Made by a program: the position numbers and the translations under genes. A stretch of 43,069 nucleotides of DNA. Source: Candidatus Iainarchaeum sp. GTDB taxonomy: Archaea; Iainarchaeota; Iainarchaeia; Iainarchaeales; GCA-2688035. This document shows positions 1 to 43,069 of this stretch, piece by piece (within the stretch, counting starts at the first letter, position 1; each line of letters begins with the position of its first letter). The notes under the pieces are model-generated. The model ran no database searches and was not told where the DNA came from. It worked only from the letters and a program-made list of their open reading frames with translations. The stretch is taken from NCBI GenBank assembly GCA_020053055.1, contig JAGVNX010000040.1, positions 1-43,069 on the forward strand. Reading direction: 5' to 3'.

Positions 1-47
1 AAAAGAAAAGCCTTGGGAAAAAAAGTTTTTTGCTTTGCAAAAAACTG
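1..47 (+). repeat. Window-truncated partial copy of the short interspersed repeat family (see 18617-18705, 27123-27210, 25483-25520)
   Basis: gaaaagccttgggaaaaa...ttgctttgcaaaa resembles gaaaagccctgggaaaag...ttgctttgcaaaag at 27191-27245. By-eye alignment only. Confidence 0.35.
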
Positions 48-124
48 AATTGCTTTTCCCGGAAAAAAATAATTTGTTTGCCTTGCTGGTGGATTTGAAG
101 ATTGTTTTTAAAAGGTTTGTTTGA

Positions 125-1288
125 ATGGTTAGAAAATCAAAGCCCCATGCGGGAAGCAAGGGTTTTTATCCGCGCAAGCGCGCCAGAAAAGAGACTCCTG
201 GCTTCAGCACTTTTAAGGCAGAGCATGCGAAAGCAAAAGAATGCAAGCCATTGAATTTTTTGGTTTACAAGGCAGGCATGACCCATGTTTTGGGAAGAGA
301 TGCCCATAACAAAGGAACAACTTTTGGGCAGGAAGTGGTTTTGCCAGTAACCGTTTTGGAAGCGCCCTCACTCAAGGTTTTTGGAATCCGGGCTTATAAA
401 AAAACAAATTATGGATTGCAGCCATTAATGGAAATTTCAATTGAAAAGCCAGACAAGGAATTTGAAAGGAAACAGCATTCGTTCAAGAAGCAGGGCAAGA
501 AAAAAAGGGAAGGAAAAAAACCGGTTGCAAAGCAAAAAACAATTGACGATTTTGAAAAAGCAAAATCAGAAATTGCAGATTTGAAATTATTGGTTTATTC
601 AAAGCCAAAAGAAACAAGCGTGGCAAAGAAAAAACCCGATATTTTGGAAATAGCGCTTTCCGGAAATATTGAAGCAAAAATTGCTTTTGCAAGGGAAAAA
701 ATTGGGAAAGAAATTGGAATACAGGATGTTTTCAAGGAAAACGATTTTGTTGACGCAAAGGCAGTTACAACCGGAAAAGGAACACAAGGCCCTGTAAAAA
801 GATTTGGAATAAGAATCCAGGGAAGAAAAGCAAAAAGAACAAGGGCAGTGGGAAGCATTGGGCCCTGGCATCCCAATACTTTAATGTGGCAAGTTGCAAG
901 GTCAGGCCAAATGGGTTACCAGAACAGGACTGAATTGAACAAAAAAATTGTCAAAATTGCTGCAAAGCCCGAAGAAATTTTGGATATTAATCCCGCAAGC
1001 GGATTCAAAAATTATGGATTGGTAAAAACAACCTTTTTGCTTATTGCAGGAAGCATTCCTGGGCCTGTAAAAAGGGCAATTGGATTGAGAACCCCGATAA
1101 GAGCGCCTTCTTACCGCGCAAAAATGCATAAGCTTGAAGGAATTGATTTTATTGCCACATCCAGAAAAGCATCAAAAATACACATGGATGTTTCAGCGCA
1201 AAAAGTCAAAGTAGAAGAACAAAAAAAAGTCGAAAAAAAGAGTGTTTCAGATGAAATAGCAGCAGCAGTAAAATTGGAAAAAAAATAG
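125..1288 (+). CDS. rpl3: 50S ribosomal protein uL3
   Basis: 387-aa ORF. The N-terminus MVRKSKPHAGSKGFYPRKRA and the GKGTQGPVKRFG...GPWHP motifs are typical of archaeal L3. It is the first gene of the L3-L4-L23-L2 order. Confidence 0.95.
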   Translation: MVRKSKPHAGSKGFYPRKRARKETPGFSTFKAEHAKAKECKPLNFLVYKAGMTHVLGRDAHNKGTTFGQEVVLPVTVLEAPSLKVFGIRAYKKTNYGLQPLMEISIEKPDKEFERKQHSFKKQGKKKREGKKPVAKQKTIDDFEKAKSEIADLKLLVYSKPKETSVAKKKPDILEIALSGNIEAKIAFAREKIGKEIGIQDVFKENDFVDAKAVTTGKGTQGPVKRFGIRIQGRKAKRTRAVGSIGPWHPNTLMWQVARSGQMGYQNRTELNKKIVKIAAKPEEILDINPASGFKNYGLVKTTFLLIAGSIPGPVKRAIGLRTPIRAPSYRAKMHKLEGIDFIATSRKASKIHMDVSAQKVKVEEQKKVEKKSVSDEIAAAVKLEKK

Positions 1289-1352
1289 GGGCAATTAAAA
1301 AAAGGGTTGTCAAAAGCCAGGGTTTTTTGCAAAGAAAAAAAAGGTAAAAATT

Positions 1353-2156
1353 ATGAAAACAAGTGTTTTTGCATTGGATGGAAAAAAATTGCACGAGATT
1401 GAATTGCCAAACGTGTTTGAAACAGAATTCCATCCGGAACTCATAAAAAGGGCTGTTTTAAGCAGCCAGACTGCAAGGCTGCAGCCGAAAGGCGCTTTCA
1501 TAATGGCGGGAAGAATGAACAGTGCAGAATACAGGGGCGCGAGAAGGCTGCCTACCCACGAAAGGTCAATTAATGTTGGCCATGCAAGATTGCCAAGGCT
1601 TAAGAACAGGAAGGGCTTGCTTTATGGAAGAGTTGCAAGGGTTCCACAGGCAGTTGGGGGAACAAGCCCGCATGCTCCAAAGGTTGAGAAAAAATTGTGG
1701 GAAAGAATAAACAAAAAAGAAAAAAGGAAAGCGCTTGCATCTGCAATTGCCGCTTCCGCAAAAAAAGAGCTTGTGGCAAAAAGGCATGTGCTTGCAGAAG
1801 GAATCTCGCTGCCGATTGTCATTGAGGACAAGTTTGAGGGTTTGAAAAAAACAAGGGACGTAATTGCTGTTTTGACTTCTTTGAAGCTTGAAAAGGATTT
1901 GGAGAATGCAAAGGCAAAACGCAGGAGAAAATCGGGAAAAAGCAAAAGGCGCGGAAGAAAAATAAAGCAGAAAAAAAGCGTTTTGATTATTACAAAAAAC
2001 AATTCGCCTGTTTACAAGGCTGCGAGAAACATTGCGGGCATTGATGTCTGCGAATTAAGAAACCTTAATTCGGAATTGCTTGCTCCCGGCTGCCTTGCAG
2101 GAAGGCTGGCAGTCTGGACAGAATCGGCAATAAAAGGCCTGGAAAAAAAAGCATAA
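1353..2156 (+). CDS. rpl4: 50S ribosomal protein uL4
   Basis: 267-aa ORF directly after L3 with an L4/L1e-like sequence (RLQPKGA...GRVARVPQAVGG), in the conserved position. Confidence 0.93.
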   Translation: MKTSVFALDGKKLHEIELPNVFETEFHPELIKRAVLSSQTARLQPKGAFIMAGRMNSAEYRGARRLPTHERSINVGHARLPRLKNRKGLLYGRVARVPQAVGGTSPHAPKVEKKLWERINKKEKRKALASAIAASAKKELVAKRHVLAEGISLPIVIEDKFEGLKKTRDVIAVLTSLKLEKDLENAKAKRRRKSGKSKRRGRKIKQKKSVLIITKNNSPVYKAARNIAGIDVCELRNLNSELLAPGCLAGRLAVWTESAIKGLEKKA

Positions 2157-2165
2157 TAAAGGCAG

Positions 2166-2522
2166 ATGATTGGCATGGAAAAAACAAAGGCGCTTGAAAA
2201 AAAGGCAATTGCAAAAGCACAGCCTGAGAAAAAAAGTGCTGTTGAAATTGGCTCTGCAAAATCGCGTGCCACTGAAGTGCTTTTGTTCCCTTTGATTACT
2301 GAAAAAGCAGTTAACATGATTGAATCCGAAAACAAGATTTGTTTTGTGGTTAACAAAAAGTCTGGAAAAAAAGATGTTAAAAATGCCGTGGAAACACTTT
2401 ATAATGTGAAAGTTGATTCAGTGAAAATACTGAATGATTTGAAGGGAAGGAAAAAAGCGATTGTAAAAATCAATAAAAAATTCAAGGCAGATGAATTGGC
2501 GACAAAACTGGGTGTTTTGTAA
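2166..2522 (+). CDS. rpl23: 50S ribosomal protein uL23
   Basis: 118-aa ORF with LLFPLITEKAVNMIE...VVNKKSGKKDVKNAVETLYNVKV, typical of L23. It lies between L4 and L2. Confidence 0.93.
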   Translation: MIGMEKTKALEKKAIAKAQPEKKSAVEIGSAKSRATEVLLFPLITEKAVNMIESENKICFVVNKKSGKKDVKNAVETLYNVKVDSVKILNDLKGRKKAIVKINKKFKADELATKLGVL

Positions 2523-2543
2523 TAAAGCAATGTGGTGAAAAAA

Positions 2544-3266
2544 ATGGGAAGGCGGCTGATACAGCAAAGAAGGGGAAAAGGAAGCCACACATTTTTAGCC
2601 AGAAAAGACGGTTTAACCGCAAGATACGCCCAGGTTTCAAAAGAAAACTGGGAAAACTTGCTAAGGGGCCAGATTCTTTCATTGTTCAAGGATTCTGGAA
2701 GATTAAATATTTTGGCTGATGTTTTGCTTGAAAATAATTTGCATAGTTATATGGTTGCTGCGGAAGGGATAAGTGTTGGGCAAAAAATTGAATTGGGAAA
2801 AAAAGCCAATTTGAATATTGGAAATGTTTTGGAATTGCAGAATACTCCGGAAGGATGCCCAATCTTCAATATTGAAAATATTCCCGGAGATGGCGGTGTT
2901 TTGGCAAAAGGAACCGGGCTTTACGCCTTGATTGTTTCAAAAGACAAGGATTATGCTTTAGTAAAAATGCCAAGCGGAAAAATGAAGCAGATTTCTTTGG
3001 ATTGCAGGGCAACAATTGGTTGTTCTGCAGGCGGAGGAAGGACAGACAAGCCAATGATTAAGGCCGGAACTGCTTTTCACAAGGCAAAAGCAAGAAAAAA
3101 ATGGTTTCCTACAGTAAGGGGCGTAAAAATGAATGCTTTGGACCATCCATTCGGGGGTTCTGCGCACCATGCCGGAAAATCAAAGTCAACTTCAAGAAAT
3201 GCCCCTCCGGGAAGAAAAGTCGGTGCAATTGCATCAAAAAGAACAGGAAGGATAAAAAAGAATTAA
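2544..3266 (+). CDS. rpl2: 50S ribosomal protein uL2
   Basis: MGRRLIQQRRGKGS... and C-terminal HPFGGSAHHAGKSKSTSRNAPPGRKVG motifs. ATG 2544 is preferred over GTG 2532 because GGTGA lies 6 nt upstream. Confidence 0.95.
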   Translation: MGRRLIQQRRGKGSHTFLARKDGLTARYAQVSKENWENLLRGQILSLFKDSGRLNILADVLLENNLHSYMVAAEGISVGQKIELGKKANLNIGNVLELQNTPEGCPIFNIENIPGDGGVLAKGTGLYALIVSKDKDYALVKMPSGKMKQISLDCRATIGCSAGGGRTDKPMIKAGTAFHKAKARKKWFPTVRGVKMNALDHPFGGSAHHAGKSKSTSRNAPPGRKVGAIASKRTGRIKKN

Positions 3267-3322
3267 ACAAAAATGCGAGGAAAAATCTTGGGATTTGTTT
3301 ATCAAGGATTACTGGTGGAATT

Positions 3323-3724
3323 ATGGCAAAAATTTTTATTTTTCACGGAAAAAGTGTTGATGAATTGAAGGGAATGAGCATTCCTGAATTTGCAAAGATT
3401 GTCACTTCAAGGGCGAGAAGAACCTTGTTGAGGGGCTTTGACAAGAAACTTGAAAAAAAAATTGACAAAGCGCTTGCGGAAAAAGGGAAAGGAAAAGAGC
3501 CAAAGCCACTAAGAACCCATTTGAGGGATGCAATTGTAATTCCAAAAATGATTGGGTTGAAAATTGCTGTCCACAAGGGAAATTCTTTTGAAACACTGGA
3601 AATACGGCCTGAAATGATTGGCCATTATCTTGGGGAATATGCGCTTACGAGAAAAAGGCTGATGCATGGAAAAGCCGGAATTGGGGCAACAAAATCTTCA
3701 ACTGCAATTACTGCAAGAGGATAA
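3323..3724 (+). CDS. rps19: 30S ribosomal protein uS19
   Basis: This is the C-terminal part of track ORF 3101-3724. ATG 3323 is preceded by GGTGG. MAKIF...AVHKGNSFETLEIRPEMIGHYLGEYALTRK is S19-like. Confidence 0.92.
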   Translation: MAKIFIFHGKSVDELKGMSIPEFAKIVTSRARRTLLRGFDKKLEKKIDKALAEKGKGKEPKPLRTHLRDAIVIPKMIGLKIAVHKGNSFETLEIRPEMIGHYLGEYALTRKRLMHGKAGIGATKSSTAITARG

Positions 3725-3744
3725 GGAAAATACAGGTGCTTTGG

Positions 3745-4212
3745 ATGGTTAAAAGGGATTATCAGGCTGACTTGCAGGGAAAAGGCATAGCAAAAGCTTT
3801 TGCTTCAAACCAGCGGGTTTCCTTGAAATATGCAAGTGAAATTTGCCGCGAAATAAAAGGAAAACCGCTTGAAAGGGCTGAAAAATTTTTGATGAATGTC
3901 ATTGAAAAAAAAGAATTTTTGCCTTTGGTAAAATACAATAAAAAAATTCCCCACAGGAAAGGGGAAAGCAAAAGCGGGGTAAAATCCGGAAGATATCCTC
4001 AAAAAACCTGCAAGGCGGTTTTGGGCTTGTTGAACAGCGTGAAAACAAATGCCGACTTCAAAGGATTGGATGCAGAAAATCTTTTGATTGTGCACGCCTT
4101 TGCTTCACAGGGATTCAGGAGGCTCGCGCACCAGCCAAAGGGAAAAATTTCCGGAAAAGGGTGGAAAAGAAAATCCGCGCATATTGAAATTATTGCCAGG
4201 GAAAAAGCATGA
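3745..4212 (+). CDS. rpl22: 50S ribosomal protein uL22
   Basis: L22-like sequence (ASNQRVSLKYASEICREIKGKPLERA). ATG 3745 follows AGGTG. It lies between S19 and S3. Confidence 0.92.
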   Translation: MVKRDYQADLQGKGIAKAFASNQRVSLKYASEICREIKGKPLERAEKFLMNVIEKKEFLPLVKYNKKIPHRKGESKSGVKSGRYPQKTCKAVLGLLNSVKTNADFKGLDAENLLIVHAFASQGFRRLAHQPKGKISGKGWKRKSAHIEIIAREKA

Positions 4213-5060
4213 TTGAACGGTTTTTTATAGAGCAGAGCATGAAAAAAATAGAATTGGAGAATTATGTGAAGAGCCAATTGGAATCCGCGGGCTTTACAAC
4301 CCTTGAAATTGTCAAGACTCCTCTTGTCACAAGAATTGTCCTTCACGTAGTAAGGCCTGGCCTGGCAATAGGAAAAGGCGGGACAACAATAAACCAGTTG
4401 ACCCAGGAAATCGGAAAAAAATTTGGAATTGAAAATCCGCAGATTGAAATCCAGGAAATCAAGCATCCTGAATTGGATGCACAGGCAAATGTTGACAAGA
4501 TTGTTTCCCTGCTTGAAAGAGGTTATAGCTGGAGAAGCATTACTTTCAAGGGAATGCAGGACATAATGAATGCCGGAGCCCAGGGGGCAGAATTGATTTT
4601 GTCGGGAAAACTTGCAGGAAAAGGCGGGAGAAAAAGAAGAGTGAGAATTGCACAGGGATACATTAAAAAAGTCGGAAACCAGGTGAGGCTTGTGGATTTT
4701 GCAAAAGCAAATGCGTATCCAAAACCAGGGGCAATTGGAATAAAATTGAGAATAATCCATCCGGGAGTGGAATTCCCTGACAAAGCAGATATTAACAAGT
4801 TTATTGAAAAAGCAAAAGAAGCCGATGCAATTGAAAAGCAGGCTGAAAATGCAGTGAGCACTGAAGAGGTTGAAACTGCAAAGCAGGAAATTTTGGAAAC
4901 AAAAGAAAAAGCCGAAGATTTGCTGGAAACTGCCAAGCCTGTTTCAAAAACAGCAAAGAAAAGAACGGCAAAAAAGGCAAAAGAAAAGGAAGCTGCAAAA
5001 AAAAAGGCCATTGAAAAAAAAGAAAGCGAAAACGCGCAGGAAGAAAAAAAAAGAGCCTAA
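4209..5060 (+). CDS. rps3: 30S ribosomal protein uS3 with a Lys/Glu-rich C-terminal tail
   Basis: KH-domain S3 sequence (RIVLHVVRPGLAIGKGGTTINQL). There is an ATGA overlap with the L22 stop. The roughly 90-aa KE-rich tail is low complexity. Confidence 0.94.
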   Translation: MIERFFIEQSMKKIELENYVKSQLESAGFTTLEIVKTPLVTRIVLHVVRPGLAIGKGGTTINQLTQEIGKKFGIENPQIEIQEIKHPELDAQANVDKIVSLLERGYSWRSITFKGMQDIMNAGAQGAELILSGKLAGKGGRKRRVRIAQGYIKKVGNQVRLVDFAKANAYPKPGAIGIKLRIIHPGVEFPDKADINKFIEKAKEADAIEKQAENAVSTEEVETAKQEILETKEKAEDLLETAKPVSKTAKKRTAKKAKEKEAAKKKAIEKKESENAQEEKKRA

Positions 5061-5095
5061 AATAAAAAGAAAGCAAAAAATGGTTAAGTGGTTTT

Positions 5096-5428
5096 ATGAA
5101 AGCATCAGAAATCAGGGGAATGGCTTTAAATGAAGCCGAAGAAAAAATGAATGCTTTGAAGGCAGAGCTTGCAAAGGAAAGGGCAGTGCTTGCTTCCGGG
5201 ACAAAACCGGAAAACCCGGGAAAAACAAGGGCTTTGCGCAGGAACATTGCGAGAATCCTTACAATAATGGGTGAAAAGAAAAAAGCGGGAGAAAAAACCG
5301 CGGAGAAAAAAATTGTTCCCGCAAAAAAGCCTGAGAAAAAAAGTGAAGCAAAAAAAGAAAAAATTGTTCAAAAAAAAGAAGTTGAAAAGAAAATTAAAAA
5401 GAATGAAAAAATTTCCAAAAAGAAATAA
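5096..5428 (+). CDS. rpl29: 50S ribosomal protein uL29 with a Lys-rich tail
   Basis: MKASEIRGM...LNALKAELAKERA is the L29 signature. The position after S3 is conserved. Confidence 0.9.
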   Translation: MKASEIRGMALNEAEEKMNALKAELAKERAVLASGTKPENPGKTRALRRNIARILTIMGEKKKAGEKTAEKKIVPAKKPEKKSEAKKEKIVQKKEVEKKIKKNEKISKKK

Positions 5429-5454
5429 AAAAATGTTGAGGTGAATAAATCCAA

Positions 5455-5763
5455 ATGGAGGATATTTGCAACAAATGCGGCTTGCCAAAAAACCTTTGTG
5501 TTTGCCAGGATATTGCAAAGGAAAGCCAGAAAATAAAAATTCGGGAGCTTCCAAGGCGGTTTGGCAAGATTATAACCAGTATTCGCGGCTTGGGATCCGA
5601 TGTTGATGTTGAATCGCTTACAAAGGAACTGAAAACGCATCTTGCCTGCGGAGGAACCATTAAAGGAACTGAAATAATTCTGCAGGGAAAGCATGCGCGC
5701 AAAGCAAAGGAAATTTTGCTGAAACAGGGTTTTAAAGAGGAATTAATTGATGCTGGAAGGTAA
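5455..5763 (+). CDS. Translation initiation factor aIF1 (SUI1)
   Basis: 102 aa with an N-terminal CxxCx(5)CxC zinc knuckle and the SUI1 core ITSIRGL...LKTHLACGGTIKG..IILQG. Confidence 0.9.
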   Translation: MEDICNKCGLPKNLCVCQDIAKESQKIKIRELPRRFGKIITSIRGLGSDVDVESLTKELKTHLACGGTIKGTEIILQGKHARKAKEILLKQGFKEELIDAGR

Positions 5764-6058
5764 AAATTATTGCATTTCAAGAGAAAATATTTTTGCCCAC
5801 GAGTTTTTGGGTTTGAATGCAAAAGTTCTGCAGAGCAATGACAAAAACAAGATTGGCTTGGAAGGAAAAATTGTTGATGAAACAAAAAACCTTCTTGTTT
5901 TTGAAACAAAAAAAGGCATAAAGCAATTGCCAAAAAAAGAGTGCATTTTTGAATTTGAATTGGGAACGGAAAAAACAATTGTTCCGGGTTTGAGGGTAAC
6001 AGGCAGGCCAGAGGACAGGATAAAGAATTTTGGGAGGAAAAAAAATGCAGTGCAATGA
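5750..6058 (+). CDS. rnp1: RNase P protein component 1 (Rpp29/Pop4)
   Basis: HEFLGLNAKVLQS...GLEGKIVDETKNLLVFETKKG...GRPEDRIK matches the archaeal Rpp29 pattern. It occupies the usual slot between L29/SUI1 and S17. Confidence 0.88.
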   Translation: MLEGKNYCISRENIFAHEFLGLNAKVLQSNDKNKIGLEGKIVDETKNLLVFETKKGIKQLPKKECIFEFELGTEKTIVPGLRVTGRPEDRIKNFGRKKNAVQ

Positions 6059-6524
6059 TCCAAAATGCCCGCATCATGGGCATTTGAAAGTAAGAGGCAA
6101 TGTATTAACAGGCACTGTCAAAAGCGCAAAAGCGCCGAAAACTGTCAGTGTTGAAAGGATTCTTGTAAAATATGTTCCAAAATATGAAAGGTATAAAAAG
6201 ACAAAATCAAGGGTTTATGCGCATAATCCTGATTGCATTGCCGCAAAAGAAGGCGATTTTGTCACAATAGGGGAAACAAGAAAATTGAGCAAGACAAAAA
6301 GTTTTGTTGTTTTGAAAATTGAAAAAAAAGCTGACGCTGAAACACATGTTGCAACAGCAATTCCTGAAGCAAAAAACATTAAAAAAGAAAAAGTTGAAGA
6401 AAAAACAGGGAAGAAAAAGCACAAGGAAAATGCGGAGAAAACTGAAGAAGCCCGCGAAGAAAAAGGGCTGCATGAAAAAAAGGATTCTAAAAATGAAAAA
6501 AATGCAAAAAAGGAGAAAAAATAA
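6045..6524 (+). CDS. rps17: 30S ribosomal protein uS17 with a KE-rich tail
   Basis: ATG 6045 follows GGAGG. The sequence GTVKSAKAPKTVSVERILVKYVPKYERYKKTKSRVYAHNP..GDFVTIGETRKLSKTK is S17-like. Confidence 0.93.
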   Translation: MQCNDPKCPHHGHLKVRGNVLTGTVKSAKAPKTVSVERILVKYVPKYERYKKTKSRVYAHNPDCIAAKEGDFVTIGETRKLSKTKSFVVLKIEKKADAETHVATAIPEAKNIKKEKVEEKTGKKKHKENAEKTEEAREEKGLHEKKDSKNEKNAKKEKK

Positions 6525-6549
6525 TTTTTTTTTTGAATTGGTGATAAAA

Positions 6550-6948
6550 ATGAAAGCAATTGGTTCAAGTGTTTCTAAAGGGCTAAGCCAAATGAGCTGG
6601 TGTGTTTGTGCTGATAATTCCGGTGCAAAAGAAGTCAGGATAATTTCGGTTTTTGGCCATAAAACCAGGAAGAGAATGAAGCCAAAAGCCGGAATAGCTG
6701 ATATGGTTAATGTTGTTGTGAAAAAGGGAAAGCCTGAAATAAGGAAAAAAGTCGAGCGGGCTATTATTGTAAGAGTAAGAATGCCGTATAGGAGGCCTAA
6801 TGGCTTAAGGGTTTGTTTTGAGGATAATGCTGTTGTTTTGGTTGATGAAAAAGGAGTTCCAAAGGCATCTGAGATAAAAGGCGTTGTTGCAAAGGAAGTT
6901 GGCGAGCGCTGGCCAAAAGTGGCGGGATTGGCAAGTGCCGTAATCTAA
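6550..6948 (+). CDS. rpl14: 50S ribosomal protein uL14
   Basis: ATG 6550 follows GGTGAT. CADNSGAKEVRIISV...AIIVRVRMPYRRPNG is typical L14. The upstream part of track ORF 6319-6948 is out-of-gene read-through. Confidence 0.94.
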   Translation: MKAIGSSVSKGLSQMSWCVCADNSGAKEVRIISVFGHKTRKRMKPKAGIADMVNVVVKKGKPEIRKKVERAIIVRVRMPYRRPNGLRVCFEDNAVVLVDEKGVPKASEIKGVVAKEVGERWPKVAGLASAVI

Positions 6949-6980
6949 GTTTTTGAATTTGAAAATAAAAAGTGGTTTTT

Positions 6981-7376
6981 ATGAGTATTAAATCAAGCAA
7001 ACCCAGAAAGCAGAGGAAAAATTTTTTTGAACGGCCTTTGCATGAAAAAAGGAATTCTCTTGCCGGGCATTTGAGCAAGGATTTGAGAAAAAAAATGGGA
7101 AAGCGGGGCATTAGCCTGAGAAAAGGCGATACTGTGAGGATAATGCGTGGAAAGCATTTTGGAAAAGAGGGAAAAATTACCGGAGTGGATTACAAAAAAG
7201 GGCTGGTTTTTGTTGAAAAAATTACCAGAAAAAAGTCTGATGGAACTGAAATTCCCGTGGGAATTCCGGCTTCCAAACTTTTGGTTTTGGACATTGCAAG
7301 CGATGAAAGGCGTTTTGCGAAAAAGGCTTCTTCCAAGAAAAAAGCCTTTTCTGAAGGGGAGAAAGAAGGTGAATAA
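6981..7376 (+). CDS. rpl24: 50S ribosomal protein uL24
   Basis: KOW motif LRKGDTVRIMRGKHFGKEGKITGV. The position after L14 is conserved. Confidence 0.93.
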   Translation: MSIKSSKPRKQRKNFFERPLHEKRNSLAGHLSKDLRKKMGKRGISLRKGDTVRIMRGKHFGKEGKITGVDYKKGLVFVEKITRKKSDGTEIPVGIPASKLLVLDIASDERRFAKKASSKKKAFSEGEKEGE

Positions 7377-8102
7377 ATGGCTAGGCATGGAAACAGCAAG
7401 GCACAGAAAAGAATCAGCATGAACAAGGCTATTCATATTCATAGGAAAGAGCAAACCTGGGGCATAAAAGCCAGTCCTGGGCCTCATACCGGGAAAACCA
7501 GTGTTGCGCTTGGAATTGTTTTAAGGGATATTTTGAAGGTTGCAGGAAACATGAGGGAAGTGAAAATTATTTTGAACAACAGGGTTGTTTCTGTTGATGG
7601 AGTGATAAGGACTGAAACAAAATTGCCTGTTGGATTGTTTGATGTTGTTGCTTTGAGTGATTTGAAAAAGCAGTTCAGGGTTTTGCTGGATGAAAAAGGG
7701 CGGTTTGCCGTGAAAGAGATTCCCGTAAAAAGCGCTGGTTTCAAGCTTGTGAAAGTCACAGGGAAAAAAGCTTTTGGGAAAAAAAATGTCCAGCTTACTA
7801 CAAACGATGGCAGGATTTTTGCTTTTGATGCAAAGGAAAAAGTTTCAATCGGCGATACTTTGAAAATTGGGATTCCGAGCCAAAAAATTTTGGAAGTGCT
7901 TGCGTTTGAAAAAGGAAATACTGGTTTTGTTTGCAGCGGTAAAAGAATCGGGAGCATCGCAGAAATTGAAAATGTTTTGGCCGGGACAATGAAAAGGGGA
8001 AAGCTTGCAATGCTAAAGCCCCGTGAAGGCGAAGAGTTTCAGACTGTTGCAGAGAATGTTTTTATTGTTGGCAAAAAGGGCATTGAAATTGAATTGCAAT
8101 AA
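7377..8102 (+). CDS. rps4e: 30S ribosomal protein eS4
   Basis: 241 aa starting MARHGNSKAQKRIS...PGPH, an S4e-type N-terminus. It lies between L24 and L5. Confidence 0.93.
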   Translation: MARHGNSKAQKRISMNKAIHIHRKEQTWGIKASPGPHTGKTSVALGIVLRDILKVAGNMREVKIILNNRVVSVDGVIRTETKLPVGLFDVVALSDLKKQFRVLLDEKGRFAVKEIPVKSAGFKLVKVTGKKAFGKKNVQLTTNDGRIFAFDAKEKVSIGDTLKIGIPSQKILEVLAFEKGNTGFVCSGKRIGSIAEIENVLAGTMKRGKLAMLKPREGEEFQTVAENVFIVGKKGIEIELQ

Positions 8103-8113
8103 AGGGTGTGAGA

Positions 8114-8629
8114 ATGGCTGAAGAAAATTTTATGCGGAGAATTTCTGTTGAAAAGGTCACTGTAAACATGGGCATTGGAAATGCCCCGGAAGAATACAAG
8201 AAGGCGCAGCAGATAATTGAAAAAATAACCGGTTGCAAGGCAAAGCAGACTCTCTGCAAAGTGAGACAGCCTAAGTGGGACATAAGGCCTGGCTTGCCGA
8301 TTGGCTTGAAGGTTACAATGCGGGGCGGGAGTGCGATTGATTTTTTGAAAAGAGCCTTGATTGCAAAGGAGAACCAATTGAAAAAAAGTTCTTTTGATAA
8401 TCACGGGTGTTTTGGCTTTGGAATAAAGGAGTATATTGATTTGCCAGGGACAAAATATGAGCCTGCTTTGGGCATCAGGGGATTTGATGTTTTGGTCACT
8501 TTGAAAAGGCCCGGTTTCAGGGTGAAAAACAGGAAAATTATGAATGCAAAAATTGGGAAAAAACATTTGATTCTGAAGGAAGACGCGGTTAGTTTTTTAA
8601 AGGGCTTGTTTGGAGTTGAAATTATTTAA
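8114..8629 (+). CDS. rpl5: 50S ribosomal protein uL5
   Basis: VEKVTVNMGIG...FGIKEYIDLPGTKYEPALGIRGFDV is typical L5. Confidence 0.93.
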   Translation: MAEENFMRRISVEKVTVNMGIGNAPEEYKKAQQIIEKITGCKAKQTLCKVRQPKWDIRPGLPIGLKVTMRGGSAIDFLKRALIAKENQLKKSSFDNHGCFGFGIKEYIDLPGTKYEPALGIRGFDVLVTLKRPGFRVKNRKIMNAKIGKKHLILKEDAVSFLKGLFGVEII

Positions 8630-8651
8630 TTAAATTGGAGTCGTGAAGCAT

Positions 8652-8810
8652 ATGAAAAAAGAACTGCCAAAATTGATGCAGGCAAAGAAAAAACGCAGGT
8701 GCAGGGTTTGCACTGGCAATGCAGGCCTTATCAGAAAATATAATTTGTATGTTTGCAGGAGATGCTTCAAGGATATTGCCGAAAAACTGGGGTTCAGGAA
8801 ATTTGATTAA
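8652..8810 (+). CDS. rps14: 30S ribosomal protein uS14 (zinc-ribbon type)
   Basis: 52-aa ORF below the track cutoff: [52 protein letters not shown]. It has the CxxC...CxxC pattern and lies between L5 and S8. Confidence 0.88.
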
Positions 8811-8858
8811 TTTTTTTTAGGAAAAAAAAATCAGGAAATTGTTTGGAAAGGTGTTTTG

Positions 8859-9251
8859 ATGGTTTTGGTTGACCCGATTGCTGATGCTTTTGTGCACATA
8901 AAAAATTCAGACCTGGCTTCAAAGAGAGAGTGCTTTTTTAAGCCTGCTTCAAAACTGCTTGGAGAAATTTTGAAGGTTTTGCAGAAACAGGGTTACATTA
9001 GTACTTTTGAATATATTGATGACGGCAGAAGCGGTTTGTTCAGGATTGAATTAACTGGAAAAATAAATAATTGCAGGGCAATAAAACCGCGTTATGCAGT
9101 GAGAAAAAACGAGTTTGAAAAATATGAAAAACGGTATTTGCCGGCAAAAGATGTTGGAATTTTGATTGTCAGCACTGTGAACGGTGTTATTGTCCACAGG
9201 GATGCAAAAAAATCCGGCCTTGGGGGAAGGCTGTTGGCTTTTGTGTATTAA
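8859..9251 (+). CDS. rps8: 30S ribosomal protein uS8
   Basis: [13 protein letters not shown]...[31 protein letters not shown] is the S8 signature. Confidence 0.94.
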
Positions 9252-9271
9252 TGCTTGCCAGTGGTGTTTTT

Positions 9272-9805
9272 ATGGCTTCTAAACATATTTCAGAAAGATT
9301 TGAATTGCCTCCCGGCTTTCAGGCATTTGTGGAAGAAAATTGCATAAAAATAAAGGGGCCGAACTGCGAATTGAAAAGAAAAATTCCTTCAAAAGAATTA
9401 AGGGTAAAAATTGAGGGCAATGCAATTGTTTTTGAAATCGGTTCTGCAAAAAGAATTTCTTATGCGTGCCTGAAAAGCTTTGAAAAGCATCTTGGCAATA
9501 TGGTTAAGGGGCTGACAAAAGAATTTGAATACCATTTGAGGATTGTTTACAGCCATTTTCCGATTAATATTGTGGTTAAGGGAAATACCGTGGAAATTAA
9601 TAATTTTTTGGGGGGAAAATTGCCGAGAATTGCAAGAATATTGCCAAACGCAAGGGTTGAAGTCAAGGGAAAAGAGGTTTTTGTAAGAGGTCCTGACAAG
9701 GAAGCTGTTGGCCAGACTGCGGCAAACATTGAAGCGCAGTCAAGGGTTTCCGACAAGGACAGGCGTGTTTTTCAGGATGGAATTTTTTTAGTGGAGAAAT
9801 TTTAG
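9272..9805 (+). CDS. rpl6: 50S ribosomal protein uL6
   Basis: L6-like two-domain sequence (LRIVYSHFPINIVVKGNTVEINNFLGGK). ATG 9272 follows GGTG. Confidence 0.92.
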   Translation: MASKHISERFELPPGFQAFVEENCIKIKGPNCELKRKIPSKELRVKIEGNAIVFEIGSAKRISYACLKSFEKHLGNMVKGLTKEFEYHLRIVYSHFPINIVVKGNTVEINNFLGGKLPRIARILPNARVEVKGKEVFVRGPDKEAVGQTAANIEAQSRVSDKDRRVFQDGIFLVEKF

Positions 9806-9815
9806 GGTGCTCAGA

Positions 9816-10406
9816 ATGGCTGAAGGGAAAGCAAGGAAAAAGGAAGAGAAAAAAACTGTGAAGCCTGTTGAAAAGAGCCTGGCAAAAAAGGAAGAGCCAA
9901 AGGCCGGGCATCAGGCAGAGGAAAAAAAAGGGCTAATGCCAAAAAAGCCCGAGGAAAAAAAAGAATCAAAGCCAAAAATTCAGAAGAAAAAAAGGGTTTT
10001 TGAAAAATGGATTAAGCCGCAGAAATCAAAAGAGGTTAAGGTTTTTAGGGAGCTTGCAAAGAAAAGGGCAAGAAGGCTTTTCAGGGGAAGGTTTGGGCAG
10101 AGAAACATGATTAGGAATATTCGGGATGAAAAATGGCAGAGATGGAGAATTGCCCGTGGAATAGATATTTCTTACAAAAAAGATGATGGCTTGGTTGTAA
10201 AGGTTGGTTACAGGAGCCCTTTGAAAATCAGGGGCAGGCATCCAAGCGGTTTCAAAGAAGTTTTGGTTCGCAACATGAACGAATTGGAACTGGCTGCCAA
10301 GGACAAGCAGAATGCAGTGAGAATTGCAGGCACAATCGGAATGAAGAAGAGAAATGAATTTTTGAAGAAAGCGAATCAGTTAAAAATTTGGGTTCTTAAT
10401 CCTTGA
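9816..10406 (+). CDS. rpl32e: 50S ribosomal protein eL32 with a Lys-rich N-terminal extension
   Basis: FRGRFGQRNMIRNIRDEKWQRWRIARGIDISYKKDDG...VGYRSP is the L32e core. It lies between L6 and L19e. Confidence 0.9.
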   Translation: MAEGKARKKEEKKTVKPVEKSLAKKEEPKAGHQAEEKKGLMPKKPEEKKESKPKIQKKKRVFEKWIKPQKSKEVKVFRELAKKRARRLFRGRFGQRNMIRNIRDEKWQRWRIARGIDISYKKDDGLVVKVGYRSPLKIRGRHPSGFKEVLVRNMNELELAAKDKQNAVRIAGTIGMKKRNEFLKKANQLKIWVLNP

Positions 10407-10437
10407 ACTGGAATTTAATTGGAGTTTTTCAAAGTCG

Positions 10438-10896
10438 GTGGTTTTTTTGAAGGCTGAAAAAATTAAAATTCTTGCTGCAAGAATTCTGAATTGCGGTTTG
10501 AAAAAGATTTGGTTTGATCCTCAGGAATTGGAAAAAATAAAATCTGTAATTACAAAAGAAGATGTAAAAGCCCTTATAAAAGACGGCATAATAAAGAAGA
10601 AAAATGGAAATGCTCACAGCAGGGGCAGAGCGCGCTTTTTGCAGGCAAAAAAATTAAAAGGGCGGAAGCGCAGTTTTGGCAGCAGGCGCGGAGCAAAGGG
10701 CGCCAGGTTGGAAAAAAGAGCCAGGTGGATTGGGAGAGTGCGGGCTTTGAGGGAAGAACTGTCAAAGTGCAAGAAGGAAAATCCCAAAGCTGTTGAAAAA
10801 ATTGGTTACAGGAAATTGTACAAGCTTATCCAGGGAAATTTTTTTAAGGGAAGGCGCTATCTGAACGCTTTTGTGAAAGGCGAGGAAAAAAAGTAA
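10438..10896 (+). CDS. rpl19e: 50S ribosomal protein eL19
   Basis: AARILNCGLKKIWFDPQELEKI...HSRGRARFLQAKKLKGRKRSFGSRRG is L19e-like. The start is uncertain (GTG 10438 or TTG 10447). Confidence 0.9.
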   Translation: MVFLKAEKIKILAARILNCGLKKIWFDPQELEKIKSVITKEDVKALIKDGIIKKKNGNAHSRGRARFLQAKKLKGRKRSFGSRRGAKGARLEKRARWIGRVRALREELSKCKKENPKAVEKIGYRKLYKLIQGNFFKGRRYLNAFVKGEEKK

Positions 10897-10908
10897 GGGT
10901 TTGTTTTT

Positions 10909-11490
10909 ATGGGTGGAGATTCAACTTTTGACGTGGGCTTCAGGAGAAGGCGCGAGGGAAAAACTAATTACAAGAAAAGGCTTGAATTAGTGAAGAGCGG
11001 CCAGCACAGGCTTGTTGTCAGGCTGTCAAGCAGGCATGTTTTAGTCCAGGCAATCTGCTTTGGCAGGGAAGGAGACAAAATTGCAGCACAGGGAAACAGC
11101 AAAGAACTTGAAAAATTCGGCTGGACAGCTGGAAAGAAAAATTTGCCTGCTGCATACTTGGCAGGATTGCTGGCTGGAACACGGGCAAAAAAATCCGGAG
11201 TTGAAAAGGCCATTCTTGACATCGGCTTCAGGACTCCGGTGCATGGTTCAAGATGCTTTGCTGCGCTCAAAGGCGCAATTGATGCAGGCTTGCAGGTTCC
11301 TTTTGAAGCAAGCGCTTTGCCTTCGCAGGAAAGAATTTCCGGAAAGCATATTGAAGAATTTGCAAAAAAAATGCCTGATGAAGAATTCAAGAAAAAATTT
11401 TCAGGTTATGCCGGCAAAAATGTTAATGCACGAAATTTGACCAGCTTATTTGAAAATGCAAAGAAAAATATTCAGGAAGTGAAAAAATGA
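10909..11490 (+). CDS. rpl18: 50S ribosomal protein uL18
   Basis: RRRREGKTNYKKRLELVKSGQHRLVVRLSSRHVLVQ is the typical archaeal L18 N-terminus. Confidence 0.93.
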   Translation: MGGDSTFDVGFRRRREGKTNYKKRLELVKSGQHRLVVRLSSRHVLVQAICFGREGDKIAAQGNSKELEKFGWTAGKKNLPAAYLAGLLAGTRAKKSGVEKAILDIGFRTPVHGSRCFAALKGAIDAGLQVPFEASALPSQERISGKHIEEFAKKMPDEEFKKKFSGYAGKNVNARNLTSLFENAKKNIQEVKK

Positions 11491-12245
11491 ATTTGCGGCC
11501 AAGAGGCAGACAGGGCAGGAATAAACGGCTTGTGGGATCAAGGGGCGCTGGGCCGGGAACAGAAGGAACCTTTGAAACACGCGAGTTTACAAGAAAAAAA
11601 GATGACAAGGAAAAATCTTTGGCCGAATGGATTCCAAAAACAGGGCTTGGAAAAAAAGTGCAAGCCGGAGAAATCACTTCTATTGAGGATGTTTTTGCAA
11701 AAAACATTCCTATTCTTGAACCTGAAATTGTTGACACTCTTCTTGATTTGGACGAAAAAATGGTTGATTTCCAAAAAACAACAAGAATGATAATGGCTGG
11801 AAGAAGATTCAGTTTTAGGGCAACTGTGCTGGTTGGAAACCACAATGGCTATGTGGGAATTGGAATTGCAAAAGATGTTGAAAAATGGCCTGCTTTGAGA
11901 AAGGCAAAAAGGCAGGCAAAATTGAATCTTGTGAAAGTGAGAAGAGGCTGTGGAAGCTGGGAATGCACCTGCGGACTGGGCCATTCTGTTCCATTCAAGG
12001 TTACGGGAAAATGCGCTTCAGTGAAAATTGCATTATTGCCTGCTCCAAAAGGAACAGGCTTGGTCGTGGGCGACAATATAAAGGATGTTTTTAAATTCGC
12101 GGGGATTACTGATGTTTGGAGCAATACTTCGGGCAGCACTGACACAAAGCTTAATTTTGTAAGAGCTGCACTTGATGCCTTAAACAAGACTACAAAAATG
12201 AAGGTTTCAAATGAAATTGCAAAAAAAGAAGAGAAAAAAAAATAA
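11487..12245 (+). CDS. rps5: 30S ribosomal protein uS5
   Basis: MAGRRFSFRATVLVGNHNGYVGIGIAKDVE...LLPAPKGTGLVVGD is S5-like. There is an ATGA overlap with L18. Confidence 0.94.
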   Translation: MNLRPRGRQGRNKRLVGSRGAGPGTEGTFETREFTRKKDDKEKSLAEWIPKTGLGKKVQAGEITSIEDVFAKNIPILEPEIVDTLLDLDEKMVDFQKTTRMIMAGRRFSFRATVLVGNHNGYVGIGIAKDVEKWPALRKAKRQAKLNLVKVRRGCGSWECTCGLGHSVPFKVTGKCASVKIALLPAPKGTGLVVGDNIKDVFKFAGITDVWSNTSGSTDTKLNFVRAALDALNKTTKMKVSNEIAKKEEKKK

Positions 12246-12260
12246 TAAGGCGGATGAAAA

Positions 12261-12716
12261 ATGTTTGCTGTTATAAGAATCAGAAGTGAAATAAAGGCAA
12301 AGCCACAGATAAAAAAAGCCCTTGAATTGCTTTGCTTGTCCACTGCCAACCAGCTTGTCTTGATTCCGCAAAAAGAATTGCCAATAATTAAGAAAGTTGA
12401 GTCTTTTGTTACATGGGGCGAAATTGATGATTCAATGCTGGAAAGGCTTTTGAAAAAAAGAGCCCGCATTGCCGGCAACAAAGCAATCAATGACGCTTTT
12501 TTGAAAGAACATGGCTTTGGCTCCTGGAAAGATTTTTTGAATGGAATTGCCAATGAAAAAATCAAATTGCGAAAAATTGGCATAAAACCCGTTTTCAGGC
12601 TAACGCCTCCAAGAAAAGGCTTTGAAAAAGGCGGAATAAAAAAACCTTATTCAATCGGCGGTGCATTGGGTTACAGGGCTTCTGACATTAATGATTTGAT
12701 TAGCAGGATGATTTGA
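12261..12716 (+). CDS. rpl30: 50S ribosomal protein uL30
   Basis: MFAVIRIRSEIKAKPQIKKALELLCL is the archaeal L30 signature. It lies between S5 and L15. Confidence 0.92.
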   Translation: MFAVIRIRSEIKAKPQIKKALELLCLSTANQLVLIPQKELPIIKKVESFVTWGEIDDSMLERLLKKRARIAGNKAINDAFLKEHGFGSWKDFLNGIANEKIKLRKIGIKPVFRLTPPRKGFEKGGIKKPYSIGGALGYRASDINDLISRMI

Positions 12717-12736
12717 CATTTGAAACAGGTGAAAAA

Positions 12737-13240
12737 ATGACTGTCAGGAAAAGAAAGCGGAAAAACCGGTACAGGGGCCACAGGACTCATGGCGCTGGAA
12801 ACACCAAGAACAGGCGCGGGGCAGGCAACAGGGGCGGAAGAGGCAGGGCCGGAAGCCATAAGCACAAATTCAATCTTTATGCAGGAACCTTTGGAACAGA
12901 AAGACCGCGGCTTTTGCCACAATCAGTGACAAAGGCAATTAATATTGATTTTATTGTACAGTCATTGCCAAAATGGATTGCAGAAAAAAAAGCAGAAAAA
13001 ACAGGCGAAGGAATTATTATTGACGGCCAAAAAATAGGTTTTGACAAAATTTTGGGAAAAACAAATGTTTTAAAGGAAAAACTGGTAATAAAAAACTTGA
13101 AAACCAGCAAAAAAGCCTCTGAAAGAATCCTTGCAGCAGGCGGCAAAATTGAAAATGCAGAAGAAACAACCGGAGAAAATGAAGGCAAAGAGGAAGAAGA
13201 ATTTGCAGAAGAGGAAGAAGAAGCCGGAGAAAAAGAATAA
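12737..13240 (+). CDS. rpl15: 50S ribosomal protein uL15 with an acidic tail
   Basis: RGHRTHGAGNTKNRRGAGNRGGRGRAGSHKHKF is the L15 signature. ATG 12737 follows GGTGA. Confidence 0.93.
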   Translation: MTVRKRKRKNRYRGHRTHGAGNTKNRRGAGNRGGRGRAGSHKHKFNLYAGTFGTERPRLLPQSVTKAINIDFIVQSLPKWIAEKKAEKTGEGIIIDGQKIGFDKILGKTNVLKEKLVIKNLKTSKKASERILAAGGKIENAEETTGENEGKEEEEFAEEEEEAGEKE

Positions 13241-13297
13241 ATTAAAAAGCCGAAAAATCATTAAATCATTATTGCAAATCATTAACCGATTTTTTAA

Positions 13298-14695
13298 ATG
13301 AAGATACTGGGTGCAAAAATGGGAATTTTGGATTCTTTGGAAAGCCTTGCAAAATACCTGCCGGAAATAAAAATGCCAGTTGCAAAGCCGAATCTTCAAA
13401 AAAAACTGCTTTGGACGGCAATTGCATTATTGCTTTTTTTTGTAATGGGAAACATTTCGCTATGGGGCCTTAGCAGCAGTGCCGGAGAAAGATTAGGGGC
13501 ATTGCAGACACTGCTTGCAAGCGACATCGGAACACTGATTACTGCGGGGATAGGGCCAATTGTTTTAGCTTCAATTATCCTGCAGCTCTCAGTCGGAAGC
13601 GGATTAATAAAACTTGATTTGCACAGCCAGCGCGGAAGGGCACAGTTCCAAAGCGTGCAAAAATTATTGGCAATAATACTCTGTTTTTTTGAAGGAGCTG
13701 TTTACACTTTTTCAGGAATGCTAATGCCAATGCCCGGAATGGCATTCGTTGTCATATTGCAAGTTGCAGCCGGAAGCCTAATACTGCTTTACCTTGATGA
13801 AATTGTTTCAAAATACGGAATTGGCTCAGGAATAGGATTATTCATTGCAGGCGGAGTTTCCGGGCAATTCTTTTGGCGCGTATTCAGGCCTCCGATTATC
13901 AATCCGTTGAGGCCGGAACTGGCACAAGGAGGAATAATTGCCGAATTCATTGCAAGCCTCAGCACAGGAATAAACTTTTTGGTTTTCCTGCCAATAATTG
14001 TTGCAATAATAATTTTCCTGATAATTGTTTTTGCAGAAGGAATGCACGTAAACATTCCGATTACAATGGGGGCAAAAGGAACCGGGGGCAGGTTCCCAGT
14101 AAAACTGCTTTATGTTTCAAACATGCCAGTTATTCTTGCAGCAGCATTGTTTGCAAACCTTCATTTGTGGGCAGACATGACTGCAAAAATTCCCCTGCTT
14201 GGGCAGATAATGGGCGGAATAAAATGGGCAACCACTAGCCAATACGATTTGTTCAGGGAAATAATCCTGCAGGTTGGAAGCCAAGGCCTTGCAGGAATAG
14301 GAGTGCTTTCACCGCAAATAATACAAGCAATTATTTATGTACTTGTATTCATTGTTATTTGCATAGTGTTCGGAGTTTTTTGGGTTCAAATGGGCGGGCA
14401 AGGTCCGGAAGCTGTTGCAAAACAATTGCAGGGTTCCGGAATGTACATTCCAGGATTTCGAAGGGATGAAAGAATAATCCAAAAAGTCCTTGAACGGTAC
14501 ATACCCACAATAACAATTCTCGGCAGCATTTTTGTGGCATTGCTTGCTGCATTTGGAGACATGTCTTTAGGCGGGCTTGCATCAGGAACAGGAATTTTGC
14601 TGACAGTCGGAATTGTTTACAGGCTTTATGAAGAGCTTGCAAGGGAACAGATGATTGCAATGCATCCCTTGCTTGGAAAATTATTCAAAGGATAA
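13298..14695 (+). CDS. secY: Preprotein translocase subunit SecY
   Basis: 465-aa polytopic membrane ORF after L15, with SecY-like TM2/plug and C-terminal segments (YIPGFRRDERI...GTGILLTVGIVYRLYEEL). Confidence 0.95.
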   Translation: MKILGAKMGILDSLESLAKYLPEIKMPVAKPNLQKKLLWTAIALLLFFVMGNISLWGLSSSAGERLGALQTLLASDIGTLITAGIGPIVLASIILQLSVGSGLIKLDLHSQRGRAQFQSVQKLLAIILCFFEGAVYTFSGMLMPMPGMAFVVILQVAAGSLILLYLDEIVSKYGIGSGIGLFIAGGVSGQFFWRVFRPPIINPLRPELAQGGIIAEFIASLSTGINFLVFLPIIVAIIIFLIIVFAEGMHVNIPITMGAKGTGGRFPVKLLYVSNMPVILAAALFANLHLWADMTAKIPLLGQIMGGIKWATTSQYDLFREIILQVGSQGLAGIGVLSPQIIQAIIYVLVFIVICIVFGVFWVQMGGQGPEAVAKQLQGSGMYIPGFRRDERIIQKVLERYIPTITILGSIFVALLAAFGDMSLGGLASGTGILLTVGIVYRLYEELAREQMIAMHPLLGKLFKG

Positions 14696-14740
14696 AAACA
14701 GGGAGATTGTTTTGGGACACAAGCATTTAAATTGTTTTGC

Positions 14741-14770
14741 GTTGAAAGATATTTTATTCAACCCTTTTTT
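14741..14770 (+). terminator. Hairpin plus T6 tract downstream of secY
   Basis: gttgaa(14741-14746)/ttcaac(14757-14762) stem followed by cctttttt. Confidence 0.35.
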
Positions 14771-14821
14771 GGTGAGCGATTCTGAAAAAAACAATAGGGC
14801 ATCAAGGGGGTTGAATGCTCT

Positions 14822-15340
14822 ATGGTATTGATTTCCCCTATTGTTGACATAGCAATTGTTTCATTTGGAATGGCTATTGTTTCGCAAATCCTGCAGAGAA
14901 AATTAATTGACAGGAAAAAAACAAAAGAAAGCCAGGCACAAATGAAACAAATGCAAAAACAATTGAACGAATTGCTCAAGCATGGCGATGAAAAATCAAA
15001 GCTGGAATCGGCAAGAATCCAGAACGAATTGCTCAAGCTCATGAATGACCAGATGAAAGGCAGCATGAAACACATGCTGGTTTCACTGCCAATTTTTTGG
15101 ATTGTTTTTGCCGTCATAGGAACGGTTTATGGCAACGTGCAAATCAATGCGCCATTGCCATTGCCAGTAATACACAGAAACCTTGCATTTGAAATAATAC
15201 AAGTCGTAAGCTGGCTCTGGTGGTACATTTATTGCTCGCTTTTTTTCAGCGTGATTCTGAGCATAATACTGAATGCATTTGACAAAATGAAAACAAAATC
15301 GCAGGAAAAAAAAATTGCCCAGAGCCAAAAAGCACAATAA
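14822..15340 (+). CDS. DUF106/EMC3-like membrane protein (archaeal YidC/Oxa1-like insertase candidate)
   Basis: 172 aa with TM, a long KQ-rich coiled segment, then two TMs. It sits in the slot occupied by the DUF106 protein after secY in archaeal clusters. Confidence 0.7.
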   Translation: MVLISPIVDIAIVSFGMAIVSQILQRKLIDRKKTKESQAQMKQMQKQLNELLKHGDEKSKLESARIQNELLKLMNDQMKGSMKHMLVSLPIFWIVFAVIGTVYGNVQINAPLPLPVIHRNLAFEIIQVVSWLWWYIYCSLFFSVILSIILNAFDKMKTKSQEKKIAQSQKAQ

Positions 15341-15411
15341 TCTGAATTTGATTTTAAAATTAAATTTTTGTTTTTAAAATTTTTTTTAATTGGTTTCAAA
15401 AAGGTTTTGCA

Positions 15412-15744
15412 TTGCCCGACAAAAAAAATTCCAAAAAAAAATATTTGAAGAAAGGCCGCACGCATGGCCAAAAAGTAAAATTGGTTAGAGGCAAGACCGC
15501 AAAAAGGCAGTGCAGCATCTGCGGAAACCCGCTTGAAGGAGTGCCCCATGGCGCCACAAAATCCGGCGTGAGAAAACTAAGCAAAACCCAAAAAAAACCC
15601 AGCGTGCCTTTCGGCGGAATTCTCTGCAATAAGTGCAGGACAATAACATCCGAAGAAGCCGCAAAAATTATTTCTGGAAAAAAAATAGAAGAAATTGATT
15701 TGCGGTTCATGCCTTTTGTGCAAGCAATATTAAAGAGGCTTTAA
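15412..15744 (+). CDS. rpl34e: 50S ribosomal protein eL34
   Basis: KVKLVRGKTAKRQCSICGNPLEGVPHG...PFGGILCNKCR is L34e-like. There is only a TTG start, so the start is uncertain. Confidence 0.85.
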   Translation: MPDKKNSKKKYLKKGRTHGQKVKLVRGKTAKRQCSICGNPLEGVPHGATKSGVRKLSKTQKKPSVPFGGILCNKCRTITSEEAAKIISGKKIEEIDLRFMPFVQAILKRL

Positions 15745-15746
15745 AA

Positions 15747-15971
15747 ATGGCGGGAATAGAAATTGGCACGGTTTGCATCAAAACAAGAGGCAGGGAAGCC
15801 GGTTCAAAAGTAGTTATAATTGAATTTGATGCAGAACCCCAGTTTGTAATAATAGACGGGCCAAAAATAAAAAAACGCAGGTGCAATTTAAGGCACTTGT
15901 TTCCAACCAGCCAAAAAATTGAAATTGGAAAAAATTCCGACAAAAAAACAATTGTTGAACTTTTAAAGTGA
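15747..15971 (+). CDS. rpl14e: 50S ribosomal protein eL14
   Basis: 74-aa KOW protein (GTVCIKTRGREAGSKVVII...DGPKIKKRRCNLRHL), following L34e as usual. Confidence 0.88.
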   Translation: MAGIEIGTVCIKTRGREAGSKVVIIEFDAEPQFVIIDGPKIKKRRCNLRHLFPTSQKIEIGKNSDKKTIVELLK

Positions 15972-15976
15972 TTTGA

Positions 15977-16513
15977 ATGGAAAAAGAAACACGGTACATT
16001 GTAAGAATAACGGGAAAAGACCTGAACGGAAGCCTGCCAATCTGCATGGCTCTTGCAGGCATAAAGGGAATAAGCCACAGAATGGCAAAAAATATTGCAA
16101 TTATTTTTGAAAAAGAAACAAAAATTCCTTATAATTCAAGAATAGGGGAATTGCCTGAAAACCTTGACAAATCACTTGAAGAAATTGTGCTGAATCCAGG
16201 CAAGCACGGAATCCCGGACTGGAGCCTGAACAGGAGAAAAGAATTTGAAACAGGGGAAAATTCCCACAAGGTAATGGCAGAACTTGATTTTGCAATAAGA
16301 AGAGACGTGCAAAGAATGAACGAAACAAAATCATACAGGGGCCTGAGATTAAGCTGGGGCCTGACTGTAAGAGGCCAGAGGACAAAAAGCACTCACAGGG
16401 GAAAAGGGCCTGTGGTGGGAGTCCAGAAGAAAGACGCAAAAGCAGCTGCAGCACCTGCAAAGAAAACAGAAGAAAAAGGAGCTGCGCCTAAAAAAGAAGA
16501 GAAAAAAAAATAA
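15977..16513 (+). CDS. rps13: 30S ribosomal protein uS13
   Basis: YIVRITGKDLNGSLPICMALAGIKGI...YRGLRLSWGLTVRGQRTKST is the S13 signature. Confidence 0.94.
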   Translation: MEKETRYIVRITGKDLNGSLPICMALAGIKGISHRMAKNIAIIFEKETKIPYNSRIGELPENLDKSLEEIVLNPGKHGIPDWSLNRRKEFETGENSHKVMAELDFAIRRDVQRMNETKSYRGLRLSWGLTVRGQRTKSTHRGKGPVVGVQKKDAKAAAAPAKKTEEKGAAPKKEEKKK

Positions 16514-16538
16514 AGCTTTAAATCCAAAAAGTGGTTGA

Positions 16539-17303
16539 ATGGGCGACATTAAAAAAAGAAAAAGAAAATTTGACACTCCCACAAAGCGCTGGGACAAAGG
16601 CAGAATTGAATCCGAACGGGGAATAAAAAACAGGTTCGGGCTGAAGAACAAGCGTGAGCTCTGGAAAACAGAAACTTTTTTGAGAAAGAAAAAAGAAGAC
16701 GCGAGAAAACTTTTGGCAATGGAACCGGAACAAAGGGAAAAAAGGGAAAAAGAACTCATTGATTCGCTTGCAAAATACGGCTTGCTGGACGAAAAAGCAG
16801 GCATTGATGACGTATTAAGCATGACTTCCGAAAGCCTTTTGGAAAGGCGGTTGGAAACAATAACTTGGAGGCACGGATTGGCTTCCACAATAAAACAAGC
16901 CAGGCAGTTTATTGTCCACGGCCATATTGCAATAAAAGGCAAAAAAATCACGATTCCAAGCTACCTGGTAAAAAAAGATGAAGAAGACAAAATTGGCTAT
17001 TATGGAAAACCGCCCATTGTACAGGAAAAGAAAAAAAGGGAAATAAAAAAAGAACAAACAGACAGGGAAAAACTGAAAAAAGAATTTGAACAAGCAAAAC
17101 CCGAAGGCACGGAAGAAAACAAGGAAAAAAAAGCTGGCGAAGAAGATACTGACGAAGAGAAAGAAACTGAAAAAGAAATGGAAGAAATAATAAAAGAAGA
17201 AGAAGCAAAAGGCGAACCTGAAGAAGCTGAAAAAGAACCTGATGAACCTGAAGAAGATGTTGAAGAAAAAGAAGAAACCAGCGAAGAAGAAGAGGGCGAA
17301 TAA
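16539..17303 (+). CDS. rps4: 30S ribosomal protein uS4 with a ~100-aa Glu/Lys-rich C-terminal tail
   Basis: [20 protein letters not shown]... plus an S4 RNA-binding domain ([24 protein letters not shown]). The tail is low complexity. Confidence 0.93.
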
Positions 17304-17693
17304 ATGGCAGGAAAAAAAGGCATTGTCCACATTTTTGCATCACACAACAATACGATTATTTTGCTTACTGACATAACTGGAGCTGAAACAATTGCAAAAT
17401 GCTCTGGCGGCATGGTTGTAAAAGCACAGCACAAGGAAGGCAGCCCTTATGCCGCAATGAAAGTTGCGGAAATTGTTGCTGACAAGGCGAAAGAACGCGA
17501 AATCCGCGAAATTGATGTAAAAGTAAGAGGCCAAGGCGGAAACAAGTCAAATACTCCAGGGCCAGGCGCAGAAGCCGCAATAAGAAGCCTTACAAGAAAT
17601 GGATTGTTCATCAGAAGCATTGAAAACGTCACTCCTATTCCGCATGACGGCTGCAGAAAAAAAAAGAGATACAGGGGCAAAAGAAAAGGGTAA
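17304..17693 (+). CDS. rps11: 30S ribosomal protein uS11
   Basis: GIVHIFASHNNTIILLTDITGAETIAKCSGGM...VRGQGGNKSNTPGPGAEAAIRSL is S11-like. Confidence 0.94.
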   Translation: MAGKKGIVHIFASHNNTIILLTDITGAETIAKCSGGMVVKAQHKEGSPYAAMKVAEIVADKAKEREIREIDVKVRGQGGNKSNTPGPGAEAAIRSLTRNGLFIRSIENVTPIPHDGCRKKKRYRGKRKG

Positions 17694-17758
17694 TATTAAC
17701 TAAAAAAATTATTATTAAATTGAAAACAAACCAATAAGCAAAAAAAAAAGGTTTTAAT

Positions 17759-18517
17759 ATGGCAATTTCAATAAAAAAAATTTTTGAAAAAGGAAGCACG
17801 TCAAAATTTTTGGTAAAAGGAGTTACAACAACAACAATGAACGCAGTGCGAAGAAGCGTCATGGAAGAAGTTCCATGCCTTGCAATTGAAAATGTTTCAA
17901 TTTATGCAAACGACTCAGTAATGTTCGATGAATTCCTGGCGCACAGGCTTGGAATGCTGCCCATAAAAACAGACGCAAAAGGCTATAAGCAAGGCGAAAG
18001 CGTAAAGCTCGTGCTTGAAAAAGAAGGGCCGTGCACTGTTTACAGCAAAGACATTAAAAGCACAGACCCAAAAATTGATGTTGCAGACAAAAAAATTCCG
18101 ATTACAAAACTTTCAAAAGGGCAAAATTTGAAAATTGAAATGGACGCAGTAATGCAATCAGGAAAAGAACATGTAAAATGGCAGCCCGCAATAATAGCTT
18201 ACCAGGAATTAGCAGCAATAGAATCCACAAAAGACTGCAATGCCTGTGAAGAATGCGTAAAAATCTGCCCAAAAAATGTTTTGGAATTAAAAGCAAAAAA
18301 AGTCGTCTTAACAGACCCACTCGGATGCATTCTCTGCGGAGCGTGCAGGGACACATGCAAGCAAAACGCGTTGAAAATAAACGTTGAGCCCGAAACATTC
18401 CTGCTCATGATAGAAACACAAGGAGCCCTCACTGCAAAAGAATGCCTGTTAATGGCAATAACCGCACTGAAAAACAAGTCAAAAGAATTTGACAAGGCAA
18501 TATTAAAAATAGAATGA
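17759..18517 (+). CDS. rpoD: DNA-directed RNA polymerase subunit D (Rpo3) with a two-cluster ferredoxin-like insert
   Basis: 252 aa after S11, the conserved position. CNACEECVKICP and CILCGACRDTC are CxxCxxCxxxC(P) motifs. Confidence 0.9.
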   Translation: MAISIKKIFEKGSTSKFLVKGVTTTTMNAVRRSVMEEVPCLAIENVSIYANDSVMFDEFLAHRLGMLPIKTDAKGYKQGESVKLVLEKEGPCTVYSKDIKSTDPKIDVADKKIPITKLSKGQNLKIEMDAVMQSGKEHVKWQPAIIAYQELAAIESTKDCNACEECVKICPKNVLELKAKKVVLTDPLGCILCGACRDTCKQNALKINVEPETFLLMIETQGALTAKECLLMAITALKNKSKEFDKAILKIE

Positions 18518-18543
18518 AAAAAAAAGGTGTAAAAAAATTGGAA

Positions 18544-18553
18544 AAATTATTAT
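18544..18553 (+). promoter_or_regulatory. TATA-like box upstream of tRNA-Leu
   Basis: aaattattat lies about 25-30 nt upstream of the tRNA 5' end. Confidence 0.3.
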
Positions 18554-18615
18554 CAAACTGCAAAAACGCGGTTTCCTGCAGGGGTTCCGGAGCGGTCAAA
18601 CGGACGGGACTTAAG

Positions 18616-18747
18616 AGGCCTTTTCTTGAACCTTGTAAAACCAAAAGGTTTTACGAAGCCTCGCAAAGCTTTGCTTTGCAAGGAAGAAAAACCCTGGGAA
18701 AAAAGAGTTCCCAAAATGCAATTATTGTGGACAAAAGGCCGGGAGCA
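18616..18747 (+). other. tRNA-Leu intron (near-canonical BHB)
   Basis: Inner helix GGCCUUUU 18617-18624 / AAAAGGCC 18733-18740. Central helix CUUA/GGAG has 3 pairs plus an A-G mismatch. Bulges are AG|A and CA|A. One extra unpaired G lies at 18741. Confidence 0.8.
18617..18705 (+). repeat. Repeat-family copy inside the tRNA-Leu intron
   Basis: About 85% identical by eye to 27123-27210. The 33-nt block gcctcgcaaagctttgctttgcaaggaagaaaa (18658-18690) is identical to 27163-27195. Confidence 0.8.
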
Positions 18748-18885
18748 ATCCCGTGGCTTAGTGCCTTCGGGGGTTCGAATCCTCCCCTCTGCACTGCCCT
18801 TTCTTTTCTTTGGAAAAGAAAAGTGCAAGCATCCTGAACTGGATGACAAACAAAAAAAATGGTTTGAAAATTTGAAGTGATTTGA

Positions 18886-19251
18886 ATGAAAGTTACCGGC
18901 CCAACAAAACTGGAAACAAAAAAAATAATTGTAGAAATGGAAAAACATTACAAAAAAACCAAGGAAGCAATCTGGCTTGACCTGGCCGAAAGAATCGCAA
19001 AGCCCCGCAGGCAACGGGTTTCAGTAAATGTTTGGAAAATAGAAAAATTGGCAAAAATAATGGATAAAAAAATTCTTGTAGTGCCCGGAAAAATCCTGGG
19101 TTTTGGAGAATTAACATTGCCGGTGCAAATTGTTGCATTGGAATACAGTGCAGATGCAAAGAAAAAAATTTCTGCAAAAGGAACCGCAATGACATTCAGG
19201 GAAGCCCTTGAAAAAAAAATAAAGCCAAAAGAAATGGCAATTATAAAATGA
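18886..19251 (+). CDS. rpl18e: 50S ribosomal protein eL18
   Basis: 121 aa; RRQRVSVNVWKIEKL...ILVVPGKILGFGEL...IVALEYSADAKKKI is L18e-like. It precedes L13-S9. Confidence 0.9.
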   Translation: MKVTGPTKLETKKIIVEMEKHYKKTKEAIWLDLAERIAKPRRQRVSVNVWKIEKLAKIMDKKILVVPGKILGFGELTLPVQIVALEYSADAKKKISAKGTAMTFREALEKKIKPKEMAIIK

Positions 19252-19258
19252 GCCTGTG

Positions 19259-19684
19259 ATGCTTATGGAAAAAATTATTATTAACGCTGAAGGCCTTGTG
19301 TTTGGCAGGCTAGCAAGCATTGCCGCACAAAAAGCCCTTGAAGGAAAACAGGTTGAATTGCTCAATGCCGAAAAAACAATAATGTCCGGGACCCGGGAAA
19401 TGACATTAAAAAAATTCAACCGCTGGATTGGCATGCACGGCAAAGGCAATCCGGAAAAAGGGCCGCAGTTCAGCAGAATGCCTGACAAAATACTGAGAAA
19501 CGCAATAAGAAAAATGCTGCCAAAAACCAGGCGCGGAAAAACAGCGCTTGAACAGGTAAAAGTCTGCATTGGCATTCCAGCCGGGGAAAAAAGCAATTTT
19601 GAAGCTGAAAACGCGAAACCAAAAAATTTGAAAAAAATTGTTGTGTTAGGGGAAATCTGCAAATTATTGGGCGCAAAATTCTGA
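19259..19684 (+). CDS. rpl13: 50S ribosomal protein uL13
   Basis: IIINAEGLVFGRLASIAAQKALEGKQV is the L13 signature. Start options are GTG 19256, ATG 19259 and ATG 19265. Confidence 0.92.
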   Translation: MLMEKIIINAEGLVFGRLASIAAQKALEGKQVELLNAEKTIMSGTREMTLKKFNRWIGMHGKGNPEKGPQFSRMPDKILRNAIRKMLPKTRRGKTALEQVKVCIGIPAGEKSNFEAENAKPKNLKKIVVLGEICKLLGAKF

Positions 19685-19705
19685 AAAAAAAACAAGTGAG
19701 CAAAC

Positions 19706-20131
19706 ATGGCGAAAAATAAAAACAAAAAGACAAAAACCGGAATAAATGTAAAGGCAAAAAAGAAAAAAGCAGTTGCCAGGGCAGTAATCAGAAAAGGAAA
19801 AGGAATAATCCGGGTAAACAAAATTTTGTGCCAAAATTATTATCCGCCTTATGTAAAAGAATTCGTTGAAGAGCCGATTAAAATCGCTGGAAACCTGGCA
19901 AAAGAAGTTAACATTGAGATTTTTGCCCATGGCGGCGGATTTATGGGGCAGGCAACCGCAGCAAGAACAGCAATTGCAAAAGCGCTTGACGAATATTTCA
20001 ACGACGAAAAATTGAAAAAATCATTCCTAGCTTATGACCGGTTGTTGCTTGTTGATGACCCGAGAAGAAAAGAAACAAAAAAACCTTTGGGAACAGGCGC
20101 ACGGAAACACAAGCAAAAAAGCAAAAGATAA
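19706..20131 (+). CDS. rps9: 30S ribosomal protein uS9
   Basis: AVARAVIRKGKGIIRVN...HGGGFMGQATAARTAIAKAL...DPRRKETKKPLGTGARKHKQKSKR is S9-like. Confidence 0.94.
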   Translation: MAKNKNKKTKTGINVKAKKKKAVARAVIRKGKGIIRVNKILCQNYYPPYVKEFVEEPIKIAGNLAKEVNIEIFAHGGGFMGQATAARTAIAKALDEYFNDEKLKKSFLAYDRLLLVDDPRRKETKKPLGTGARKHKQKSKR

Positions 20132-20142
20132 ATGGAGAATTT

Positions 20143-20352
20143 TTGGAGGAATATTTTATGATGGTGCCCATAAGATGCTTTTCATGCGGCAAGGTCCTGG
20201 CCAGCTTTTACGAGGACTTCGCCAAAAAAGTGAGTTCCGGAGAAAACGCAGAAAAAGTCCTGGACGAAATGGACATAACAAGATACTGCTGCAGAAGAAT
20301 TCTCCTTACCCAAGTTGACTTGATTGATGACATAATGAAGTATAAAAAATAA
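20143..20352 (+). CDS. rpoN: DNA-directed RNA polymerase subunit N (Rpo10)
   Basis: MVPIRCFSCGKVLA...ITRYCCRRILLTQVDLID is the RpoN signature. The true start is probably ATG 20158 or 20161. Confidence 0.9.
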   Translation: MEEYFMMVPIRCFSCGKVLASFYEDFAKKVSSGENAEKVLDEMDITRYCCRRILLTQVDLIDDIMKYKK

Positions 20353-20366
20353 AACAAGGGATTTGA

Positions 20367-21092
20367 ATGGAAGAAAAAACATTGTTGCCGTTGGAAAGAT
20401 ACCTGAAAACAGGTTCGCACATAGGAACAAGATTCAAAACAGGGGACATGCAGAGATACATTTTTAAGGCAAGAAAAGACGGCCTAAAAGTGCTTGACGT
20501 TGAAACAATAGACAAGAGGATAAGAATAACAGCGGAATTTTTAAACAATTATGAATTGCCAAGAATAATTGTGGTTTCAAGAAAAACATATGGCCACGCA
20601 GCAGTAAAAAAATTTGCCGAAGCAACCGGGGCAAAATTCCTTACAGGCCGGTTTATGCCCGGAACATTCACAAACCCAAAAGCAAGGAGCTTTATAGAAT
20701 GTGATGCAATAATAATCACAGACCCCGAATATGACAAACAGGCAATAGAAGAAGCCGTAAAAAAAAGAATCCCAGTAATTGCATTATGCTCCACAAACAA
20801 TTATTTGGAAAACATTGATTTGATTATTCCAATAAACAACAAGGGAAGAAAAAGCCTTGCCCTCGCTTTCTGGCTGCTTGCAAGAGAACTCTTAAAATTA
20901 AAAGGCCATATTAAAAAAGATGAAGAATTTACAATGCAGGCCGAAGAATTCGAATACCAATTGAAAGCCGGCGAAGAAGAAAGGCCCCTTGAAGAAAAAC
21001 CCCGGCAAACAAAAGGCAGGGGAAAAAAGCAGTTTGAAAAAAGGCCATTCAGAAGAAGAACATCCGAAAGAAGAAGCGAAGACAGCTACTGA
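20367..21092 (+). CDS. rps2: 30S ribosomal protein uS2 with a charged C-terminal tail
   Basis: YLKTGSHIGTRFKTGDMQRYIFKARKDGLKVLDV...IIITDPEYDKQAIEEA is S2-like. Confidence 0.93.
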   Translation: MEEKTLLPLERYLKTGSHIGTRFKTGDMQRYIFKARKDGLKVLDVETIDKRIRITAEFLNNYELPRIIVVSRKTYGHAAVKKFAEATGAKFLTGRFMPGTFTNPKARSFIECDAIIITDPEYDKQAIEEAVKKRIPVIALCSTNNYLENIDLIIPINNKGRKSLALAFWLLARELLKLKGHIKKDEEFTMQAEEFEYQLKAGEEERPLEEKPRQTKGRGKKQFEKRPFRRRTSERRSEDSY

Positions 21093-21094
21093 TT

Positions 21095-21895
21095 ATGAAT
21101 CTTAGGAAATCCGCAGTAAAAGGCACGTTTTATCCAAGCAAAAAAAAAGCCCTGGAAAAACAATTAACTGATTTTTTCAAGAAAACAAAGCCAAGCGGAA
21201 AAAAAAGCTTTGCAATAATTGCCCCCCACGCAGGCTACCAATATTCAGGGCAGACAGCTGCAATTGCATTCGCAGAAATAAAAAAAGCCGAAACAATAAT
21301 CCTGCTTGGGCCAAACCACACAGGCTTGGGAAAACAAATTTCAATAAGCGAAGCTGATTATTGGGAAACCCCGCTTGGAAAAATAAAAATTGATGCAGGC
21401 CTGCGGAAAAAATTATTGCAAAAACTTGAAATTAAAGCAGATGACTTGGCACATTTACAGGAACACAGCATTGAAGTTCAAGTGCCTTTTATACAATTTT
21501 TGTTCCCAAAAGCAAAAATGCTTCCAATCTGCCTAATGGAAAACAGGCTTGAAGAACTGAAAAAACTTGGAAACGCGCTTGCAGAAACCTGTGGCGAAAA
21601 AAAAGTTTCCATTGTTGCCTCTTCAGATTTCAGCCATTTTATTCCATTGGAAAATGCACTGGAAAAAGACCTGAAAGCAATAGAATTCATAAAAAAACTG
21701 GACATTGAAGGCTTTTACAAAGAAGTTGAAGAAAAAAACCTTAGCATCTGCGGCTTCGGGCCAATAACAGCAACAATGCAGTACTGCAGGCAAAAAAACA
21801 TTAAAAAAGCCTCCTTGCTAAAATACGATTCCTCAGCAACAGCAACTGGTGACAAAAGCAATGTAGTAGGATACGCGGCAATCAAATTTGAATAA
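21095..21895 (+). CDS. MEMO1 / AmmeMemoRadiSam system protein B family
   Basis: AVKGTFYP...IIAPHAGYQYSGQTAA...LGPNH...EHSIEVQVPF are MEMO-type motifs. Confidence 0.8.
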   Translation: MNLRKSAVKGTFYPSKKKALEKQLTDFFKKTKPSGKKSFAIIAPHAGYQYSGQTAAIAFAEIKKAETIILLGPNHTGLGKQISISEADYWETPLGKIKIDAGLRKKLLQKLEIKADDLAHLQEHSIEVQVPFIQFLFPKAKMLPICLMENRLEELKKLGNALAETCGEKKVSIVASSDFSHFIPLENALEKDLKAIEFIKKLDIEGFYKEVEEKNLSICGFGPITATMQYCRQKNIKKASLLKYDSSATATGDKSNVVGYAAIKFE

Positions 21896-22011
21896 GTATT
21901 ATTTCTGATGCACCATAGTAGCCCCAAAAGCATTCTTGGAGCAGCATTTTTCTTTTTAAAGAAAAAAAATGCCAAATTCCCCAATTAACTGCCCAAGGTA
22001 AATTTAAATAT

Positions 22012-22818
22012 TTGAAGGTCCAAGAATATAATAGAAAACAAAAAAAACTGGTTTACAAAAAGGTTGATTTTTTGAATAACGCTGAATTGAACAATTTGCT
22101 TGCAAATCTTGGCCTGACTGAATATGAAAGCAAGACTCTTTCCACGCTTTTTGAATTAAGCGAAGCTGAAGCCCCGGAAATCAGCAGAATGGCCCAAGTT
22201 CCAAAAACAAGAGTCTATGATGTATTGGAAAAGCTTATTGCCAGGCAACTTGTAATTGAAATTCGCGGAAGGCCAAAAAAATACAGGGTGATTGATGCAC
22301 AACAGGTTCTGGATGCACTTGTCCTGGAAAGAAAAACAGGCTTGTCAGAACTTGAAAGCCAAGTAACGGAAATGAAGAGTAATTTGGCAAACCCGCAAAA
22401 ATCAAAAATCGAATCAAAAACAGAATCAGTCATAAAAGTAAAGGACAAGCACGATTTTGAAAGAATTCTTGCACAGGAACTTGAAAAAGCAGAAGACACA
22501 ATAACTGGTTTCACTGAAATTTCTGACAAGCACACTGTGCTGAAAGACGCGCTTGAAAAAGCAAAAGAAAAAAACGTGGCAATAAAATTATTGAACAGTT
22601 TTTCAAACGAAAGCCTGAAAAAAAGCATTAAAGAGCTGAAGCACGCTGAACACGGGCTAAACGCATTCATAATCGACGACAAAAAAGTCATTTTAGCATT
22701 AAGCGATTTTAAAAAGGAAAAACCAGAATACCATTTCACTATTTGGCACGAAAACAAGCCCATGGCAAACGCATTCAAGCACTATTTTGACAAAGTCTGG
22801 GCGCAGGAAAAAAATTAA
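22012..22818 (+). CDS. TrmB-family transcriptional regulator
   Basis: The N-terminal wHTH LGLTEYESKTLSTLFELSEAEAPEISRMAQVPKTRVYDVLEKLIARQLV is TrmB-like. The start may be the in-frame TTG at 22072, because a TTTAAATA box sits at about 21998-22005. Confidence 0.75.
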   Translation: MKVQEYNRKQKKLVYKKVDFLNNAELNNLLANLGLTEYESKTLSTLFELSEAEAPEISRMAQVPKTRVYDVLEKLIARQLVIEIRGRPKKYRVIDAQQVLDALVLERKTGLSELESQVTEMKSNLANPQKSKIESKTESVIKVKDKHDFERILAQELEKAEDTITGFTEISDKHTVLKDALEKAKEKNVAIKLLNSFSNESLKKSIKELKHAEHGLNAFIIDDKKVILALSDFKKEKPEYHFTIWHENKPMANAFKHYFDKVWAQEKN

Positions 22819-22840
22819 TTTCTGCGTATCAATAAATTAA

Positions 22841-24517
22841 ATGCTGGTTCAAATGGCAGAAAAAATAATTGAAGACTCATACCGTTATGCAATAAAAAAC
22901 GCTTTTTCGCACAATAGCAAGGCCGATGCAAGCGCTGTTGTTGGAAAAATAATTGCCTTGCACAAAGGCACTGACATAAAAAAAGCAATGCCTGCAATAA
23001 TGGAAGCAGTGAGAAAAGTAAATTCCATGAGCCCCGCAGAAATAGAAAAAGAATACAAAAAATTTGAAGACGGCTACGAATTAAAGCCAAAGCCAAAAAG
23101 AGAAGGCCTGCCCACTCTTGATTTTGCCGAAAAAGGCGAAAAAATAATTACAAGATTTGCGCCAAACCCTTCGGGAGTAATGCATTTGGGGCATGCAAGG
23201 CAGGCAATTTTAAGCCACGACCTTGCAAAAAAATACTGCGGAAAATTTTTTTTGCGGGTGGACGATACAGACCCAAAAACAAAAGTGCCAATTGAAAAAG
23301 GCGAAGAACTGGTCCTGCAGGATTTAGAATGGCTAGACGCAAAACCCGATGAAACATACCGTGCTTCTGACAGGTTTGAATTGTATTATGATTACATGAA
23401 AAAAATAGTTGAAATGGAAAAAGCCTATGTCTGCACCTGCAACAACGAAGAATGGAAAAAGAAAAAAGCAAAAGGAATCGCATGCGCATGCAGGGACATC
23501 CCAAAGAAGGAAAACCTTGAAAAACTTGAAAAAATGCTAAAGCACGAATACAAGGAAGGCACAGCAGTTTTAAGAATAAAAACAGACATTCAGCACAAAG
23601 ACCCAAGCATAAGGGACTGGTGGGCAGCAAAAATAGTTGACAATCCCCAGCATCCAAAAGCCACAAACACGCACTTGTGGCCAAGCTATAATTTTGCATC
23701 AGCAATTGACGACCACGAACTTGGAATCACGCTGATAATAAGGGGGCAAGAACATGCGCAAAACGCGGAAAAACAAAAATATTTGTACCAATACTTTGGC
23801 TGGAAATATCCGCACGCAATCCACACTGGCAGGATTAAAAGCGACATTGGACTGCTCAGCAAAAGCAAGATAAACGAGCTAATGAAAAAAAAGGATTTTT
23901 TGGGTTATTCAGACCCAAGGCTTGGAACATTGCTGGCATTGAAACGCAGGGGCTTTCAGCCCGAAGCCATAAGGGAAATAATAATTGAAATCGGATTGAA
24001 AACATCTGACACCACAATTGAATTCAAAAAATTGGCTGATTTGAACAAAAAATTTGTTGCAAGCGCTGAAAGAATCGCTTTTTTAACGGAACCAATAAGG
24101 CTTGACGTGGGATTTTCACAAAAAATCATTGCCGAAATCGATGGAAAAGAATTTGAATTAAAACAAGGCTCCCAAACTTTTTTGGTTGACAAAACAGAAT
24201 TGGAAAAAATTGAAATTGGAAAAATTGCACGCATAAGAAATGCTTACAATGTGCGCATTGTAAAAAAAGACCCGTTGCAGGCATTTGCAGAATGCCTTGG
24301 AAAAGGACCCGGAGAATTCCCAGTGATTCACTGGCTTATTGAAGAGCAAAGCATTGACACGGAAATATGGACTCCAAAAGGAATGATTGCAGGCTTTGTT
24401 GACAACAAAATAATAGACAAAAAAACAGGGGAAATTGTTTACCTTGAAAAATTCGGCTACTGCAGAATAGACCAATTAAAAGAAAACAAGGCAACATTAT
24501 TCTGGGCGCACCAATAA
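22841..24517 (+). CDS. gltX: Glutamyl-tRNA synthetase (archaeal type)
   Basis: HIGH motif (PNPSGVMHLGHAR), a KMSKS-like motif (LLSKSK), and an archaeal-type helical N-terminal region (YAIKNAFSHNSKADASAVVGKIIA). Confidence 0.92.
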   Translation: MLVQMAEKIIEDSYRYAIKNAFSHNSKADASAVVGKIIALHKGTDIKKAMPAIMEAVRKVNSMSPAEIEKEYKKFEDGYELKPKPKREGLPTLDFAEKGEKIITRFAPNPSGVMHLGHARQAILSHDLAKKYCGKFFLRVDDTDPKTKVPIEKGEELVLQDLEWLDAKPDETYRASDRFELYYDYMKKIVEMEKAYVCTCNNEEWKKKKAKGIACACRDIPKKENLEKLEKMLKHEYKEGTAVLRIKTDIQHKDPSIRDWWAAKIVDNPQHPKATNTHLWPSYNFASAIDDHELGITLIIRGQEHAQNAEKQKYLYQYFGWKYPHAIHTGRIKSDIGLLSKSKINELMKKKDFLGYSDPRLGTLLALKRRGFQPEAIREIIIEIGLKTSDTTIEFKKLADLNKKFVASAERIAFLTEPIRLDVGFSQKIIAEIDGKEFELKQGSQTFLVDKTELEKIEIGKIARIRNAYNVRIVKKDPLQAFAECLGKGPGEFPVIHWLIEEQSIDTEIWTPKGMIAGFVDNKIIDKKTGEIVYLEKFGYCRIDQLKENKATLFWAHQ

Positions 24518-24584
24518 CACAAAAGCAAATGCCTTTGGGAACCACAAATTTTGAGTTAATCTTAAATACAAAAACTGCCTGTTT

Positions 24585-25130
24585 TTGTGGATGATTTCCA
24601 AGAAAAAAATTGTTGCCATGATAATTGTTGTGCTGGCTGCTGCAAGCCTCGTCTATTTTTATTTTGAAGGCGAGAAAGAGAAACAGGAAGTAATATATTT
24701 TGCAGAAGGCGGCAATGAAGGCATGGCAGTTATAATTGAAGTGCCATTAGTAACAGCATATAGAATTGGGAACCCAGATCTTACAGAGCAGGAAATAAAT
24801 GAGGCATTCAAGCCTTGCGTATCAAGTGCAGAATTGTGCGTTGAAAAATTTTCTCCAAACTTAGAGATAAAGCAAAGCTGCCTTTCTGCAGTAAAAAGCA
24901 TCAAGGCATTCACACAAAACATAAAAAATGAAAATTCAGTACTTTTGGGGCTTAATCTTACAATTCTAAATATTCAACTTGCTTTTTGCCCAGAAATCAC
25001 TACAAAAGAAGAGTTGTTAACATCAAATAGCTGCATGGACAAAATTGATTTGTATGGTTCAAAAAAAGCGCAAGAAGAAACTGATGCCTGCTTCCAAAGA
25101 ATCAACGAGTACGCAAAAAGCAAAGAATGA
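24585..25130 (+). CDS. Hypothetical membrane-anchored, Cys-containing protein
   Basis: 181-aa ORF with an N-terminal TM (IVAMIIVVLAAASLVYFYF). No recognisable domain. Confidence 0.55.
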   Translation: MWMISKKKIVAMIIVVLAAASLVYFYFEGEKEKQEVIYFAEGGNEGMAVIIEVPLVTAYRIGNPDLTEQEINEAFKPCVSSAELCVEKFSPNLEIKQSCLSAVKSIKAFTQNIKNENSVLLGLNLTILNIQLAFCPEITTKEELLTSNSCMDKIDLYGSKKAQEETDACFQRINEYAKSKE

Positions 25131-25196
25131 TTTTGCAATTCAAAAACAAAAAAAATAAAATTAAATAATTGCATTTCAAATCAGGAGATGAAAAGA

Positions 25197-25440
25197 ATGC
25201 CAAGATATGTATCTGGCCCCTTAAGAGTAAGCCGCGGTTCCCGAAACCCAATTGTCCGGCGCGGAAAGCTGCTTGGAACTTTGCGAAGCCCAAAATACCG
25301 CGAACGAAAACGCACGCGGGAAGCAACTTTCTGGACTGAAAAAAGAACAGAAGGACATTGGGACGCCTGCGCAAGTCCTGAACAAAAATTAGCAAAAATA
25401 GGGGCTTGCACTTTCTTCGAGTTTAGGCAGAATTTTTGCT
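25197..25440. ncRNA. Candidate structured RNA of unassigned family (SRP RNA or reduced RNase P RNA are the obvious candidates)
   Basis: An island of about 50% GC in an AT-rich genome with only implausible ORFs. It contains a dense set of helices: 25264-25274/25321-25331 (11 bp) enclosing hairpins 25275-25291 and 25298-25319, plus 25199-25217, 25236-25248 and 25352-25379. A TATA-like ttaaataa lies at 25161-25168. Confidence 0.45.
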
Positions 25441-25482
25441 TGTGAGCAAAGCGAACCTGCATTTTTCAAAGAAAAATGCTTT

Positions 25483-25520
25483 CTTTTCCAGGGTTTTCCT
25501 TGCAAGGCAAAGAAAAGCCT
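25483..25520 (-). repeat. Partial repeat-family copy (reverse orientation)
   Basis: The reverse complement ctttgccttgcaaggaaaaccctggaaaag resembles ctttgctttgcaaggaagaaaagccctgggaaaag. Confidence 0.45.
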
Positions 25521-25560
25521 TTTTAATTCCGTATTAATACCATATTAGTATGGTGATAAT

Positions 25561-25803
25561 ATGCCTACTGCGATTGTGAAGCTTGATGAAAATGCCAACA
25601 GGGTAATTAACATAGTCAAAGCCAAATATGGTTTGAATGACAAAAGCGAAGCCATAAACAAAATGGCTGCAGACTACGAAGAAGAACTGCTTGAACCCGA
25701 ACTTAGGCCGGAATACATAGAAAAACTCAGGAAAATCGAGAAAGAAAAAACCATTAAAATCAGGGATATTGACAGCTATTTCAAGCAACTTCGCAAGAGA
25801 TGA
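25561..25803 (+). CDS. Type II antitoxin candidate (DUF2683-like)
   Basis: 80 aa; IVKLDENANRVINIVKAKYGLNDKSEAINKM resembles small archaeal antitoxins as I recall them. It has a 4-nt ATGA overlap with the downstream toxin ORF. Confidence 0.6.
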   Translation: MPTAIVKLDENANRVINIVKAKYGLNDKSEAINKMAADYEEELLEPELRPEYIEKLRKIEKEKTIKIRDIDSYFKQLRKR

Positions 25804-26078
25804 TTTCATTGGCATTCTTTTTGGAAACCAGAAAACATGTTGACAGAATATTTGAAAAAATAGCAAAGAAAGACCCAGTACAAGAAGAAACAGTAAAAAG
25901 AAAGATAAAAGAAATTCTTGAAAACCCCTACAGATTCAAACCACTAAAAAAACCAATGCAAGGAAAAAGAAGGGTCCATACTTACGGGCCTTTTGTGCTT
26001 GTATATTCAATCAACGAAAAAGAAAAAAAAGTAACAATAGAAGACTACGACCATCACGACAAAATATACAAGAAATAA
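25800..26078 (+). CDS. RelE/ParE-superfamily toxin candidate
   Basis: 92 aa with the pattern ...ILENPYRFKPLKKPMQGKRRVHTYGPFVLVYSINEKEKKVTIEDYDHHDKIY, typical of RelE/YoeB-like toxins. Confidence 0.65.
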   Translation: MISLAFFLETRKHVDRIFEKIAKKDPVQEETVKRKIKEILENPYRFKPLKKPMQGKRRVHTYGPFVLVYSINEKEKKVTIEDYDHHDKIYKK

Positions 26079-26397
26079 TTATAACATTGGCTGGACGCAA
26101 ACAAGCCTGACAATGATAGTGGGGCATTTGCAATAAGGATAATGGGCGCGTTTATACTGCCTGCAATTGCCAGATTTTTTCTTTAAAAATGCAGGGGAAA
26201 ACAGGCGTTTCATTTGCTACCAGCAGATGCGACAGAGCCAAAATTCGTCAGCTTTTTAAATATTCCCAACTCTAATTAATCTATATAATAAACAATCCTA
26301 AGTTATACATAATTAAATTGACATAGCTTGTTTTTCACCTATGAAAAATGAAGCGCTGCCACCAAACGGCAGTTACGCGCTTATGGAGGTGCTTGTA

Positions 26398-26760
26398 ATG
26401 GCGTTAGCAAAATTTTCAGTTCCAGAAAAAATTGCCCAACAACAGTTTTCTTTGCTTGAAAAAGCGAAGAAAACAGGCAAAGTAAGAATCGGAATAAATG
26501 AAGTTACAAAAGCAGTGGAAAGAGGAGATGCAAAACTGGTTCTTATTGCAGAAGATGTCAATCCTGCAGAAGTAGCAATGCACATTCCCCTAATCTGCGA
26601 TGAAAAAAAAATTCCCTACAGCTTTGTAAAAACAAAAAAAGAGCTCGGCGAAAAAGCAGGAATTGCAGTCGGAACAGCAGCAATTGCTATTGTCGACGAG
26701 GGAGACTCAAAAAAAGAATTAGGCGAAATTGCCAAGGCAATTTCAGAATTGAGGAAATAA
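26398..26760 (+). CDS. rpl7ae: 50S ribosomal protein L7Ae (eL8 family, K-turn binding)
   Basis: GINEVTKAVERGDAKLVLIAEDVNPAEV..HIPLICDEKKIPYSFV is the L7Ae signature. ATG 26398 is preferred because GGAGGTG lies 6 nt upstream. Confidence 0.92.
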   Translation: MALAKFSVPEKIAQQQFSLLEKAKKTGKVRIGINEVTKAVERGDAKLVLIAEDVNPAEVAMHIPLICDEKKIPYSFVKTKKELGEKAGIAVGTAAIAIVDEGDSKKELGEIAKAISELRK

Positions 26761-26769
26761 AAAAAAAGC

Positions 26770-26828
26770 CTTTTGAAGCGCTCAAAACTTTTGAAGCACT
26801 CGGCTTTTGCCTCGCTTTCAAAAGTTTT
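26770..26828 (+). terminator. Hairpin plus T tract after L7Ae
   Basis: cttttgaagcg 26770-26780 pairs with cgctttcaaaag 26813-26824 (one bulge), followed by tttt. Confidence 0.3.
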
Positions 26829-26883
26829 ATCAAAAACAATTCGCTTCCAAAAGCCTTGGAAAAATAAAAAAAAGGTGGATTGA

Positions 26884-27090
26884 ATGGAACAGGGAACACC
26901 AGCTGAAATCGTTGAAATAATGAAGAGAACAGGAGTTCACGGAGAAATTATCCAGATAATGTGCAGAATCCTTGACGGGCCAGAAAAAGGGCGGGTCAAA
27001 AGGCGAAACATCAAAGGCAATGTGCAAAAAGGAGATGTTGTGGTTCTTTTGAGCACTGAAAGAGAAGCCAAGGAAATCAAAGCCAGGTAA
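26884..27090 (+). CDS. rps28e: 30S ribosomal protein eS28
   Basis: 68 aa; PAEIVEIMKRTGVHGEIIQIMCRILDGPEKGRVKRRNIKGNVQKGDVV is S28e-like. Confidence 0.92.
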   Translation: MEQGTPAEIVEIMKRTGVHGEIIQIMCRILDGPEKGRVKRRNIKGNVQKGDVVVLLSTEREAKEIKAR

Positions 27091-27104
27091 AAAAAGGCGC
27101 TGAA

Positions 27105-27121
27105 AATGGTCAATTGCAGTT
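27105..27121 (+). repeat. Direct repeat 1: copy of the L24e start (aATGGTCAATTGCAGTT)
   Basis: Identical at 16 of 17 positions to 27378-27394, and exactly 273 nt upstream of it. Confidence 0.85.
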
Positions 27122-27377
27122 CAGCCTTTTCTTGGACCATGCAAAACCAAAAAGGTTGCGTGGCCTCGCAAAGCTTTGCTTTGCAAGGAAGAAAAGCCCT
27201 GGGAAAAGAACAATTTGCTAGCGCAAATTGGTTGCTTTGCAAAAGCCTTTTCTTGGAAAGAACATTACAAAAGCTTCGCTTTTATGATGCCTCAAAAAAC
27301 ATTTGGCTTTTTAAGGAAGCTTGGGAAAAAACAATTTGCTAACACAAATTGATTTGGCTCCCAAAAGAAGGTGGAAC
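27122..27377 (+). repeat. 256-nt non-coding insertion (MITE-like or intron-derived) between S28e and L24e
   Basis: Bounded by imperfect inverted termini ccttttcttgg 27125-27135 / ccaaaagaagg 27361-27371. Positions 27123-27210 are homologous to the tRNA-Leu intron. An internal ~33-nt direct repeat occurs at 27199-27231 and 27320-27352. Track ORF 27106-27342 is judged non-coding. Confidence 0.7.
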
Positions 27378-27394
27378 AATGGTTAATTGCAGTT
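27378..27394 (+). repeat. Direct repeat 2: the functional L24e start (aATGGTTAATTGCAGTT)
   Basis: See 27105-27121. Confidence 0.85.
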
Positions 27395-27549
27395 TTTGCG
27401 GAACAGAATTGAAGCCCGGAACAGGCATGATGTTTGTGAAAAAAGAAGGCACAGCGCTTTTCTTTTGCTCAAGGAAATGCAGAATGAACCTGACAAAGCT
27501 AAAGAGAAACCCAGCAAACAAAAAATGGGCAAGCAGGAAAAAAATCTGA
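27379..27549 (+). CDS. rpl24e: 50S ribosomal protein eL24
   Basis: MVNCSFCGTELKPGTGMMFVKKEGTALFFCSRKCRMNLTKLKRNPANKKWA is the L24e signature. GGTGG lies 5 nt upstream of ATG 27379. Confidence 0.92.
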   Translation: MVNCSFCGTELKPGTGMMFVKKEGTALFFCSRKCRMNLTKLKRNPANKKWASRKKI

Positions 27550-27564
27550 GAAAGGTGATTTTAA

Positions 27565-28035
27565 TTGGAAAGAAGCCTAGTAATCATAAAGCCTGATGCG
27601 GTAAACAGGGATCTGATTGGAAGAATAATTGCCAGGCTTGAAGAAAAAGGCCTGAAAATAGTGGCAATGAAAATGGAAAAATTGCACCCCTACAAATTGA
27701 AAGACCATTATGCCCACTTGAAAGACAAGCCTTTCTATGAAGAAATCATAAAATACATGTCAAGCATTCCAAGCATTCTTCTTGTGATTGAAGGCAAACA
27801 AGCTGTTGAAGTTGTGAGAAAAATGATTGGCCCTACACAGGGAAGGGAAGCGCCTTCGGGAACAATCAGGGGGGATTTCAGCGTAAGCAACCAGTCAAAC
27901 CTCGTGCACGCATCAGACAGCACAGAGACAGCGCAAAAAGAAATTGAAAGATTTTTCAAGGCAGAAGAATTGCACGAATACCAGAAAATGAATTTTGACT
28001 GGATTTATTCAAAGGATGAAAAATCGCTTAAATAA
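27565..28035 (+). CDS. ndk: Nucleoside diphosphate kinase
   Basis: ERSLVIIKPDAV...GTIRGDFS...NLVHASDS (active-site His). TTG start. Confidence 0.92.
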   Translation: MERSLVIIKPDAVNRDLIGRIIARLEEKGLKIVAMKMEKLHPYKLKDHYAHLKDKPFYEEIIKYMSSIPSILLVIEGKQAVEVVRKMIGPTQGREAPSGTIRGDFSVSNQSNLVHASDSTETAQKEIERFFKAEELHEYQKMNFDWIYSKDEKSLK

Positions 28036-28044
28036 GCAGGAACA

Positions 28045-28491
28045 ATGGAGTTGTTTTTGTTGAAGGTTTTGGTAAAAAAATTGTGCCCGGAAGCAAAAAT
28101 CCCAAAATTGGAACATCTTGGAGACAGCGGTGTTGACCTTTATTCAGTTGAATCCTGCACAATAAAGCCTGGCGAAATAAGGCTTGTGAAAACAGGCTTG
28201 GCAATTGCTTTTCCCAATGGCTTTGAAGCGCAGGTAAGGCCAAAAAGCGGGCTGGCTTTGAATTTTGGAATAAGCATTGTAAATACGCCTGGCACAATTG
28301 ACTCTGGTTACAGAGGGGAAATCTGCATTATTCTTGTCAACCACGGCAAAAAAGCTTTTGTTGTTGAAAAAAACAAGAAAATAGCGCAAATGGTTTTTCA
28401 GAAAATTGAAAAACCTGAATTTGAAATTGTTGAAAACCTTGACGAAACAAAAAGAGGCAACAGTGGATTTGGCTCAACTGGCTTGGATTAG
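28045..28491 (+). CDS. dut: dUTP diphosphatase (trimeric dUTPase family)
   Basis: [24 protein letters not shown] and [10 protein letters not shown] motifs. Confidence 0.88.
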
Positions 28492-28503
28492 GATTGGGAA
28501 AAA

Positions 28504-30273
28504 ATGGCGGTAAGGCAACCAATTGTAACTGTTCTTGGCCATGTTGACCACGGAAAAACAAAATTTTTGGACATGATACGGGGCAGCACAATTGTTGAAA
28601 AAGAAGCCGGTGCAATTACCCAGCACATAGGCGCAACAGAAGTGCCAATAAGCGCAATTGAAAAAATTTCGGGAAATTTAATAAAAGAATATGGTTTTCA
28701 AATTGAAATTCCGGGATTGCTGTTTATTGATACTCCTGGGCACGAAGCATTTTCCAACCTGAGGAAACGCGGAGGAAGCATTGCAGACATGAGCGTATTA
28801 GTTGTTGACATTAACCAGGGAATGCAGCAGCAAACCTTTGAAGCCGTGGAAATTTTGCGCGGGTTCAAGGTTCCTTTCATTGTTGCCGCAAATAAAATAG
28901 ATTTGATTCAGGGCTATGAATCAAAAAAAGAAGAATTTTCAAAAAACATTGAGAATCAGGGCGAACATGCAAAAAAATTGCTTGATGAAAAAATTTATGC
29001 ATTAGTCGGAAAATTGTTTGAATGCGGCTTTCAATCAGAAAGATTTGACAGGTGCAATGATTTCACAAAACAAATTCCAATAGTGCCAACCTGCGCAAAA
29101 ACAGGCGAAGGGCTGCCGGAAGTGCTGATGCTCTTGGCAGGATTAAGCCAAAAATTTTTGAAAACCCGGTTGACAATTGACAAAACTGTTGCAGGAAAGG
29201 GAACAATTCTGGAAGTGAAAGAAGAACGCGGGCTTGGAAAAACAATTGACATTATTCTTTATGACGGCGAACTGAAAGTAAACGATAAAATTGCCCTTGG
29301 CGGAAAACACCATGTAATTGAAACAAAAATCAGGGCATTGTTAAAACCGCCTGCAATGGAACAAATCGGGCAGACAGCGGAAAAATTTGTTTCCGTAAAA
29401 GAAGTTCATGCAGCAGCAGGCGTAAAAATTGCTGCGCCGGAATTGGCTGATGCCCTAGCCGGAGCCCCCATAATGGCAGTAAAAACCGGGAACGAAGCAA
29501 AAATGATTGCCGAAGAAATTGCAGAAGTAAAAATTGAAACTCACACAGAAGGAATAGTTTTGAAAGCAGACACCCTCGGCGCCCTTGAAGCAATGGTTTT
29601 GCTGCTTGAAAAACAAGGCCTGAAGCCAAAAATTGCCGATGTTGGCGATATAACAAGAAGAGACATAATGGAAGCATTGGCTGTAAAGGAAAAAAAACCG
29701 TTTGAAGCCATTGTTTTTGCGTTCAACGTTGGAATTGAACAAGGAGCGGAAGAAGAAGCAAAAAAAAGGGAAATAAAAATTTTTTCCGGAAACGTGATTT
29801 ACAACGTTATTAATGATTACCAAAAATGGATTTCAGAAATAAAAGAAGCTGAAAGAAGAAAAATACTTGAATGTGTTGTTTTGCCAGCCCGCATGATTTT
29901 CATGAAAGGGTTCATTTTCAGAAACAGCGAGCCTGCAATTTTTGGCGTGAAAATCCTGCAGGGCTGCATAAGGCCTGGCGTTGAAATAATGAACGAAAAA
30001 GGCGAAATTATCGGAAGGCTTGAAGCAATACAAGCACAGAACGAATCTGTTAAAGAAGCCAAAAAAAACCAGGAAGTTGCCATTTCAGTGAAAGGCGCAG
30101 TAATAGGCAGAAACCTTAAGCAGGGAGAAGAATTATTAACCTTTATTCCAAAAAGAAATTTTTTGGAATTTGAAAAATTAAGCAATTTCCTTTCAAGCGA
30201 AGAATTTGAATTGGTTGAATTTATTAAAAAATTAGAATTGCAAAAAGAAAAAAGAAAAGAGGCGATTGAATGA
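28504..30273 (+). CDS. infB: Translation initiation factor aIF5B (IF2 family GTPase)
   Basis: G motifs GHVDHGKT, DTPGHEAF and NKID. Length is 589 aa. No intein is visible. Confidence 0.93.
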   Translation: MAVRQPIVTVLGHVDHGKTKFLDMIRGSTIVEKEAGAITQHIGATEVPISAIEKISGNLIKEYGFQIEIPGLLFIDTPGHEAFSNLRKRGGSIADMSVLVVDINQGMQQQTFEAVEILRGFKVPFIVAANKIDLIQGYESKKEEFSKNIENQGEHAKKLLDEKIYALVGKLFECGFQSERFDRCNDFTKQIPIVPTCAKTGEGLPEVLMLLAGLSQKFLKTRLTIDKTVAGKGTILEVKEERGLGKTIDIILYDGELKVNDKIALGGKHHVIETKIRALLKPPAMEQIGQTAEKFVSVKEVHAAAGVKIAAPELADALAGAPIMAVKTGNEAKMIAEEIAEVKIETHTEGIVLKADTLGALEAMVLLLEKQGLKPKIADVGDITRRDIMEALAVKEKKPFEAIVFAFNVGIEQGAEEEAKKREIKIFSGNVIYNVINDYQKWISEIKEAERRKILECVVLPARMIFMKGFIFRNSEPAIFGVKILQGCIRPGVEIMNEKGEIIGRLEAIQAQNESVKEAKKNQEVAISVKGAVIGRNLKQGEELLTFIPKRNFLEFEKLSNFLSSEEFELVEFIKKLELQKEKRKEAIE

Positions 30274-30755
30274 ATATTGTTATTGCAGAACCAAAAAGCG
30301 GAAGAAGTGCAAACAAAAAAACAGAGGAACCAGTTTTTCTCAACAGAAGAATCGGCGAAGAAGTAAACCTTGACAACCTGGGATTGCCCGGTTTCAAGGC
30401 AAAAATCACTGGCGGAAGCGACAAACAGGGCTTTCCAATGAAACCAAAAATGCAGGGCACTGCAAGAAAAAAAGCACTGCTAAAAAAAGGAATCGGCTTC
30501 AGGACAACAATACGCGGCCAGATGAAAAGAAAAAATATCCGGGGCAACATTATCAGCCCGGAAACACAACAATTAAACCTTGTAATTACGCAAGCCGGGG
30601 ATATGCAGATTTTTGAACAATTGATTCCAAAGCAAAAAATAGAGGAAAAAAAGGAAACAATAAAAGAACAAATGGTAAAACAATCATTGGAAAATGTTGG
30701 AAACACTGCACTTGCCAAAGAAGCGAAAAAAATAAAGTCCAAATCAAAAAGATAA
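30270..30755 (+). CDS. rps6e: 30S ribosomal protein eS6
   Basis: KITGGSDKQGFPMKP...GIGFRTTIRGQMKRKNIRGNII is S6e-like. Confidence 0.9.
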   Translation: MNIVIAEPKSGRSANKKTEEPVFLNRRIGEEVNLDNLGLPGFKAKITGGSDKQGFPMKPKMQGTARKKALLKKGIGFRTTIRGQMKRKNIRGNIISPETQQLNLVITQAGDMQIFEQLIPKQKIEEKKETIKEQMVKQSLENVGNTALAKEAKKIKSKSKR

Positions 30756-30777
30756 AGGAAAACAGAGGGAAAATATT

Positions 30778-32082
30778 TTGACCGCAAAAAAAACATTTGG
30801 GGAAACGAAAAAAAAACCAGCGAAAGCAAGCCCTTCTGAAAAAGAAACTAGGGAAAACCAGGAGAAAAAAAAAGCAAGTGATACAAACAAAGCGGAACAG
30901 GCAGTTTTAAACATTGGAATGATCGGCCATGTTGACCACGGAAAAACCTCTTTGACACAGGCGCTTACTGGAAAATGGACTGAAACCCACAGCGAGGAGC
31001 TGAAAAGAGGAATTTCAATAAGGCTTGGATATGCTGACACAACCTTTTACAAATGCCCAAAATGCAAGGGCAGCGAGGCCTACTCCCTAAAGCCTGTTTG
31101 CAGCGCATGCAATTCCAAAATGGAAAAACTAAGAGTAATAAGCTTTGTTGATGCTCCGGGGCACGAAACACTGCTTACAACAATGCTGAGCGGTGCAACC
31201 CTGATGCAAGGGGCAATTCTTGTAATTGCAGCCAACGAAAACTGCCCCCAGCCACAGACAATAGAGCACTTGGCAGCATTAAAAATTGCAGGCATAAAGA
31301 ACATTGTTGTTGCACAGAACAAGATTGATTTGGTTGACAAAAAACAGGCATTGGAAAACGAAAAACAAATAAAAGAATTTCTAAAATCACAGGGCTTTGA
31401 AAATTTGCCTATTATCCCAGTGGCAGCACACCTGGGAATAAACCTTGATTTGCTGATTGAAATGATTGAAAAAACAATTCCAACCCCAGAATTTGAAATC
31501 AAAAAACCATTGAAAGCATATTGCATAAGGAGCTTTGATGTCAACAAGCCAGGGTCAGAAATAAAAGAATTGAAAGGAGGGGTTATTGGAGGCTCAATAA
31601 TTGAAGGCACAATAAAAATCGGAGACAAAATTGAAATCACTCCGGGCATTGATGGAAAATCAATTCTGACAACAGTGCAAAGCCTTAATTGTGCAGCCGG
31701 AAAGCTAAACGAGGCAAAACCCGGCGGCTTGATAGGAATCGGCACAATGCTTGACCCAAGCCTGACACAAAACGACAGGATGCGAGGCCAGGTAATTGCA
31801 CTGCCAGGATTAATGCCATTGCCCACAAAAAAAGTTTTTTTGAAAATGACTTTCATTGAAAGGATTGTTGCAAATATTGACAAAAAAATCAGGACAAATG
31901 ACGTATTGGTGCTAACAATAGGGGCAATGACCACACTTGGAACAATTATCCGGGAAAAAGACAATGTTCTGGAAGTAGACTTGCGAACCCCGGCAATCAT
32001 TGAAAAAAACGTAAAAATCGCGCTAAGCAGGAAAGAAAGCGGGCGATGGAGGCTGATTGGCTACGCAACACCAGAAAAATAA
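30778..32082 (+). CDS. Translation initiation factor aIF2 gamma subunit
   Basis: NIGMIGHVDHGKTSL, zinc knuckle CPKCKG...CSAC, DAPGHE and NKIDL. TTG start with a Lys-rich N-terminal extension. Confidence 0.92.
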   Translation: MTAKKTFGETKKKPAKASPSEKETRENQEKKKASDTNKAEQAVLNIGMIGHVDHGKTSLTQALTGKWTETHSEELKRGISIRLGYADTTFYKCPKCKGSEAYSLKPVCSACNSKMEKLRVISFVDAPGHETLLTTMLSGATLMQGAILVIAANENCPQPQTIEHLAALKIAGIKNIVVAQNKIDLVDKKQALENEKQIKEFLKSQGFENLPIIPVAAHLGINLDLLIEMIEKTIPTPEFEIKKPLKAYCIRSFDVNKPGSEIKELKGGVIGGSIIEGTIKIGDKIEITPGIDGKSILTTVQSLNCAAGKLNEAKPGGLIGIGTMLDPSLTQNDRMRGQVIALPGLMPLPTKKVFLKMTFIERIVANIDKKIRTNDVLVLTIGAMTTLGTIIREKDNVLEVDLRTPAIIEKNVKIALSRKESGRWRLIGYATPEK

Positions 32083-32452
32083 GATTATTGCATTAGACAC
32101 AAACATGATTCTAGCAATCGTCCAATTCAAAATAGACATTTTCAGCCAGGCAAAAAACCTGTTCGGAAGCAACATTAATTTTATCGTGACAAAAAAAAGC
32201 ATTGAAGAACTGGAAAAACTTGCAAAAAAAAACAGGGCAATGAAAAAAAATGCTGAATTGGCATTGGAAATAATTAAAAAAAATAATGTGAAAGAGGCAA
32301 ATATCCGGGCACAAAATGCAGATGAATGCCTTGAAAAACTGGCTGCAAAAGGAATAATAATAGCAACCAATGACAAGAAGCTTAGAAAAAAAATAAAAGT
32401 GTTTGGCAACCATATATTCTTGAAAAAAAAACGGTTTATTGCATTCGAATAA
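32057..32452 (+). CDS. PIN-domain protein (Fcf1-like, COG1412-type)
   Basis: IIALDTNMILAIVQFKIDIF...IIATNDKKLRKKIK has PIN acidic residues. It occupies the conserved slot between aIF2gamma and RpoE'. The start is unclear because it overlaps the aIF2gamma 3' end. Confidence 0.75.
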   Translation: MATQHQKNKIIALDTNMILAIVQFKIDIFSQAKNLFGSNINFIVTKKSIEELEKLAKKNRAMKKNAELALEIIKKNNVKEANIRAQNADECLEKLAAKGIIIATNDKKLRKKIKVFGNHIFLKKKRFIAFE

Positions 32453-32536
32453 GGCAAAAAACCTTTTATTCTCAAAAAATTAAAATTTTTAATTTGAATT
32501 CAAAAAAAAAAGTGTTTTTGATGGCAGGGTGAGTAA

Positions 32537-33166
32537 ATGTATTATTTGGTAAAAATAAAAGAAAAAGTGCGGGTTCCCCCAAAAGAATTTGGAGAAAAAC
32601 TCGATTCAACAATCCTAAAAATAGTGCAGCAAGAATACGAAGGCCTCATTGACGAAGACCTCGGCCTTATTGTAGCAGTGATTTCAACAGGCAATATTGG
32701 AAAAGGAAAAATTGTTCCAGGAGACGGGGCAGCATACTTTGAAACAGAATTGGAAATACTGGTTTTCAAGCCATTGATGCACGAACTAGTGGAAGGATTT
32801 GTTTCAGAAGTAACAGAATTCGGGGCATTTATAAGATTCAGCCCGATTGACGGCCTTGTCCACGTAAGCCAAATAATAAACGATTACATTACCTATGATG
32901 CCAAACTGCCCGGCTTTACAGGCAAAAAAACAAGAGTGAAACTCACGGCAAACGACGAGGTATTGGCACGCATAGTAACAATTTCCCTGAAAGGCAATAT
33001 CCAAAATTCAAAAATCGGCCTTACAATGAGGCAGCCTTTCCTTGGAAAAGAAGAATGGCAAAAAATAAGCATAGAAACGCCAAGCAGGGAAAAAACAAAG
33101 CCAAAAGAAAAATACTCTGACAAGGGCAGAATAAAAATGCCAAAAGAAACAAAAGAAAAAAAATAG
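32537..33166 (+). CDS. rpoE: DNA-directed RNA polymerase subunit E' (Rpo7)
   Basis: An Rpb7-like N-terminus followed by an S1 domain (GFVSEVTEFGAFIRFSPIDGLVHVSQI). Confidence 0.9.
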   Translation: MYYLVKIKEKVRVPPKEFGEKLDSTILKIVQQEYEGLIDEDLGLIVAVISTGNIGKGKIVPGDGAAYFETELEILVFKPLMHELVEGFVSEVTEFGAFIRFSPIDGLVHVSQIINDYITYDAKLPGFTGKKTRVKLTANDEVLARIVTISLKGNIQNSKIGLTMRQPFLGKEEWQKISIETPSREKTKPKEKYSDKGRIKMPKETKEKK

Positions 33167-33184
33167 GCACAATTAAAAAAAAAA

Positions 33185-33281
33185 GCTTTTTGAAGCAAGT
33201 GCTAAAAGCTTGCTTTCAAAAGCCTTGGCACGATTTCAAGCAGAGAAACATTGAAGCAATATTTGACTGCTTGAAATCGTG
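33185..33281 (+). other. Two strong tandem hairpins in the rpoE'-spt4 spacer
   Basis: Hairpin 1: 33185-33199/33209-33223, a 15-position stem with 13 Watson-Crick pairs, 1 GU and 1 mismatch. Hairpin 2: 33229-33243/33267-33281, 15 bp perfect with a 23-nt loop. The TTGAAGCA motif recurs. Confidence 0.7.
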
Positions 33282-33298
33282 GGGAAATGTGATTAAAA

Positions 33299-33493
33299 AT
33301 GGCCAAAGAAAAAGCTTGCAGAAACTGCAAATTGATAGTTGAAGACTCAAAAGAATGCCCCCTATGCAAAGGCACTGTATTCACAACCTTCTGGCAGGGC
33401 TATGTAATGATAATAGACCCTGAAAAAAGCGAAATCGCAAAACACAAAGCCATAACAAACCCGGGAAAATATGCACTGCGCTTAAGCAGGTAA
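33299..33493 (+). CDS. spt4: Transcription elongation factor Spt4 (RpoE'')
   Basis: 64 aa with zinc ribbon CRNCKLIV...CPLCKG and the tail GYVMIIDPEKSEIAK. Confidence 0.9.
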   Translation: MAKEKACRNCKLIVEDSKECPLCKGTVFTTFWQGYVMIIDPEKSEIAKHKAITNPGKYALRLSR

Positions 33494-33549
33494 ACAATAA
33501 CAGCAACAATTTTCTAAAAAAAAAACAATTTTGGTGACTGGTGATACAA

Positions 33550-33894
33550 ATGGATATTAGGATAACACAAAAACAAAAAAACCCCGCATTACAAAGGGAA
33601 GAAATTGAATTTGAAGTAAAAGAATCAAAAACAACTCCGACAAGAAAAGAAATACGGGAAAAAATAGCCGCGCTAATCGCATCAAAGCCAGAACTCGTGA
33701 TAATAGAAAAAATAATGACACACTTCGGCTCAACAGAAGTTACAGGAAAAGCGCGTGCCTACGAAAACGAAGAAAAATTGAAAAAAACAGAATTAAACCA
33801 TTTGATTAATAAAAGCGCGGGCATAAAAAAAGGAAAAGAAGAAAAAACAAATAAAGAAACAGCCCCCGCCAAAAAAGAAGAAACTAAAAAATAA
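33550..33894 (+). CDS. rps24e: 30S ribosomal protein eS24
   Basis: ITQKQKNPALQREEIEFEVKESKTTPTRKEIREKIAA is S24e-like. ATG 33550 follows GGTGA. Confidence 0.9.
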   Translation: MDIRITQKQKNPALQREEIEFEVKESKTTPTRKEIREKIAALIASKPELVIIEKIMTHFGSTEVTGKARAYENEEKLKKTELNHLINKSAGIKKGKEEKTNKETAPAKKEETKK

Positions 33895-33925
33895 AAAAAA
33901 ATTCAATTTTGGAACGTGATTAAAA

Positions 33926-34123
33926 ATGGCTGAAAAAGAAAAAACAGTGAAAAAAGAAACGAAAAAAAACAAGAAGACAAAACAAGCCCTTTTTGAAGTA
34001 AGCGGCGAAACAGTGAAAAGGAAAAACCGCTACTGCCCAAAATGCGGCCCGGGCGTCTTCATGGCCACACACAAAGACAGGTTTACCTGCGGAAAGTGCG
34101 GTTATACCGAGTGGAAAAAATGA
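33926..34123 (+). CDS. rps27ae: 30S ribosomal protein eS31 (S27ae)
   Basis: [32 protein letters not shown] zinc ribbon. Confidence 0.9.
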
Positions 34124-34668
34124 ATTATTTTCTCATAAATTTTTTAATAGATTTTTTCCTAGTTTTTTTTCCAATCATCTTCATTGCAAGAAAAACAAAA
34201 AAAATTGAATTCAAAAAAATTCTTGCAGAATTAGGCATACAAAAAACAGGGGCAAAATTTTTTTTCCGGGAAACAACAAAACTCCTGCTTATCCTGATTG
34301 CGGTTTCAATAACTATTTCCCTGCTGCTTGTTTTAATCGGCTTGAACGACAGCCAAAACATCTTCCAAAAAATAGACTCTCTAAAATCACAAAGCATCCT
34401 GCTTCTTTTTTACATGCTAATTGTGAGAGTAACAGCCGAAGAAATTTTTTTCAGGGGCTTTCTCGCAAAAAAAATCGGAATAATTTTCAGTTCAGCCGCA
34501 TTCGCCTGCATACACTTTTCATACGGGTCAATTGCCGAGATAATAGGAACATTTTTCCTGGGAATCGTACTGGCAAAATTTTTTATGAAAAACAAAAATT
34601 TGATGCCAAACATTTTTGCACACATTTTTTACAATTTCTTTGCAATAATACTGGTATACAGCGCATAA
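34120..34668 (+). CDS. CPBP (CAAX) family intramembrane glutamic protease
   Basis: Motifs [13 protein letters not shown] and AHIFYN in a polytopic protein. ATG 34120 overlaps the S27ae stop (ATGA). Confidence 0.8.
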
Positions 34669-34678
34669 ACGTGAAAAA

Positions 34679-35293
34679 ATGGCTAAAATTGAAAAACTCT
34701 GCAAAAATGAAAAAAACGCCTTGAAAAAAGCAGCCAAAACCCTTGAAACAGGCGGGGTAATTATTTTTCCAACAGAAACAAGCTACGGAATAGGCGCAGA
34801 TGCATTAAGCGAAAAAGCAATTAAAAAAGTGCACAAAGCAAAAAAACAGCCTGACAACAAGCCAATAAGCGTAATAGTTGCCAACTTGAAACAGGCAGAA
34901 AGCATTGCCGAGCTAAACCAAGAAGCAAAAATTCTTGCAAAAAAATTCTTTCCAGGCCCGCTTACAATAATTGCGCCTGAAAAAAATGTTCCAAAAAACC
35001 TTGCAAAAAACGGAATCGCATTCAGGGTCCCGGACAATAAATTCGCAAGAAAATTATGCAAAGCATTCGGAAGGCCGATTACAGCAACAAGCGCAAACCT
35101 GCACGGAGAACCCGCAATTTTTGATTCAAAAGAACTGATTGAAAAATTTTACGGCAGAGTAGATTTGATAATTGACGCAGGAAAACTTCCAAAAAGAGAA
35201 GCAAGCACGATTTATTCCGCAATCGAACACAAAATTTTAAGAGAAGGAAAAATAACGAAAAAAGAAATTGAAAAAGCATTGAAAAAGAAGTGA
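34679..35293 (+). CDS. tsaC: L-threonylcarbamoyladenylate synthase (Sua5/YrdC/TsaC, YrdC-domain only)
   Basis: GGVIIFPTETSYGIGADA, KPISVIV, FPGPLTII, FRVPD and ITATSANLHGEP motifs. Confidence 0.9.
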   Translation: MAKIEKLCKNEKNALKKAAKTLETGGVIIFPTETSYGIGADALSEKAIKKVHKAKKQPDNKPISVIVANLKQAESIAELNQEAKILAKKFFPGPLTIIAPEKNVPKNLAKNGIAFRVPDNKFARKLCKAFGRPITATSANLHGEPAIFDSKELIEKFYGRVDLIIDAGKLPKREASTIYSAIEHKILREGKITKKEIEKALKKK

Positions 35294-35297
35294 AAAA

Positions 35298-35771
35298 ATG
35301 GCAAAGCAAATTGGAATCAAAATCACATACAATAAAGAGGCTGGAACGCCTCTTTTCGCAGACTTTCGGATCGAAAAAGGAATTCCATCCAAAGAATTCT
35401 TAACAAACCAAACAATTCGAAAAACGATTCAGGAATCACCTTATATTGTTGGTTGCCATTTGGGAACGATGACTCTCAAAAAAAACCCTAAAGGCAACAA
35501 AGCTTGTTGGGTTTGCTATAACCCATTTCCACGCACCGACCTATGGCTTGGAAAAAAAGGCATTGCACAGTTATTGGAATACCGCGTGCTTCAAAAATTC
35601 AGAGAACAACATCCAACTGTCTCACAGGTTAAACACATAGACCCCTCACAGCTTCGAATAGGCCAGTTACAAAGACGCGGTTTAAATCCTAACCATTACT
35701 CTTTCAAGGATGCTATCAAAAAACTTCGAAAAAAAATTGCCAAAGATGCCCGAAAAACACGAAGGCCATAA
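35298..35771 (+). CDS. Hypothetical protein (weak GNAT-like motif only)
   Basis: 157-aa ORF between sua5 and kae1. LWLGKKGIAQLLEYRVL...LQRRGLNP loosely resembles GNAT motif A/B. By eye, the codon style lacks the poly-A runs of neighbouring genes. Confidence 0.45.
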   Translation: MAKQIGIKITYNKEAGTPLFADFRIEKGIPSKEFLTNQTIRKTIQESPYIVGCHLGTMTLKKNPKGNKACWVCYNPFPRTDLWLGKKGIAQLLEYRVLQKFREQHPTVSQVKHIDPSQLRIGQLQRRGLNPNHYSFKDAIKKLRKKIAKDARKTRRP

Positions 35772-35946
35772 AAATTATTGAATCAAATGATTTGAATAAA
35801 ACAAAAAAATTATTGAATTTGTTACGCAAAAAATAATGAAGGAATTGCAATGATTTGTTTAAGCTGTGAAGCAACGGAGAAATAAAATTTGATTAGGGGA
35901 AATTTGGATTCGAAAAGATTAAGCCTTTGAAAAGCAGATTTTTGTA

Positions 35947-37200
35947 ATGCAAGAGGATTTTTCTTTTTTGGATTATTTTTACGAAATGCATTTCGATGAA
36001 AAAGAAAAGAAAAAATTTTCGGATTTTTTCAGAGCAATTGAATTAAGAAAACAAAAAAACTTTGCAAGCGCAATTGCAGACGTTACTAATTTGCCAAAAC
36101 ACACAATTGAAAAATGGCTTTTTGGCAAAAACATTCCTTTTGTCATTAGGCTTTTTCAACATTATAAAAAAATAGGCAAACCCAAAAAGGGTTGCCAATG
36201 GCTTTCCATAAACTCTACAAGAGGCGGGTTATTTACTGGGCCTTGGGTTCAAGTTCCACTAAAAATAAACGCTTTTGAAGAAGTGGAATATGCACTGAAT
36301 CAATTGAAAGAAATAGAAAACTTTCAAGTATTAAAGAAAAAATTTGGCATTAAAACAGCTGAACAAAAAGAACTTCTTTTTGCATATCTTTTAGGAATGC
36401 TTATTGGCGATTCTAGTAAGCCAGCAATCAAAAGAAAAAACAGGACAACGAGGTGCATAACAATCCGTTTGACAACTGCACACGAAAGCAATGAACTTCT
36501 TGGCGAGTTTACAAGTTTGTGTGCCAATGTCTTGGGTTTGAGAATGAAAAAATGCAAAAATTGCCCTGCAGGAAAATGTAATACAAACCCATTCTATACT
36601 TGGATTTCACAATCTTCCCCCTTAATTCAATGGGTATTCAAAGCCTGTTTAGGGCTTGAGGATAATGGAAGAACAACTTATGACAAAATTAAAGCAGACT
36701 GGTTATTGACTGTGCCTAGAGAGTTTAGAATATGCTTTCTGCAAGGCCTTGCAGATTCTGATGGATTTGTGGATTTAAGTGCACAACACGCCGCAGTAAT
36801 AACACACCCAAATACAAATTTAATAGAAAAAATATTTGATTCTTTAGGAGTAAGAACAAGAAGGTGGTTGATAACCCAAACTGGCTTGTGGTGTCTTGTA
36901 GTAAGCATAAAAGATGCTTTTGAATTGCCATTATTTAGCCCAGAGGTCAAAAGTTATCGCTATCAGAAAGTAATTAAATTGTTTAATGCCAAAAGGATAA
37001 TAGGCCACTTTCCTGCTTGGCTGGGAAAAAAAGTTGATGACAACATAAAAGCAGGGATAACTGGAACAAAATTAATGGAAAAAATTCTTGATGAAGACGG
37101 AGTAGCAATTAGAACAAAATCAATAAACAGAAGGAAGAAAAAAATGGAAAGCAAAAAAGAAGGCATTGTATGCCTTGGCATTGAAAGTACCGCACTCTAA
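35947..37200 (+). CDS. LAGLIDADG-family (double-motif) homing-endonuclease-like protein
   Basis: Two motifs, LLGMLIGDSS and FLQGLADSDGFV, about 110 aa apart. The N-terminal ~130 aa look HTH-like. The last 19 codons are kae1 exon 1, and the stop is the first TAA of the kae1 mini-intron. Confidence 0.8.
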   Translation: MQEDFSFLDYFYEMHFDEKEKKKFSDFFRAIELRKQKNFASAIADVTNLPKHTIEKWLFGKNIPFVIRLFQHYKKIGKPKKGCQWLSINSTRGGLFTGPWVQVPLKINAFEEVEYALNQLKEIENFQVLKKKFGIKTAEQKELLFAYLLGMLIGDSSKPAIKRKNRTTRCITIRLTTAHESNELLGEFTSLCANVLGLRMKKCKNCPAGKCNTNPFYTWISQSSPLIQWVFKACLGLEDNGRTTYDKIKADWLLTVPREFRICFLQGLADSDGFVDLSAQHAAVITHPNTNLIEKIFDSLGVRTRRWLITQTGLWCLVVSIKDAFELPLFSPEVKSYRYQKVIKLFNAKRIIGHFPAWLGKKVDDNIKAGITGTKLMEKILDEDGVAIRTKSINRRKKKMESKKEGIVCLGIESTAL

Positions 37201-38169
37201 ATTTAAGGCGGAGATACTTTTGGTGTCGGTATAGTCAGCGACAGCCAGAACCAGTGCAACATTCTTGCAAATGAAAAAAAAAGCTATGTAAGCGAAACAG
37301 GGGGAATTCATCCTAGAGAAGCAGCTGATTTGCATTATTCAAATGCACGGCTTGTTATTGAAGAAGCACTGCAAAAAGCCAATTTGAAAATCAAAGACAT
37401 TGATTTAATCAGTTTTTCAATTGGCCCGGGCCTGGGGCCTTGCTTGCAGGTCGGGGCAGTGGCTGCAAGAGCCCTGGCGCTTGGAAACAAAAAACCTTTG
37501 ATTGGAGTGAACCATTGCGTTGCGCATGTTGAAATTGCAAAAAAAATTACTAATGCAAAAGAAGCAATTTTTGTTTATGCTTCCGGGGCAAACACGCAGA
37601 TAATCGGCTATGAAAGCGGAAAATACAGGGTTTATGGAGAAACCCTTGACATTGGAATCGGAAACCTCCTGGATTCTTTTGGAAGAAGCCTTGGAATTGG
37701 TTTTCCCGCAGGGCCAAAAATTGACGAAATGTACTTTCAGGCAAAAAATTACATTGAACTGCCCTACAGTGTTAAAGGAATGGACCTTGTTTTTGCAGGC
37801 CTGGAAACAGCTGCAGAAAGAAAAATCGGCAAAGCTGACAAAACAGACTTGGCTTACAGTTTAATGCACACTGCCTTTGCGGAATTAACAGAAGTTTCGG
37901 AAAGGGCTCTTGCGCATACTGAAAGAAAAGAGCTTGTTCTGACAGGAGGGGTTGCTGCAAGCAAAGCCCTGCGCAAAATGATGGATGAAATGTGCAATGC
38001 ACGCGGAGCAAAATTATTGGTGCCGCCTTTCGGAGTCTGCACAGATAACGGCGCAATGATTTCATGGCTTGGAATAGTGGAACACAAAGCAGGAATAAAA
38101 CAAGAAATTTTGGAAACAAGAATCCTGCCAAGGCAAAGAACAGACAATGTTGAAATCACTTGGGTATAA
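37144..38169 (+). CDS. kae1: tRNA N6-adenosine threonylcarbamoyltransferase Kae1 (KEOPS catalytic subunit), interrupted by an 18-nt segment; exons 37144-37195 and 37214-38169
   Basis: GIESTA..TFGVGIV, GGIHPREAA, GPGLGPCLQVGA, GVNHCVAHVE, SGANTQ, GETLDIGIGN, GGVAAS and DNGAMI all lie in one frame. In-frame TAA codons occur at 37198 and 37204. The spliced length is 1008 nt (335 aa). Confidence 0.88.
37196..37213 (+). other. Candidate 18-nt bulge-helix-bulge mini-intron in kae1
   Basis: Canonical hBHBh' motif: AAAGUA 37184-89 / UACUUU 37215-20; CCGC 37190-93 / GCGG 37208-11; bulges ACU 37194-96 and AGA 37212-14; inner hairpin 37197-37207. Excision restores ...STA-H-TFGVGIV. Confidence 0.7.
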
Positions 38170-38232
38170 TTTTAATCATTAGCGGAAGTCTACCTCCAAA
38201 AAATTTTTATAAGGCGAATAAGCAATCACTGT

Positions 38233-39366
38233 ATGATGCGTTCATACAGGTTCAGACTTTACCCAAGTAAGGTTCAGGATAAGGCTATGTGCAGCCATCT
38301 TGGCATAAGCAAGAATCTCTGGAATGAGATGCTTGAACATACGCAGAGGATGTATACTGATTATGGAAAGTTCCCAACAAAAAAAGCTCTGAGACAGTTT
38401 GTGAAGGATACTGGTTTGTATTCGCAAGTCGGTCAGGAGCTTGTTGACAGACTGCTTGATGCACTTAAACACAAAATGCAGATGAAGAAAAAAGGTTTGA
38501 AAGGAGGCTTTCCCAGGTTCAAGAGTTTTGACAGGATGAAATCGTTGAACTATCCGCAGAGCGGCTTCAGACTAGGCAAGAAACTAAAGGTTACGTTGTT
38601 CGGTGATATAGCAATCAGGCAGCACAGGGAAATAAAAGGCAAAATAAAGACAATGAGCCTGAAACACGAGCCAAGCGGAAAATGGTTTGCTATTTTTACC
38701 ACAAAGCAGGAAATGCAACATAATGTAAACAACGGGGATAAAGTAGGTCTTGACCTTGGGTTGTTGTCCTTTGCAACTCTTTCTGATGGAACAGTTATAG
38801 ACAACCCGCGGCACTTGAAGAAGTATGAAAACAAGCTTGCAACCCTGCAAAGGACTCTGTCAAAGTCCAGGAAAGGCTCAATAAACAGGAGAAAGACAAA
38901 GCATAGACTTGCTGTCCTGCATGAAAAGATTGCAAACGCAAGAAAAGATTTCCTGCACAAGCTATCAAACAGGTTAACATCAACGTATTCCCTTATTGCA
39001 ATGGAAGAGCTTGCATCAAAAGAAATGGCAGAAAGACAGTTTGGCAAAAGCATCCATGACGCAGGATGGTCAATGTTTACAAGCATGCTACGCTACAAGG
39101 CTGAAAGCGCCGGTTGCAAAGTCATGCTTGTAAACCCAAAGAACACAACAAAACAATGCAGCAAATGCGGAACATTATCAGATAAAACCCTGAGAGACAG
39201 AATGCATAATTGCCCTTCATGCAATCTCTCAATGGACCGCGACCTAAATGCTGCAAAAGTTATACTTGAAAAAGCTAGGGCAGGAACTGCCCAAAGTAAC
39301 GCCTGTGAAGACAAAGCAACAGCTTTGTCCATGAACCAGGACGCCTGCCGCTTCAGCGGCAGGTAG
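38233..39366 (+). CDS. tnpB: TnpB (OrfB_IS605) RNA-guided nuclease family protein
   Basis: 377 aa. The N-terminus YRFRLYPS is typical. RuvC-I is VGLDLGL, RuvC-II is IAMEEL, the zinc ribbon is CSKCG...CPSCN, and RuvC-III is MDRDLNAAKV. All catalytic residues are present. Confidence 0.9.
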   Translation: MMRSYRFRLYPSKVQDKAMCSHLGISKNLWNEMLEHTQRMYTDYGKFPTKKALRQFVKDTGLYSQVGQELVDRLLDALKHKMQMKKKGLKGGFPRFKSFDRMKSLNYPQSGFRLGKKLKVTLFGDIAIRQHREIKGKIKTMSLKHEPSGKWFAIFTTKQEMQHNVNNGDKVGLDLGLLSFATLSDGTVIDNPRHLKKYENKLATLQRTLSKSRKGSINRRKTKHRLAVLHEKIANARKDFLHKLSNRLTSTYSLIAMEELASKEMAERQFGKSIHDAGWSMFTSMLRYKAESAGCKVMLVNPKNTTKQCSKCGTLSDKTLRDRMHNCPSCNLSMDRDLNAAKVILEKARAGTAQSNACEDKATALSMNQDACRFSGR

Positions 39367-39390
39367 TTCACGCAGTACAATAATCAAAAA
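39300..39390 (+). ncRNA. Putative 3' part of the TnpB omega-RNA (reRNA) scaffold
   Basis: Two perfect 8-bp hairpins in the last 60 nt of the ORF: gacaaagc 39310-17 / gctttgtc 39322-29 and cctgccgc 39344-51 / gcggcagg 39356-63, the second with a TTCA loop. This location is typical for omega-RNA. Confidence 0.45.
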
Positions 39391-39448
39391 AATAGGTTTA
39401 AAAATAATTTTTTGGAAGAGTATTTATTACAAGGCTTATTTATCAAAA

Positions 39449-40216
39449 ATGGTTTTTATGATGAAAAAACTTGAAATGGCTGTTTTGTTTGTATTGCTGG
39501 TTGCAACTTTTTCGCTTGGTTTTTTTAGTGCGGATTATTTTAATGCTGTGCCAAACCAATCAGGCGCAGTTATTTTGCCGCTTGCACCGCAAAAAATTCT
39601 TTCCGCATCAATTGACATTGTTGCAGTAAACTCGCAGGACAACACTGGAATAATAAACACTGCCACTGTTGAAATACAGCCAGGGCAGGGAAGAGTGCTG
39701 TTTTCACTGAATCCCTTTGTTGAGCCTGATACTCAGCAGTCAGCGGAAACAGCCAAAGCAGTTGCGGAAGCATTTACACAAACAAGCCTTAAAAATTCCG
39801 ATGTAATTTATTCAATTGAAGCAGGGAATGCACGGCTTGTCGGAGGCCCAAGCGCGGGAGCAGCAATTACAGCGGCAACAATTGCAGCAATAAAAGGAAA
39901 AACAATCAAAAACAATGTTGAAATTACAGGCACAATCAATACTGATGGAAGCATTGGGCAGATTGGAGGCATAATTGAAAAGCTTGGCGCCTGTGCGGAA
40001 AATGGCAAAACACTGTTTTTGGTTCCAAAAGGGCAAAGCACAATTTCATATTACGAACCAAAAATTACAAGGCAGGAACGCGGCAATTTTATAATTGAAA
40101 GGACAACTTATGTTACAAAAACCCTTAATTTGAATGATTATGCAAAGCAACAGGGCTGGAACATTGAAATAAAAGAAGTCACAAACATAGAAGAAGCAAT
40201 GCAAGACTTGTTCTGA
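39449..40216 (+). CDS. Membrane-anchored or secreted Lon-like serine protease (S16 proteolytic domain only)
   Basis: N-terminal TM/signal anchor. The Lon catalytic Ser context is LVGGPSAGAAITAA, and a downstream Lys lies in GQIGGIIEKL. Confidence 0.8.
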   Translation: MVFMMKKLEMAVLFVLLVATFSLGFFSADYFNAVPNQSGAVILPLAPQKILSASIDIVAVNSQDNTGIINTATVEIQPGQGRVLFSLNPFVEPDTQQSAETAKAVAEAFTQTSLKNSDVIYSIEAGNARLVGGPSAGAAITAATIAAIKGKTIKNNVEITGTINTDGSIGQIGGIIEKLGACAENGKTLFLVPKGQSTISYYEPKITRQERGNFIIERTTYVTKTLNLNDYAKQQGWNIEIKEVTNIEEAMQDLF

Positions 40217-40267
40217 TTCTTCCTGTTAAAAAATTGTTAAAAAAAATGCAGCACTTGCAATTAGGGC

Positions 40268-40669
40268 TTAATTTCTTTTTCTATTCTTTAAGAATTCAAG
40301 AACTTCAGTTACCCTTGGCAGAAGATTATCCCGCAACCTTGCATGCCTCCTTATTACTGCTTCTTCTTGCAGGCTCAGCTTTTCCCCTGTCCGCATTCTG
40401 CTTCTTACCAATTTTTTCAGAAACGCATCAACCTCGCCAAAACTAGAAACAAAACTTTGCAAATAATCGCCTATTACCCTTACAGCAAGCCAATTCACTT
40501 TTTTTGCCTTCAAATCTCGCTTAAGCTTATGGCAAGAAGCAATAATTTCTTCAGAAGGATATTCCCTGAAATGCCGGGAAAAAACAGGGTTAAACAATCC
40601 TGCCCTGTGCACCACAATTTTTTTCATCAATCTTAGCCTGGGCCTTACGTTTTTCGCCATAAAAATCAA
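40268..40669 (-). CDS. Hypothetical small basic protein
   Basis: 133-aa ORF, predicted helical. No recognisable motif. Confidence 0.45.
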   Translation of the reverse strand: MIFMAKNVRPRLRLMKKIVVHRAGLFNPVFSRHFREYPSEEIIASCHKLKRDLKAKKVNWLAVRVIGDYLQSFVSSFGEVDAFLKKLVRSRMRTGEKLSLQEEAVIRRHARLRDNLLPRVTEVLEFLKNRKRN

Positions 40670-40799
40670 ATAAAATTAATGTTCCGGGCTTTAAAAATAT
40701 CTTCCAAACGAGGAAAATTTGCAATGCCAAGATTTGTGATTGAACAAGCACTTCTTCCCAAAAATTTTTCCTGCCGAATGGCATAGATTTCAATTTGGC

Positions 40800-41378
40800 C
40801 TATTTTTTTGTGCCTTTGTTTTGCAGCACTAGTTTTTCCTGCCTGTAAAAAGCTGTTTTGGAATAAAGCCAGTAAAATCCAGCAAGCACAAGCAATGCTA
40901 TTCCAAGATTGAAAATGGTTGTAGTCGGCGGAACCATTCCGATTTTGCTCCAGGGAATTAATTCAAACTGAGGGTCAAAAAAAGCTGAAAGAGAAACAAA
41001 AACAACCACGACAAAAAAAAACTCAATCATTAAAAGCGCCGTTTGGCGCGGATCATTTTTTGCATTGGAAACCTTTTGCCTGGCACTCGCCTTGATTTCA
41101 AAAAACGCGTTTTGCTCAGCCCTGTAAAGCAAAGGAAACTTTTTTTTAATTGTAAAAAAAACAATTGCAAAAAGCACTGCGCTTGAAATAAAAATAGCCG
41201 AATCCAAGACATTCGGAGAAAAGGAAAACGCGAATTGCCTTGTTTTAACAACCTCAAAAAAATTAAAGCCAATAATGCTGAAAAAAGAAACAACTGCAAA
41301 AACAGCCAGCAATAATTCAACCAGCACAAGCAATAAAAAATTTTTTCTATCCCGGAATTCATGCAAAGCAGTTTTCAT
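40800..41378 (-). CDS. Hypothetical polytopic membrane protein
   Basis: 192-aa ORF with about 4 hydrophobic segments. A TATA-like tract lies just upstream, so the mRNA may be leaderless. Confidence 0.55.
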   Translation of the reverse strand: MKTALHEFRDRKNFLLLVLVELLLAVFAVVSFFSIIGFNFFEVVKTRQFAFSFSPNVLDSAIFISSAVLFAIVFFTIKKKFPLLYRAEQNAFFEIKASARQKVSNAKNDPRQTALLMIEFFFVVVVFVSLSAFFDPQFELIPWSKIGMVPPTTTIFNLGIALLVLAGFYWLYSKTAFYRQEKLVLQNKGTKK

Positions 41379-41487
41379 GGTTCAAATATAAGGGCGAAGA
41401 AGTATAAAAAAATAGTGTTTCTGGCTTTAGCCTTAATTCCCTGTTTAATTTTAGCAGTGTGTTTCAAACAATATTGGGCTGCCAGAA

Positions 41488-41937
41488 TTATCTTACTAAG
41501 TACGAAGGGTTTACCTTGCCTTTCAAAGGCCCTTTTTTAAAAATTACATCTTTATCAGTCACATAAAGCAATTGCCGCATTAGATTATATGCCCTAAATA
41601 ATTTGCCCCAAGGCCTTTGAGCCATCTTCTCTTCAAGAGAGCCTTGTGAATGGTGTATCCGAGTAAGTGCTTCAGTAAGCTCTGCTTCCAAGGCAGGGAA
41701 ACTTCGTGCAAATCTTATAAAAACTAGTTTTTTTCGATGAGGATTCACCAGATGTTCCTTCGCTATGCGTTCCCTGGCTATAAAAAAAAATGGAAAATTA
41801 TTGCAGTTTCCCCTAAACTCACTTACACTTTCAAATACGTGCTGGGCTGCAATTTTTGGCTGAACAATTGCCCTTGCTTTTTTTCTTGGCCTTGAAAAAA
41901 CCCTTCCAAATCTTTGATTACTCTTAGCCCTTGACAA
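41488..41937 (-). CDS. Hypothetical basic protein
   Basis: 149-aa ORF with no recognisable domain. It shows faint similarity to the 40268-40669 product (LxNP..F.R.(F/Y)P..E; W...R....Q). Confidence 0.45.
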   Translation of the reverse strand: MSRAKSNQRFGRVFSRPRKKARAIVQPKIAAQHVFESVSEFRGNCNNFPFFFIARERIAKEHLVNPHRKKLVFIRFARSFPALEAELTEALTRIHHSQGSLEEKMAQRPWGKLFRAYNLMRQLLYVTDKDVIFKKGPLKGKVNPSYLVR

Positions 41938-42022
41938 AAAAAATCGCCTCGTTTATACCCAGAATATCCTGCAATTAAAATATAAAACAATTCACGCCAA
42001 AAACTTCCAGAGCAAAACCGTT

Positions 42023-42628
42023 TCACCTTGAACTGAAAATCCATTCAAAAAAGCTTTTCAGCAAGAAATCCAAAAAACCAAGCAATTGCACAAGCAAGAA
42101 AGAATTAATGCTCAAAACGAACAAAAACACTGCCCAAACAAATCTCAAGGCAGAAGACTTGTCAAACAAAAGGAAAAATCCGCTTAAAAAAACCAGTGGA
42201 AAAAAAATAAACGGCGATAAAACAAGCCATAAAAACCTTGAAAAAATGCTTCCGCGCACAATCCTTTTTTTCAAGGAACCAGTAACAATATCAAAAGTGT
42301 TCATTGCATCAATCCTGCTTGGAAAAGAAAAAAGAATAATTGAAAAGCCAAGCCAATAAAACAAAACAGAAAGCAGAAACATTCTTGAAATCAGTTCAAA
42401 AGCAAAAACCAATAATTCAAGGCCAAGAATTGTTCCAACAACAAACGGCGCAATGCTGATAACAGGAGATTGCCAGGCCCTTGGAATATCATGCCTGACA
42501 AACGCTTCTTCAGAATCAAAAAGCCTGACTTCCTTAACCTTAACCCCGACAAGAACACAGGCCAAATAATGGGACAATTCGTGAAAAACAATGCCAGGAA
42601 AAAAAATATGCTGAAATTTCAAAGCCAT
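42023..42628 (-). CDS. Membrane protein with an HExxH zinc-metalloprotease motif
   Basis: GIVFHELSHYLA lies near the N-terminus, followed by several TM segments. Confidence 0.6.
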   Translation of the reverse strand: MALKFQHIFFPGIVFHELSHYLACVLVGVKVKEVRLFDSEEAFVRHDIPRAWQSPVISIAPFVVGTILGLELLVFAFELISRMFLLSVLFYWLGFSIILFSFPSRIDAMNTFDIVTGSLKKRIVRGSIFSRFLWLVLSPFIFFPLVFLSGFFLLFDKSSALRFVWAVFLFVLSINSFLLVQLLGFLDFLLKSFFEWIFSSR

Positions 42629-42696
42629 AAAAAAACCTTTTCTTAAAAAGAAAAGCCTTGAGGAAGCATTAAAAACTGGGCTCTAAAAAAACAGGA

Positions 42697-43069
42697 TTAT
42701 TCCTCGATTTTGATTCCGAATTCTTCGTCAATTTCTCTTGCTGTTTTTTTCATTTTTTCAAAAACCCTTTCAATGTCTTCCTGGATTTCCTCAATTGTGC
42801 GGAACATGCTTCTGCTTCTCGGCAGGTAAAACCTGCCCTGCCTTGTAATAAGGCCGCTTCTTTGAAGGTTATTCAAATGGTTAATAACAGAGCCACGGCT
42901 CATTTTAACGATTTTTGAAATCTGGGTGCTGGAAACAGGCTTGTTTTCAGTTGCCATGACAACAACCCTGAAAACATTGGAAGCAGTTTTTTCCCTGTCA
43001 ATAGGCTCGAAAAATCCGAGGCAACTGCAAATCCATTCAAGCTCCTTGTCAAGGTCCCTTGAAAAAGGC
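42697..43069 (-). CDS. Winged-helix transcriptional regulator (GbsR/MarR-like), N-terminus outside the window
   Basis: The frame stays open upstream of the track ATG (42957) to the window edge: ...LGFFEPIDREKTASNVFRVVVMATENKPVSSTQISKIVKMSRGSVINHLNNLQRSGLITRQG. Confidence 0.6.
   Translation of the reverse strand, partial: PFSRDLDKELEWICSCLGFFEPIDREKTASNVFRVVVMATENKPVSSTQISKIVKMSRGSVINHLNNLQRSGLITRQGRFYLPRSRSMFRTIEEIQEDIERVFEKMKKTAREIDEEFGIKIEE

Follow-up and report, generated by a model that had tools for sequence, protein, structure and literature searches.

Nested Hairpin Repeats in a tRNA-Leu Intron and at Ribosomal Protein Genes of a DPANN Archaeon

Why should sequence from the inside of a tRNA intron recur between two ribosomal protein genes? 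In the 43,069-nt stretch of archaeal DNA analyzed here (the window), a 33-mer (GCCTCGCAAAGCTTTGCTTTGCAAGGAAGAAAA) occurs exactly twice, once in the intron of tRNA-Leu(UAA) (18658-18690) and once in the spacer between the genes for S28e and L24e (27163-27195). It had no match in 100 shuffles, and the chance expectation for an exact identity of these two segments is 0. Similarity around the block spans ~90 nt: the 65-nt ungapped pair that contains it is 85% identical, and blastn aligned the two copies over 45 nt at 97.8% identity and 29 nt at 89.7% identity. An earlier, sequence-only reading of the window had pointed out the perfect block and an overall identity of about 85%, both of which were borne out. 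It had proposed a mobile, MITE-like element, an intron-derived element, a small structured RNA family, or a reused regulatory module. Close protein relatives of the window are labeled Candidatus Ainarchaeum or Diapherotrites, and its host is a DPANN archaeon of the Iainarchaeota (Diapherotrites) type. In the following sections, L numbers designate the loci with which the window was compared.

Anatomy and distribution of the repeat family

The family consists of two nested parts, a backbone of ~60 to 75 nt and a double-hairpin module of ~57 nt, H1-H2. The backbone comprises a hairpin, H0 (AGCCTTTTCTT..AAGAAAAGCC), a linker (CYTGGGAAAAGAA), and a further hairpin, H3. The H0 stem (AGCCUUUUCUU..AAGAAAAGCC) includes a conserved C.C mismatch, the linker (CYUGGGAAAAGAA) is single stranded, and H3 is always a clean stem of 5 to 9 bp with a sequence that is unrelated between copies. 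The ends of the module are inverted repeats (CCUUGYAAA...UUUGCAAGG; as terminal inverted repeats in DNA, CCTTGYAAA / TTTGCAAGG), and the 3' terminus of the backbone is not clear-cut. H1 directly precedes H2 in every match to the H2 core, and the folds gave the same architecture in all copies. Two positions of the module were distinguished. In type 1 copies, it lies in the H0 loop (the window intron, unit A of the window, L007 upstream of L3, and L010); in type 2 copies, it lies between GCCU and UGGGAAAA (in DNA, GCCT / TGGGAAAA), as in L007 (position 2358), L011, L012, and L005. Backbone copies were located by nhmmer with a backbone hidden Markov model (HMM), since a fuzzy linker pattern (up to 2 mismatches) produced too much noise on the purine-rich coding strand; when the backbone was aligned with MAFFT, the register was lost around the variable-length hairpins.

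The shared 33-nt block corresponds to H2 and the adjoining 3' arm of H0. The hairpin described earlier at 18659-18683 (CCUCGCAAAGC/GCUUUGCAAGG, C.A mismatch included) was confirmed, and no other part of the family is so well conserved; it is invariant across genomes of 36 to 58% GC. Covariation, proposed as a check on the hairpins, was found in H1, in which 96% of cells were paired, 7 of 10 pairs had changed on both sides, and none of 500 shuffles was as good; in slid registers of the H1 alignment, pairing dropped to 26 to 49%. H2 is near-invariant, and some diverged copies carry compensatory changes in it (L007 2358-2426 and unit B of the window). The other hairpin of the sequence-only reading, CCUUUU...AAAAGG, is an unsupported pairing: GGCCUUUUCUU (18617-18627) pairs instead with AAGAAAAACC (18684-18693), and the first internal hairpin of the intron copy is the covarying CCUUGUAAAACC/GGUUUUACGAAG (18631-18658). 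A noncanonical pair is conserved at the fourth position from the base of H0 (C.C), H1 (U.G), and H2 (C.A). The near-invariance of H2, together with these fixed mismatches, suggests that H2 may be the recognition site of whatever protein mobilizes or binds the element. Because the module is pseudo-symmetric (outer half-sites CCTTGCAAA, inner half-sites CCTCGCAAA), the H1-H2 model scores on the opposite strand, too.

The backbone HMM (at least six matches in the window and many in relatives) and the module model together revealed at least seven copies or fragments of the family in 43 kb, most of them co-oriented with transcription (Table 1). An edge-cut partial copy had been suspected at the start of the window, and it is indeed the 3' part of a module-bearing copy; its full ortholog lies upstream of L3 in the metagenome-assembled genome (MAG) JAQTNI (L007 3321-3430). 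The reverse-strand copy placed at 25483-25520 also exists, but it is longer than first described and not partial: it is a complete backbone without H1-H2, with syntenic counterparts in L001, L020, L024, and L011 (as an array in L011). The L7Ae-S28e spacer, which is degenerate in the window, has a clear H0 in L021 and none in L020 or L022. Units A and B, which stand in tandem between S28e and L24e, have almost identical H3 hairpins.

Table 1. Positions of repeat copies, their parts, and associated features in the window
Feature	Positions	Strand	Basis
3' part of module-bearing copy upstream of the L3 operon, edge-cut	1..45	+	nhmmer, E 8e-9
tRNA-Leu(UAA) exon 1	18578..18615	+	ARAGORN on spliced sequence; 100% identical in L002
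tRNA-Leu intron, 132 nt, canonical 37/38 position	18616..18747	+	spliced-sequence ARAGORN, ortholog series, splice-substrate folds
Intron H0 5' arm, GGCCTTTTCTT	18617..18627	+	folds; alternative pairing with 18733-18740 closes the intron
Intron H1, covarying	18631..18658	+	alignment, pair counts
Intron H2, near-invariant core, C.A mismatch	18659..18683	+	33-mer match, pattern scans, alignment
Intron H0 3' arm and linker, CTGGGAAAAAAG	18684..18705	+	nhmmer, sequence comparison
GGAGCA/A, ancestral 3' half of bulge-helix-bulge motif, outside the repeat	18742..18748	+	ortholog series; mini-substrate folds
tRNA-Leu(UAA) exon 2	18748..18793	+	ARAGORN on spliced sequence; L002
Complete backbone (H0, linker, H3) without module, beside the L7Ae promoter region	25459..25520	-	nhmmer, E 2e-10; fold
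Degenerate backbone-like sequence, L7Ae-S28e spacer	26767..26865	+	weak nhmmer match, 26849-26866
Decayed upstream copy of L24e start, ATGGTCAATTGCAGTT, left half of target duplication	27106..27121	+	direct reading; intact duplications in L021, L022
Unit A, backbone with module in H0 loop	27123..27243	+	HMM, fold; absent from L001
Unit A H1	27137..27163	+	
Unit A H2	27164..27188	+	
Unit A linker	27199..27211	+	
Unit A H3	27212..27229	+	
Unit B, backbone with diverged module in H0 3' arm	27244..27350	+	covariance model, 31.6 bits
Unit B H1	27263..27289	+	
Unit B H2	27290..27316	+	
Unit B linker	27317..27332	+	
Unit B H3	27333..27350	+	
Functional Shine-Dalgarno sequence (AAGGTGG) and true L24e start, right half of target duplication	27368..27394	+	
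H0-only fragment between two minus-strand genes	42634..42666	+	nhmmer, E 7e-5

Beyond the window, the H2 core (CTCGCAAAGCNNNGCTTTGCAAGG) was scanned against one genome per species and against JGI metagenomes. The exact pattern was found at 7 loci in 5 archaeal MAGs and on 4 metagenome contigs. Two of these MAGs are labeled Ca. Iainarchaeum/Ainarchaeum and three only "archaeon." Viral contigs gave no matches to the H2 core; a viral contig that matched the linker pattern (L025) was dismissed as a chance hit, which lies inside a coding region without hairpins. A covariance model of H1-H2 recovered all copies with the H2 pattern as well as diverged ones (L007 2358-2426, L010 3440-3509, and window 27258-27329), and in L011, a single module was found among ~3.5 tandem units. 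Copies sampled without bias were promoter proximal, on the 3' sides of genes, between convergent genes, beside tRNAs (several copies), or within an open reading frame (ORF); among contexts so heterogeneous, the idea of a reused regulatory module gained no specific support. Rfam yielded no matches in the whole window at gathering thresholds and chance-level matches only in E-value mode (three subregions). Literature searches on the core sequence, on DPANN or Iainarchaeum repeats, and on repeats in tRNA introns found no description of the family.

Two of the loci deserve separate mention. In MAG CAZXIC, a full type 2 copy (L012 387-542) lies in frame in an 847-codon ORF rich in K, E, A, and P, in which no Pfam domain was detected; either translation runs through the repeat, as it does in Rickettsia palindromic elements, or the ORF was assigned a wrong start. 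In MAG JAQTNI, the L3-L4 spacer holds a clean H0 with linker directly ahead of the L4 start (L007 4661-4697). The corresponding spacer of the window (~1288-1352) has only a degenerate, possibly inverted trace, and the two loci thus differ in the presence of the unit.

Differences were also seen between close strains. Strain contig L001 is 98.5% identical to the window over 10.8 kb aligned, and its S28e-L24e spacer contains one backbone unit and no module; unit A and the module of unit B are both missing. Compared with L001, the window carries unit A as an additional tandem unit, and both of its units contain a module, with the insertion point in H0 differing between the two; this may reflect gain in the window or loss in L001. 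Within genomes, the repeats have multiplied and built tandem arrays, and close strains differ in which copies they possess.

The surroundings of the copy beside L7Ae are variable in other respects. The GluRS-L7Ae interval is a hot spot, occupied by a DUF2683/ParE-type toxin-antitoxin pair between housekeeping genes in the window (25561-26078), by HicA in L022, and by other genes in L021 and L024. Within it, a GC-rich, noncoding-looking stretch (25190-25420) is present in L001 and absent from the much shorter spacer of JAQTNI (L020). Rfam gave no match to this stretch, even in permissive mode, and it may be a structured RNA of no known family or the remnant of an inserted segment. A 603-bp segment (24530-25132) with a 181-amino-acid ORF, in which no Pfam domain was found, is absent from L001. 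Directly before the L7Ae ATG (26398), a highly conserved leader (~26325-26397; CTTGTTTTTCACCTATGAAAAATGAAGCGCTGCC...GGCAGT.A.GCGCTTATGGAGGTG) is shared with L020, L021, L022, and L024. Its hairpin, which includes the Shine-Dalgarno (SD) sequence, looks like an autoregulatory leader of the K-turn type, and the ORF called from 26341 is probably an artifact of this leader.

Growth of the tRNA-Leu intron and insertion at the L24e start

The tRNA-Leu gene of the window went unreported by ARAGORN in default mode and by Rfam at gathering thresholds. After removal of the intron, ARAGORN recognized a clean, normal 84-nt tRNA-Leu(taa). Within the intron, one backbone with an H1-H2 module comes first, then a diverged tail, and finally the ancestral half of the 3' splice site. 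Using L18e homologues as anchors, we collected the orthologous loci; in all relatives compared, tRNA-Leu(UAA) lies between rpoD and L18e, and its intron is always at position 37/38. Where L18e is 56% (L018) or 66% (L016 and L017) identical to that of the window, the intron is plain and only 37 or 32 nt long, respectively. At 79% identity (L015), it measures 104 nt and contains a backbone (H0, linker, and H3) without H1-H2; at 84% (L014), it measures 125 nt, again with a backbone without H1-H2. In the window and in strain contig L002 (100%), it measures 132 nt, and the backbone carries H1-H2 in the H0 loop. Given the plain short introns at the same site and the stepwise appearance of the repeat, we conclude that the repeat invaded a preexisting intron and that the intron was not its source.

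The ortholog series also accounts for the splice site. The intron end GGAGCA/A descends from the UAAGCA/A of the short introns, whose UAAG makes up the central helix of the bulge-helix-bulge motif by base pairing with CUUA in the anticodon loop. Folds of the window sequence show a relaxed motif: a 3' bulge of 3 nt persists, with a central helix of 3 bp, and a 4x2 internal loop contains the 5' site. Given so relaxed a motif, splicing of the window tRNA-Leu is an inference. Broad-specificity splicing endonucleases are known in other ultrasmall archaea (PMC3239211). Between the window and L002, exons and flanks are identical, and all 4 differences fall in the intron, at loops or junctions or in G.U-compatible positions. 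The intron copy is ~90% identical (by eye, over ~89 nt) to the L007 copy upstream of L3 and is thus closer to it than to unit A of its own genome. An intron-encoded C/D box sRNA, as in the tRNA-Trp of Euryarchaeota, was considered and rejected; direct reading of the intron (18616-18747) for the C box (RUGAUGA) and the D box (CUGA) found neither TGATGA nor CTGA, and no Rfam C/D-box family came near threshold.

A corresponding series was obtained for the S28e-L24e spacer with L7Ae homologues as anchors. In the window, S28e occupies 26884-27090, and the true start of L24e is the ATG at 27379 (MVNCSFCG). The site is empty in L024, with 6 nt from the S28e stop to the L24e ATG. In L021, a 73-nt backbone follows codon 9 of L24e and stands between the two copies of a perfect direct repeat of 39 nt (AGAAGGTGGAATAATGGTTAATTGCAGTTTTTGCGGAAC), which comprises the SD sequence, the start codon, and 26 nt of coding sequence. 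L022 has the same site, with a repeat of 26 perfect and ~15 imperfect nt; in L020, the upstream repeat and the 5' arm of H0 are deleted; and in the window and L001, the upstream repeat has decayed to 16 nt (ATGGTCAATTGCAGTT). Survival of L24e would be explained by the ~40-nt target duplication, which would have restored, on the downstream side of the insert, the SD sequence, the start codon, and the first 9 codons. The units invaded both a tRNA-Leu intron that was already there, and short, and the opening codons of L24e. The resemblance that the sequence-only reading saw between the 3' ends of the two elements joins nonhomologous sequences: GGAGCAA is the ancestral splice-site half, and AAGGTGGAACAATG is L24e's own ribosome-binding site and start, within the target duplication, and not the 3' end of a repeat. 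The possibility that the L24e insert is an mRNA intron was rejected, as splicing at the tRNA-equivalent points breaks the reading frame.

The L24e loci showed two further peculiarities. In L021 and L022, the halves of the duplication are identical within each genome, and the 5' sequence of L24e differs at 5 positions between the genomes, which requires gene conversion, separate insertions into one site, or an unrecognized function or constraint. In the window, a spurious ORF of 78 codons begins at the decayed copy of the L24e start and runs through both repeat units (27106-27342). Read in the same frame, other copies repeatedly yield a pseudo-peptide (..EASQSFALQG..) that might lead gene callers and protein clustering astray.

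Nature and spread of the repeats

On balance, we think it probable, though well short of certain, that the repeats are a lineage-restricted, selfish, REP/MITE-like family of nested hairpins for which the intron is a safe harbor. The mobile, MITE-like option among those first proposed is thereby favored, owing to the many copies, their presence or absence among strains and species, the nested insertions, and the target duplications at two insertions. The units would be selfish insertions at the DNA level, or copies spread by gene conversion between copies, and would persist only where they are harmless: in intergenic DNA, in an intron that is spliced out, and at a gene start rebuilt by duplication. 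The intron would be harmless because the tRNA splicing endonuclease removes everything between the splice sites. As H2 is near-invariant, the 33-nt identity of the two window copies would reflect a family-wide constraint, possibly helped by gene conversion. A local segmental duplication between the two sites was rejected, because other genomes conserve the block and the two copies differ in H1 sequence and in their flanks.

The mode of insertion is unusual. Target duplications are long and unequal: a 13-nt direct repeat (ACCGAAACAATAT) brackets the type 1 copy in a divergent promoter region of L010, and those of L021 and L022 measure ~26 to 41 nt. Such lengths are foreign to the classical mechanisms of MITEs and REPs. 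Around the H1-H2 module itself, no clear duplication was evident, and neither a transposase nor a RAYT-like gene nor another autonomous partner was seen in the ~43-kb window and ~190 kb of related loci. A more specific proposal, which we regard as speculative and on present evidence doubtful, is that H1-H2, and perhaps the backbone, are moved by a hairpin- or structure-specific machinery of DPANN archaea that would insert into or beside hairpins with duplications of 13 to ~40 bp, introns and duplicated gene starts serving as refuges. If true, such machinery would define a new class of archaeal nonautonomous mobile element and a mechanism for tRNA intron growth.

Covariation of the hairpins makes a structured RNA family a live rival. 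According to this account, the host has placed a functional RNA module in ribosomal protein leaders and spacers, in tRNA flanks, and in the intron as a protein-binding, processing, or stability element. The strong compensatory changes in H1 speak for it, as do the noncanonical pairs at a fixed position in three hairpins, the constancy of H2 irrespective of genomic GC content, the predominant co-orientation of the window copies with transcription, and the proximity of several copies to tRNAs. H3, perfect yet unrelated in sequence between copies, is more easily explained by structural selection than by neutral selfish DNA, and the diverged yet structure-preserving module of unit B could reflect long residence under structural selection, as for a functional RNA. 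However, no Rfam family matches, and the contexts are mixed; among them are an antisense copy conserved upstream of the L7Ae promoter, another that is flanked by convergent genes, and one embedded in an ORF. Copies are dispensable between strains that are 98.5% identical, the pseudo-symmetry of the module and its scores on both strands are as expected of a DNA palindrome, and the target duplications indicate DNA insertion events. We therefore consider a functional RNA rather unlikely as the explanation of the family.

Passive spread appears improbable to us. In this view, ancient palindromic spacers would have multiplied without any transposition machinery of their own, through tandem duplication, strand slippage, and gene conversion between existing copies alone. 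The tandem units of the window (A and B, with their near-identical H3) and of L011 fit such a process, and so does the concerted evolution of the L24e duplication halves; H1-H2 of the intron could have come by conversion from a type 1 copy, as its ~90% match to the L007 copy upstream of L3 would allow. Gene conversion cannot, however, found the first copy at a new site, and new sites did arise, namely, in the L24e coding sequence, in the intron, in the promoter region of L010 (with its 13-nt duplication), and at different H0 positions for the modules of units A and B. That the tRNA-Leu intron itself was the source, spreading as proposed for intron transposition in Thermoproteales, is hardly credible. 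The 5' end of the element coincides with intron nucleotide 2, its ends (GGCCUUUU/AAAAGGCC) pair like an intron-closing helix, and transposition of archaeal tRNA introns has been proposed before (Fujishima 2010, reviewed in PMC4090602). Yet this option is contradicted by the short, unrelated intron (plain, 32 to 37 nt) that relatives have at the same position, by the stepwise arrival of the repeat, and by the copies outside introns, which are without any splice motif. Furthermore, excision of the L24e insert at the equivalent points would break the frame, the family occurs in ordinary intergenic DNA of distant MAGs, and the apparent similarity of the 3' ends is coincidental.

Relation to known repeats and significance

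Viewed as a selfish family, the repeats most invite comparison with the REP/BIME/REPIN sequences of bacteria and their RAYT Y1 transposases. Both are short, imperfect, extragenic palindromes with doublets of related hairpins (here, H1-H2), strain-variable presence, mosaic tandem arrays (here, L011 and window units A and B), conserved short linkers, and conserved in-stem mismatches. The present family differs from them in its archaeal (DPANN) host, in its nesting, and in the long duplications at two insertions, whereas REPs make none. Family alignments contain no GTAG-like 5' tetranucleotide, and no Y1 transposase (RAYT) was seen in the window and related loci. Rickettsia palindromic elements (RPEs), reportedly described by Ogata and colleagues in 2000, are likewise selfish palindromes that are tolerated in essential genes, including RNA genes, owing to where they land. 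Their sequences are unrelated to those of the family described here, whose host is an archaeon and whose tolerance would come from intron removal in the RNA gene and from the target duplication in L24e, not from in-frame read-through. Integration of the casposon/Cas1 type involves a target duplication of 14 to 15 bp, terminal inverted repeats, and a casposase gene; it was considered solely on account of the unusual length of the duplications, which here are of 13 nt and 26 to 41 nt, and no Cas1 was seen in the window and related loci. The palindromic repeats of green-algal organelles also inflate introns. They are unrelated to the present family in host, sequence, and scale; PMC2670323 describes such short repeats as abundant in green-algal organelle DNA (for example, in Volvox) and as regarded as selfish.

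Prokaryotic MITEs, such as Correia elements and the SM elements of Sulfolobus (reviewed in PMC10969869), share with the family a small size, absence of coding capacity, multiple copies (at least 7 in 43 kb here), and insertion polymorphism, seen here as empty and filled sites. Folding into hairpins when transcribed is a further point in common; as to the terminal inverted repeats of MITEs, the H1-H2 module ends in inverted repeats, and the backbone has no clear 3' terminus. The family departs from MITEs in that its target duplications (13 nt; 26 to 41 nt) are neither of fixed length nor short, in that no autonomous insertion sequence with matching termini was seen in the window and related loci, and in that it is modular and nested, with a module of only ~57 nt. 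Two archaeal precedents concern tRNA introns. In Thermoproteales (PMC4090602), an archaeal tRNA intron shares sequence with other loci, as here, but there introns move between tRNA genes, and the present repeat is not itself an intron. In the Caldiarchaeum model of intron gain (PMC3293823), a 1.9-kb integrase-type element creates the intron, whereas here a preexisting canonical intron was enlarged stepwise by tiny repeats; direct repeats of the target gene flank the insertion there and likewise flank that in L24e. We rejected the view that the repeat is an archaeal bulge-helix-bulge intron: only the tRNA copy lies between splice sites, which are ancestral, and the copies in L24e and upstream of L3 and L7Ae are without the motif. 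The family would join the small palindromic mobile repeats and be unusual among them in its nesting, its long duplications, its colonization of an intron, and its DPANN host.

No description of small mobile repeats in DPANN archaea was found in the literature searched. For annotation, the consequences are practical: the tRNA-Leu gene is missed by default scans, the start of L24e is extended or misplaced, and spurious ORFs are called through the repeats. An essential ribosomal protein gene survived insertion into its first codons, its ribosome-binding site and start codon probably having been rebuilt by a ~40-nt duplication. The family would offer a handle toward the enzymes that move small repeats in DPANN archaea. 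It also provides a dated, stepwise natural example of an archaeal tRNA intron that grew from 32 to 132 nt by the capture of probably selfish hairpin repeats, a route that differs from the gain of introns through transposition or integrase-type elements.

Follow-up and report, generated by a model that had tools for sequence, protein, structure and literature searches.

Why does the start of the ribosomal protein L24e gene occur twice in this genome, and how has the gene stayed intact? In compact DPANN genomes nearly any insertion should strike a gene, and an insertion that duplicates the start it strikes would offer selfish DNA a route into the 5' ends of essential genes without lethality. We consider it probable that a mobile hairpin repeat inserted into L24e and that the gene survived by way of a duplicated ribosome-binding site and start. 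The window is the whole 43,069-nt stretch that was analyzed; the genome holding it is called G000, and G001, G002 and G003 are its congeners.

The two copies of a 17-mer, AATGGTCAATTGCAGTT upstream and AATGGTTAATTGCAGTT downstream, are identical at 16 of 17 positions and are spaced 273 nt apart (Table 1). The window holds no third match with up to two mismatches, the chance expectation is 0.02, and two matches occurred in 0 of 100 shuffles; the repeat pointed out in the preliminary description is confirmed, as a pair unique in the window. Local alignment extends the similarity of the two starts to 33 nt, including the Shine-Dalgarno (SD) region (z 8.2). Upstream, this region reads AAAAAAGGCGCTGA, while the functional copy has GGTGG; G003 has AGAAGGTGGAATA at this position in both copies. 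The upstream copy of G000 also lacks 9 nt (TTTGCGGAA) that both repeat-flanked congeners, G002 and G003, retain. S28e and the downstream L24e start are alike in their GGTGG SD and its spacing, and L24e is matched in 192 of the 196 genomes of the order. Judged from these sequences, the downstream copy is probably the real start, and the only one used, with the upstream copy a relic.

What, then, of the 78-codon open reading frame (ORF) that begins MVNCS at the upstream copy? No Pfam family was found for it. The three frames of the insert hold one, one and three stops, and since the insert is stop-poor throughout, the open frame reflects composition rather than coding, in agreement with the earlier view that this ORF is spurious. 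Mononucleotide shuffles had looked suggestive of coding (10 of 2000 for G000 and 35 of 2000 for L070), a reading that was rejected: the same frame is shut after 3-4 codons in many other copies. Insertions of this kind are an annotation hazard, creating spurious upstream ORFs and false starts.

Table 1. Coordinates of features in the window
Feature	Position	Strand	Basis and remarks
Further large repeat unit, 5' end of a 132-nt tRNA intron	18617..18705	+	88% over 85 nt; aragorn -i
Ribosomal protein S28e gene	26884..27090	+	Stop TAA 27088-27090; ORF list; Pfam Ribosomal_S28e, E 4e-23
Probable relic SD region of the ancestral L24e start	27091..27104	+	Within the 33-nt local alignment of the copies
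Upstream (probable relic) copy of the L24e start	27105..27121	+	16/17 against 27378-27394; 9 nt shorter than in congeners
Spurious ORF, 78 codons, from the relic ATG through the repeat units	27106..27342	+	ORF list
Repeat unit 1, 'large' type, young	27123..27243	+	Genome copies and alignment
Unit 1 core module: 3' strand of hairpin 1, linker CTGGGAAAAGAAC, hairpin 2 CAATTTGC-TAGC-GCAAATTG	27189..27233	+	Core matches, hairpin statistics
Repeat unit 2, older, decayed	27244..27364	+	121-nt periodicity; four-genome alignment
Unit 2 core module: linker and hairpin 2, one arm mismatch	27320..27354	+	Repeat and inverted-repeat search
Purine-rich segment CCAAAAGAAGGTGGAAC	27361..27377	+	Sequence; fold; able to pair with 27125-27135
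Functional SD, GGTGG	27370-27374	+	Inside the purine-rich segment; 5 nt upstream of the L24e start copy
Downstream repeat copy, probable true L24e start	27378..27394	+	N-terminus MVNCSFCG common to relatives
Ribosomal protein L24e gene, 56 aa	27379..27549	+	Pfam Ribosomal_L24e, E 8e-17

Empty and filled sites

The S28e-L24e junction was compared at 25 loci, from G000 and 24 relatives, of which 21 lie outside the genus. Each of these 21, which represent other genera of the family and order, has an element-free spacer of 4-158 nt and one start. Within the genus, G003 carries a 72-nt element flanked by perfect 39-nt repeats (SD, ATG and 26 nt), and G002 a minimal element between perfect 28-nt repeats, an arrangement found identically in three metagenome contigs. 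G001 retains the 3' half of the element only; its upstream copy is gone and its L24e is intact. The congener elements occupy the same insertion nucleotide as that of G000. Since the congener repeats are cleaner and longer, the G000 17-mer is best read as what is left, after decay, of an originally longer target duplication, and since the SD lies within the duplicated segment in this genus, it was copied rather than delivered by the insert.

These comparisons bear on several earlier proposals. A flanking target duplication that left L24e intact, and the expectation of an empty site in relatives, are both upheld by the short, element-free spacers outside the genus, the former also by the cleaner repeats of the congeners. 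Setting the extent of the duplication at 17 nt proved too short, given 39 of 39 nt in G003 and 33 alignable nt in G000. Identification of the downstream copy as the L24e start with its GGTGG stands, with the Pfam match to Ribosomal_L24e behind it, but the proposal that the insert supplied this SD fails on its position inside the duplicated segment.

Is L24e the only gene so affected? A TraB-like gene of G000 has an element within a 23/25 repeat of SD, ATG and 16 nt; the repeat is shorter in G003, and G001 and G002 have a single-copy empty site. Of the 39 copies in G000 that could be tested, 6 are abutted by long repeats (25-38 nt, z above 7; the count leaves out one tandem tRNA pair), and G031 has flanking repeats of 31 nt and at least 38 nt. 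Lengths across loci range over 13-53 nt, commonly about 25-28. Flanking repeats are missing from 33 of the 39 copies in G000, about 30 of 32 in the congeners, and 22-23 of 25 in G018 and G031, so that duplication either is not obligatory or has been outlived by the element. Other copies with flanking duplications, which the preliminary description had proposed to look for, are thus a minority. When the whole genome was scanned for start duplications with 24 nt from the ATG and at most three mismatches, settings strict enough to miss the known cases as well, only tandem paralogues came back, with three upstream against three in the control. At L024, an upstream match with z 5.8 is T/A-rich low-complexity sequence and was left out of the counts.

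Start duplication at L24e recurs in Nanoarchaeia. In a clade comprising L064, L070 and L071 (equal to L086), a duplicate of the first nine L24e codons comes after the S28e stop codon TAA, and next are a CT-rich hairpin, tailed by GGAAAAGAA, and the real start; the nearest relatives of the clade are without this arrangement. Here, the repeat begins at the ATG and a new SD (GGAG) lies in the purine-rich tail of the element. The upstream copies retain M-x-N-C-x-F-C-G-E, with mostly synonymous differences. One Nanoarchaeia genome contains 95 such hairpins, against four in the control, and the starts of two more of its genes are duplicated, one for S15 (18/19) and one for a membrane protein (26/26). 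By sequence comparison, the start-regenerating insertion in L24e appears to have arisen independently in this second phylum. In both phyla the hairpin begins at +27/+28 of the L24e ORF, a coincidence that counts against the insertion history proposed below.

The hairpin repeat family

The inserted DNA belongs to a repeat family with a common plan: hairpin 1 (GCCTTTTCTT..AAGAAAAGCC), an invariant linker (GGGAAAAGAA) and a hairpin 2 whose stem covaries. In G000 the 23-nt core has 45 matches (at most four mismatches), and the congeners have 27, 13 and 13 (at most three mismatches; reversed control 0). Of the 196 genomes of the order, 38 contain the hairpin-plus-linker pattern, against one match in total in the control, and six show bursts of 10-24 copies. 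Among 32 copies, the closing pair of hairpin 1 is A-U in 24, G-C in 8 and broken in none; in 31 of them hairpin 2 is perfectly paired over 7 bp or more, with 25 distinct stem sequences, and pairing of such quality arose in 0.2% of trials with shuffled sequences. The idea that hairpin 2 is taken from the target was ruled out because its commonest stem, AATTTGC, recurs at many loci. Elements lie in both orientations relative to adjacent genes; they vary at the 3' end and have a weak terminal inverted repeat (CCTTTT / AAAAGG).

Of the long tRNA introns that ARAGORN reports in G000 (24 of at least 40 nt), 18 have this module at their 5' end, always in the sense orientation and with its first bases 0-7 nt from the 5' splice site. 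Read by eye, these introns allow the 5' GCCUUUU of the module to pair with an AAAAGGC-like stretch near the 3' end. In the window, ARAGORN detects no tRNA by default and one when introns are allowed. The tRNA-intron module that the preliminary description had recognized in the insert accordingly belongs to this family, which ties together tRNA introns, intergenic repeats and gene leaders and bears on the gain of tRNA introns in archaea.

Two separate repeat pairs in the insert are each spaced 121 nt, and from this periodicity it follows that the insert is not the single 256-nt unit first described; it is two tandem or nested units of about 121 nt, differing in age. Unit 1 has two extra hairpins nested within the loop of hairpin 1 and seven near-full-length copies elsewhere in G000 at 80-97% identity (97% over 118 nt on contig C10, 92% on C43, 90% on C35, and four more). 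In the four-genome alignment, unit 2 corresponds at its ends, by orthology, to the lone minimal element that G002 and G003 carry.

The structural features noticed earlier were largely borne out. An internal repeat given as about 33 nt measures 35 nt, at 83% identity (27199-27233 / 27320-27354). The terminator-like hairpin after S28e forms by pairing of 27089-27098 with 27124-27133, and between the inverted termini (27125-35 / 27361-71), 10 of 11 positions are complementary once a G.U pair is allowed. A long helix between the RNA ends was likewise recovered: the minimum-free-energy fold (-94 kcal/mol, z -2.39; 2 of 100 shuffles as stable) pairs the inverted termini, the outer CAAUUG/UAAUUG, and GUUC/GAAC. 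Rfam gave no match in the window at gathering thresholds and six weak ones in E-value mode, all far below threshold (the best at 28 bits against 55). Readings of the module as a K-turn, H/ACA or C/D-box element, compared by eye with consensus features, did not fit.

Origin of the duplicated start

How would an insertion leave L24e functional? The proposed history begins before the genus diversified, when one minimal element of about 60-70 nt (hairpin 1, linker, hairpin 2) would have entered L24e 26 nt past the ATG, in an event that copied about 39 nt of target: the SD, the ATG and the first 26 nt, that is, eight codons and part of the ninth. Because the duplication included the SD and the start, a complete ribosome-binding site and start would have been rebuilt downstream of the element, from where the essential L24e would keep working. 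The upstream copy would have been left as a relic, decaying in G000 to an SD that is now GGCGC, one mismatch and the loss of 9 nt, while the old element would have decayed into unit 2, alongside which lies the younger 'large' unit 1. The duplication was probably produced by the insertion event itself, and the enrichment at gene starts would reflect the survival, in compact genomes, of start-regenerating insertions only. One observation argues against a passive relic: the repeat copies of G002 have four derived substitutions in common, two of them synonymous, despite their differing SD parts, and such concerted substitutions require gene conversion, re-insertion or selection. Also counting against the proposed history are the conserved residues of the Nanoarchaeia upstream copies, the many copies that have no flanking repeats, the wide range of repeat lengths, and the failure to identify a mobilizing enzyme in G000.

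Could the upstream copy instead be in use? Ribosomes leaving S28e might re-initiate on a maintained upstream ORF, melt the hairpins and stop at or near the real start, coupling L24e to S28e. Such a leader would account for the retention of the upstream ATG at all six duplicated L24e loci, the overlap of the upstream stop with codons 2-3 of L24e at four of them (G003, L064, L070 and L071), and within-clade length differences in multiples of three (6 nt between G003 and G002; 3 and 105 nt among L064, L071 and L070); the upstream copies also follow coding sequence, and the Nanoarchaeia copy keeps the ancestral TAA-ATG junction. We nevertheless think it unlikely, as the upstream ORF ends 38 nt short of the real ATG in G000 and 18 nt short in G002, G001 has no upstream copy at all, and the G000 relic combines a damaged SD with the 9-nt deletion. 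The frame is open by composition, the upstream ORFs at the Nanoarchaeia S15 and membrane-protein genes run to just 4 and 11 codons, and L24e codons would be superfluous in an ORF that serves for coupling. Some of the same facts weigh on programmed translational bypass, of which T4 gene 60 and the mitochondrial 'byp' elements are examples. Translation begun at the upstream ATG would break off at the GGA that immediately precedes hairpin 1 and resume at the matching GGA downstream; these codons are identical in G003, G002 and L071 (GGA and GGG in L064 and L070), the first lies 2-3 nt ahead of a stable hairpin, and an SD-like stretch precedes the second. Bypass is barely credible here, with the upstream GGA lost in G000, no stop following the putative take-off codon, G001 doing without the upstream copy, and a downstream copy whose own SD and ATG make it unnecessary.

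Removal of the element from the RNA deserves thought given that its module opens so many tRNA introns, in sense only and near the 5' splice site. A bulge-helix-bulge motif consists of two 3-nt bulges with a 4-bp helix between them, and the GCCUUUU / AAAAGGC-like pairing of the tRNA introns, read by eye, resembles its inner helix. At L24e, where the element ends pair in the predicted RNA fold and the putative cut sites lie exactly one repeat apart, the tRNA-splicing endonuclease could cleave where hairpin 1 begins on its 5' side and at the matching point of the downstream copy, after which ligation would leave one start, or the message would merely be severed from S28e. Attempts to draw the motif by eye on the G000, G002 and G003 sequences gave none that restores the ORF: to serve as the central helix, a 4-mer of the repeat must be self-complementary (TTAA, AATT or TGCA), and with any of these no flanking helices can be formed. 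In the G000 helix, internal loops of 2x2 and 2x6 stand in place of bulges, elements lie either way round with respect to neighbouring genes, and part of the upstream copy is missing in G000, all of which makes splicing or cleavage here very improbable. Finally, the long spacer might be ancestral, or the repeat an assembly artefact, for these genomes are metagenome-assembled and a multi-copy element can mislead assemblers. The arrangement is present in four bins of the genus and three metagenome contigs, with repeats that differ and are partly imperfect, and an unrelated clade shows it again in three metagenome contigs and one genome record, two of these four being near-identical. With short, element-free spacers at each of the 21 loci compared from other genera, and a filled/empty assembly bubble not expected to yield a direct repeat of unique flank, the absence of any insertion is hardly tenable.

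By what process, then, would the insertion have occurred? We know of no ordinary transposase that makes variable duplications of 13-53 nt. Site-specific (att-type) recombination is ruled out by repeats that differ at every locus, and an initial tandem duplication with the element later landing precisely on its junction was rejected, as it would take two coincident steps at 10 or more loci. A search of G000 (87% complete) for mobilizing enzymes found no Cas1 and no reverse transcriptase (RVT_1). It has one DDE gene, of the IS4/IS5 type (PF01609, 318 aa), on another contig and with unrelated inverted ends (TGTAGAAATCCTT), and one IS200-type Y1 gene (PF01797). The GC-rich hairpins flanking the latter, which we take to be typical of IS200 ends, are unrelated to the family, and the contig of this gene holds no match to the 23-nt core.

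A bolder proposal, possible in our view though doubtful, is that the hairpin family is a mobile, tRNA-intron-borne DPANN element spreading unlike known transposition, with 13-53 nt (about 26) of target copied to its far side and kept alike by gene conversion across the hairpin. Speculatively, a hairpin-ended 5' flap might escape trimming during Okazaki-fragment maturation and be ligated, the repeat length then being the flap length; alternatively, a hypothetical integrase would make widely spaced nicks. Since the copied segment can hold a ribosome-binding site and the first codons, such an element could settle at the 5' ends of essential genes and leave them working, and L24e would have been colonized twice, in two phyla, at the same codon. 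Long, variable target repeats that are homogenized between copies would point to an integration or replication-repair process for which there is no current model.

Relation to known systems

Where does this family belong? Like the MITEs (miniature inverted-repeat transposable elements) of bacteria and archaea, its members are short, non-coding, multi-copy and structured, spread patchily and in bursts among related genomes, have a target duplication and empty sites (at L24e and the TraB-like gene), and form nested or tandem insertions. MITE duplications are fixed at 2-10 bp, whereas those described here measure 13-53 nt and accompany about one in six copies, and the family has a weak terminal inverted repeat and a variable 3' end. 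No autonomous partner with matching ends was found on examining the DDE and Y1 genes of G000.

REP, BIME and REPIN sequences, which RAYT (Y1) transposases mobilize, share with the family their extragenic palindromic hairpins, in tens per genome and often in tandem clusters, and the single Y1-transposase gene of G000 adds to the likeness with REP/REPIN-RAYT systems. Unlike in those systems, the Y1 gene is not flanked by family repeats, and the family also occupies tRNA introns and the 5' ends of ORFs. REPINs are not known to make a target duplication.

Insertion of IS1634 and IS1549 creates long direct repeats of variable length (PMC2266710), as seen at the insertion sites of the family. Those elements are 1.5-2 kb long with their own DDE transposase, in contrast to the 60-125 nt of the family, which has no ORF of a protein family; the one DDE gene of G000 (318 aa) shows no link to the element. 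IS1634-type elements share the want of a model for long variable repeats.

In Thermoproteales, transposing tRNA introns reportedly place one sequence family in the introns of many tRNA genes, and one family likewise occupies many tRNA introns here (18 of the 24 long ones). The present family differs in being also intergenic, in both orientations, and in lying at protein-gene starts with long target repeats, and no splicing motif can be drawn at the L24e site. Integrative elements at tRNA 3' ends (att) resemble it in having a direct repeat on either side of the insert that restores the interrupted gene; their att repeat is element-borne and constant, whereas that of the family is locus-specific and matches the local target. 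We class the family as MITE/REP-like, with long, variable target duplications.

Duplication of the L24e start in the genus

The feature at the start of L24e is real and well bounded. It is an insertion of a DPANN hairpin repeat that regenerated the start of the gene and has since decayed, and it exemplifies a process that recurs. The insertion lies in a conserved archaeal gene cluster (see the table) on contig C31 (the window) of genome bin G000 (1.12 Mb, 79 contigs, 38.5% G+C, completeness 87%). The preliminary description paired a 17-mer at 27105-27121 with one at 27378-27394, and the pair holds, with one mismatch, 273-nt spacing, no other sites and a chance expectation of 0.02. As described there, the downstream copy opens L24e behind a GGTGG SD and the upstream copy begins a spurious ORF. 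The GGTGG lies five bases 5' of the L24e start, and the spurious ORF has 78 codons and no family match in Pfam. Also recovered were the repeat inside the insert, its small hairpins and the ability of its ends to pair. The SD and spacing of S28e are identical to those of the downstream L24e start. Is this, as proposed, an insertion with a flanking duplication? Duplication of the target stands, but the insert comprises two tandem units, since two internal repeat families share a 121-nt spacing, and the 17 nt are what remains of a longer repeat.

Both genes, S28e and L24e, were found at 30 loci, in G000 and in 29 relatives, and 25 of the spacers between them were read. The empty site that the preliminary description suggested seeking is present at the 21 loci outside the genus, which have spacers of 4-158 nt, a single start and no element. 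All three congeners carry the element at the same nucleotide, directly 3' of a stretch ending in TGCGGAAC, nt +26 of the ORF. Congener G003 has a 72-nt minimal element between perfect 39-nt repeats that span the SD (AGAAGGTGG) and ATG through +26. In G002 the element is 65 nt long and the perfect repeats flanking it 28 nt; farther upstream lies an SD segment that is similar but diverged. Three metagenome contigs show an identical arrangement. The two G002 copies have four derived substitutions in common, two of them synonymous, and differ in their SD parts. G001 retains only the element's 3' half, with the upstream copy absent and L24e intact. In a four-way alignment, the G000 upstream copy is short of the 9 nt TTTGCGGAA, unit 2 matches the congeners' single element at its ends, and unit 1 is an addition. 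Local alignment still detects 33 nt of similarity between the G000 copies, SD region included. Given this and the congeners' longer repeats, the 17-mer is a vestige of a duplicated stretch that once measured about 39 nt.

Coordinates of features in the window (no prefix), on other G000 contigs (C17, C4) and in a Nanoarchaeia genome (G196)
Feature	Location	Context	Detail
L7Ae	26341-26760	conserved archaeal cluster	Pfam-confirmed
S28e	26884-27090	conserved archaeal cluster	Pfam-confirmed
Unit 1	27123-27243	tandem repeat member in insert	121-nt spacing
Unit 2	27244-27364	tandem repeat member in insert	121-nt spacing
L24e	27379-27549	conserved archaeal cluster	Pfam-confirmed
Nucleoside diphosphate kinase	27565-28035	conserved archaeal cluster	Pfam-confirmed
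IS4/IS5-type element	C17:16077-17052		318-aa DDE transposase, 13-nt inverted ends
IS200-type Y1 transposase gene	C4:3294-3860	between GC-rich hairpins	
Ribosomal protein S15 gene	L175 (G196, contig C10)	start duplicated around hairpin	18/19 nt
Membrane-protein gene	L175 (G196, contig C10)	start duplicated around hairpin	26/26 nt

Architecture of the hairpin repeat and its place in tRNA introns

Unit 1 has seven other near-full-length copies in G000 (97, 92, 90, 89, 88, 88 and 80% identity), two of them housed in tRNA introns, including one in the window (18618-18702). A shorter core runs from the 3' strand of hairpin 1 through the linker YTGGGAAAAGAAC to hairpin 2 and gives 45 matches in G000 with at most four mismatches. 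The minimal element is about 60 nt long; a large type adds two hairpins nested within the loop of hairpin 1. In a set of 32 minimal copies drawn from four genomes, hairpin 1 closes with A-U in 24 and with G-C in eight, and its closing pair is broken in none. In 31 of the 32, hairpin 2 has a perfect stem of 7 bp or more, a criterion that shuffled sequences attain in 0.2% of trials, and 25 different stem sequences are represented. By this pair switching and these stem statistics, both hairpins are real structures. No Rfam family match to the element was found.

Several arrangements depart from the single module. About ten G000 copies run on into a conserved GTGGTTCGCTTCGCTCACA tail, and three minimal modules lie head to tail at about 50-nt spacing at a contig end (C30:24547-24691). 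On metagenome contig L070, 5' of L24e, hairpin 1 of the element is interrupted by a further insertion, 105 nt of a different hairpin-rich sequence. Such nesting inside hairpin 1 recurs, as in the large type of G000. The window holds a further core module at its extreme start (3-25), which suggests that the repeat broke the assembly there. The L7Ae-S28e spacer (26761-26883) contains the related motifs GCCTTTTGAAGC and AAAAGCCTTGGAAAAA and a perfect 12-nt inverted repeat (26784-26795/26817-26828); the spacer resembles a further decayed member, or a relative, of the family.

With introns allowed, ARAGORN called 44 tRNA genes in G000, 24 with introns of at least 40 nt and up to 228 nt. Eighteen of these 24 introns open with hairpin 1, always in sense and 0-7 nt from the called 5' splice site. 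Read by eye, the intron 3' ends carry an AAAAGGC-like stretch able to pair with the element's first bases, a pairing that would occupy the place of the splicing motif's inner helix. The window tRNA (18578-18794), missed by default ARAGORN, is called Val(tac) with introns allowed; by eye its anticodon loop is CTTAAGA, which would make it Leu(UAA). A second, distinct hairpin family (GCTTTTCGAAG...TTCGAAAAC) is common to two 62-nt introns of G000, in tRNA-Pro(GGG) on C9 and tRNA-Glu(CTC) on C67. Modules of the main family also start directly 3' of tRNA-Phe and tRNA-Val genes (C53:16632-16654 and C33:6166-6188).

Recurrence within the order and in Nanoarchaeia

The suggested search for further copies with flanking duplications was productive. 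We required a repeat to abut the element's 5' edge and to recur downstream; of 45 core matches in G000, 39 were testable and six positive at z above 7. Two of the six are at L24e and a TraB-like gene; the other four are intergenic, their repeats measuring 25-38 nt. A seventh, at a tandem tRNA-Arg gene pair, was left out of the count. At the TraB-like gene, the repeat (23/25) comprises SD, ATG and 16 nt, and its upstream copy overlaps the preceding gene's stop codon; this site is single-copy and empty in G001 and G002 and filled in G003. Flanking repeats accompany 1-3 of 32 copies in the congeners and 2-3 of 25 in two genomes from other genera that show bursts of the element, where the repeats measure 31 and at least 38 nt. 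The hairpin-plus-linker pattern occurs in 38 of the order's 196 genomes, six with 10-24 copies and the rest with 1-6, against one match in total for the reversed control; such patchy, bursty spread fits a mobile element. Outside introns both orientations occur, with the element on the downstream gene's strand 23 times and opposed 13 times by crude ORF calls.

Two arrays deserve description. At C78:15600-16050 (L110, G000), perfect 22-nt direct repeats alternate with elements (repeat-element-repeat-element-repeat), and around them lies a longer repeat that is older and has diverged. The two elements share an identical hairpin 1 but not hairpin 2 or the tails. The arrangement looks as if one target position had been hit by insertion more than once. 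At L176 (contig C4 of G031, an element-rich genome of another genus), at least three tandem 69-nt units lie between 31-nt direct repeats in a partly N-masked stretch.

We surveyed 75 L24e loci from relatives and metagenomes, and species-representative genomes contributed another 19 of 21. Only two groups have a duplicated start, the genus and a Nanoarchaeia clade whose L24e is 45-51% identical to that of G000. In the Nanoarchaeia clade a copy of L24e codons 1-9 directly abuts the S28e stop codon. Next come a CT-rich hairpin, its tail of the GGAAAAGAA type, then an SD (GGAG) and the real start. The clade's nearest relatives show a plain TAAAATG junction. Sequence comparison indicates that the duplication arose independently in another phylum. 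The Nanoarchaeia genome has 95 TTTTCTT..AAGAAAA hairpins versus 4 in the control (3 versus 2 in an insertion-free relative), and its modules have the same hairpin-plus-linker layout as in the genus. Among 17 of its hairpins examined, two more lie between duplicated gene starts (see the table). The element is in sense in all five start cases, and in both phyla the hairpin starts at ORF position +27/+28. The upstream copies of the Nanoarchaeia clade still encode the L24e peptide pattern, and most of their differences are synonymous; this conservation and the concerted change in G002 call for gene conversion, re-insertion or selection.

Alternative readings, mechanism and precedent

Could the duplicated start serve expression instead? 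An upstream ORF that couples translation to L24e is suggested by four of six loci, where its stop codon overlaps the real start, and by differences in length that are divisible by three. However, G000 and G002 do not fit, G001 has no such ORF, stop codons are scarce in all frames of the insert, and the upstream ORFs at the S15 and membrane-protein genes have just 4 and 11 codons. Splicing of the element with one repeat is unlikely: by inspection, no suitable bulge-helix-bulge could be drawn in G000, G002 or G003, and the G000 leader fold shows 2x2 and 2x6 internal loops in place of the required bulges. Ribosomal bypass is unnecessary, and impossible in G000 because the would-be take-off codon is lost. 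The number of independent records, in which the repeats differ and are in part imperfect, rules out an assembly artefact.

How would a start-regenerating insertion make its repeats? They range from 13 to 53 nt, commonly 25-28, and most element copies have none; since they differ per locus, their source is the target, not the element. Across four families searched, the 87% complete G000 yielded one DDE and one Y1 transposase gene (see the table), the ends of both unrelated to the element, and neither Cas1 nor reverse transcriptase was detected. As far as our full-text literature search reaches, it found no description of the hairpin repeat family or of start-regenerating insertion, and both are apparently not in print. 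The sole printed precedent it found for long variable repeats is IS1634/IS1549, for which no model is said to exist (PMC2266710).

What the first reader, a model, noticed from the sequence alone, without database searches (positions are those of the whole stretch)
37184..37220. 18-nt bulge-helix-bulge mini-intron carrying two stop codons inside the essential kae1 gene
kae1 is the only housekeeping gene in the window with a broken frame. From ATG 37144 it reads MESKKEGIVCLGIESTA-L-stop-I-stop-GGD-TFGVGIVSD..., with TAA at 37198-37200 and 37204-37206. It then stays open in the same frame to 38169 and carries every Kae1 motif.

Two independent observations point to the same 18 nt.

(1) Protein logic. 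Archaeal Kae1 proteins, as I recall them (for example GIEGTAHTLGIGIV and GLEGTAEKTGVGIV), have 3 residues between TA and GxGIV. Here there are 9. Deleting exactly 37196-37213 (TCTAAATTTAAGGCGGAG) joins C37195 to A37214-T37215. That makes a CAT codon and gives GIESTAHTFGVGIV.

(2) RNA structure. The same 18 nt are delimited by a textbook hBHBh' motif:
- outer helix AAAGUA 37184-37189 / UACUUU 37215-37220, six Watson-Crick pairs, extendable with GU pairs toward 37175/37229
- central 4-bp helix CCGC 37190-37193 / GCGG 37208-37211
- two 3-nt bulges on opposite strands, ACU 37194-37196 and AGA 37212-37214
- a small inner hairpin, 37197-37207

Cutting after the second bulge nucleotide on each strand removes precisely 37196-37213. 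The same rule reproduces the canonical 37/38 site in this window's tRNA-Leu intron. The spliced CDS is 52+956 = 1008 nt.

To my knowledge, BHB introns in archaeal protein-coding genes are known essentially only from cbf5 in Crenarchaeota. A stop-containing micro-intron in kae1 would therefore be new, and it would make t6A synthesis dependent on the tRNA splicing endonuclease.
Basis: partly seen in the sequence, partly recalled or inferred. Interest (0 to 1): 0.9.

Follow-up and report, generated by a model that had tools for sequence, protein, structure and literature searches.

The report
Spliced mini-intron inside archaeal kae1
An essential tRNA-modification gene (kae1) of a tiny DPANN archaeon is interrupted by an 18-base tRNA-type intron that must be cut out of the mRNA, and this intron travels between archaeal lineages together with a neighbouring homing-endonuclease gene.

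Summary
The kae1 frame (37144-38169) is broken by two TAA codons. Removing exactly 37196-37213 restores GIESTAHTFGVGIV, the motif read in 46 intronless relatives.

The 18 nt lie in a bulge-helix-bulge (BHB) fold: a 14-15 bp outer helix, the 4-bp helix CCGC/GCGG, and two 3-nt bulges.

The main new evidence is comparative. Eleven other distinct kae1 alleles from DPANN metagenomes carry an insert at the same codon. Inserts are 13, 15, 18, 20 or 21 nt, so most shift the frame. All keep the BHB, with compensatory changes in all three helices. Spliced ORFs are full length, with dN/dS of 0.06-0.13. This excludes an artefact, a pseudogene and translational bypass.

It is a LAGLIDADG homing endonuclease whose predicted fold is closest to I-DmoI. 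All five close family members looked up, and the window, sit directly upstream of an intron-bearing kae1. Decayed resident kae1 5' ends lie upstream of it, and the first ~39 codons of the window's kae1 look imported.

My reading is a mobile cassette: endonuclease gene, replacement exon 1 and a mini-intron that keeps the endonuclease target split. Splicing itself is inferred, not shown.

The parts
37144..37195 (+). kae1 exon 1. It encodes MESKKEGIVCLGIESTA plus the first base of the His codon.
   Evidence: It joins in frame to 37214 to give GIESTAHTFGVGIV. Its last 20 nt form the 5' strands of the outer and central BHB helices.
37196..37213 (+). 18-nt BHB mini-intron TCTAAATTTAAGGCGGAG, holding two in-frame TAA codons.
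   Evidence: Homologous inserts of 13-21 nt sit at the same codon in 11 other distinct alleles. Covariance model R1 scores all 12 alleles at 67-77 bits, against 30 bits or less for intronless alleles.
37214..38169 (+). kae1 exon 2, including the stop codon at 38167-38169.
   Evidence: Open frame. TsaD Pfam domain at 1e-75. HCVAH and DNGAM motifs are present. dN/dS is 0.06-0.07 against L001 and L002.
37176..37189 (+). Outer helix h, 5' strand. It pairs with 37215-37228.
   Evidence: MFE structure. Across 12 alleles, 89% of cells pair, with an AU-to-UA and a CG-to-UA double change.
37215..37228 (+). Outer helix h, 3' strand, lying in exon 2.
37190..37193 (+). Central 4-bp helix H, exon strand CCGC. 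It pairs with GCGG at 37208-37211.
   Evidence: 100% paired in 12 alleles. Pair 2 occurs as C-G, U-A and A-U.
37208..37211 (+). Central helix H, intron strand GCGG.
37194..37196 (+). 5' bulge ACU. The predicted cut is after C37195.
   Evidence: The bulge is 3 nt in all 12 alleles (ACU, ACG, ACA, ACC or UCU). The cut position is inferred from the restored CAT codon.
37212..37214 (+). 3' bulge AGA. The predicted cut is after G37213.
   Evidence: The bulge is 3 nt in all alleles (AGA, AAA or AUA). Only this cut gives His in every allele.
35947..37143 (+). Free-standing LAGLIDADG homing-endonuclease gene. Its ORF continues in frame through exon 1 to the intron TAA at 37198-37200.
   Evidence: Weak Pfam LAGLIDADG_3 match. 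AF2 model with pLDDT 90.4. Top Foldseek hits are I-DmoI, E = 4e-8, target TM about 0.70. Invariant G154-D155 and S271-D272. The family has 92 members, and 24 end in ..GIESTAx*. All five close members looked up lie directly upstream of an intron-bearing kae1.
35851..35886 (+). Probable decayed remnant of the resident kae1 5' end: ATGATTTGTTTA..., reading MICLSCEATEK*.
   Evidence: The first 12 nt equal the kae1 start of L004 and L008. It is weak on its own (alignment z about 3). Clearer remnants sit at the same relative place in L087 (MKVLGIESTGY*) and L085 (MKNPIILGIKECKT).
37144..37279 (+). Donor-like (co-converted) segment of kae1, about codons 1-39 with the intron inside it.
   Evidence: Nucleotide identity over codons 20-40 is 0.77-0.82 to the endonuclease-bearing clade (L089, L077, L078) and 0.67-0.69 to L001 and L002. 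It reverses to 0.45-0.52 against 0.77-0.80 over codons 40-60. The SDSQxx indel is shared with the endonuclease clade. Informative sites run 8 donor to 4 recipient, then 16 to 84, Fisher p = 4e-4 at the best breakpoint.
35298..35771 (+). ORF157 of unknown function. It is part of the roughly 1.85 kb present here but absent between sua5 and kae1 in close relatives.
   Evidence: Homology to L002 and L038 stops at about 35300 and resumes at 37255. No Pfam hit. No homologue in any fetched locus.
34679..35293 (+). sua5/tsaC, the ancestral upstream neighbour of kae1 in the rce1-sua5-kae1 gene order.
   Evidence: Pfam Sua5_yciO_yrdC at 2e-52. The gene order is the same in L001, L002, L038, L077 and L078.

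Best explanation
Positions 37196-37213 are a genuine archaeal bulge-helix-bulge (BHB) intron inside the coding sequence of kae1.

Proposed splicing mechanism:
1. In the pre-mRNA, the end of exon 1 pairs with the start of exon 2 to form a 14-15 bp outer helix.
2. The last four paired exon bases, CCGC, pair with the intron's GCGG.
3. This leaves two 3-nt bulges, ACU and AGA.
4. The tRNA-splicing endonuclease EndA cuts after the second nucleotide of each bulge.
5. The RtcB ligase joins C37195 to A37214. This re-creates the split His codon CAT and the open 335-codon kae1 frame.
6. Unspliced mRNA terminates at the intron's TAA.

Shown: the sequence, the fold, its conservation and covariation in 12 alleles, and purifying selection on the spliced ORF.
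Inferred: the enzymes involved and the splicing event itself.

The intron belongs to a composite mobile element inserted at this site of kae1. The element consists of:
- a free-standing LAGLIDADG homing-endonuclease gene (35947-37143);
- a replacement copy of kae1 exon 1;
- the mini-intron.

I infer that the endonuclease cuts intronless kae1 at or next to the codons for STA|HTF. Repair would then copy the cassette in and leave the resident 5' end upstream, where it decays. The replacement exon abutting exon 2 would otherwise rebuild the cleavage site. The mini-intron keeps that site split, so the carrier is immune. This parallels the 'collaborative homing' of phage free-standing endonucleases with group I introns.

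Endonuclease-less intron alleles (L016, L078, L079) would be cassettes that lost the endonuclease gene, or intron-only conversions.
For: Intron and BHB:
- The deletion predicted from the RNA structure is the only 18-nt deletion that restores the conserved His.
- The MFE fold has z = -3.9.
- Twelve distinct alleles carry inserts of 13, 15, 18, 20 or 21 nt at the identical C|AT position.
- 91.6% of pair cells are standard pairs, against 36-44% when partners are slid.
- Six pairs show double changes, and 0 of 500 shuffles reach this.
- Helix H is 100% paired, with CG, UA and AU at pair 2.
- In the outer helix, AGT-to-TGT in exon 1 is matched by ACT-to-ACA in exon 2 in L090.
- All spliced ORFs not cut by a contig end are full length, 324-339 aa. 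dN/dS is 0.06-0.13 even between intron-bearing pairs with saturated dS.
- Identical introns occur in assemblies from different samples: L081/L082, L083/L084, L085/L086 and L087/L088.
- The window's tRNA-Leu(UAA) carries a 132-nt intron at 37/38, which implies the organism has EndA.

Endonuclease link:
- The fold matches I-DmoI and the catalytic Asp residues are invariant.
- 24 of 92 family proteins read through kae1 exon 1 into an intron stop codon.
- Every one of the 8 distinct endonuclease-gene loci has the intron, as does L077, which keeps only the tail of the gene. None of the 46 intronless loci among those searched carries the gene.
- The cassette is an insertion into a conserved sua5-kae1 junction.
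- kae1 is mosaic, with a breakpoint near codon 39.
- L016 and L087 share an identical 13-nt intron although their Kae1 proteins have pN = 0.26.
- Remnants of the resident 5' end upstream of the endonuclease gene stop within a few nucleotides of the intron site.
Against: - There is no RNA evidence. None of the nine spliced proteins exists in the 15-billion-protein collection.
- EndA and RtcB were not found among the window ORFs scanned, so the EndA type of this organism is unknown.
- The inner helix h' is only 2 bp in the window and essentially absent in the 13-nt alleles. Those alleles are bulge-helix-loop substrates, which not every EndA type cleaves (PMC5829648).
- The intron sits only 52 nt from the start codon, so splicing must outrun coupled translation.
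- The endonuclease target site is inferred, not measured.
- The remnants in the window and L090 are weak. DNA alignments were not significant except for L085.
- The mosaic test is based on 12 informative sites on the donor side and was optimised over breakpoints.
- Locus sampling was partly biased, because endonuclease loci were fetched through the endonuclease protein.
- A distant family member, P0200 from a thaumarchaeon, is not next to kae1.
Confidence: 0.85

Rival explanations
1. The intron is real and spliced, but its link to the LAGLIDADG gene is incidental or different in kind. The endonuclease might target the sua5-kae1 junction or the kae1 start, with the intron merely riding in the co-conversion tract. 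Alternatively the protein might be a regulator or maturase rather than a nuclease, and the intron would not act as target-site immunity.
For: Introns occur without the endonuclease gene in L016, L078 and L079. Foldseek also hits WhiA and the bI3 maturase at about 1e-5. The protein has extra HTH-like N- and C-terminal domains. The remnant evidence is weak in two of the four loci.
Against: No case of the endonuclease gene without the intron was seen in 8 distinct loci plus the L077 remnant. The catalytic Asp of both LAGLIDADG motifs is invariant in 30 sequences. The L087 and L085 remnants keep resident-type codons up to the Thr-Ala codons and then lose homology. A replacement exon 1 abutting exon 2 would rebuild any target spanning that junction.
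Confidence: 0.25
2. kae1 is a pseudogene here. An 18-nt insertion inactivated it and the BHB-like fold is coincidental.
For: There are two in-frame stop codons. Gene callers produce only a truncated 279-aa protein, P0003. Loose BHB-like motifs occur at chance frequency in the window.
Against: Twelve diverged alleles keep an insert at the same nucleotide with a covarying BHB. All those not cut by a contig end have intact full-length spliced ORFs, and dN/dS is 0.06-0.13. All catalytic motifs are present. No further frameshifts were found.
Confidence: 0.03
3. The interruption is overcome at translation rather than by RNA splicing, through ribosomal bypassing (as in T4 gene 60) or stop-codon readthrough.
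For: A stop codon follows the interruption point closely and a hairpin lies there. In the window the insert is a multiple of 3.
Against: The conserved His codon is physically split as C|AT, so no hop or readthrough can make it. There are no matching take-off and landing codons. Inserts of 13 and 20 nt shift the frame. TAA is used as the ordinary stop of kae1 itself.
Confidence: 0.02
4. The 18 nt are an assembly or sequencing artefact of this contig.
For: The exact window allele was found on a single contig only. The closest relatives, at 82-87% identity, lack the insert.
Against: Homologous inserts occur in 11 other distinct alleles from independent projects (NCBI MAGs, JGI, ENA and Logan). 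Four of these were seen in two separate assemblies each.
Confidence: 0.01

Closest known systems
cbf5 pre-mRNA intron of Crenarchaeota (Watanabe 2002; Yokobori 2009, PMC2738675)
   Same: It is a small BHB intron inside a protein-coding gene for an RNA-modification enzyme. It is presumed to be removed by the tRNA-splicing endonuclease. It has a patchy distribution with gains and losses. Its size range is similar: 16-44 bp for cbf5 and 13-21 nt here.
   Different: The host gene differs (kae1, t6A synthesis) and so does the superphylum (DPANN: Iainarchaeota, and MAGs labelled Woesearchaeota or Nanoarchaeota). The kae1 intron lies 52 nt from the start codon. Every allele has an in-frame stop inside the intron. 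It is physically linked to a homing-endonuclease gene and shows signs of lateral transfer, neither of which appears in what I read of the cbf5 papers. The cbf5 introns were verified by RT-PCR, whereas this one is not.
Archaeal rRNA BHB introns that encode LAGLIDADG homing endonucleases (for example I-DmoI in Desulfurococcus mobilis 23S rRNA)
   Same: Both combine a BHB intron with a LAGLIDADG endonuclease. The predicted fold of the window protein is closest to I-DmoI. Both insert into a highly conserved sequence of an essential gene.
   Different: Here the endonuclease gene lies outside the intron, upstream of a duplicated exon 1. The intron itself is only 13-21 nt and has no ORF. The host is an mRNA, not an rRNA.
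Collaborative homing in phages: a free-standing endonuclease plus an endonuclease-less group I intron (F-CphI/psbA, mobE/nrdB; PMC2790892, PMC6083498)
   Same: In both, a free-standing endonuclease gene sits next to an intron-containing essential gene. In both models the intron interrupts the presumed recognition site, and the intron and endonuclease gene move together with flanking exon sequence.
   Different: The intron is a protein-dependent BHB intron, not a self-splicing ribozyme. The hosts are archaeal chromosomes, not phages. The cassette also carries a replacement 5' exon and leaves a decaying resident exon behind. Cleavage specificity is untested.
HVO_1309 5'-UTR BHB intron of Haloferax volcanii (PMC7714728)
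   Same: It is an mRNA substrate of EndA outside tRNA and rRNA.
   Different: That intron lies in the untranslated leader and does not interrupt a reading frame.

Membership tests
Archaeal BHB (hBHBh') intron, substrate of the splicing endonuclease EndA | Two 3-nt bulges on opposite strands, separated by a 4-bp helix | tested here: met
   CCGC/GCGG with bulges ACU and AGA. The geometry is identical in 12 alleles, and H is 100% paired with three pair types at pair 2.
Archaeal BHB (hBHBh') intron, substrate of the splicing endonuclease EndA | Flanking outer helix h | tested here: met
   14-15 bp in the window. 89% of cells pair across alleles, with two compensatory pairs. The AGC-codon alleles (L077, L078, L079, L089) have one C.A mismatch at pair 2.
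Archaeal BHB (hBHBh') intron, substrate of the splicing endonuclease EndA | Inner helix h' closing the intron | tested here: inconclusive
   2 bp in the window, and the MFE prefers a shifted register. It is 3-5 bp with covariation in the 18-21-nt alleles. It cannot form in the 13-nt alleles, which are of the bulge-helix-loop type.
Archaeal BHB (hBHBh') intron, substrate of the splicing endonuclease EndA | Cutting after the second bulge nucleotide on each strand gives a functional junction | tested here: met
   It restores CAT (His) and the frame in all 12 alleles. The alternative cut would give Asp, Asn or Tyr. The same rule gives the 37/38 junction in the window's tRNA-Leu.
Archaeal BHB (hBHBh') intron, substrate of the splicing endonuclease EndA | Actual cleavage by EndA and ligation by RtcB; spliced RNA present in cells | not testable with these tools
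   No transcript data are available. The spliced proteins are absent from the protein collection.
Archaeal BHB (hBHBh') intron, substrate of the splicing endonuclease EndA | The organism encodes EndA | tested here: inconclusive
   None of the 23 window ORFs scanned against Pfam is EndA or RtcB. The rest of the genome is not available. The intron-containing tRNA-Leu(UAA) implies the enzyme.
cbf5-type archaeal pre-mRNA intron | A small BHB intron interrupting a protein-coding frame | tested here: met
   18 nt inside kae1. The cbf5 range is 16-44 bp.
cbf5-type archaeal pre-mRNA intron | Located in cbf5 of Desulfurococcales or Sulfolobales | tested here: not met
   The host gene is kae1. The relatives are Iainarchaeota, or MAGs labelled Woesearchaeota or Nanoarchaeota.
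LAGLIDADG homing endonuclease (upstream ORF 35947-37143) | Two LAGLIDADG motifs, each ending in a catalytic acidic residue | tested here: met
   The motifs are LLGMLIGDS and LQGLADSDG. G154-D155 and S271-D272 are invariant in 30 sequences. The Pfam LAGLIDADG_3 match is just above the cut-off.
LAGLIDADG homing endonuclease (upstream ORF 35947-37143) | Alpha-beta-beta-alpha-beta-beta-alpha double-domain fold | tested here: met
   AF2 model with pLDDT 90.4. The 31 best Foldseek hits are I-DmoI, E = 4e-8 and target TM 0.64-0.73. The sequence profile against PDB found nothing.
LAGLIDADG homing endonuclease (upstream ORF 35947-37143) | Site-specific double-strand cleavage of the element-free allele | not testable with these tools
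   Only indirect evidence exists: resident-exon remnants end near the intron site, and the kae1 5' region is mosaic.
Collaborative homing (free-standing endonuclease plus ORF-less intron) | The endonuclease gene lies next to the intron-containing gene and the two co-occur | tested here: met
   The end of the endonuclease gene is 52 nt from the intron. All 8 distinct endonuclease loci have the intron, as does the L077 remnant. None of the 46 intronless loci among those searched has the gene.
Collaborative homing (free-standing endonuclease plus ORF-less intron) | The intron interrupts the endonuclease's recognition site | not testable with these tools
   The recognition site is unknown.
Programmed translational bypass (T4 gene 60 type) | Matching take-off and landing codons flanking the gap | tested here: not met
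   No matching codons are present, and the His codon is split across the gap.
Pseudogene | Relaxed selection, additional lesions or lost catalytic motifs | tested here: not met
   dN/dS is 0.06-0.13, spliced ORFs are full length and the motifs are intact.

The most novel reading that the evidence does not exclude
This would be a previously undescribed type of archaeal mobile element. A free-standing LAGLIDADG homing endonuclease invades the essential gene kae1. It carries a replacement 5' exon plus a 13-21-nt BHB mini-intron whose job is to keep the endonuclease's own target split.

If correct, it would be:
- the first coding-region BHB intron outside Crenarchaeota;
- the first evidence that archaeal pre-mRNA introns spread horizontally by homing;
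- an archaeal, protein-spliced counterpart of phage 'collaborative homing'.

It would also make t6A synthesis dependent on the tRNA-splicing machinery in many DPANN lineages.
Probability: 0.55. Interest if true: 0.92.

Novelty: new variant of a known kind. Interest (0 to 1): 0.85.

Why it matters
Spliced protein-coding genes are almost unknown in Archaea. In the literature I could search, cbf5 in Crenarchaeota was the only coding-region case as of 2020.

A second, independent case has several consequences:
- It sits in a universal essential gene, in a different superphylum, and in many lineages. EndA/RtcB mRNA splicing is therefore not a one-off.
- Gene callers systematically mis-annotate such genes. 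Every intron-bearing kae1 found here is annotated as a truncated or frame-scrambled protein. None of the nine correct products is present in a 15-billion-protein collection.
- It couples two layers of tRNA biology, because t6A37 synthesis would depend on the tRNA-splicing enzymes.

The link to a homing endonuclease gives a concrete, testable route by which BHB introns can enter and spread in protein genes. That bears on the long-standing question of how introns colonise coding sequences. It also offers a natural LAGLIDADG enzyme with a predictable 20-bp target.

Tried and rejected
- Default ARAGORN, and Rfam at both gathering and E-value thresholds, found no tRNA in the window. Only aragorn -i found the intron-containing tRNA-Leu, and it miscalled it Val.
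- A generic BHB scan is uninformative by itself, because the number of hits is at chance level.
- Scans of genome and metagenome contigs found no closer copy of the window's own 18-nt allele. The nearest relatives, at 82-87% identity, are intronless.
- The kae1 of L026 (Nanoarchaeota MC-1) has a roughly 70-aa insertion. It is an open in-frame insertion, not an intron.
- L080/P0089 is a truncated or chimeric gene, and I ignored it.
- Only the last ~31 residues of the window endonuclease match L077.
- The second LAGLIDADG ORF of L077 is unrelated in sequence to the window's.
- L016 and L078 have no endonuclease gene next to kae1. I first read this as evidence against the homing idea. It is now explained as loss of the gene.
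- A sequence profile of the endonuclease family against PDB gave no LAGLIDADG hit. Structure prediction was needed.
- DNA-level alignment of the 'remnants' to the true exon 1 was not significant except for L085. The case for remnants rests on peptide matches in L087 and L085.
- I considered a 'large ancestral intron containing the endonuclease gene that is still spliced'. I rejected it for the present loci, because the remnants are decayed and cannot form helix H.
- An exact look-up of nine spliced Kae1 proteins, looking for transcript-derived or correctly annotated copies, found none.
- A distant family member from a thaumarchaeon (P0200) is not beside kae1.
- My early count of about 35 read-through proteins was wrong. 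The regex count is 24 of 92.

Full report
**1. Observation**

The window is a 39% GC archaeal chromosome segment. It carries the ribosomal-protein cluster, SecY, aIF2-gamma, aIF5B and similar genes. By Kae1 similarity it belongs to the DPANN phylum Iainarchaeota (Diapherotrites), at 87% identity to 'Candidatus ainarchaeum' MAGs.

- From ATG 37144 the kae1 frame reads MESKKEGIVCLGIESTAL*I*GGDTFGVGIV.
- TAA codons lie at 37198-37200 and 37204-37206.
- The same frame then stays open to 38169.
- Removing 37196-37213 gives a 1008-nt CDS.
- Its 335-aa product aligns without gaps to solved Kae1 structures (2ivn, E = 5e-108) and has a complete TsaD domain with the metal-binding motifs.
- No other 18-nt deletion gives the His that follows TA in every homologue.

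**2. RNA structure in the window**

- RNAfold of 37175-37229 gives a 14-bp helix between the end of exon 1 and the start of exon 2 as the MFE structure.
- It also gives the 3-nt bulge AGA and the 4-bp helix CCGC/GCGG (-19.1 kcal/mol, z = -3.9).
- The 5' bulge ACU and a 2-bp inner stem are one of two equivalent registers, so h' is weak.
- My own motif scan shows that loosely defined BHB-like motifs occur at chance frequency. There are 27 and 19 on the two strands, against 19.6 +/- 4.4 per strand in random sequences.
- The 15-bp outer helix is unmatched. The random maximum was 10.

The fold alone would therefore be suggestive but not decisive. What is decisive is that the fold's predicted cut sites coincide with the single frame- and residue-restoring deletion.

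The window also contains a tRNA-Leu(UAA) with a 132-nt intron at 37/38 (18616-18747). The standard tools missed it. It shows that the organism relies on the splicing endonuclease, and the same 'cut after the second bulge nucleotide' rule works there.

**3. Comparative evidence**

All 46 intronless kae1 loci recovered from genomes and metagenomes encode ..E[S/G]TAH[T/S]x[G/S].. without an insert. This includes the closest relatives, L001, L002 and L038.

Other loci do carry an insert at exactly the same nucleotide (the bar marks the splice sites):
- L016, a MAG labelled Woesearchaeota with only 50% Kae1 identity, has ...GAAAGTACTGCAC|TCTAAAGGCAGAG|ATACTTTC.... The insert is 13 nt and shifts the frame.
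- Odd N-termini among the protein hits (LPWNRKHRTLE..GGDTFG, which is exon 1 read in the wrong frame) led to L077, L078 and L079, each with a 20-nt insert.
- Following the upstream ORF family led to L081/82 (18 nt), L083/84 (15 nt), L085/86 (18 nt), L087/88 (13 nt), L089 (21 nt), L090 (13 nt) and L091 (18 nt).

That makes twelve distinct alleles. Four of them were seen in two independent assemblies each.

On their alignment (A1):
- 91.6% of pair cells are standard pairs, against 36-44% when partners are slid by 1-3 columns.
- The central helix is 100% paired and occurs as CCGC/GCGG, CUGC/GCAG and CAGC/GCUG.
- All three h' pairs show double changes.
- In the outer helix of L090, the exon 1 codon change AGT to TGT (Ser to Cys) is matched by ACT to ACA in exon 2.
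- None of 500 shuffles reaches the observed covariation.

Further points:
- The bulges are always 3 nt.
- Only the canonical cut produces CAT in every allele, because the second nucleotide of the 3' bulge varies (G, A or U).
- All spliced ORFs not cut by a contig end are full length, 324-339 aa.
- dN/dS is 0.06-0.13 at saturated synonymous divergence, including between pairs that both carry the intron.
- A covariance model separates the twelve alleles (67-77 bits) from intronless alleles (30 bits or less) and finds no other copy in the window.

An assembly artefact, a pseudogene and translational bypass are thereby excluded for practical purposes.

**4. The upstream ORF**

ORF 35947-37143 runs in frame into exon 1 and ends at the intron's first TAA.
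- It has two LAGLIDADG motifs and a marginal Pfam match.
- An AlphaFold model built from 30 family members has pLDDT 90.4. Its best structural matches are the many I-DmoI entries, E = 4e-8 and target TM about 0.7. I-DmoI is the homing endonuclease encoded inside the BHB intron of an archaeal 23S rRNA.
- The catalytic Asp of both motifs is invariant.

The family has 92 members in the 5.8-billion-cluster protein database:
- The source names that exist label them Nanoarchaeota, Woesearchaeota or Aenigmatarchaeota, with Thaumarchaeota among the distant members.
- 24 of them end in ...[CI]LGIESTA followed by 1-3 residues. They read through kae1 exon 1 into an intron stop codon, with at least ten different tails.
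- Seven members were looked up, including P0129, which has its own stop and overlaps the kae1 ATG in another frame. Six of them lie immediately upstream of an intron-bearing kae1.
- The only exception is a distant thaumarchaeal member.
- No endonuclease gene was found next to any intronless kae1 among the loci searched.

**5. Evidence for a mobile cassette**

(a) The gene order rce1-sua5-kae1 is conserved, and in L002, L038 and L078 sua5 abuts kae1. In the window about 1.85 kb (35298-37143: ORF157 plus the endonuclease gene) is inserted there.

(b) The window's kae1 is mosaic.
- Codons 1-39 are closer to the endonuclease-bearing clade L089/L077/L078 and share its SDSQxx indel.
- The rest of the gene is much closer to the intronless L001 and L002.
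- Nucleotide identity is 0.82 against 0.69 over codons 20-40, and 0.45 against 0.80 over codons 40-60.
- Informative sites give p = 4e-4 at the best breakpoint.
- This looks like a co-conversion tract.

(c) L016 and L087 share an identical 13-nt intron and nearly identical flanks, although their Kae1 proteins differ at 26% of non-synonymous sites.

(d) Upstream of the endonuclease gene there are decayed copies of a kae1 5' end.
- L087 has ATGAAAGTCTTAGGCATTGAATCAACAGG... (MKVLGIESTGY*). It uses the TCA Ser codon typical of intronless alleles.
- L085 has MKNPIILGIKECKT.
- L090 has ATCCTCGGCGTCG.
- The window has 35851-35886, MICLSCEATEK*.
- Homology ends within a few nucleotides of the intron insertion point.
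- The L087 and L085 cases are convincing. The other two are weak.

**6. Proposed mechanism**

Shown:
- the intron geometry, its conservation and covariation;
- selection on the spliced ORF;
- the identity and distribution of the endonuclease gene;
- the insertion, the mosaicism and the remnants.

Inferred:
- EndA cuts both bulges and RtcB ligates the exons.
- The endonuclease cuts intronless kae1 at about STA|HTF.
- Repair, homologous on the exon 2 side and end-joined or upstream-homologous on the other side, installs the endonuclease gene, a replacement exon 1 and the mini-intron.
- The mini-intron prevents the replacement exon and exon 2 from re-forming the target.
- Recombination between the remnant and the replacement exon, or intron-only conversion, yields intron alleles without the endonuclease gene (L016, L078, L079).

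Every allele has an in-frame stop within three codons of the 5' splice site, using TAA, TAG or TGA at different offsets. This suggests selection for early termination on unspliced RNA. In 24 family members that stop also terminates the endonuclease ORF.

**7. Comparison with known systems and novelty**

Mechanistically this is a BHB intron like those of tRNA, rRNA and the crenarchaeal cbf5 mRNA, whose introns are 16-44 bp. A 2020 study states that cbf5 was the only coding-region example, and it adds one 5'-UTR case. Searches combining Kae1, LAGLIDADG, DPANN and BHB found nothing further.

What is new:
- the host gene and the lineage;
- the very small size, down to 13 nt;
- the architecture, with the endonuclease gene outside the intron, a replacement exon, and a protein-spliced mini-intron in the role that group I introns play in phage collaborative homing.

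I file it as a new variant of a known kind.

**8. Caveats**

- There are no RNA data, and the EndA type is unknown.
- The 13-nt forms need an enzyme that accepts bulge-helix-loop substrates. Such enzymes appear common in DPANN (PMC5829648).
- The endonuclease target is untested.
- Sampling of endonuclease loci was guided by the endonuclease protein.
- All sequences are from metagenome assemblies.

Noticed in passing
window 18578-18794 (+): tRNA-Leu(UAA) with a 132-nt intron at the canonical 37/38 position (intron 18616-18747). Its BHB is slightly relaxed, with an A.G mismatch in the 4-bp helix and one extra nucleotide on the 3' side. Default ARAGORN and Rfam missed it, and aragorn -i miscalled it tRNA-Val(UAC).
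   Followed up: partly
L077 4093-5241 (+), downstream of kae1: A second, unrelated LAGLIDADG_3 ORF ends in ...SAVDQRQRTDAIEVNWV*. That is the C-terminus of the related L078 Kae1. The L077 kae1 itself ends in ...TAVDQRQRTDQVNVTWV*. This looks like a mirror-image cassette at the 3' end of kae1, with a replacement 3' end plus an endonuclease gene fused to the displaced resident end.
   Followed up: partly
window 38233-39366 (+); L077 2243-2629 (-): An IS200/IS605-family TnpB (OrfB_IS605 plus Cas12f-like TNB domains) lies directly downstream of kae1 in the window. In L077 a Y1 transposase sits where most of the upstream endonuclease gene should be, leaving only that gene's last ~31 codons.
   Followed up: partly
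window 35298-35771 (+): ORF157 starts at the ATG that serves as the kae1 start in close relatives (the sua5 stop overlaps it). It has no Pfam hit and no homologue in any fetched locus. It is part of the inserted segment, and its function is unknown.
   Followed up: partly
L026 3222-3442 (Nanoarchaeota MC-1 kae1): A roughly 70-aa in-frame, open insertion sits within Kae1 after residue ~85. This allele is intronless, yet its exon sequence GAATGTA...TACGTTT can form an 8-bp outer helix, so it may have lost the intron precisely.
   Followed up: no
L016 2986-2998 and L087 3785-3797: An identical 13-nt intron with near-identical flanks occurs in two hosts whose Kae1 proteins are strongly diverged (pN 0.26, synonymous sites saturated). 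L087 has the endonuclease gene and L016 does not.
   Followed up: partly
window 35966-36005 (+): A BHB-like motif (outer helix 8 bp, inner 5 bp, 34-nt 'intron') lies at the very start of the endonuclease ORF. The sequence is A/T-rich and low in complexity, and removing the 34 nt would shift the frame. It is probably chance.
   Followed up: no
window 42621-42758 (-): A weak Rfam match to the ribosomal protein L10 leader (29 bits against a gathering score of 44, E = 0.55). It is a bacterial family and the match is most likely chance.
   Followed up: no
P0003, P0032, P0076, P0099 and the kae1 gene calls in L081-L090: Public gene calls for all intron-bearing kae1 genes are wrong. They are either N-terminally truncated (279-316 aa) or start in the wrong frame (LPWNRKHRTLE...). 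This signature could be used to mine further BHB-interrupted genes.
   Followed up: partly

What the first reader, a model, noticed from the sequence alone, without database searches (positions are those of the whole stretch)
35947..37213. LAGLIDADG endonuclease ORF reads in frame into kae1 exon 1 and stops on the intronic stop codon
A 417-codon ORF has two LAGLIDADG motifs (LLGMLIGDSS and FLQGLADSDGFV) with acidic residues retained. It lies between the two t6A genes sua5 (34679-35293) and kae1.

The ORF is in the same frame as kae1 and there is no stop between them. Its last 19 codons are kae1 exon 1 (from M at 37144). Its terminator is the first TAA of the 18-nt mini-intron.

The intron length is a multiple of 3. 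On spliced RNA, an ORF starting at 35947 would therefore run uninterrupted to 38169, giving a 734-aa LAGLIDADG-Kae1 fusion. On unspliced RNA it ends at 37200. Splicing state would then decide between a free endonuclease-like protein and a fusion or read-through product.

In archaea, homing endonuclease genes normally sit inside BHB introns or inteins. Here one sits 50 nt upstream of a BHB intron. The mini-intron may be what remains of, or may give immunity against, an endonuclease-associated invasion of the kae1 5' end. That last point is inference.
Basis: partly seen in the sequence, partly recalled or inferred. Interest (0 to 1): 0.7.

Follow-up and report, generated by a model that had tools for sequence, protein, structure and literature searches.

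The report
Homing-endonuclease cassette that rebuilt kae1's start
A selfish LAGLIDADG endonuclease gene has inserted into the essential tRNA-modification gene kae1 of a DPANN archaeon, bringing its own replacement first exon and an 18-base protein-spliced mini-intron, which suggests how short introns spread into archaeal protein-coding genes.

Summary
ORF 35947-37200 (417 aa) has two LAGLIDADG motifs, reads in frame into the kae1 start, and stops on a TAA inside an 18-nt insert.

The insert is a real bulge-helix-bulge intron (37196-37213). It splits the conserved His codon of Kae1 (ESTA-H-TFG). I found 56 sequence variants of it, 13-30 nt long, with compensatory base changes.

Two syntenic relatives (Kae1 87% identical) have no ORF, no intron and an intact kae1. 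The window therefore carries a roughly 1.35-kb insertion at about 35866-37213, with a further ~42 nt of exon 2 (to ~37255) replaced along with it. The insertion consists of the endonuclease gene, a replacement exon 1 and the mini-intron. The native exon 1 is left behind as a decaying relic (35850-35885).

Every ORF-bearing locus has the intron. Only about a third of intron-bearing loci have the ORF, and some hold truncated remnants. This is a homing-endonuclease life cycle.

The in-frame read-through occurs in 13 of 32 loci, about the chance rate, so the proposed splicing-dependent fusion switch is not supported. The invasion/immunity idea is supported.

No publication describing this was found in the library searched.

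The parts
35839..35865 (+). Native kae1 leader and first four codons (AAGGAATTGCA ATG ATT TGT TTA), left in place upstream of the insertion.
   Evidence: 96% identical to the kae1 start region of the syntenic intronless relative L109, positions 2374-2400.
35850..35885 (+). Relic of the native kae1 exon 1 (psi-E1). It reads MICLSCEATEK*, a decayed form of MICLG[LI]ESTAH.
   Evidence: It sits where kae1 starts in L109 and L107. Comparable relics lie upstream of the ORF in L008, L010, L051, L087 and L079. Beyond codon 4 it matches L109 at only 11 of 18 nt.
35866..37255 (+). Segment absent from, or non-orthologous to, the syntenic relatives. It is the acquired cassette plus about 42 nt of co-converted exon 2.
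   Evidence: blastn homology to L109 and L107 stops at 35865 and resumes at 37255. The first 45 nt of exon 2 match L001 at 35/45 but L109 at 21/44; further on, L109 matches at 51/60.
35947..37200 (+). LAGLIDADG endonuclease ORF, 417 aa. The endonuclease-specific part is 35947-37143. It has an N-terminal HTH region, a double-motif LAGLIDADG core and a C-terminal helical (HTH-like) tail.
   Evidence: AlphaFold2 pLDDT 93.9 and pTM 0.91. Best PDB fold match is I-DmoI, E 3.6e-8, TM 0.70.
36388..36417 (+). LAGLIDADG motif 1 (LLGMLIGDSS; D155).
   Evidence: G150, G154 and D155 are invariant in 74 homologues.
36736..36771 (+). LAGLIDADG motif 2 (FLQGLADSDGFV; D272).
   Evidence: G267, S271 and D272 are invariant and G273 nearly so. 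This is the only stretch that hits Pfam LAGLIDADG_3.
37144..37195 (+). Replacement kae1 exon 1 (E1'), MESKKEGIVCLGIESTA plus the first base of the His codon. It is preceded by an AGGAAG Shine-Dalgarno-like sequence inside the ORF.
   Evidence: E1' peptides resemble those of other cassettes (ME[NS]K..GI[TV]CLGIESTA in L001, P0002-P0004), not the host-type MICLG[IL]ESTA.
37183..37221 (+). Bulge-helix-bulge motif. Outer helix GAAAGTA/TACTTTT, central 4-bp helix CCGC/GCGG, and 3-nt bulges ACT and AGA that carry the splice sites.
   Evidence: MFE -17.2 kcal/mol, z -4.25. In 50 variants 98% of cells are paired, against 31-47% when the 3' partners are slid. Pairs 15-46, 21-43 and 22-42 covary.
37196..37213 (+). 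18-nt BHB mini-intron (TCTAAATTTAAGGCGGAG). It contains the TAA that ends the endonuclease ORF.
   Evidence: Same site in 82 loci, 56 distinct variants of 13-30 nt, mostly not multiples of 3.
37214..38169 (+). kae1 exon 2 (AT ACT TTT ... TAA). Bases 37214-~37255 came in with the cassette.
   Evidence: Pfam TsaD 2e-68 and NCBIfam arch_KAE1 376 bits. Mosaic identity profile.

Best explanation
The ORF is the endonuclease gene of a mobile homing cassette that invaded kae1 at the codons for the conserved ESTA-H-TFG motif. The cassette has three parts: the LAGLIDADG gene, a replacement first exon of kae1 (E1') with its own ribosome-binding site, and an 18-nt bulge-helix-bulge mini-intron.

Shown:
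- The cassette is an insertion relative to syntenic relatives.
- The native exon 1 was displaced and is decaying.
- About 42 nt of exon 2 were co-converted.
- The intron has a conserved, covarying BHB structure.
- The protein has an I-DmoI-like fold with both catalytic Asp residues invariant.
- The ORF is sporadic and sometimes truncated, whereas the intron persists.

Inferred:
- The enzyme cuts intronless kae1 at or near the His codon.
- Break repair copies the cassette from a donor. If the relic exon 1 serves as the upstream homology arm, the whole cassette is copied. If E1' serves as the arm, only the intron is copied.
- At the DNA level the mini-intron keeps E1' and exon 2 apart, so the target is not recreated next to the endonuclease gene (immunity).
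- The host splicing endonuclease and RNA ligase remove the intron from the RNA, so Kae1 is made from E1' plus exon 2.
- The endonuclease is expressed from the captured native kae1 promoter.
- In this window the in-frame read-through into E1', ending on the intron's TAA, is an accident of tight packing.
For: - Synteny: L107 and L109 share S24e-S27ae-Rce1-Sua5-158aa-kae1-LonC with the window but have an intact intronless kae1 and no ORF.
- Breakpoints lie at 35865 and ~37255.
- Exon-1 relics occur in six lineages, and a filled/empty pair exists: L079 versus L054, with 98% and 91% identical flanks.
- All 17 DPANN genome loci that hold the ORF together with downstream DNA, and 14 full-length ORFs in the metagenome loci, abut an intron-bearing kae1.
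- Of 44 intron-bearing loci with at least 1300 nt upstream, 14 hold a full ORF, 2 hold C-terminal remnants, 2 hold a different HTH+LAGLIDADG ORF and 26 hold none.
- L110 has a remnant cut by an IS200/605 element.
- About 115 of the 120 closest Kae1 proteins are intronless.
- BHB covariation.
- Fold and catalytic residues.
Against: - No cleavage, splicing or expression data exist, and the target site is inferred only from the insertion position.
- The intron is far more widespread than the ORF. In Woese-/Pacearchaeota-type lineages it could be old and vertically inherited, so 'immunity' could be a side effect.
- Distant homologues (25-35% identity) in Thaumarchaeota sit in conserved housekeeping synteny (S28e/L7Ae, GluRS, aIF5B) with no kae1 link. 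The family is therefore not exclusively a kae1 parasite.
- The window's relic beyond codon 4 is only 61% identical to the native exon 1.
- How the E1' copy first arose is unexplained.
Confidence: 0.7

Rival explanations
1. The in-frame arrangement is a functional switch: unspliced RNA yields a free endonuclease-like protein, and spliced RNA yields a 734-aa LAGLIDADG-Kae1 fusion.
For: In this window the frames do coincide and the intron is 3n. In-frame loci are enriched for 3n introns, 11 of 13 against 1 of 19 out-of-frame loci. That correlation is unexplained.
Against: The ORF is in frame in only 13 of 32 loci (10 of 26 distinct), about the chance rate. Elsewhere it stops at or before the kae1 start in another frame. 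No fusion-length proteins appear among 92 homologues. E1' has its own start codon and SD-like sequence. The 3n correlation is not corrected for phylogeny.
Confidence: 0.07
2. The ORF is a domesticated LAGLIDADG+HTH host protein (WhiA-like regulator, or a Kae1/t6A accessory factor) co-expressed with kae1. It is not a mobile nuclease.
For: It forms a tight operon-like pair with kae1 across DPANN at 40-60% identity. It has HTH domains at both ends. WhiA appears among the fold matches. Thaumarchaeal homologues sit in stable synteny.
Against: It is absent from the nearest relatives, which have identical synteny. It is absent from 26 of 44 intron-bearing loci, and truncated remnants exist. Both catalytic Asp residues are invariant, unlike WhiA. 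It arrived with a replacement exon and a co-conversion tract. I-DmoI matches better than WhiA.
Confidence: 0.1
3. The intron is an old, vertically inherited feature of DPANN kae1. An unrelated selfish LAGLIDADG gene merely prefers to land at the kae1 5' end, so the intron neither derives from it nor protects against it.
For: The intron is about three times as common as the ORF and occurs with many unrelated upstream neighbours.
Against: In the window's own clade both features are absent from relatives and appear together. Every full-length ORF found abutting kae1 (32 loci) sits next to an intron-bearing kae1; none abuts an uninterrupted one. A second, divergent LAGLIDADG lineage occupies the same position next to the same intron. 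The relic exon 1 ends at about the intron site.
Confidence: 0.12
4. The ORF encodes a maturase-like cofactor needed to splice the mini-intron.
For: LAGLIDADG maturases exist for group I introns; bI3 maturase is among the fold matches.
Against: 26 of 44 intron-bearing loci lack the ORF. BHB introns are cut by the host splicing endonuclease without cofactors (established knowledge). The motif here is a canonical, stable hairpin.
Confidence: 0.02

Closest known systems
Intron-encoded archaeal LAGLIDADG homing endonucleases in rRNA BHB introns (I-DmoI, I-PorI, I-ApeI)
   Same: A monomeric double-motif LAGLIDADG enzyme (I-DmoI is the best fold match) associated with a BHB intron. Both are placed in a highly conserved site of an essential gene, with patchy distribution.
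   Different: There the ORF lies inside the intron of an rRNA gene. Here the intron is 18 nt and ORF-less, the ORF lies upstream of a replacement exon, and the host is a protein-coding gene. The protein also carries extra N- and C-terminal HTH-like domains.
Collaborative homing: a free-standing endonuclease gene next to an ORF-less group I intron in phages (F-CphI/psbA in cyanophage S-PM2; T3-like DNA polymerase; mobE/I-TevIII). Reviewed in PMC3984707, PMC6083498 and PMC2790892.
   Same: The endonuclease gene lies outside the intron. The intron interrupts the presumed target and would protect the carrier. The intron can outlive or spread without the endonuclease gene.
   Different: Here the intron is spliced by host protein enzymes (BHB) rather than being a self-splicing ribozyme, and the host is archaeal chromosomal DNA rather than phage. 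The cassette additionally carries a replacement exon and leaves a dead native exon.
Mobile endonuclease ORFs in organelle genes that insert in frame and carry a duplicated gene terminus (from my own knowledge: for example the Allomyces atp6 C-terminal duplication with a GIY-YIG ORF)
   Same: The selfish ORF brings a replacement copy of the gene end it displaces. The displaced end persists as a relic or is fused to the ORF (L079: MKEIICL fused to the ORF).
   Different: Those cases involve 3' ends of mitochondrial genes and no intron. Here it is the 5' end plus a BHB intron. A mirror-image 3' case does occur in L110.
cbf5 pre-mRNA BHB intron of Crenarchaeota (PMC2738675)
   Same: A short (16-44 nt) BHB intron in an archaeal protein-coding gene for an RNA-modification enzyme, with lineage-specific gain and loss.
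   Different: Different gene and phyla. No endonuclease gene is associated with cbf5, and that paper states the intron is too short to encode one and that the insertion mechanism is unknown.
Fractured genes: a free-standing homing endonuclease gene between the two halves of a split-intein gene (PMC2677866)
   Same: An endonuclease gene sits between two pieces of a conserved host gene whose product is restored post-transcriptionally or post-translationally.
   Different: Restoration there is by protein trans-splicing of split inteins. Here it is by RNA splicing, and the upstream piece is a dead relic that is not used.

Membership tests
LAGLIDADG homing endonuclease (monomeric, double-motif) | Two LAGLIDADG motifs, each with the conserved acidic residue | tested here: met
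   GxxxGD (D155) and LQGLADSDG (D272) are invariant in 74 homologues.
LAGLIDADG homing endonuclease (monomeric, double-motif) | Pseudo-dimeric alpha-beta-beta-alpha-beta-beta-alpha fold | tested here: met
   AF2 pLDDT 93.9. Foldseek top 16 hits are all I-DmoI, E 3.6e-8, TM (target) 0.70.
LAGLIDADG homing endonuclease (monomeric, double-motif) | Curated profile match (Pfam LAGLIDADG_1/2/3) | tested here: inconclusive
   LAGLIDADG_3 scores 22.9 bits against a cut-off of 22.5, on motif 2 only. No NCBIfam hit.
LAGLIDADG homing endonuclease (monomeric, double-motif) | Site-specific double-strand cleavage of the element-free allele | not testable with these tools
   Needs a biochemical assay on intronless kae1 DNA.
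LAGLIDADG homing endonuclease (monomeric, double-motif) | Presence/absence polymorphism at one fixed site, co-conversion of flanks, decaying copies | tested here: met
Archaeal bulge-helix-bulge intron | 4-bp central helix flanked by two 3-nt bulges on opposite strands, plus outer helices | tested here: met
   CCGC/GCGG with bulges ACT and AGA, and outer helix GAAAGTA/TACTTTT. 98% paired across 50 variants with covariation. In the shortest (13-nt) introns the inner helix is only 1-2 bp, giving a bulge-helix-loop form.
Archaeal bulge-helix-bulge intron | Removal restores a conserved reading frame or product | tested here: met
   Splicing gives ESTA-H-TFG, as in intronless Kae1. Lengths of 13, 16, 17 and so on would otherwise break the frame in dozens of genomes.
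Archaeal bulge-helix-bulge intron | Cleavage by splicing endonuclease EndA and ligation by RtcB; excised circular intron | not testable with these tools
   Needs RNA data or an in vitro assay.
Intron-encoded archaeal homing endonuclease (I-DmoI type element) | The endonuclease ORF lies inside the BHB intron | tested here: not met
   The ORF ends 5' of, or within the first bases of, an 18-nt intron. It lies upstream of exon E1'.
Collaborative homing pair (free-standing HEG plus ORF-less intron) | The HEG is adjacent to an ORF-less intron in the same gene region | tested here: met
   Seen in 32 of 32 ORF-bearing loci.
Collaborative homing pair (free-standing HEG plus ORF-less intron) | The enzyme cleaves the intronless allele at the intron insertion site, and the intron blocks cleavage | not testable with these tools
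   Inferred only from the insertion position and from the absence of any ORF next to an uninterrupted kae1.
Intein | Hint/splicing domain in frame within the host protein | tested here: not met
   No Hint or intein Pfam hit. Matches to PI-SceI and TliVMA are poor superpositions of the whole chains (rmsd 17-23 Å over ~260-320 columns; one TliVMA entry aligns only 196 columns at rmsd 3.7 Å), consistent with a shared endonuclease domain only. The ORF precedes the Kae1 N-terminus rather than interrupting it.
WhiA-like domesticated LAGLIDADG regulator | Loss of catalytic acidic residues; universal, syntenic, single-copy host gene | tested here: not met
   The Asp residues are invariant. The ORF is absent from the closest relatives and sporadic.

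The most novel reading that the evidence does not exclude
This may be a previously undescribed class of archaeal mobile element: an 'exon-replacing' homing cassette. It invades the end of an essential protein-coding gene, supplies a substitute terminal exon, and seeds a short BHB intron that outlives the endonuclease gene. That would be a concrete mechanism for intron gain in archaeal mRNAs. The same strategy appears at the 3' end of kae1 with a second LAGLIDADG family (L110, L018, L071, L095). In addition, the unexplained link between in-frame ORFs and 3n introns leaves open that read-through or fusion products matter in some lineages.
Probability: 0.45. Interest if true: 0.85.

Novelty: new variant of a known kind. 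Interest (0 to 1): 0.78.

Why it matters
In the literature I could search, cbf5 is the only archaeal protein-coding gene with experimentally confirmed pre-mRNA splicing, and how such short introns are inserted is described there as unknown (PMC2738675).

Here a universal, essential gene (kae1) carries a BHB intron in at least 82 loci from DPANN-type archaea. The comparative data link the intron's arrival to a homing endonuclease gene that sits outside it. If confirmed, this has four consequences:
- It gives a testable route for intron gain in archaeal mRNAs.
- It extends collaborative homing from phage ribozyme introns to protein-spliced introns.
- It shows a way for a selfish gene to enter an essential gene without killing it, by exon replacement.
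- It explains systematic mis-annotation of kae1 as truncated or frameshifted in DPANN genomes.

The enzyme family would also be a source of new LAGLIDADG specificities aimed at a sequence conserved across archaea and eukaryotes.

Tried and rejected
- I tested whether the native-gene relic in the window extends past the intron site into exon 2. The local alignment to L109 and L107 is not better than shuffles (68/500 and 12/500), so this is not claimed.
- I looked for a tRNA or another intron-bearing gene next to the thaumarchaeal homologues. ARAGORN found none in 12 loci. The apparent same-strand downstream ORF (cluster C29) looks like the antisense of a minus-strand gene that I read by eye as S28e (not checked against a profile), so I treated it as spurious.
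- I asked whether the whole ~1.35-kb insert could still be spliced from the relic exon. The relic has a stop codon and has lost the CCGC/GAAAGTA pairing strands, so I rejected this for the window (sequence).
- NCBIfam gave no family for the ORF.
- Literature searches for a kae1 intron, LAGLIDADG in DPANN, or BHB introns in DPANN protein genes found nothing relevant.
- I did not run the bacterial promoter/terminator scan, because it does not model archaeal promoters.
- I considered an intein reading and rejected it (see the membership test).
Full report
**1. The observation**

The window holds an ATG-to-stop ORF at 35947-37200 (+, 417 aa). It contains LLGMLIGDSS (36388-36417) and FLQGLADSDGFV (36736-36771). 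It runs without a stop into the kae1 start (M at 37144, MESKKEGIVCLGIESTA) and ends on the TAA at 37198-37200. Translating 37144-38169 gives the Kae1 N-terminus, then L*I*GG, then canonical Kae1 to the stop at 38169.

Exon 2 hits Pfam TsaD (2e-68) and NCBIfam arch_KAE1 (376 bits). Sua5 is at 34679-35293, and a 157-aa ORF with no Pfam family (35298-35771) lies between it and the finding. Profile support for the endonuclease is thin: LAGLIDADG_3 scores 22.9 bits against a cut-off of 22.5, on motif 2 only.

**2. The protein**

A database search found 92 homologues, mostly 400-440 aa and 40-62% identical. They come from Woese-, Pace-, Nano- and Aenigmatarchaeota-type genomes, with more distant ones (25-35%) from Thaumarchaeota. 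In an alignment of 74, the residues G150, G154, D155, G267, S271 and D272 are invariant (G273 is nearly so). Both LAGLIDADG acidic residues are therefore retained everywhere.

AlphaFold2 on that alignment gave pLDDT 93.9 and pTM 0.91. The best PDB matches are all I-DmoI, the endonuclease encoded in a Desulfurococcus rRNA BHB intron (E 3.6e-8, TM 0.70 on the target). PI-SceI, bI3 maturase and WhiA rank lower. The core is flanked by an N-terminal HTH region (Pfam HTH_3 or HTH_23 in some homologues) and a C-terminal helical tail.

**3. The 18-nt insert is a genuine BHB intron**

Many homologues end in ...LGIESTA[LHQR], so I fetched loci.
- In all 17 DPANN-type genome loci that have downstream DNA, kae1 follows immediately. 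It is interrupted at the same place by 13-28 nt.
- Splice sites that restore the universal ESTA-H-TFG fall at GCA-C|...|AT-ACT. In the window the intron is therefore 37196-37213.
- The flanks form a textbook motif: outer helix GAAAGTA/TACTTTT, 4-bp central helix CCGC/GCGG, and 3-nt bulges ACT and AGA.
- A DNA-pattern scan of metagenomes, which did not use the ORF, returned 64 more loci. Kae1 follows the match in 60 of them; in the other four the contig ends too soon.
- Together there are 56 distinct introns of 13-30 nt. The commonest lengths are 13 and 16, and only 11 are multiples of 3. Without splicing, kae1 would be broken in dozens of genomes.
- On 50 variants, 98% of cells are paired, against 88.6% in shuffles (0 of 500 reach the observed value) and 31-47% when partners are slid. 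The unconstrained middle pair of the central helix covaries (UA 29, CG 14, AU 4), as do two intron-internal pairs.
- The window hairpin folds at -17.2 kcal/mol, z -4.25.

**4. The ORF plus intron is an insertion**

The closest Kae1 proteins (87, 87, 82 and 80% identity; Candidatus Iainarchaeum/Diapherotrites) are full length, intronless and start MICLG[IL]ESTAHTFG. About 115 of the best 120 are intronless.

The contigs of two of them (L107, L109) show the same gene order as the window: S24e, S27ae, Rce1-like, Sua5, a 158/222-aa ORF, kae1, Lon_C. They have no endonuclease ORF, no intron and no TnpB. The blastn results are as follows:
- Window 33417-35809 matches L109 1-2375 (77%).
- Window 35839-35865 matches the L109 kae1 leader and first codons (96%).
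- Homology resumes only at 37255 (84%).
- There is a second gap at 38172-39371, the TnpB element.

At 35850 the window reads ATG ATT TGT TTA AGC TGT GAA GCA ACG GAG AAA TAA (MICLSCEATEK*). This is a decayed copy of the native MICLGLESTAH.

**5. Relics of the old exon 1 in other lineages**

Comparable relics lie upstream of the ORF elsewhere:
- L008: MTIILGIESTCH...
- L087: MALILGVESTA...
- L010: MKNPIILGIKE...
- L051: MICLGIE...
- L079: the relic's first seven codons are fused in frame to the ORF (MKEIICL|QNNQ...).

L079 and L054 form a filled/empty pair. Their upstream flank is 98% identical and their kae1 is 91% identical.

**6. Co-conversion and travel of E1'**

The first 45 nt of the window's exon 2 match L001, the closest cassette-bearing locus, at 35/45 and share a 9-nt indel with it. 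They match L109 at only 21/44. From there on, L109 is the closest (51/60 against 37/60).

The replacement exon peptides of different cassettes resemble each other (ME[NS]K..GI[TV]CLGIESTA in the window, L001 and P0002-P0004). They do not resemble the host-type MICLG.... The acquired unit is therefore ORF plus E1' plus intron plus about 42 nt of exon 2. A co-converted exon flank of this kind is typical of homing.

**7. Distribution**

All 32 loci with a full-length ORF abutting kae1 have the intron. Of 44 intron-bearing loci with at least 1300 nt of upstream sequence:
- 14 have a full ORF abutting kae1.
- 2 keep only the last 40-50 codons (L104, L106).
- 2 have a different 316-aa HTH+LAGLIDADG_3 ORF at the same position (L068, L075; hhalign E 3e-5 to the family).
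- 26 have unrelated neighbours.

In L110, a closer relative of the window (Kae1 67% identical) with the same synteny, only the last ~45 codons of the ORF remain and an IS200/605 transposase gene occupies the rest. The ORF is never seen without the intron, the intron is often seen without the ORF, and truncated ORF remnants occur. This is the pattern expected if the endonuclease cannot persist beside an uninterrupted target and is lost once the intron is fixed.

**8. The in-frame read-through**

The ORF is in frame with E1' in 13 of 32 loci (10 of 26 distinct), near the 1/3 expected by chance. In the rest it ends at or overlaps the kae1 start in another frame. None of the 92 homologues has fusion length. 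I therefore read the window's arrangement as tight packing, not a switch.

One oddity remains. In-frame loci nearly always have 15- or 18-nt introns (11 of 13), while out-of-frame loci almost never have a 3n intron (1 of 19). This is not corrected for phylogeny and I have no mechanism for it.

**9. Mechanism**

The steps shown are the insertion, the relic, the co-conversion tract, the BHB structure, the fold with its catalytic residues, and the distribution.

The remaining steps are inferred:
- The enzyme cuts intronless kae1 near the His codon.
- Repair copies the cassette, using the relic exon 1 as the upstream arm, or copies only the intron, using E1' as the arm.
- The intron prevents re-creation of the target at the DNA level.
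- EndA and RtcB restore the mRNA.

Placing the BHB locally, next to a duplicated exon, rather than spanning a 1.3-kb intron, would also avoid conflict between ribosomes and long-range RNA pairing. That last point is speculation.

**10. Caveats**

- Thaumarchaeal homologues lie in conserved housekeeping synteny with no kae1 link. One genome has three copies (L023, L024, L027). Their role is unknown.
- No experimental data exist for cleavage, splicing or expression.

**11. Comparison and novelty**

The closest known systems are:
- I-DmoI-type intron-encoded endonucleases. Here the defining feature, an ORF inside the intron, is not met.
- Phage collaborative homing (PMC3984707, PMC6083498, PMC2790892).
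- Organellar ORFs that carry duplicated gene ends.
- The cbf5 mRNA intron (PMC2738675).
- Fractured genes (PMC2677866).

Literature searches found no description of a kae1 intron or of this cassette. I rate it a new variant of a known kind, with high interest.

Noticed in passing
L110:5093-6241 and L110:4952-4998 / 6191-6237; also L018:5954-6439, L071:6114-7112, L095:21-527: A second, different LAGLIDADG ORF (382 aa; LAGLIDADG_3 31.4 bits plus HTH_24) lies just downstream of kae1 in L110 and ends with a copy of the Kae1 C-terminus (AVDQRQRTDAIEVNWV against AVDQRQRTDQVNVTWV). The copies form a 47-nt direct repeat, 77% identical. This is a mirror image of the 5' cassette. Relatives of this ORF abut the kae1 3' end in three other loci, co-directional in L018 and convergent in L071 and L095.
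   Followed up: partly
window 38172-39371 (ORF 38233-39366): A TnpB/IS200-IS605 OrfB gene (OrfB_IS605, Cas12f1-like TNB and HTH_OrfB domains) is inserted between kae1 and the Lon_C-domain gene. It is absent from the syntenic relatives L107 and L109. L110 has a Y1 transposase gene next to kae1.
   Followed up: partly
32 ORF-bearing loci (window, L001-L018, L044-L105): In-frame ORF/E1' arrangements correlate with intron lengths that are multiples of 3 (11 of 13, against 1 of 19 out-of-frame). The ORF shares the genomic frame of exon 2 in 12 of 19 genome loci. This is not corrected for phylogeny and has no explanation.
   Followed up: partly
L019-L042 (e.g. L020:3941-5212, L026:3890-5167): Thaumarchaeota/Nitrososphaerales homologues of the ORF (25-35% identity, catalytic Asp residues retained) sit in conserved synteny, convergent with an L7Ae gene and an ORF I read by eye as S28e, near GluRS, aIF5B and ndk (gene identities recognised from the translated sequences, not profile-checked). 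They are not next to kae1 and no tRNA is nearby. Candidatus Gagatemarchaeum has three copies.
   Followed up: partly
L068:947-1897 and L075:1958-2908: A distinct 316-aa HTH_23 plus LAGLIDADG_3 ORF is only remotely related to the main family (hhalign E 3e-5). It occupies the same position, abutting an intron-bearing kae1.
   Followed up: partly
window 35298-35771: A 157-aa ORF with no Pfam or NCBIfam family is conserved in position between sua5 and kae1 in L107 (222 aa), L109 (158 aa) and L110 (233 aa).
   Followed up: no
L067:1-2792 (minus strand), also L057, L070, L078, L097: The divergent upstream neighbour of kae1 in several ORF-less loci looked to me like a large helicase-like protein. In L067 it seems to carry an inserted segment that may be an intein with an endonuclease domain; I judged this by eye and did not test it.
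   Followed up: no
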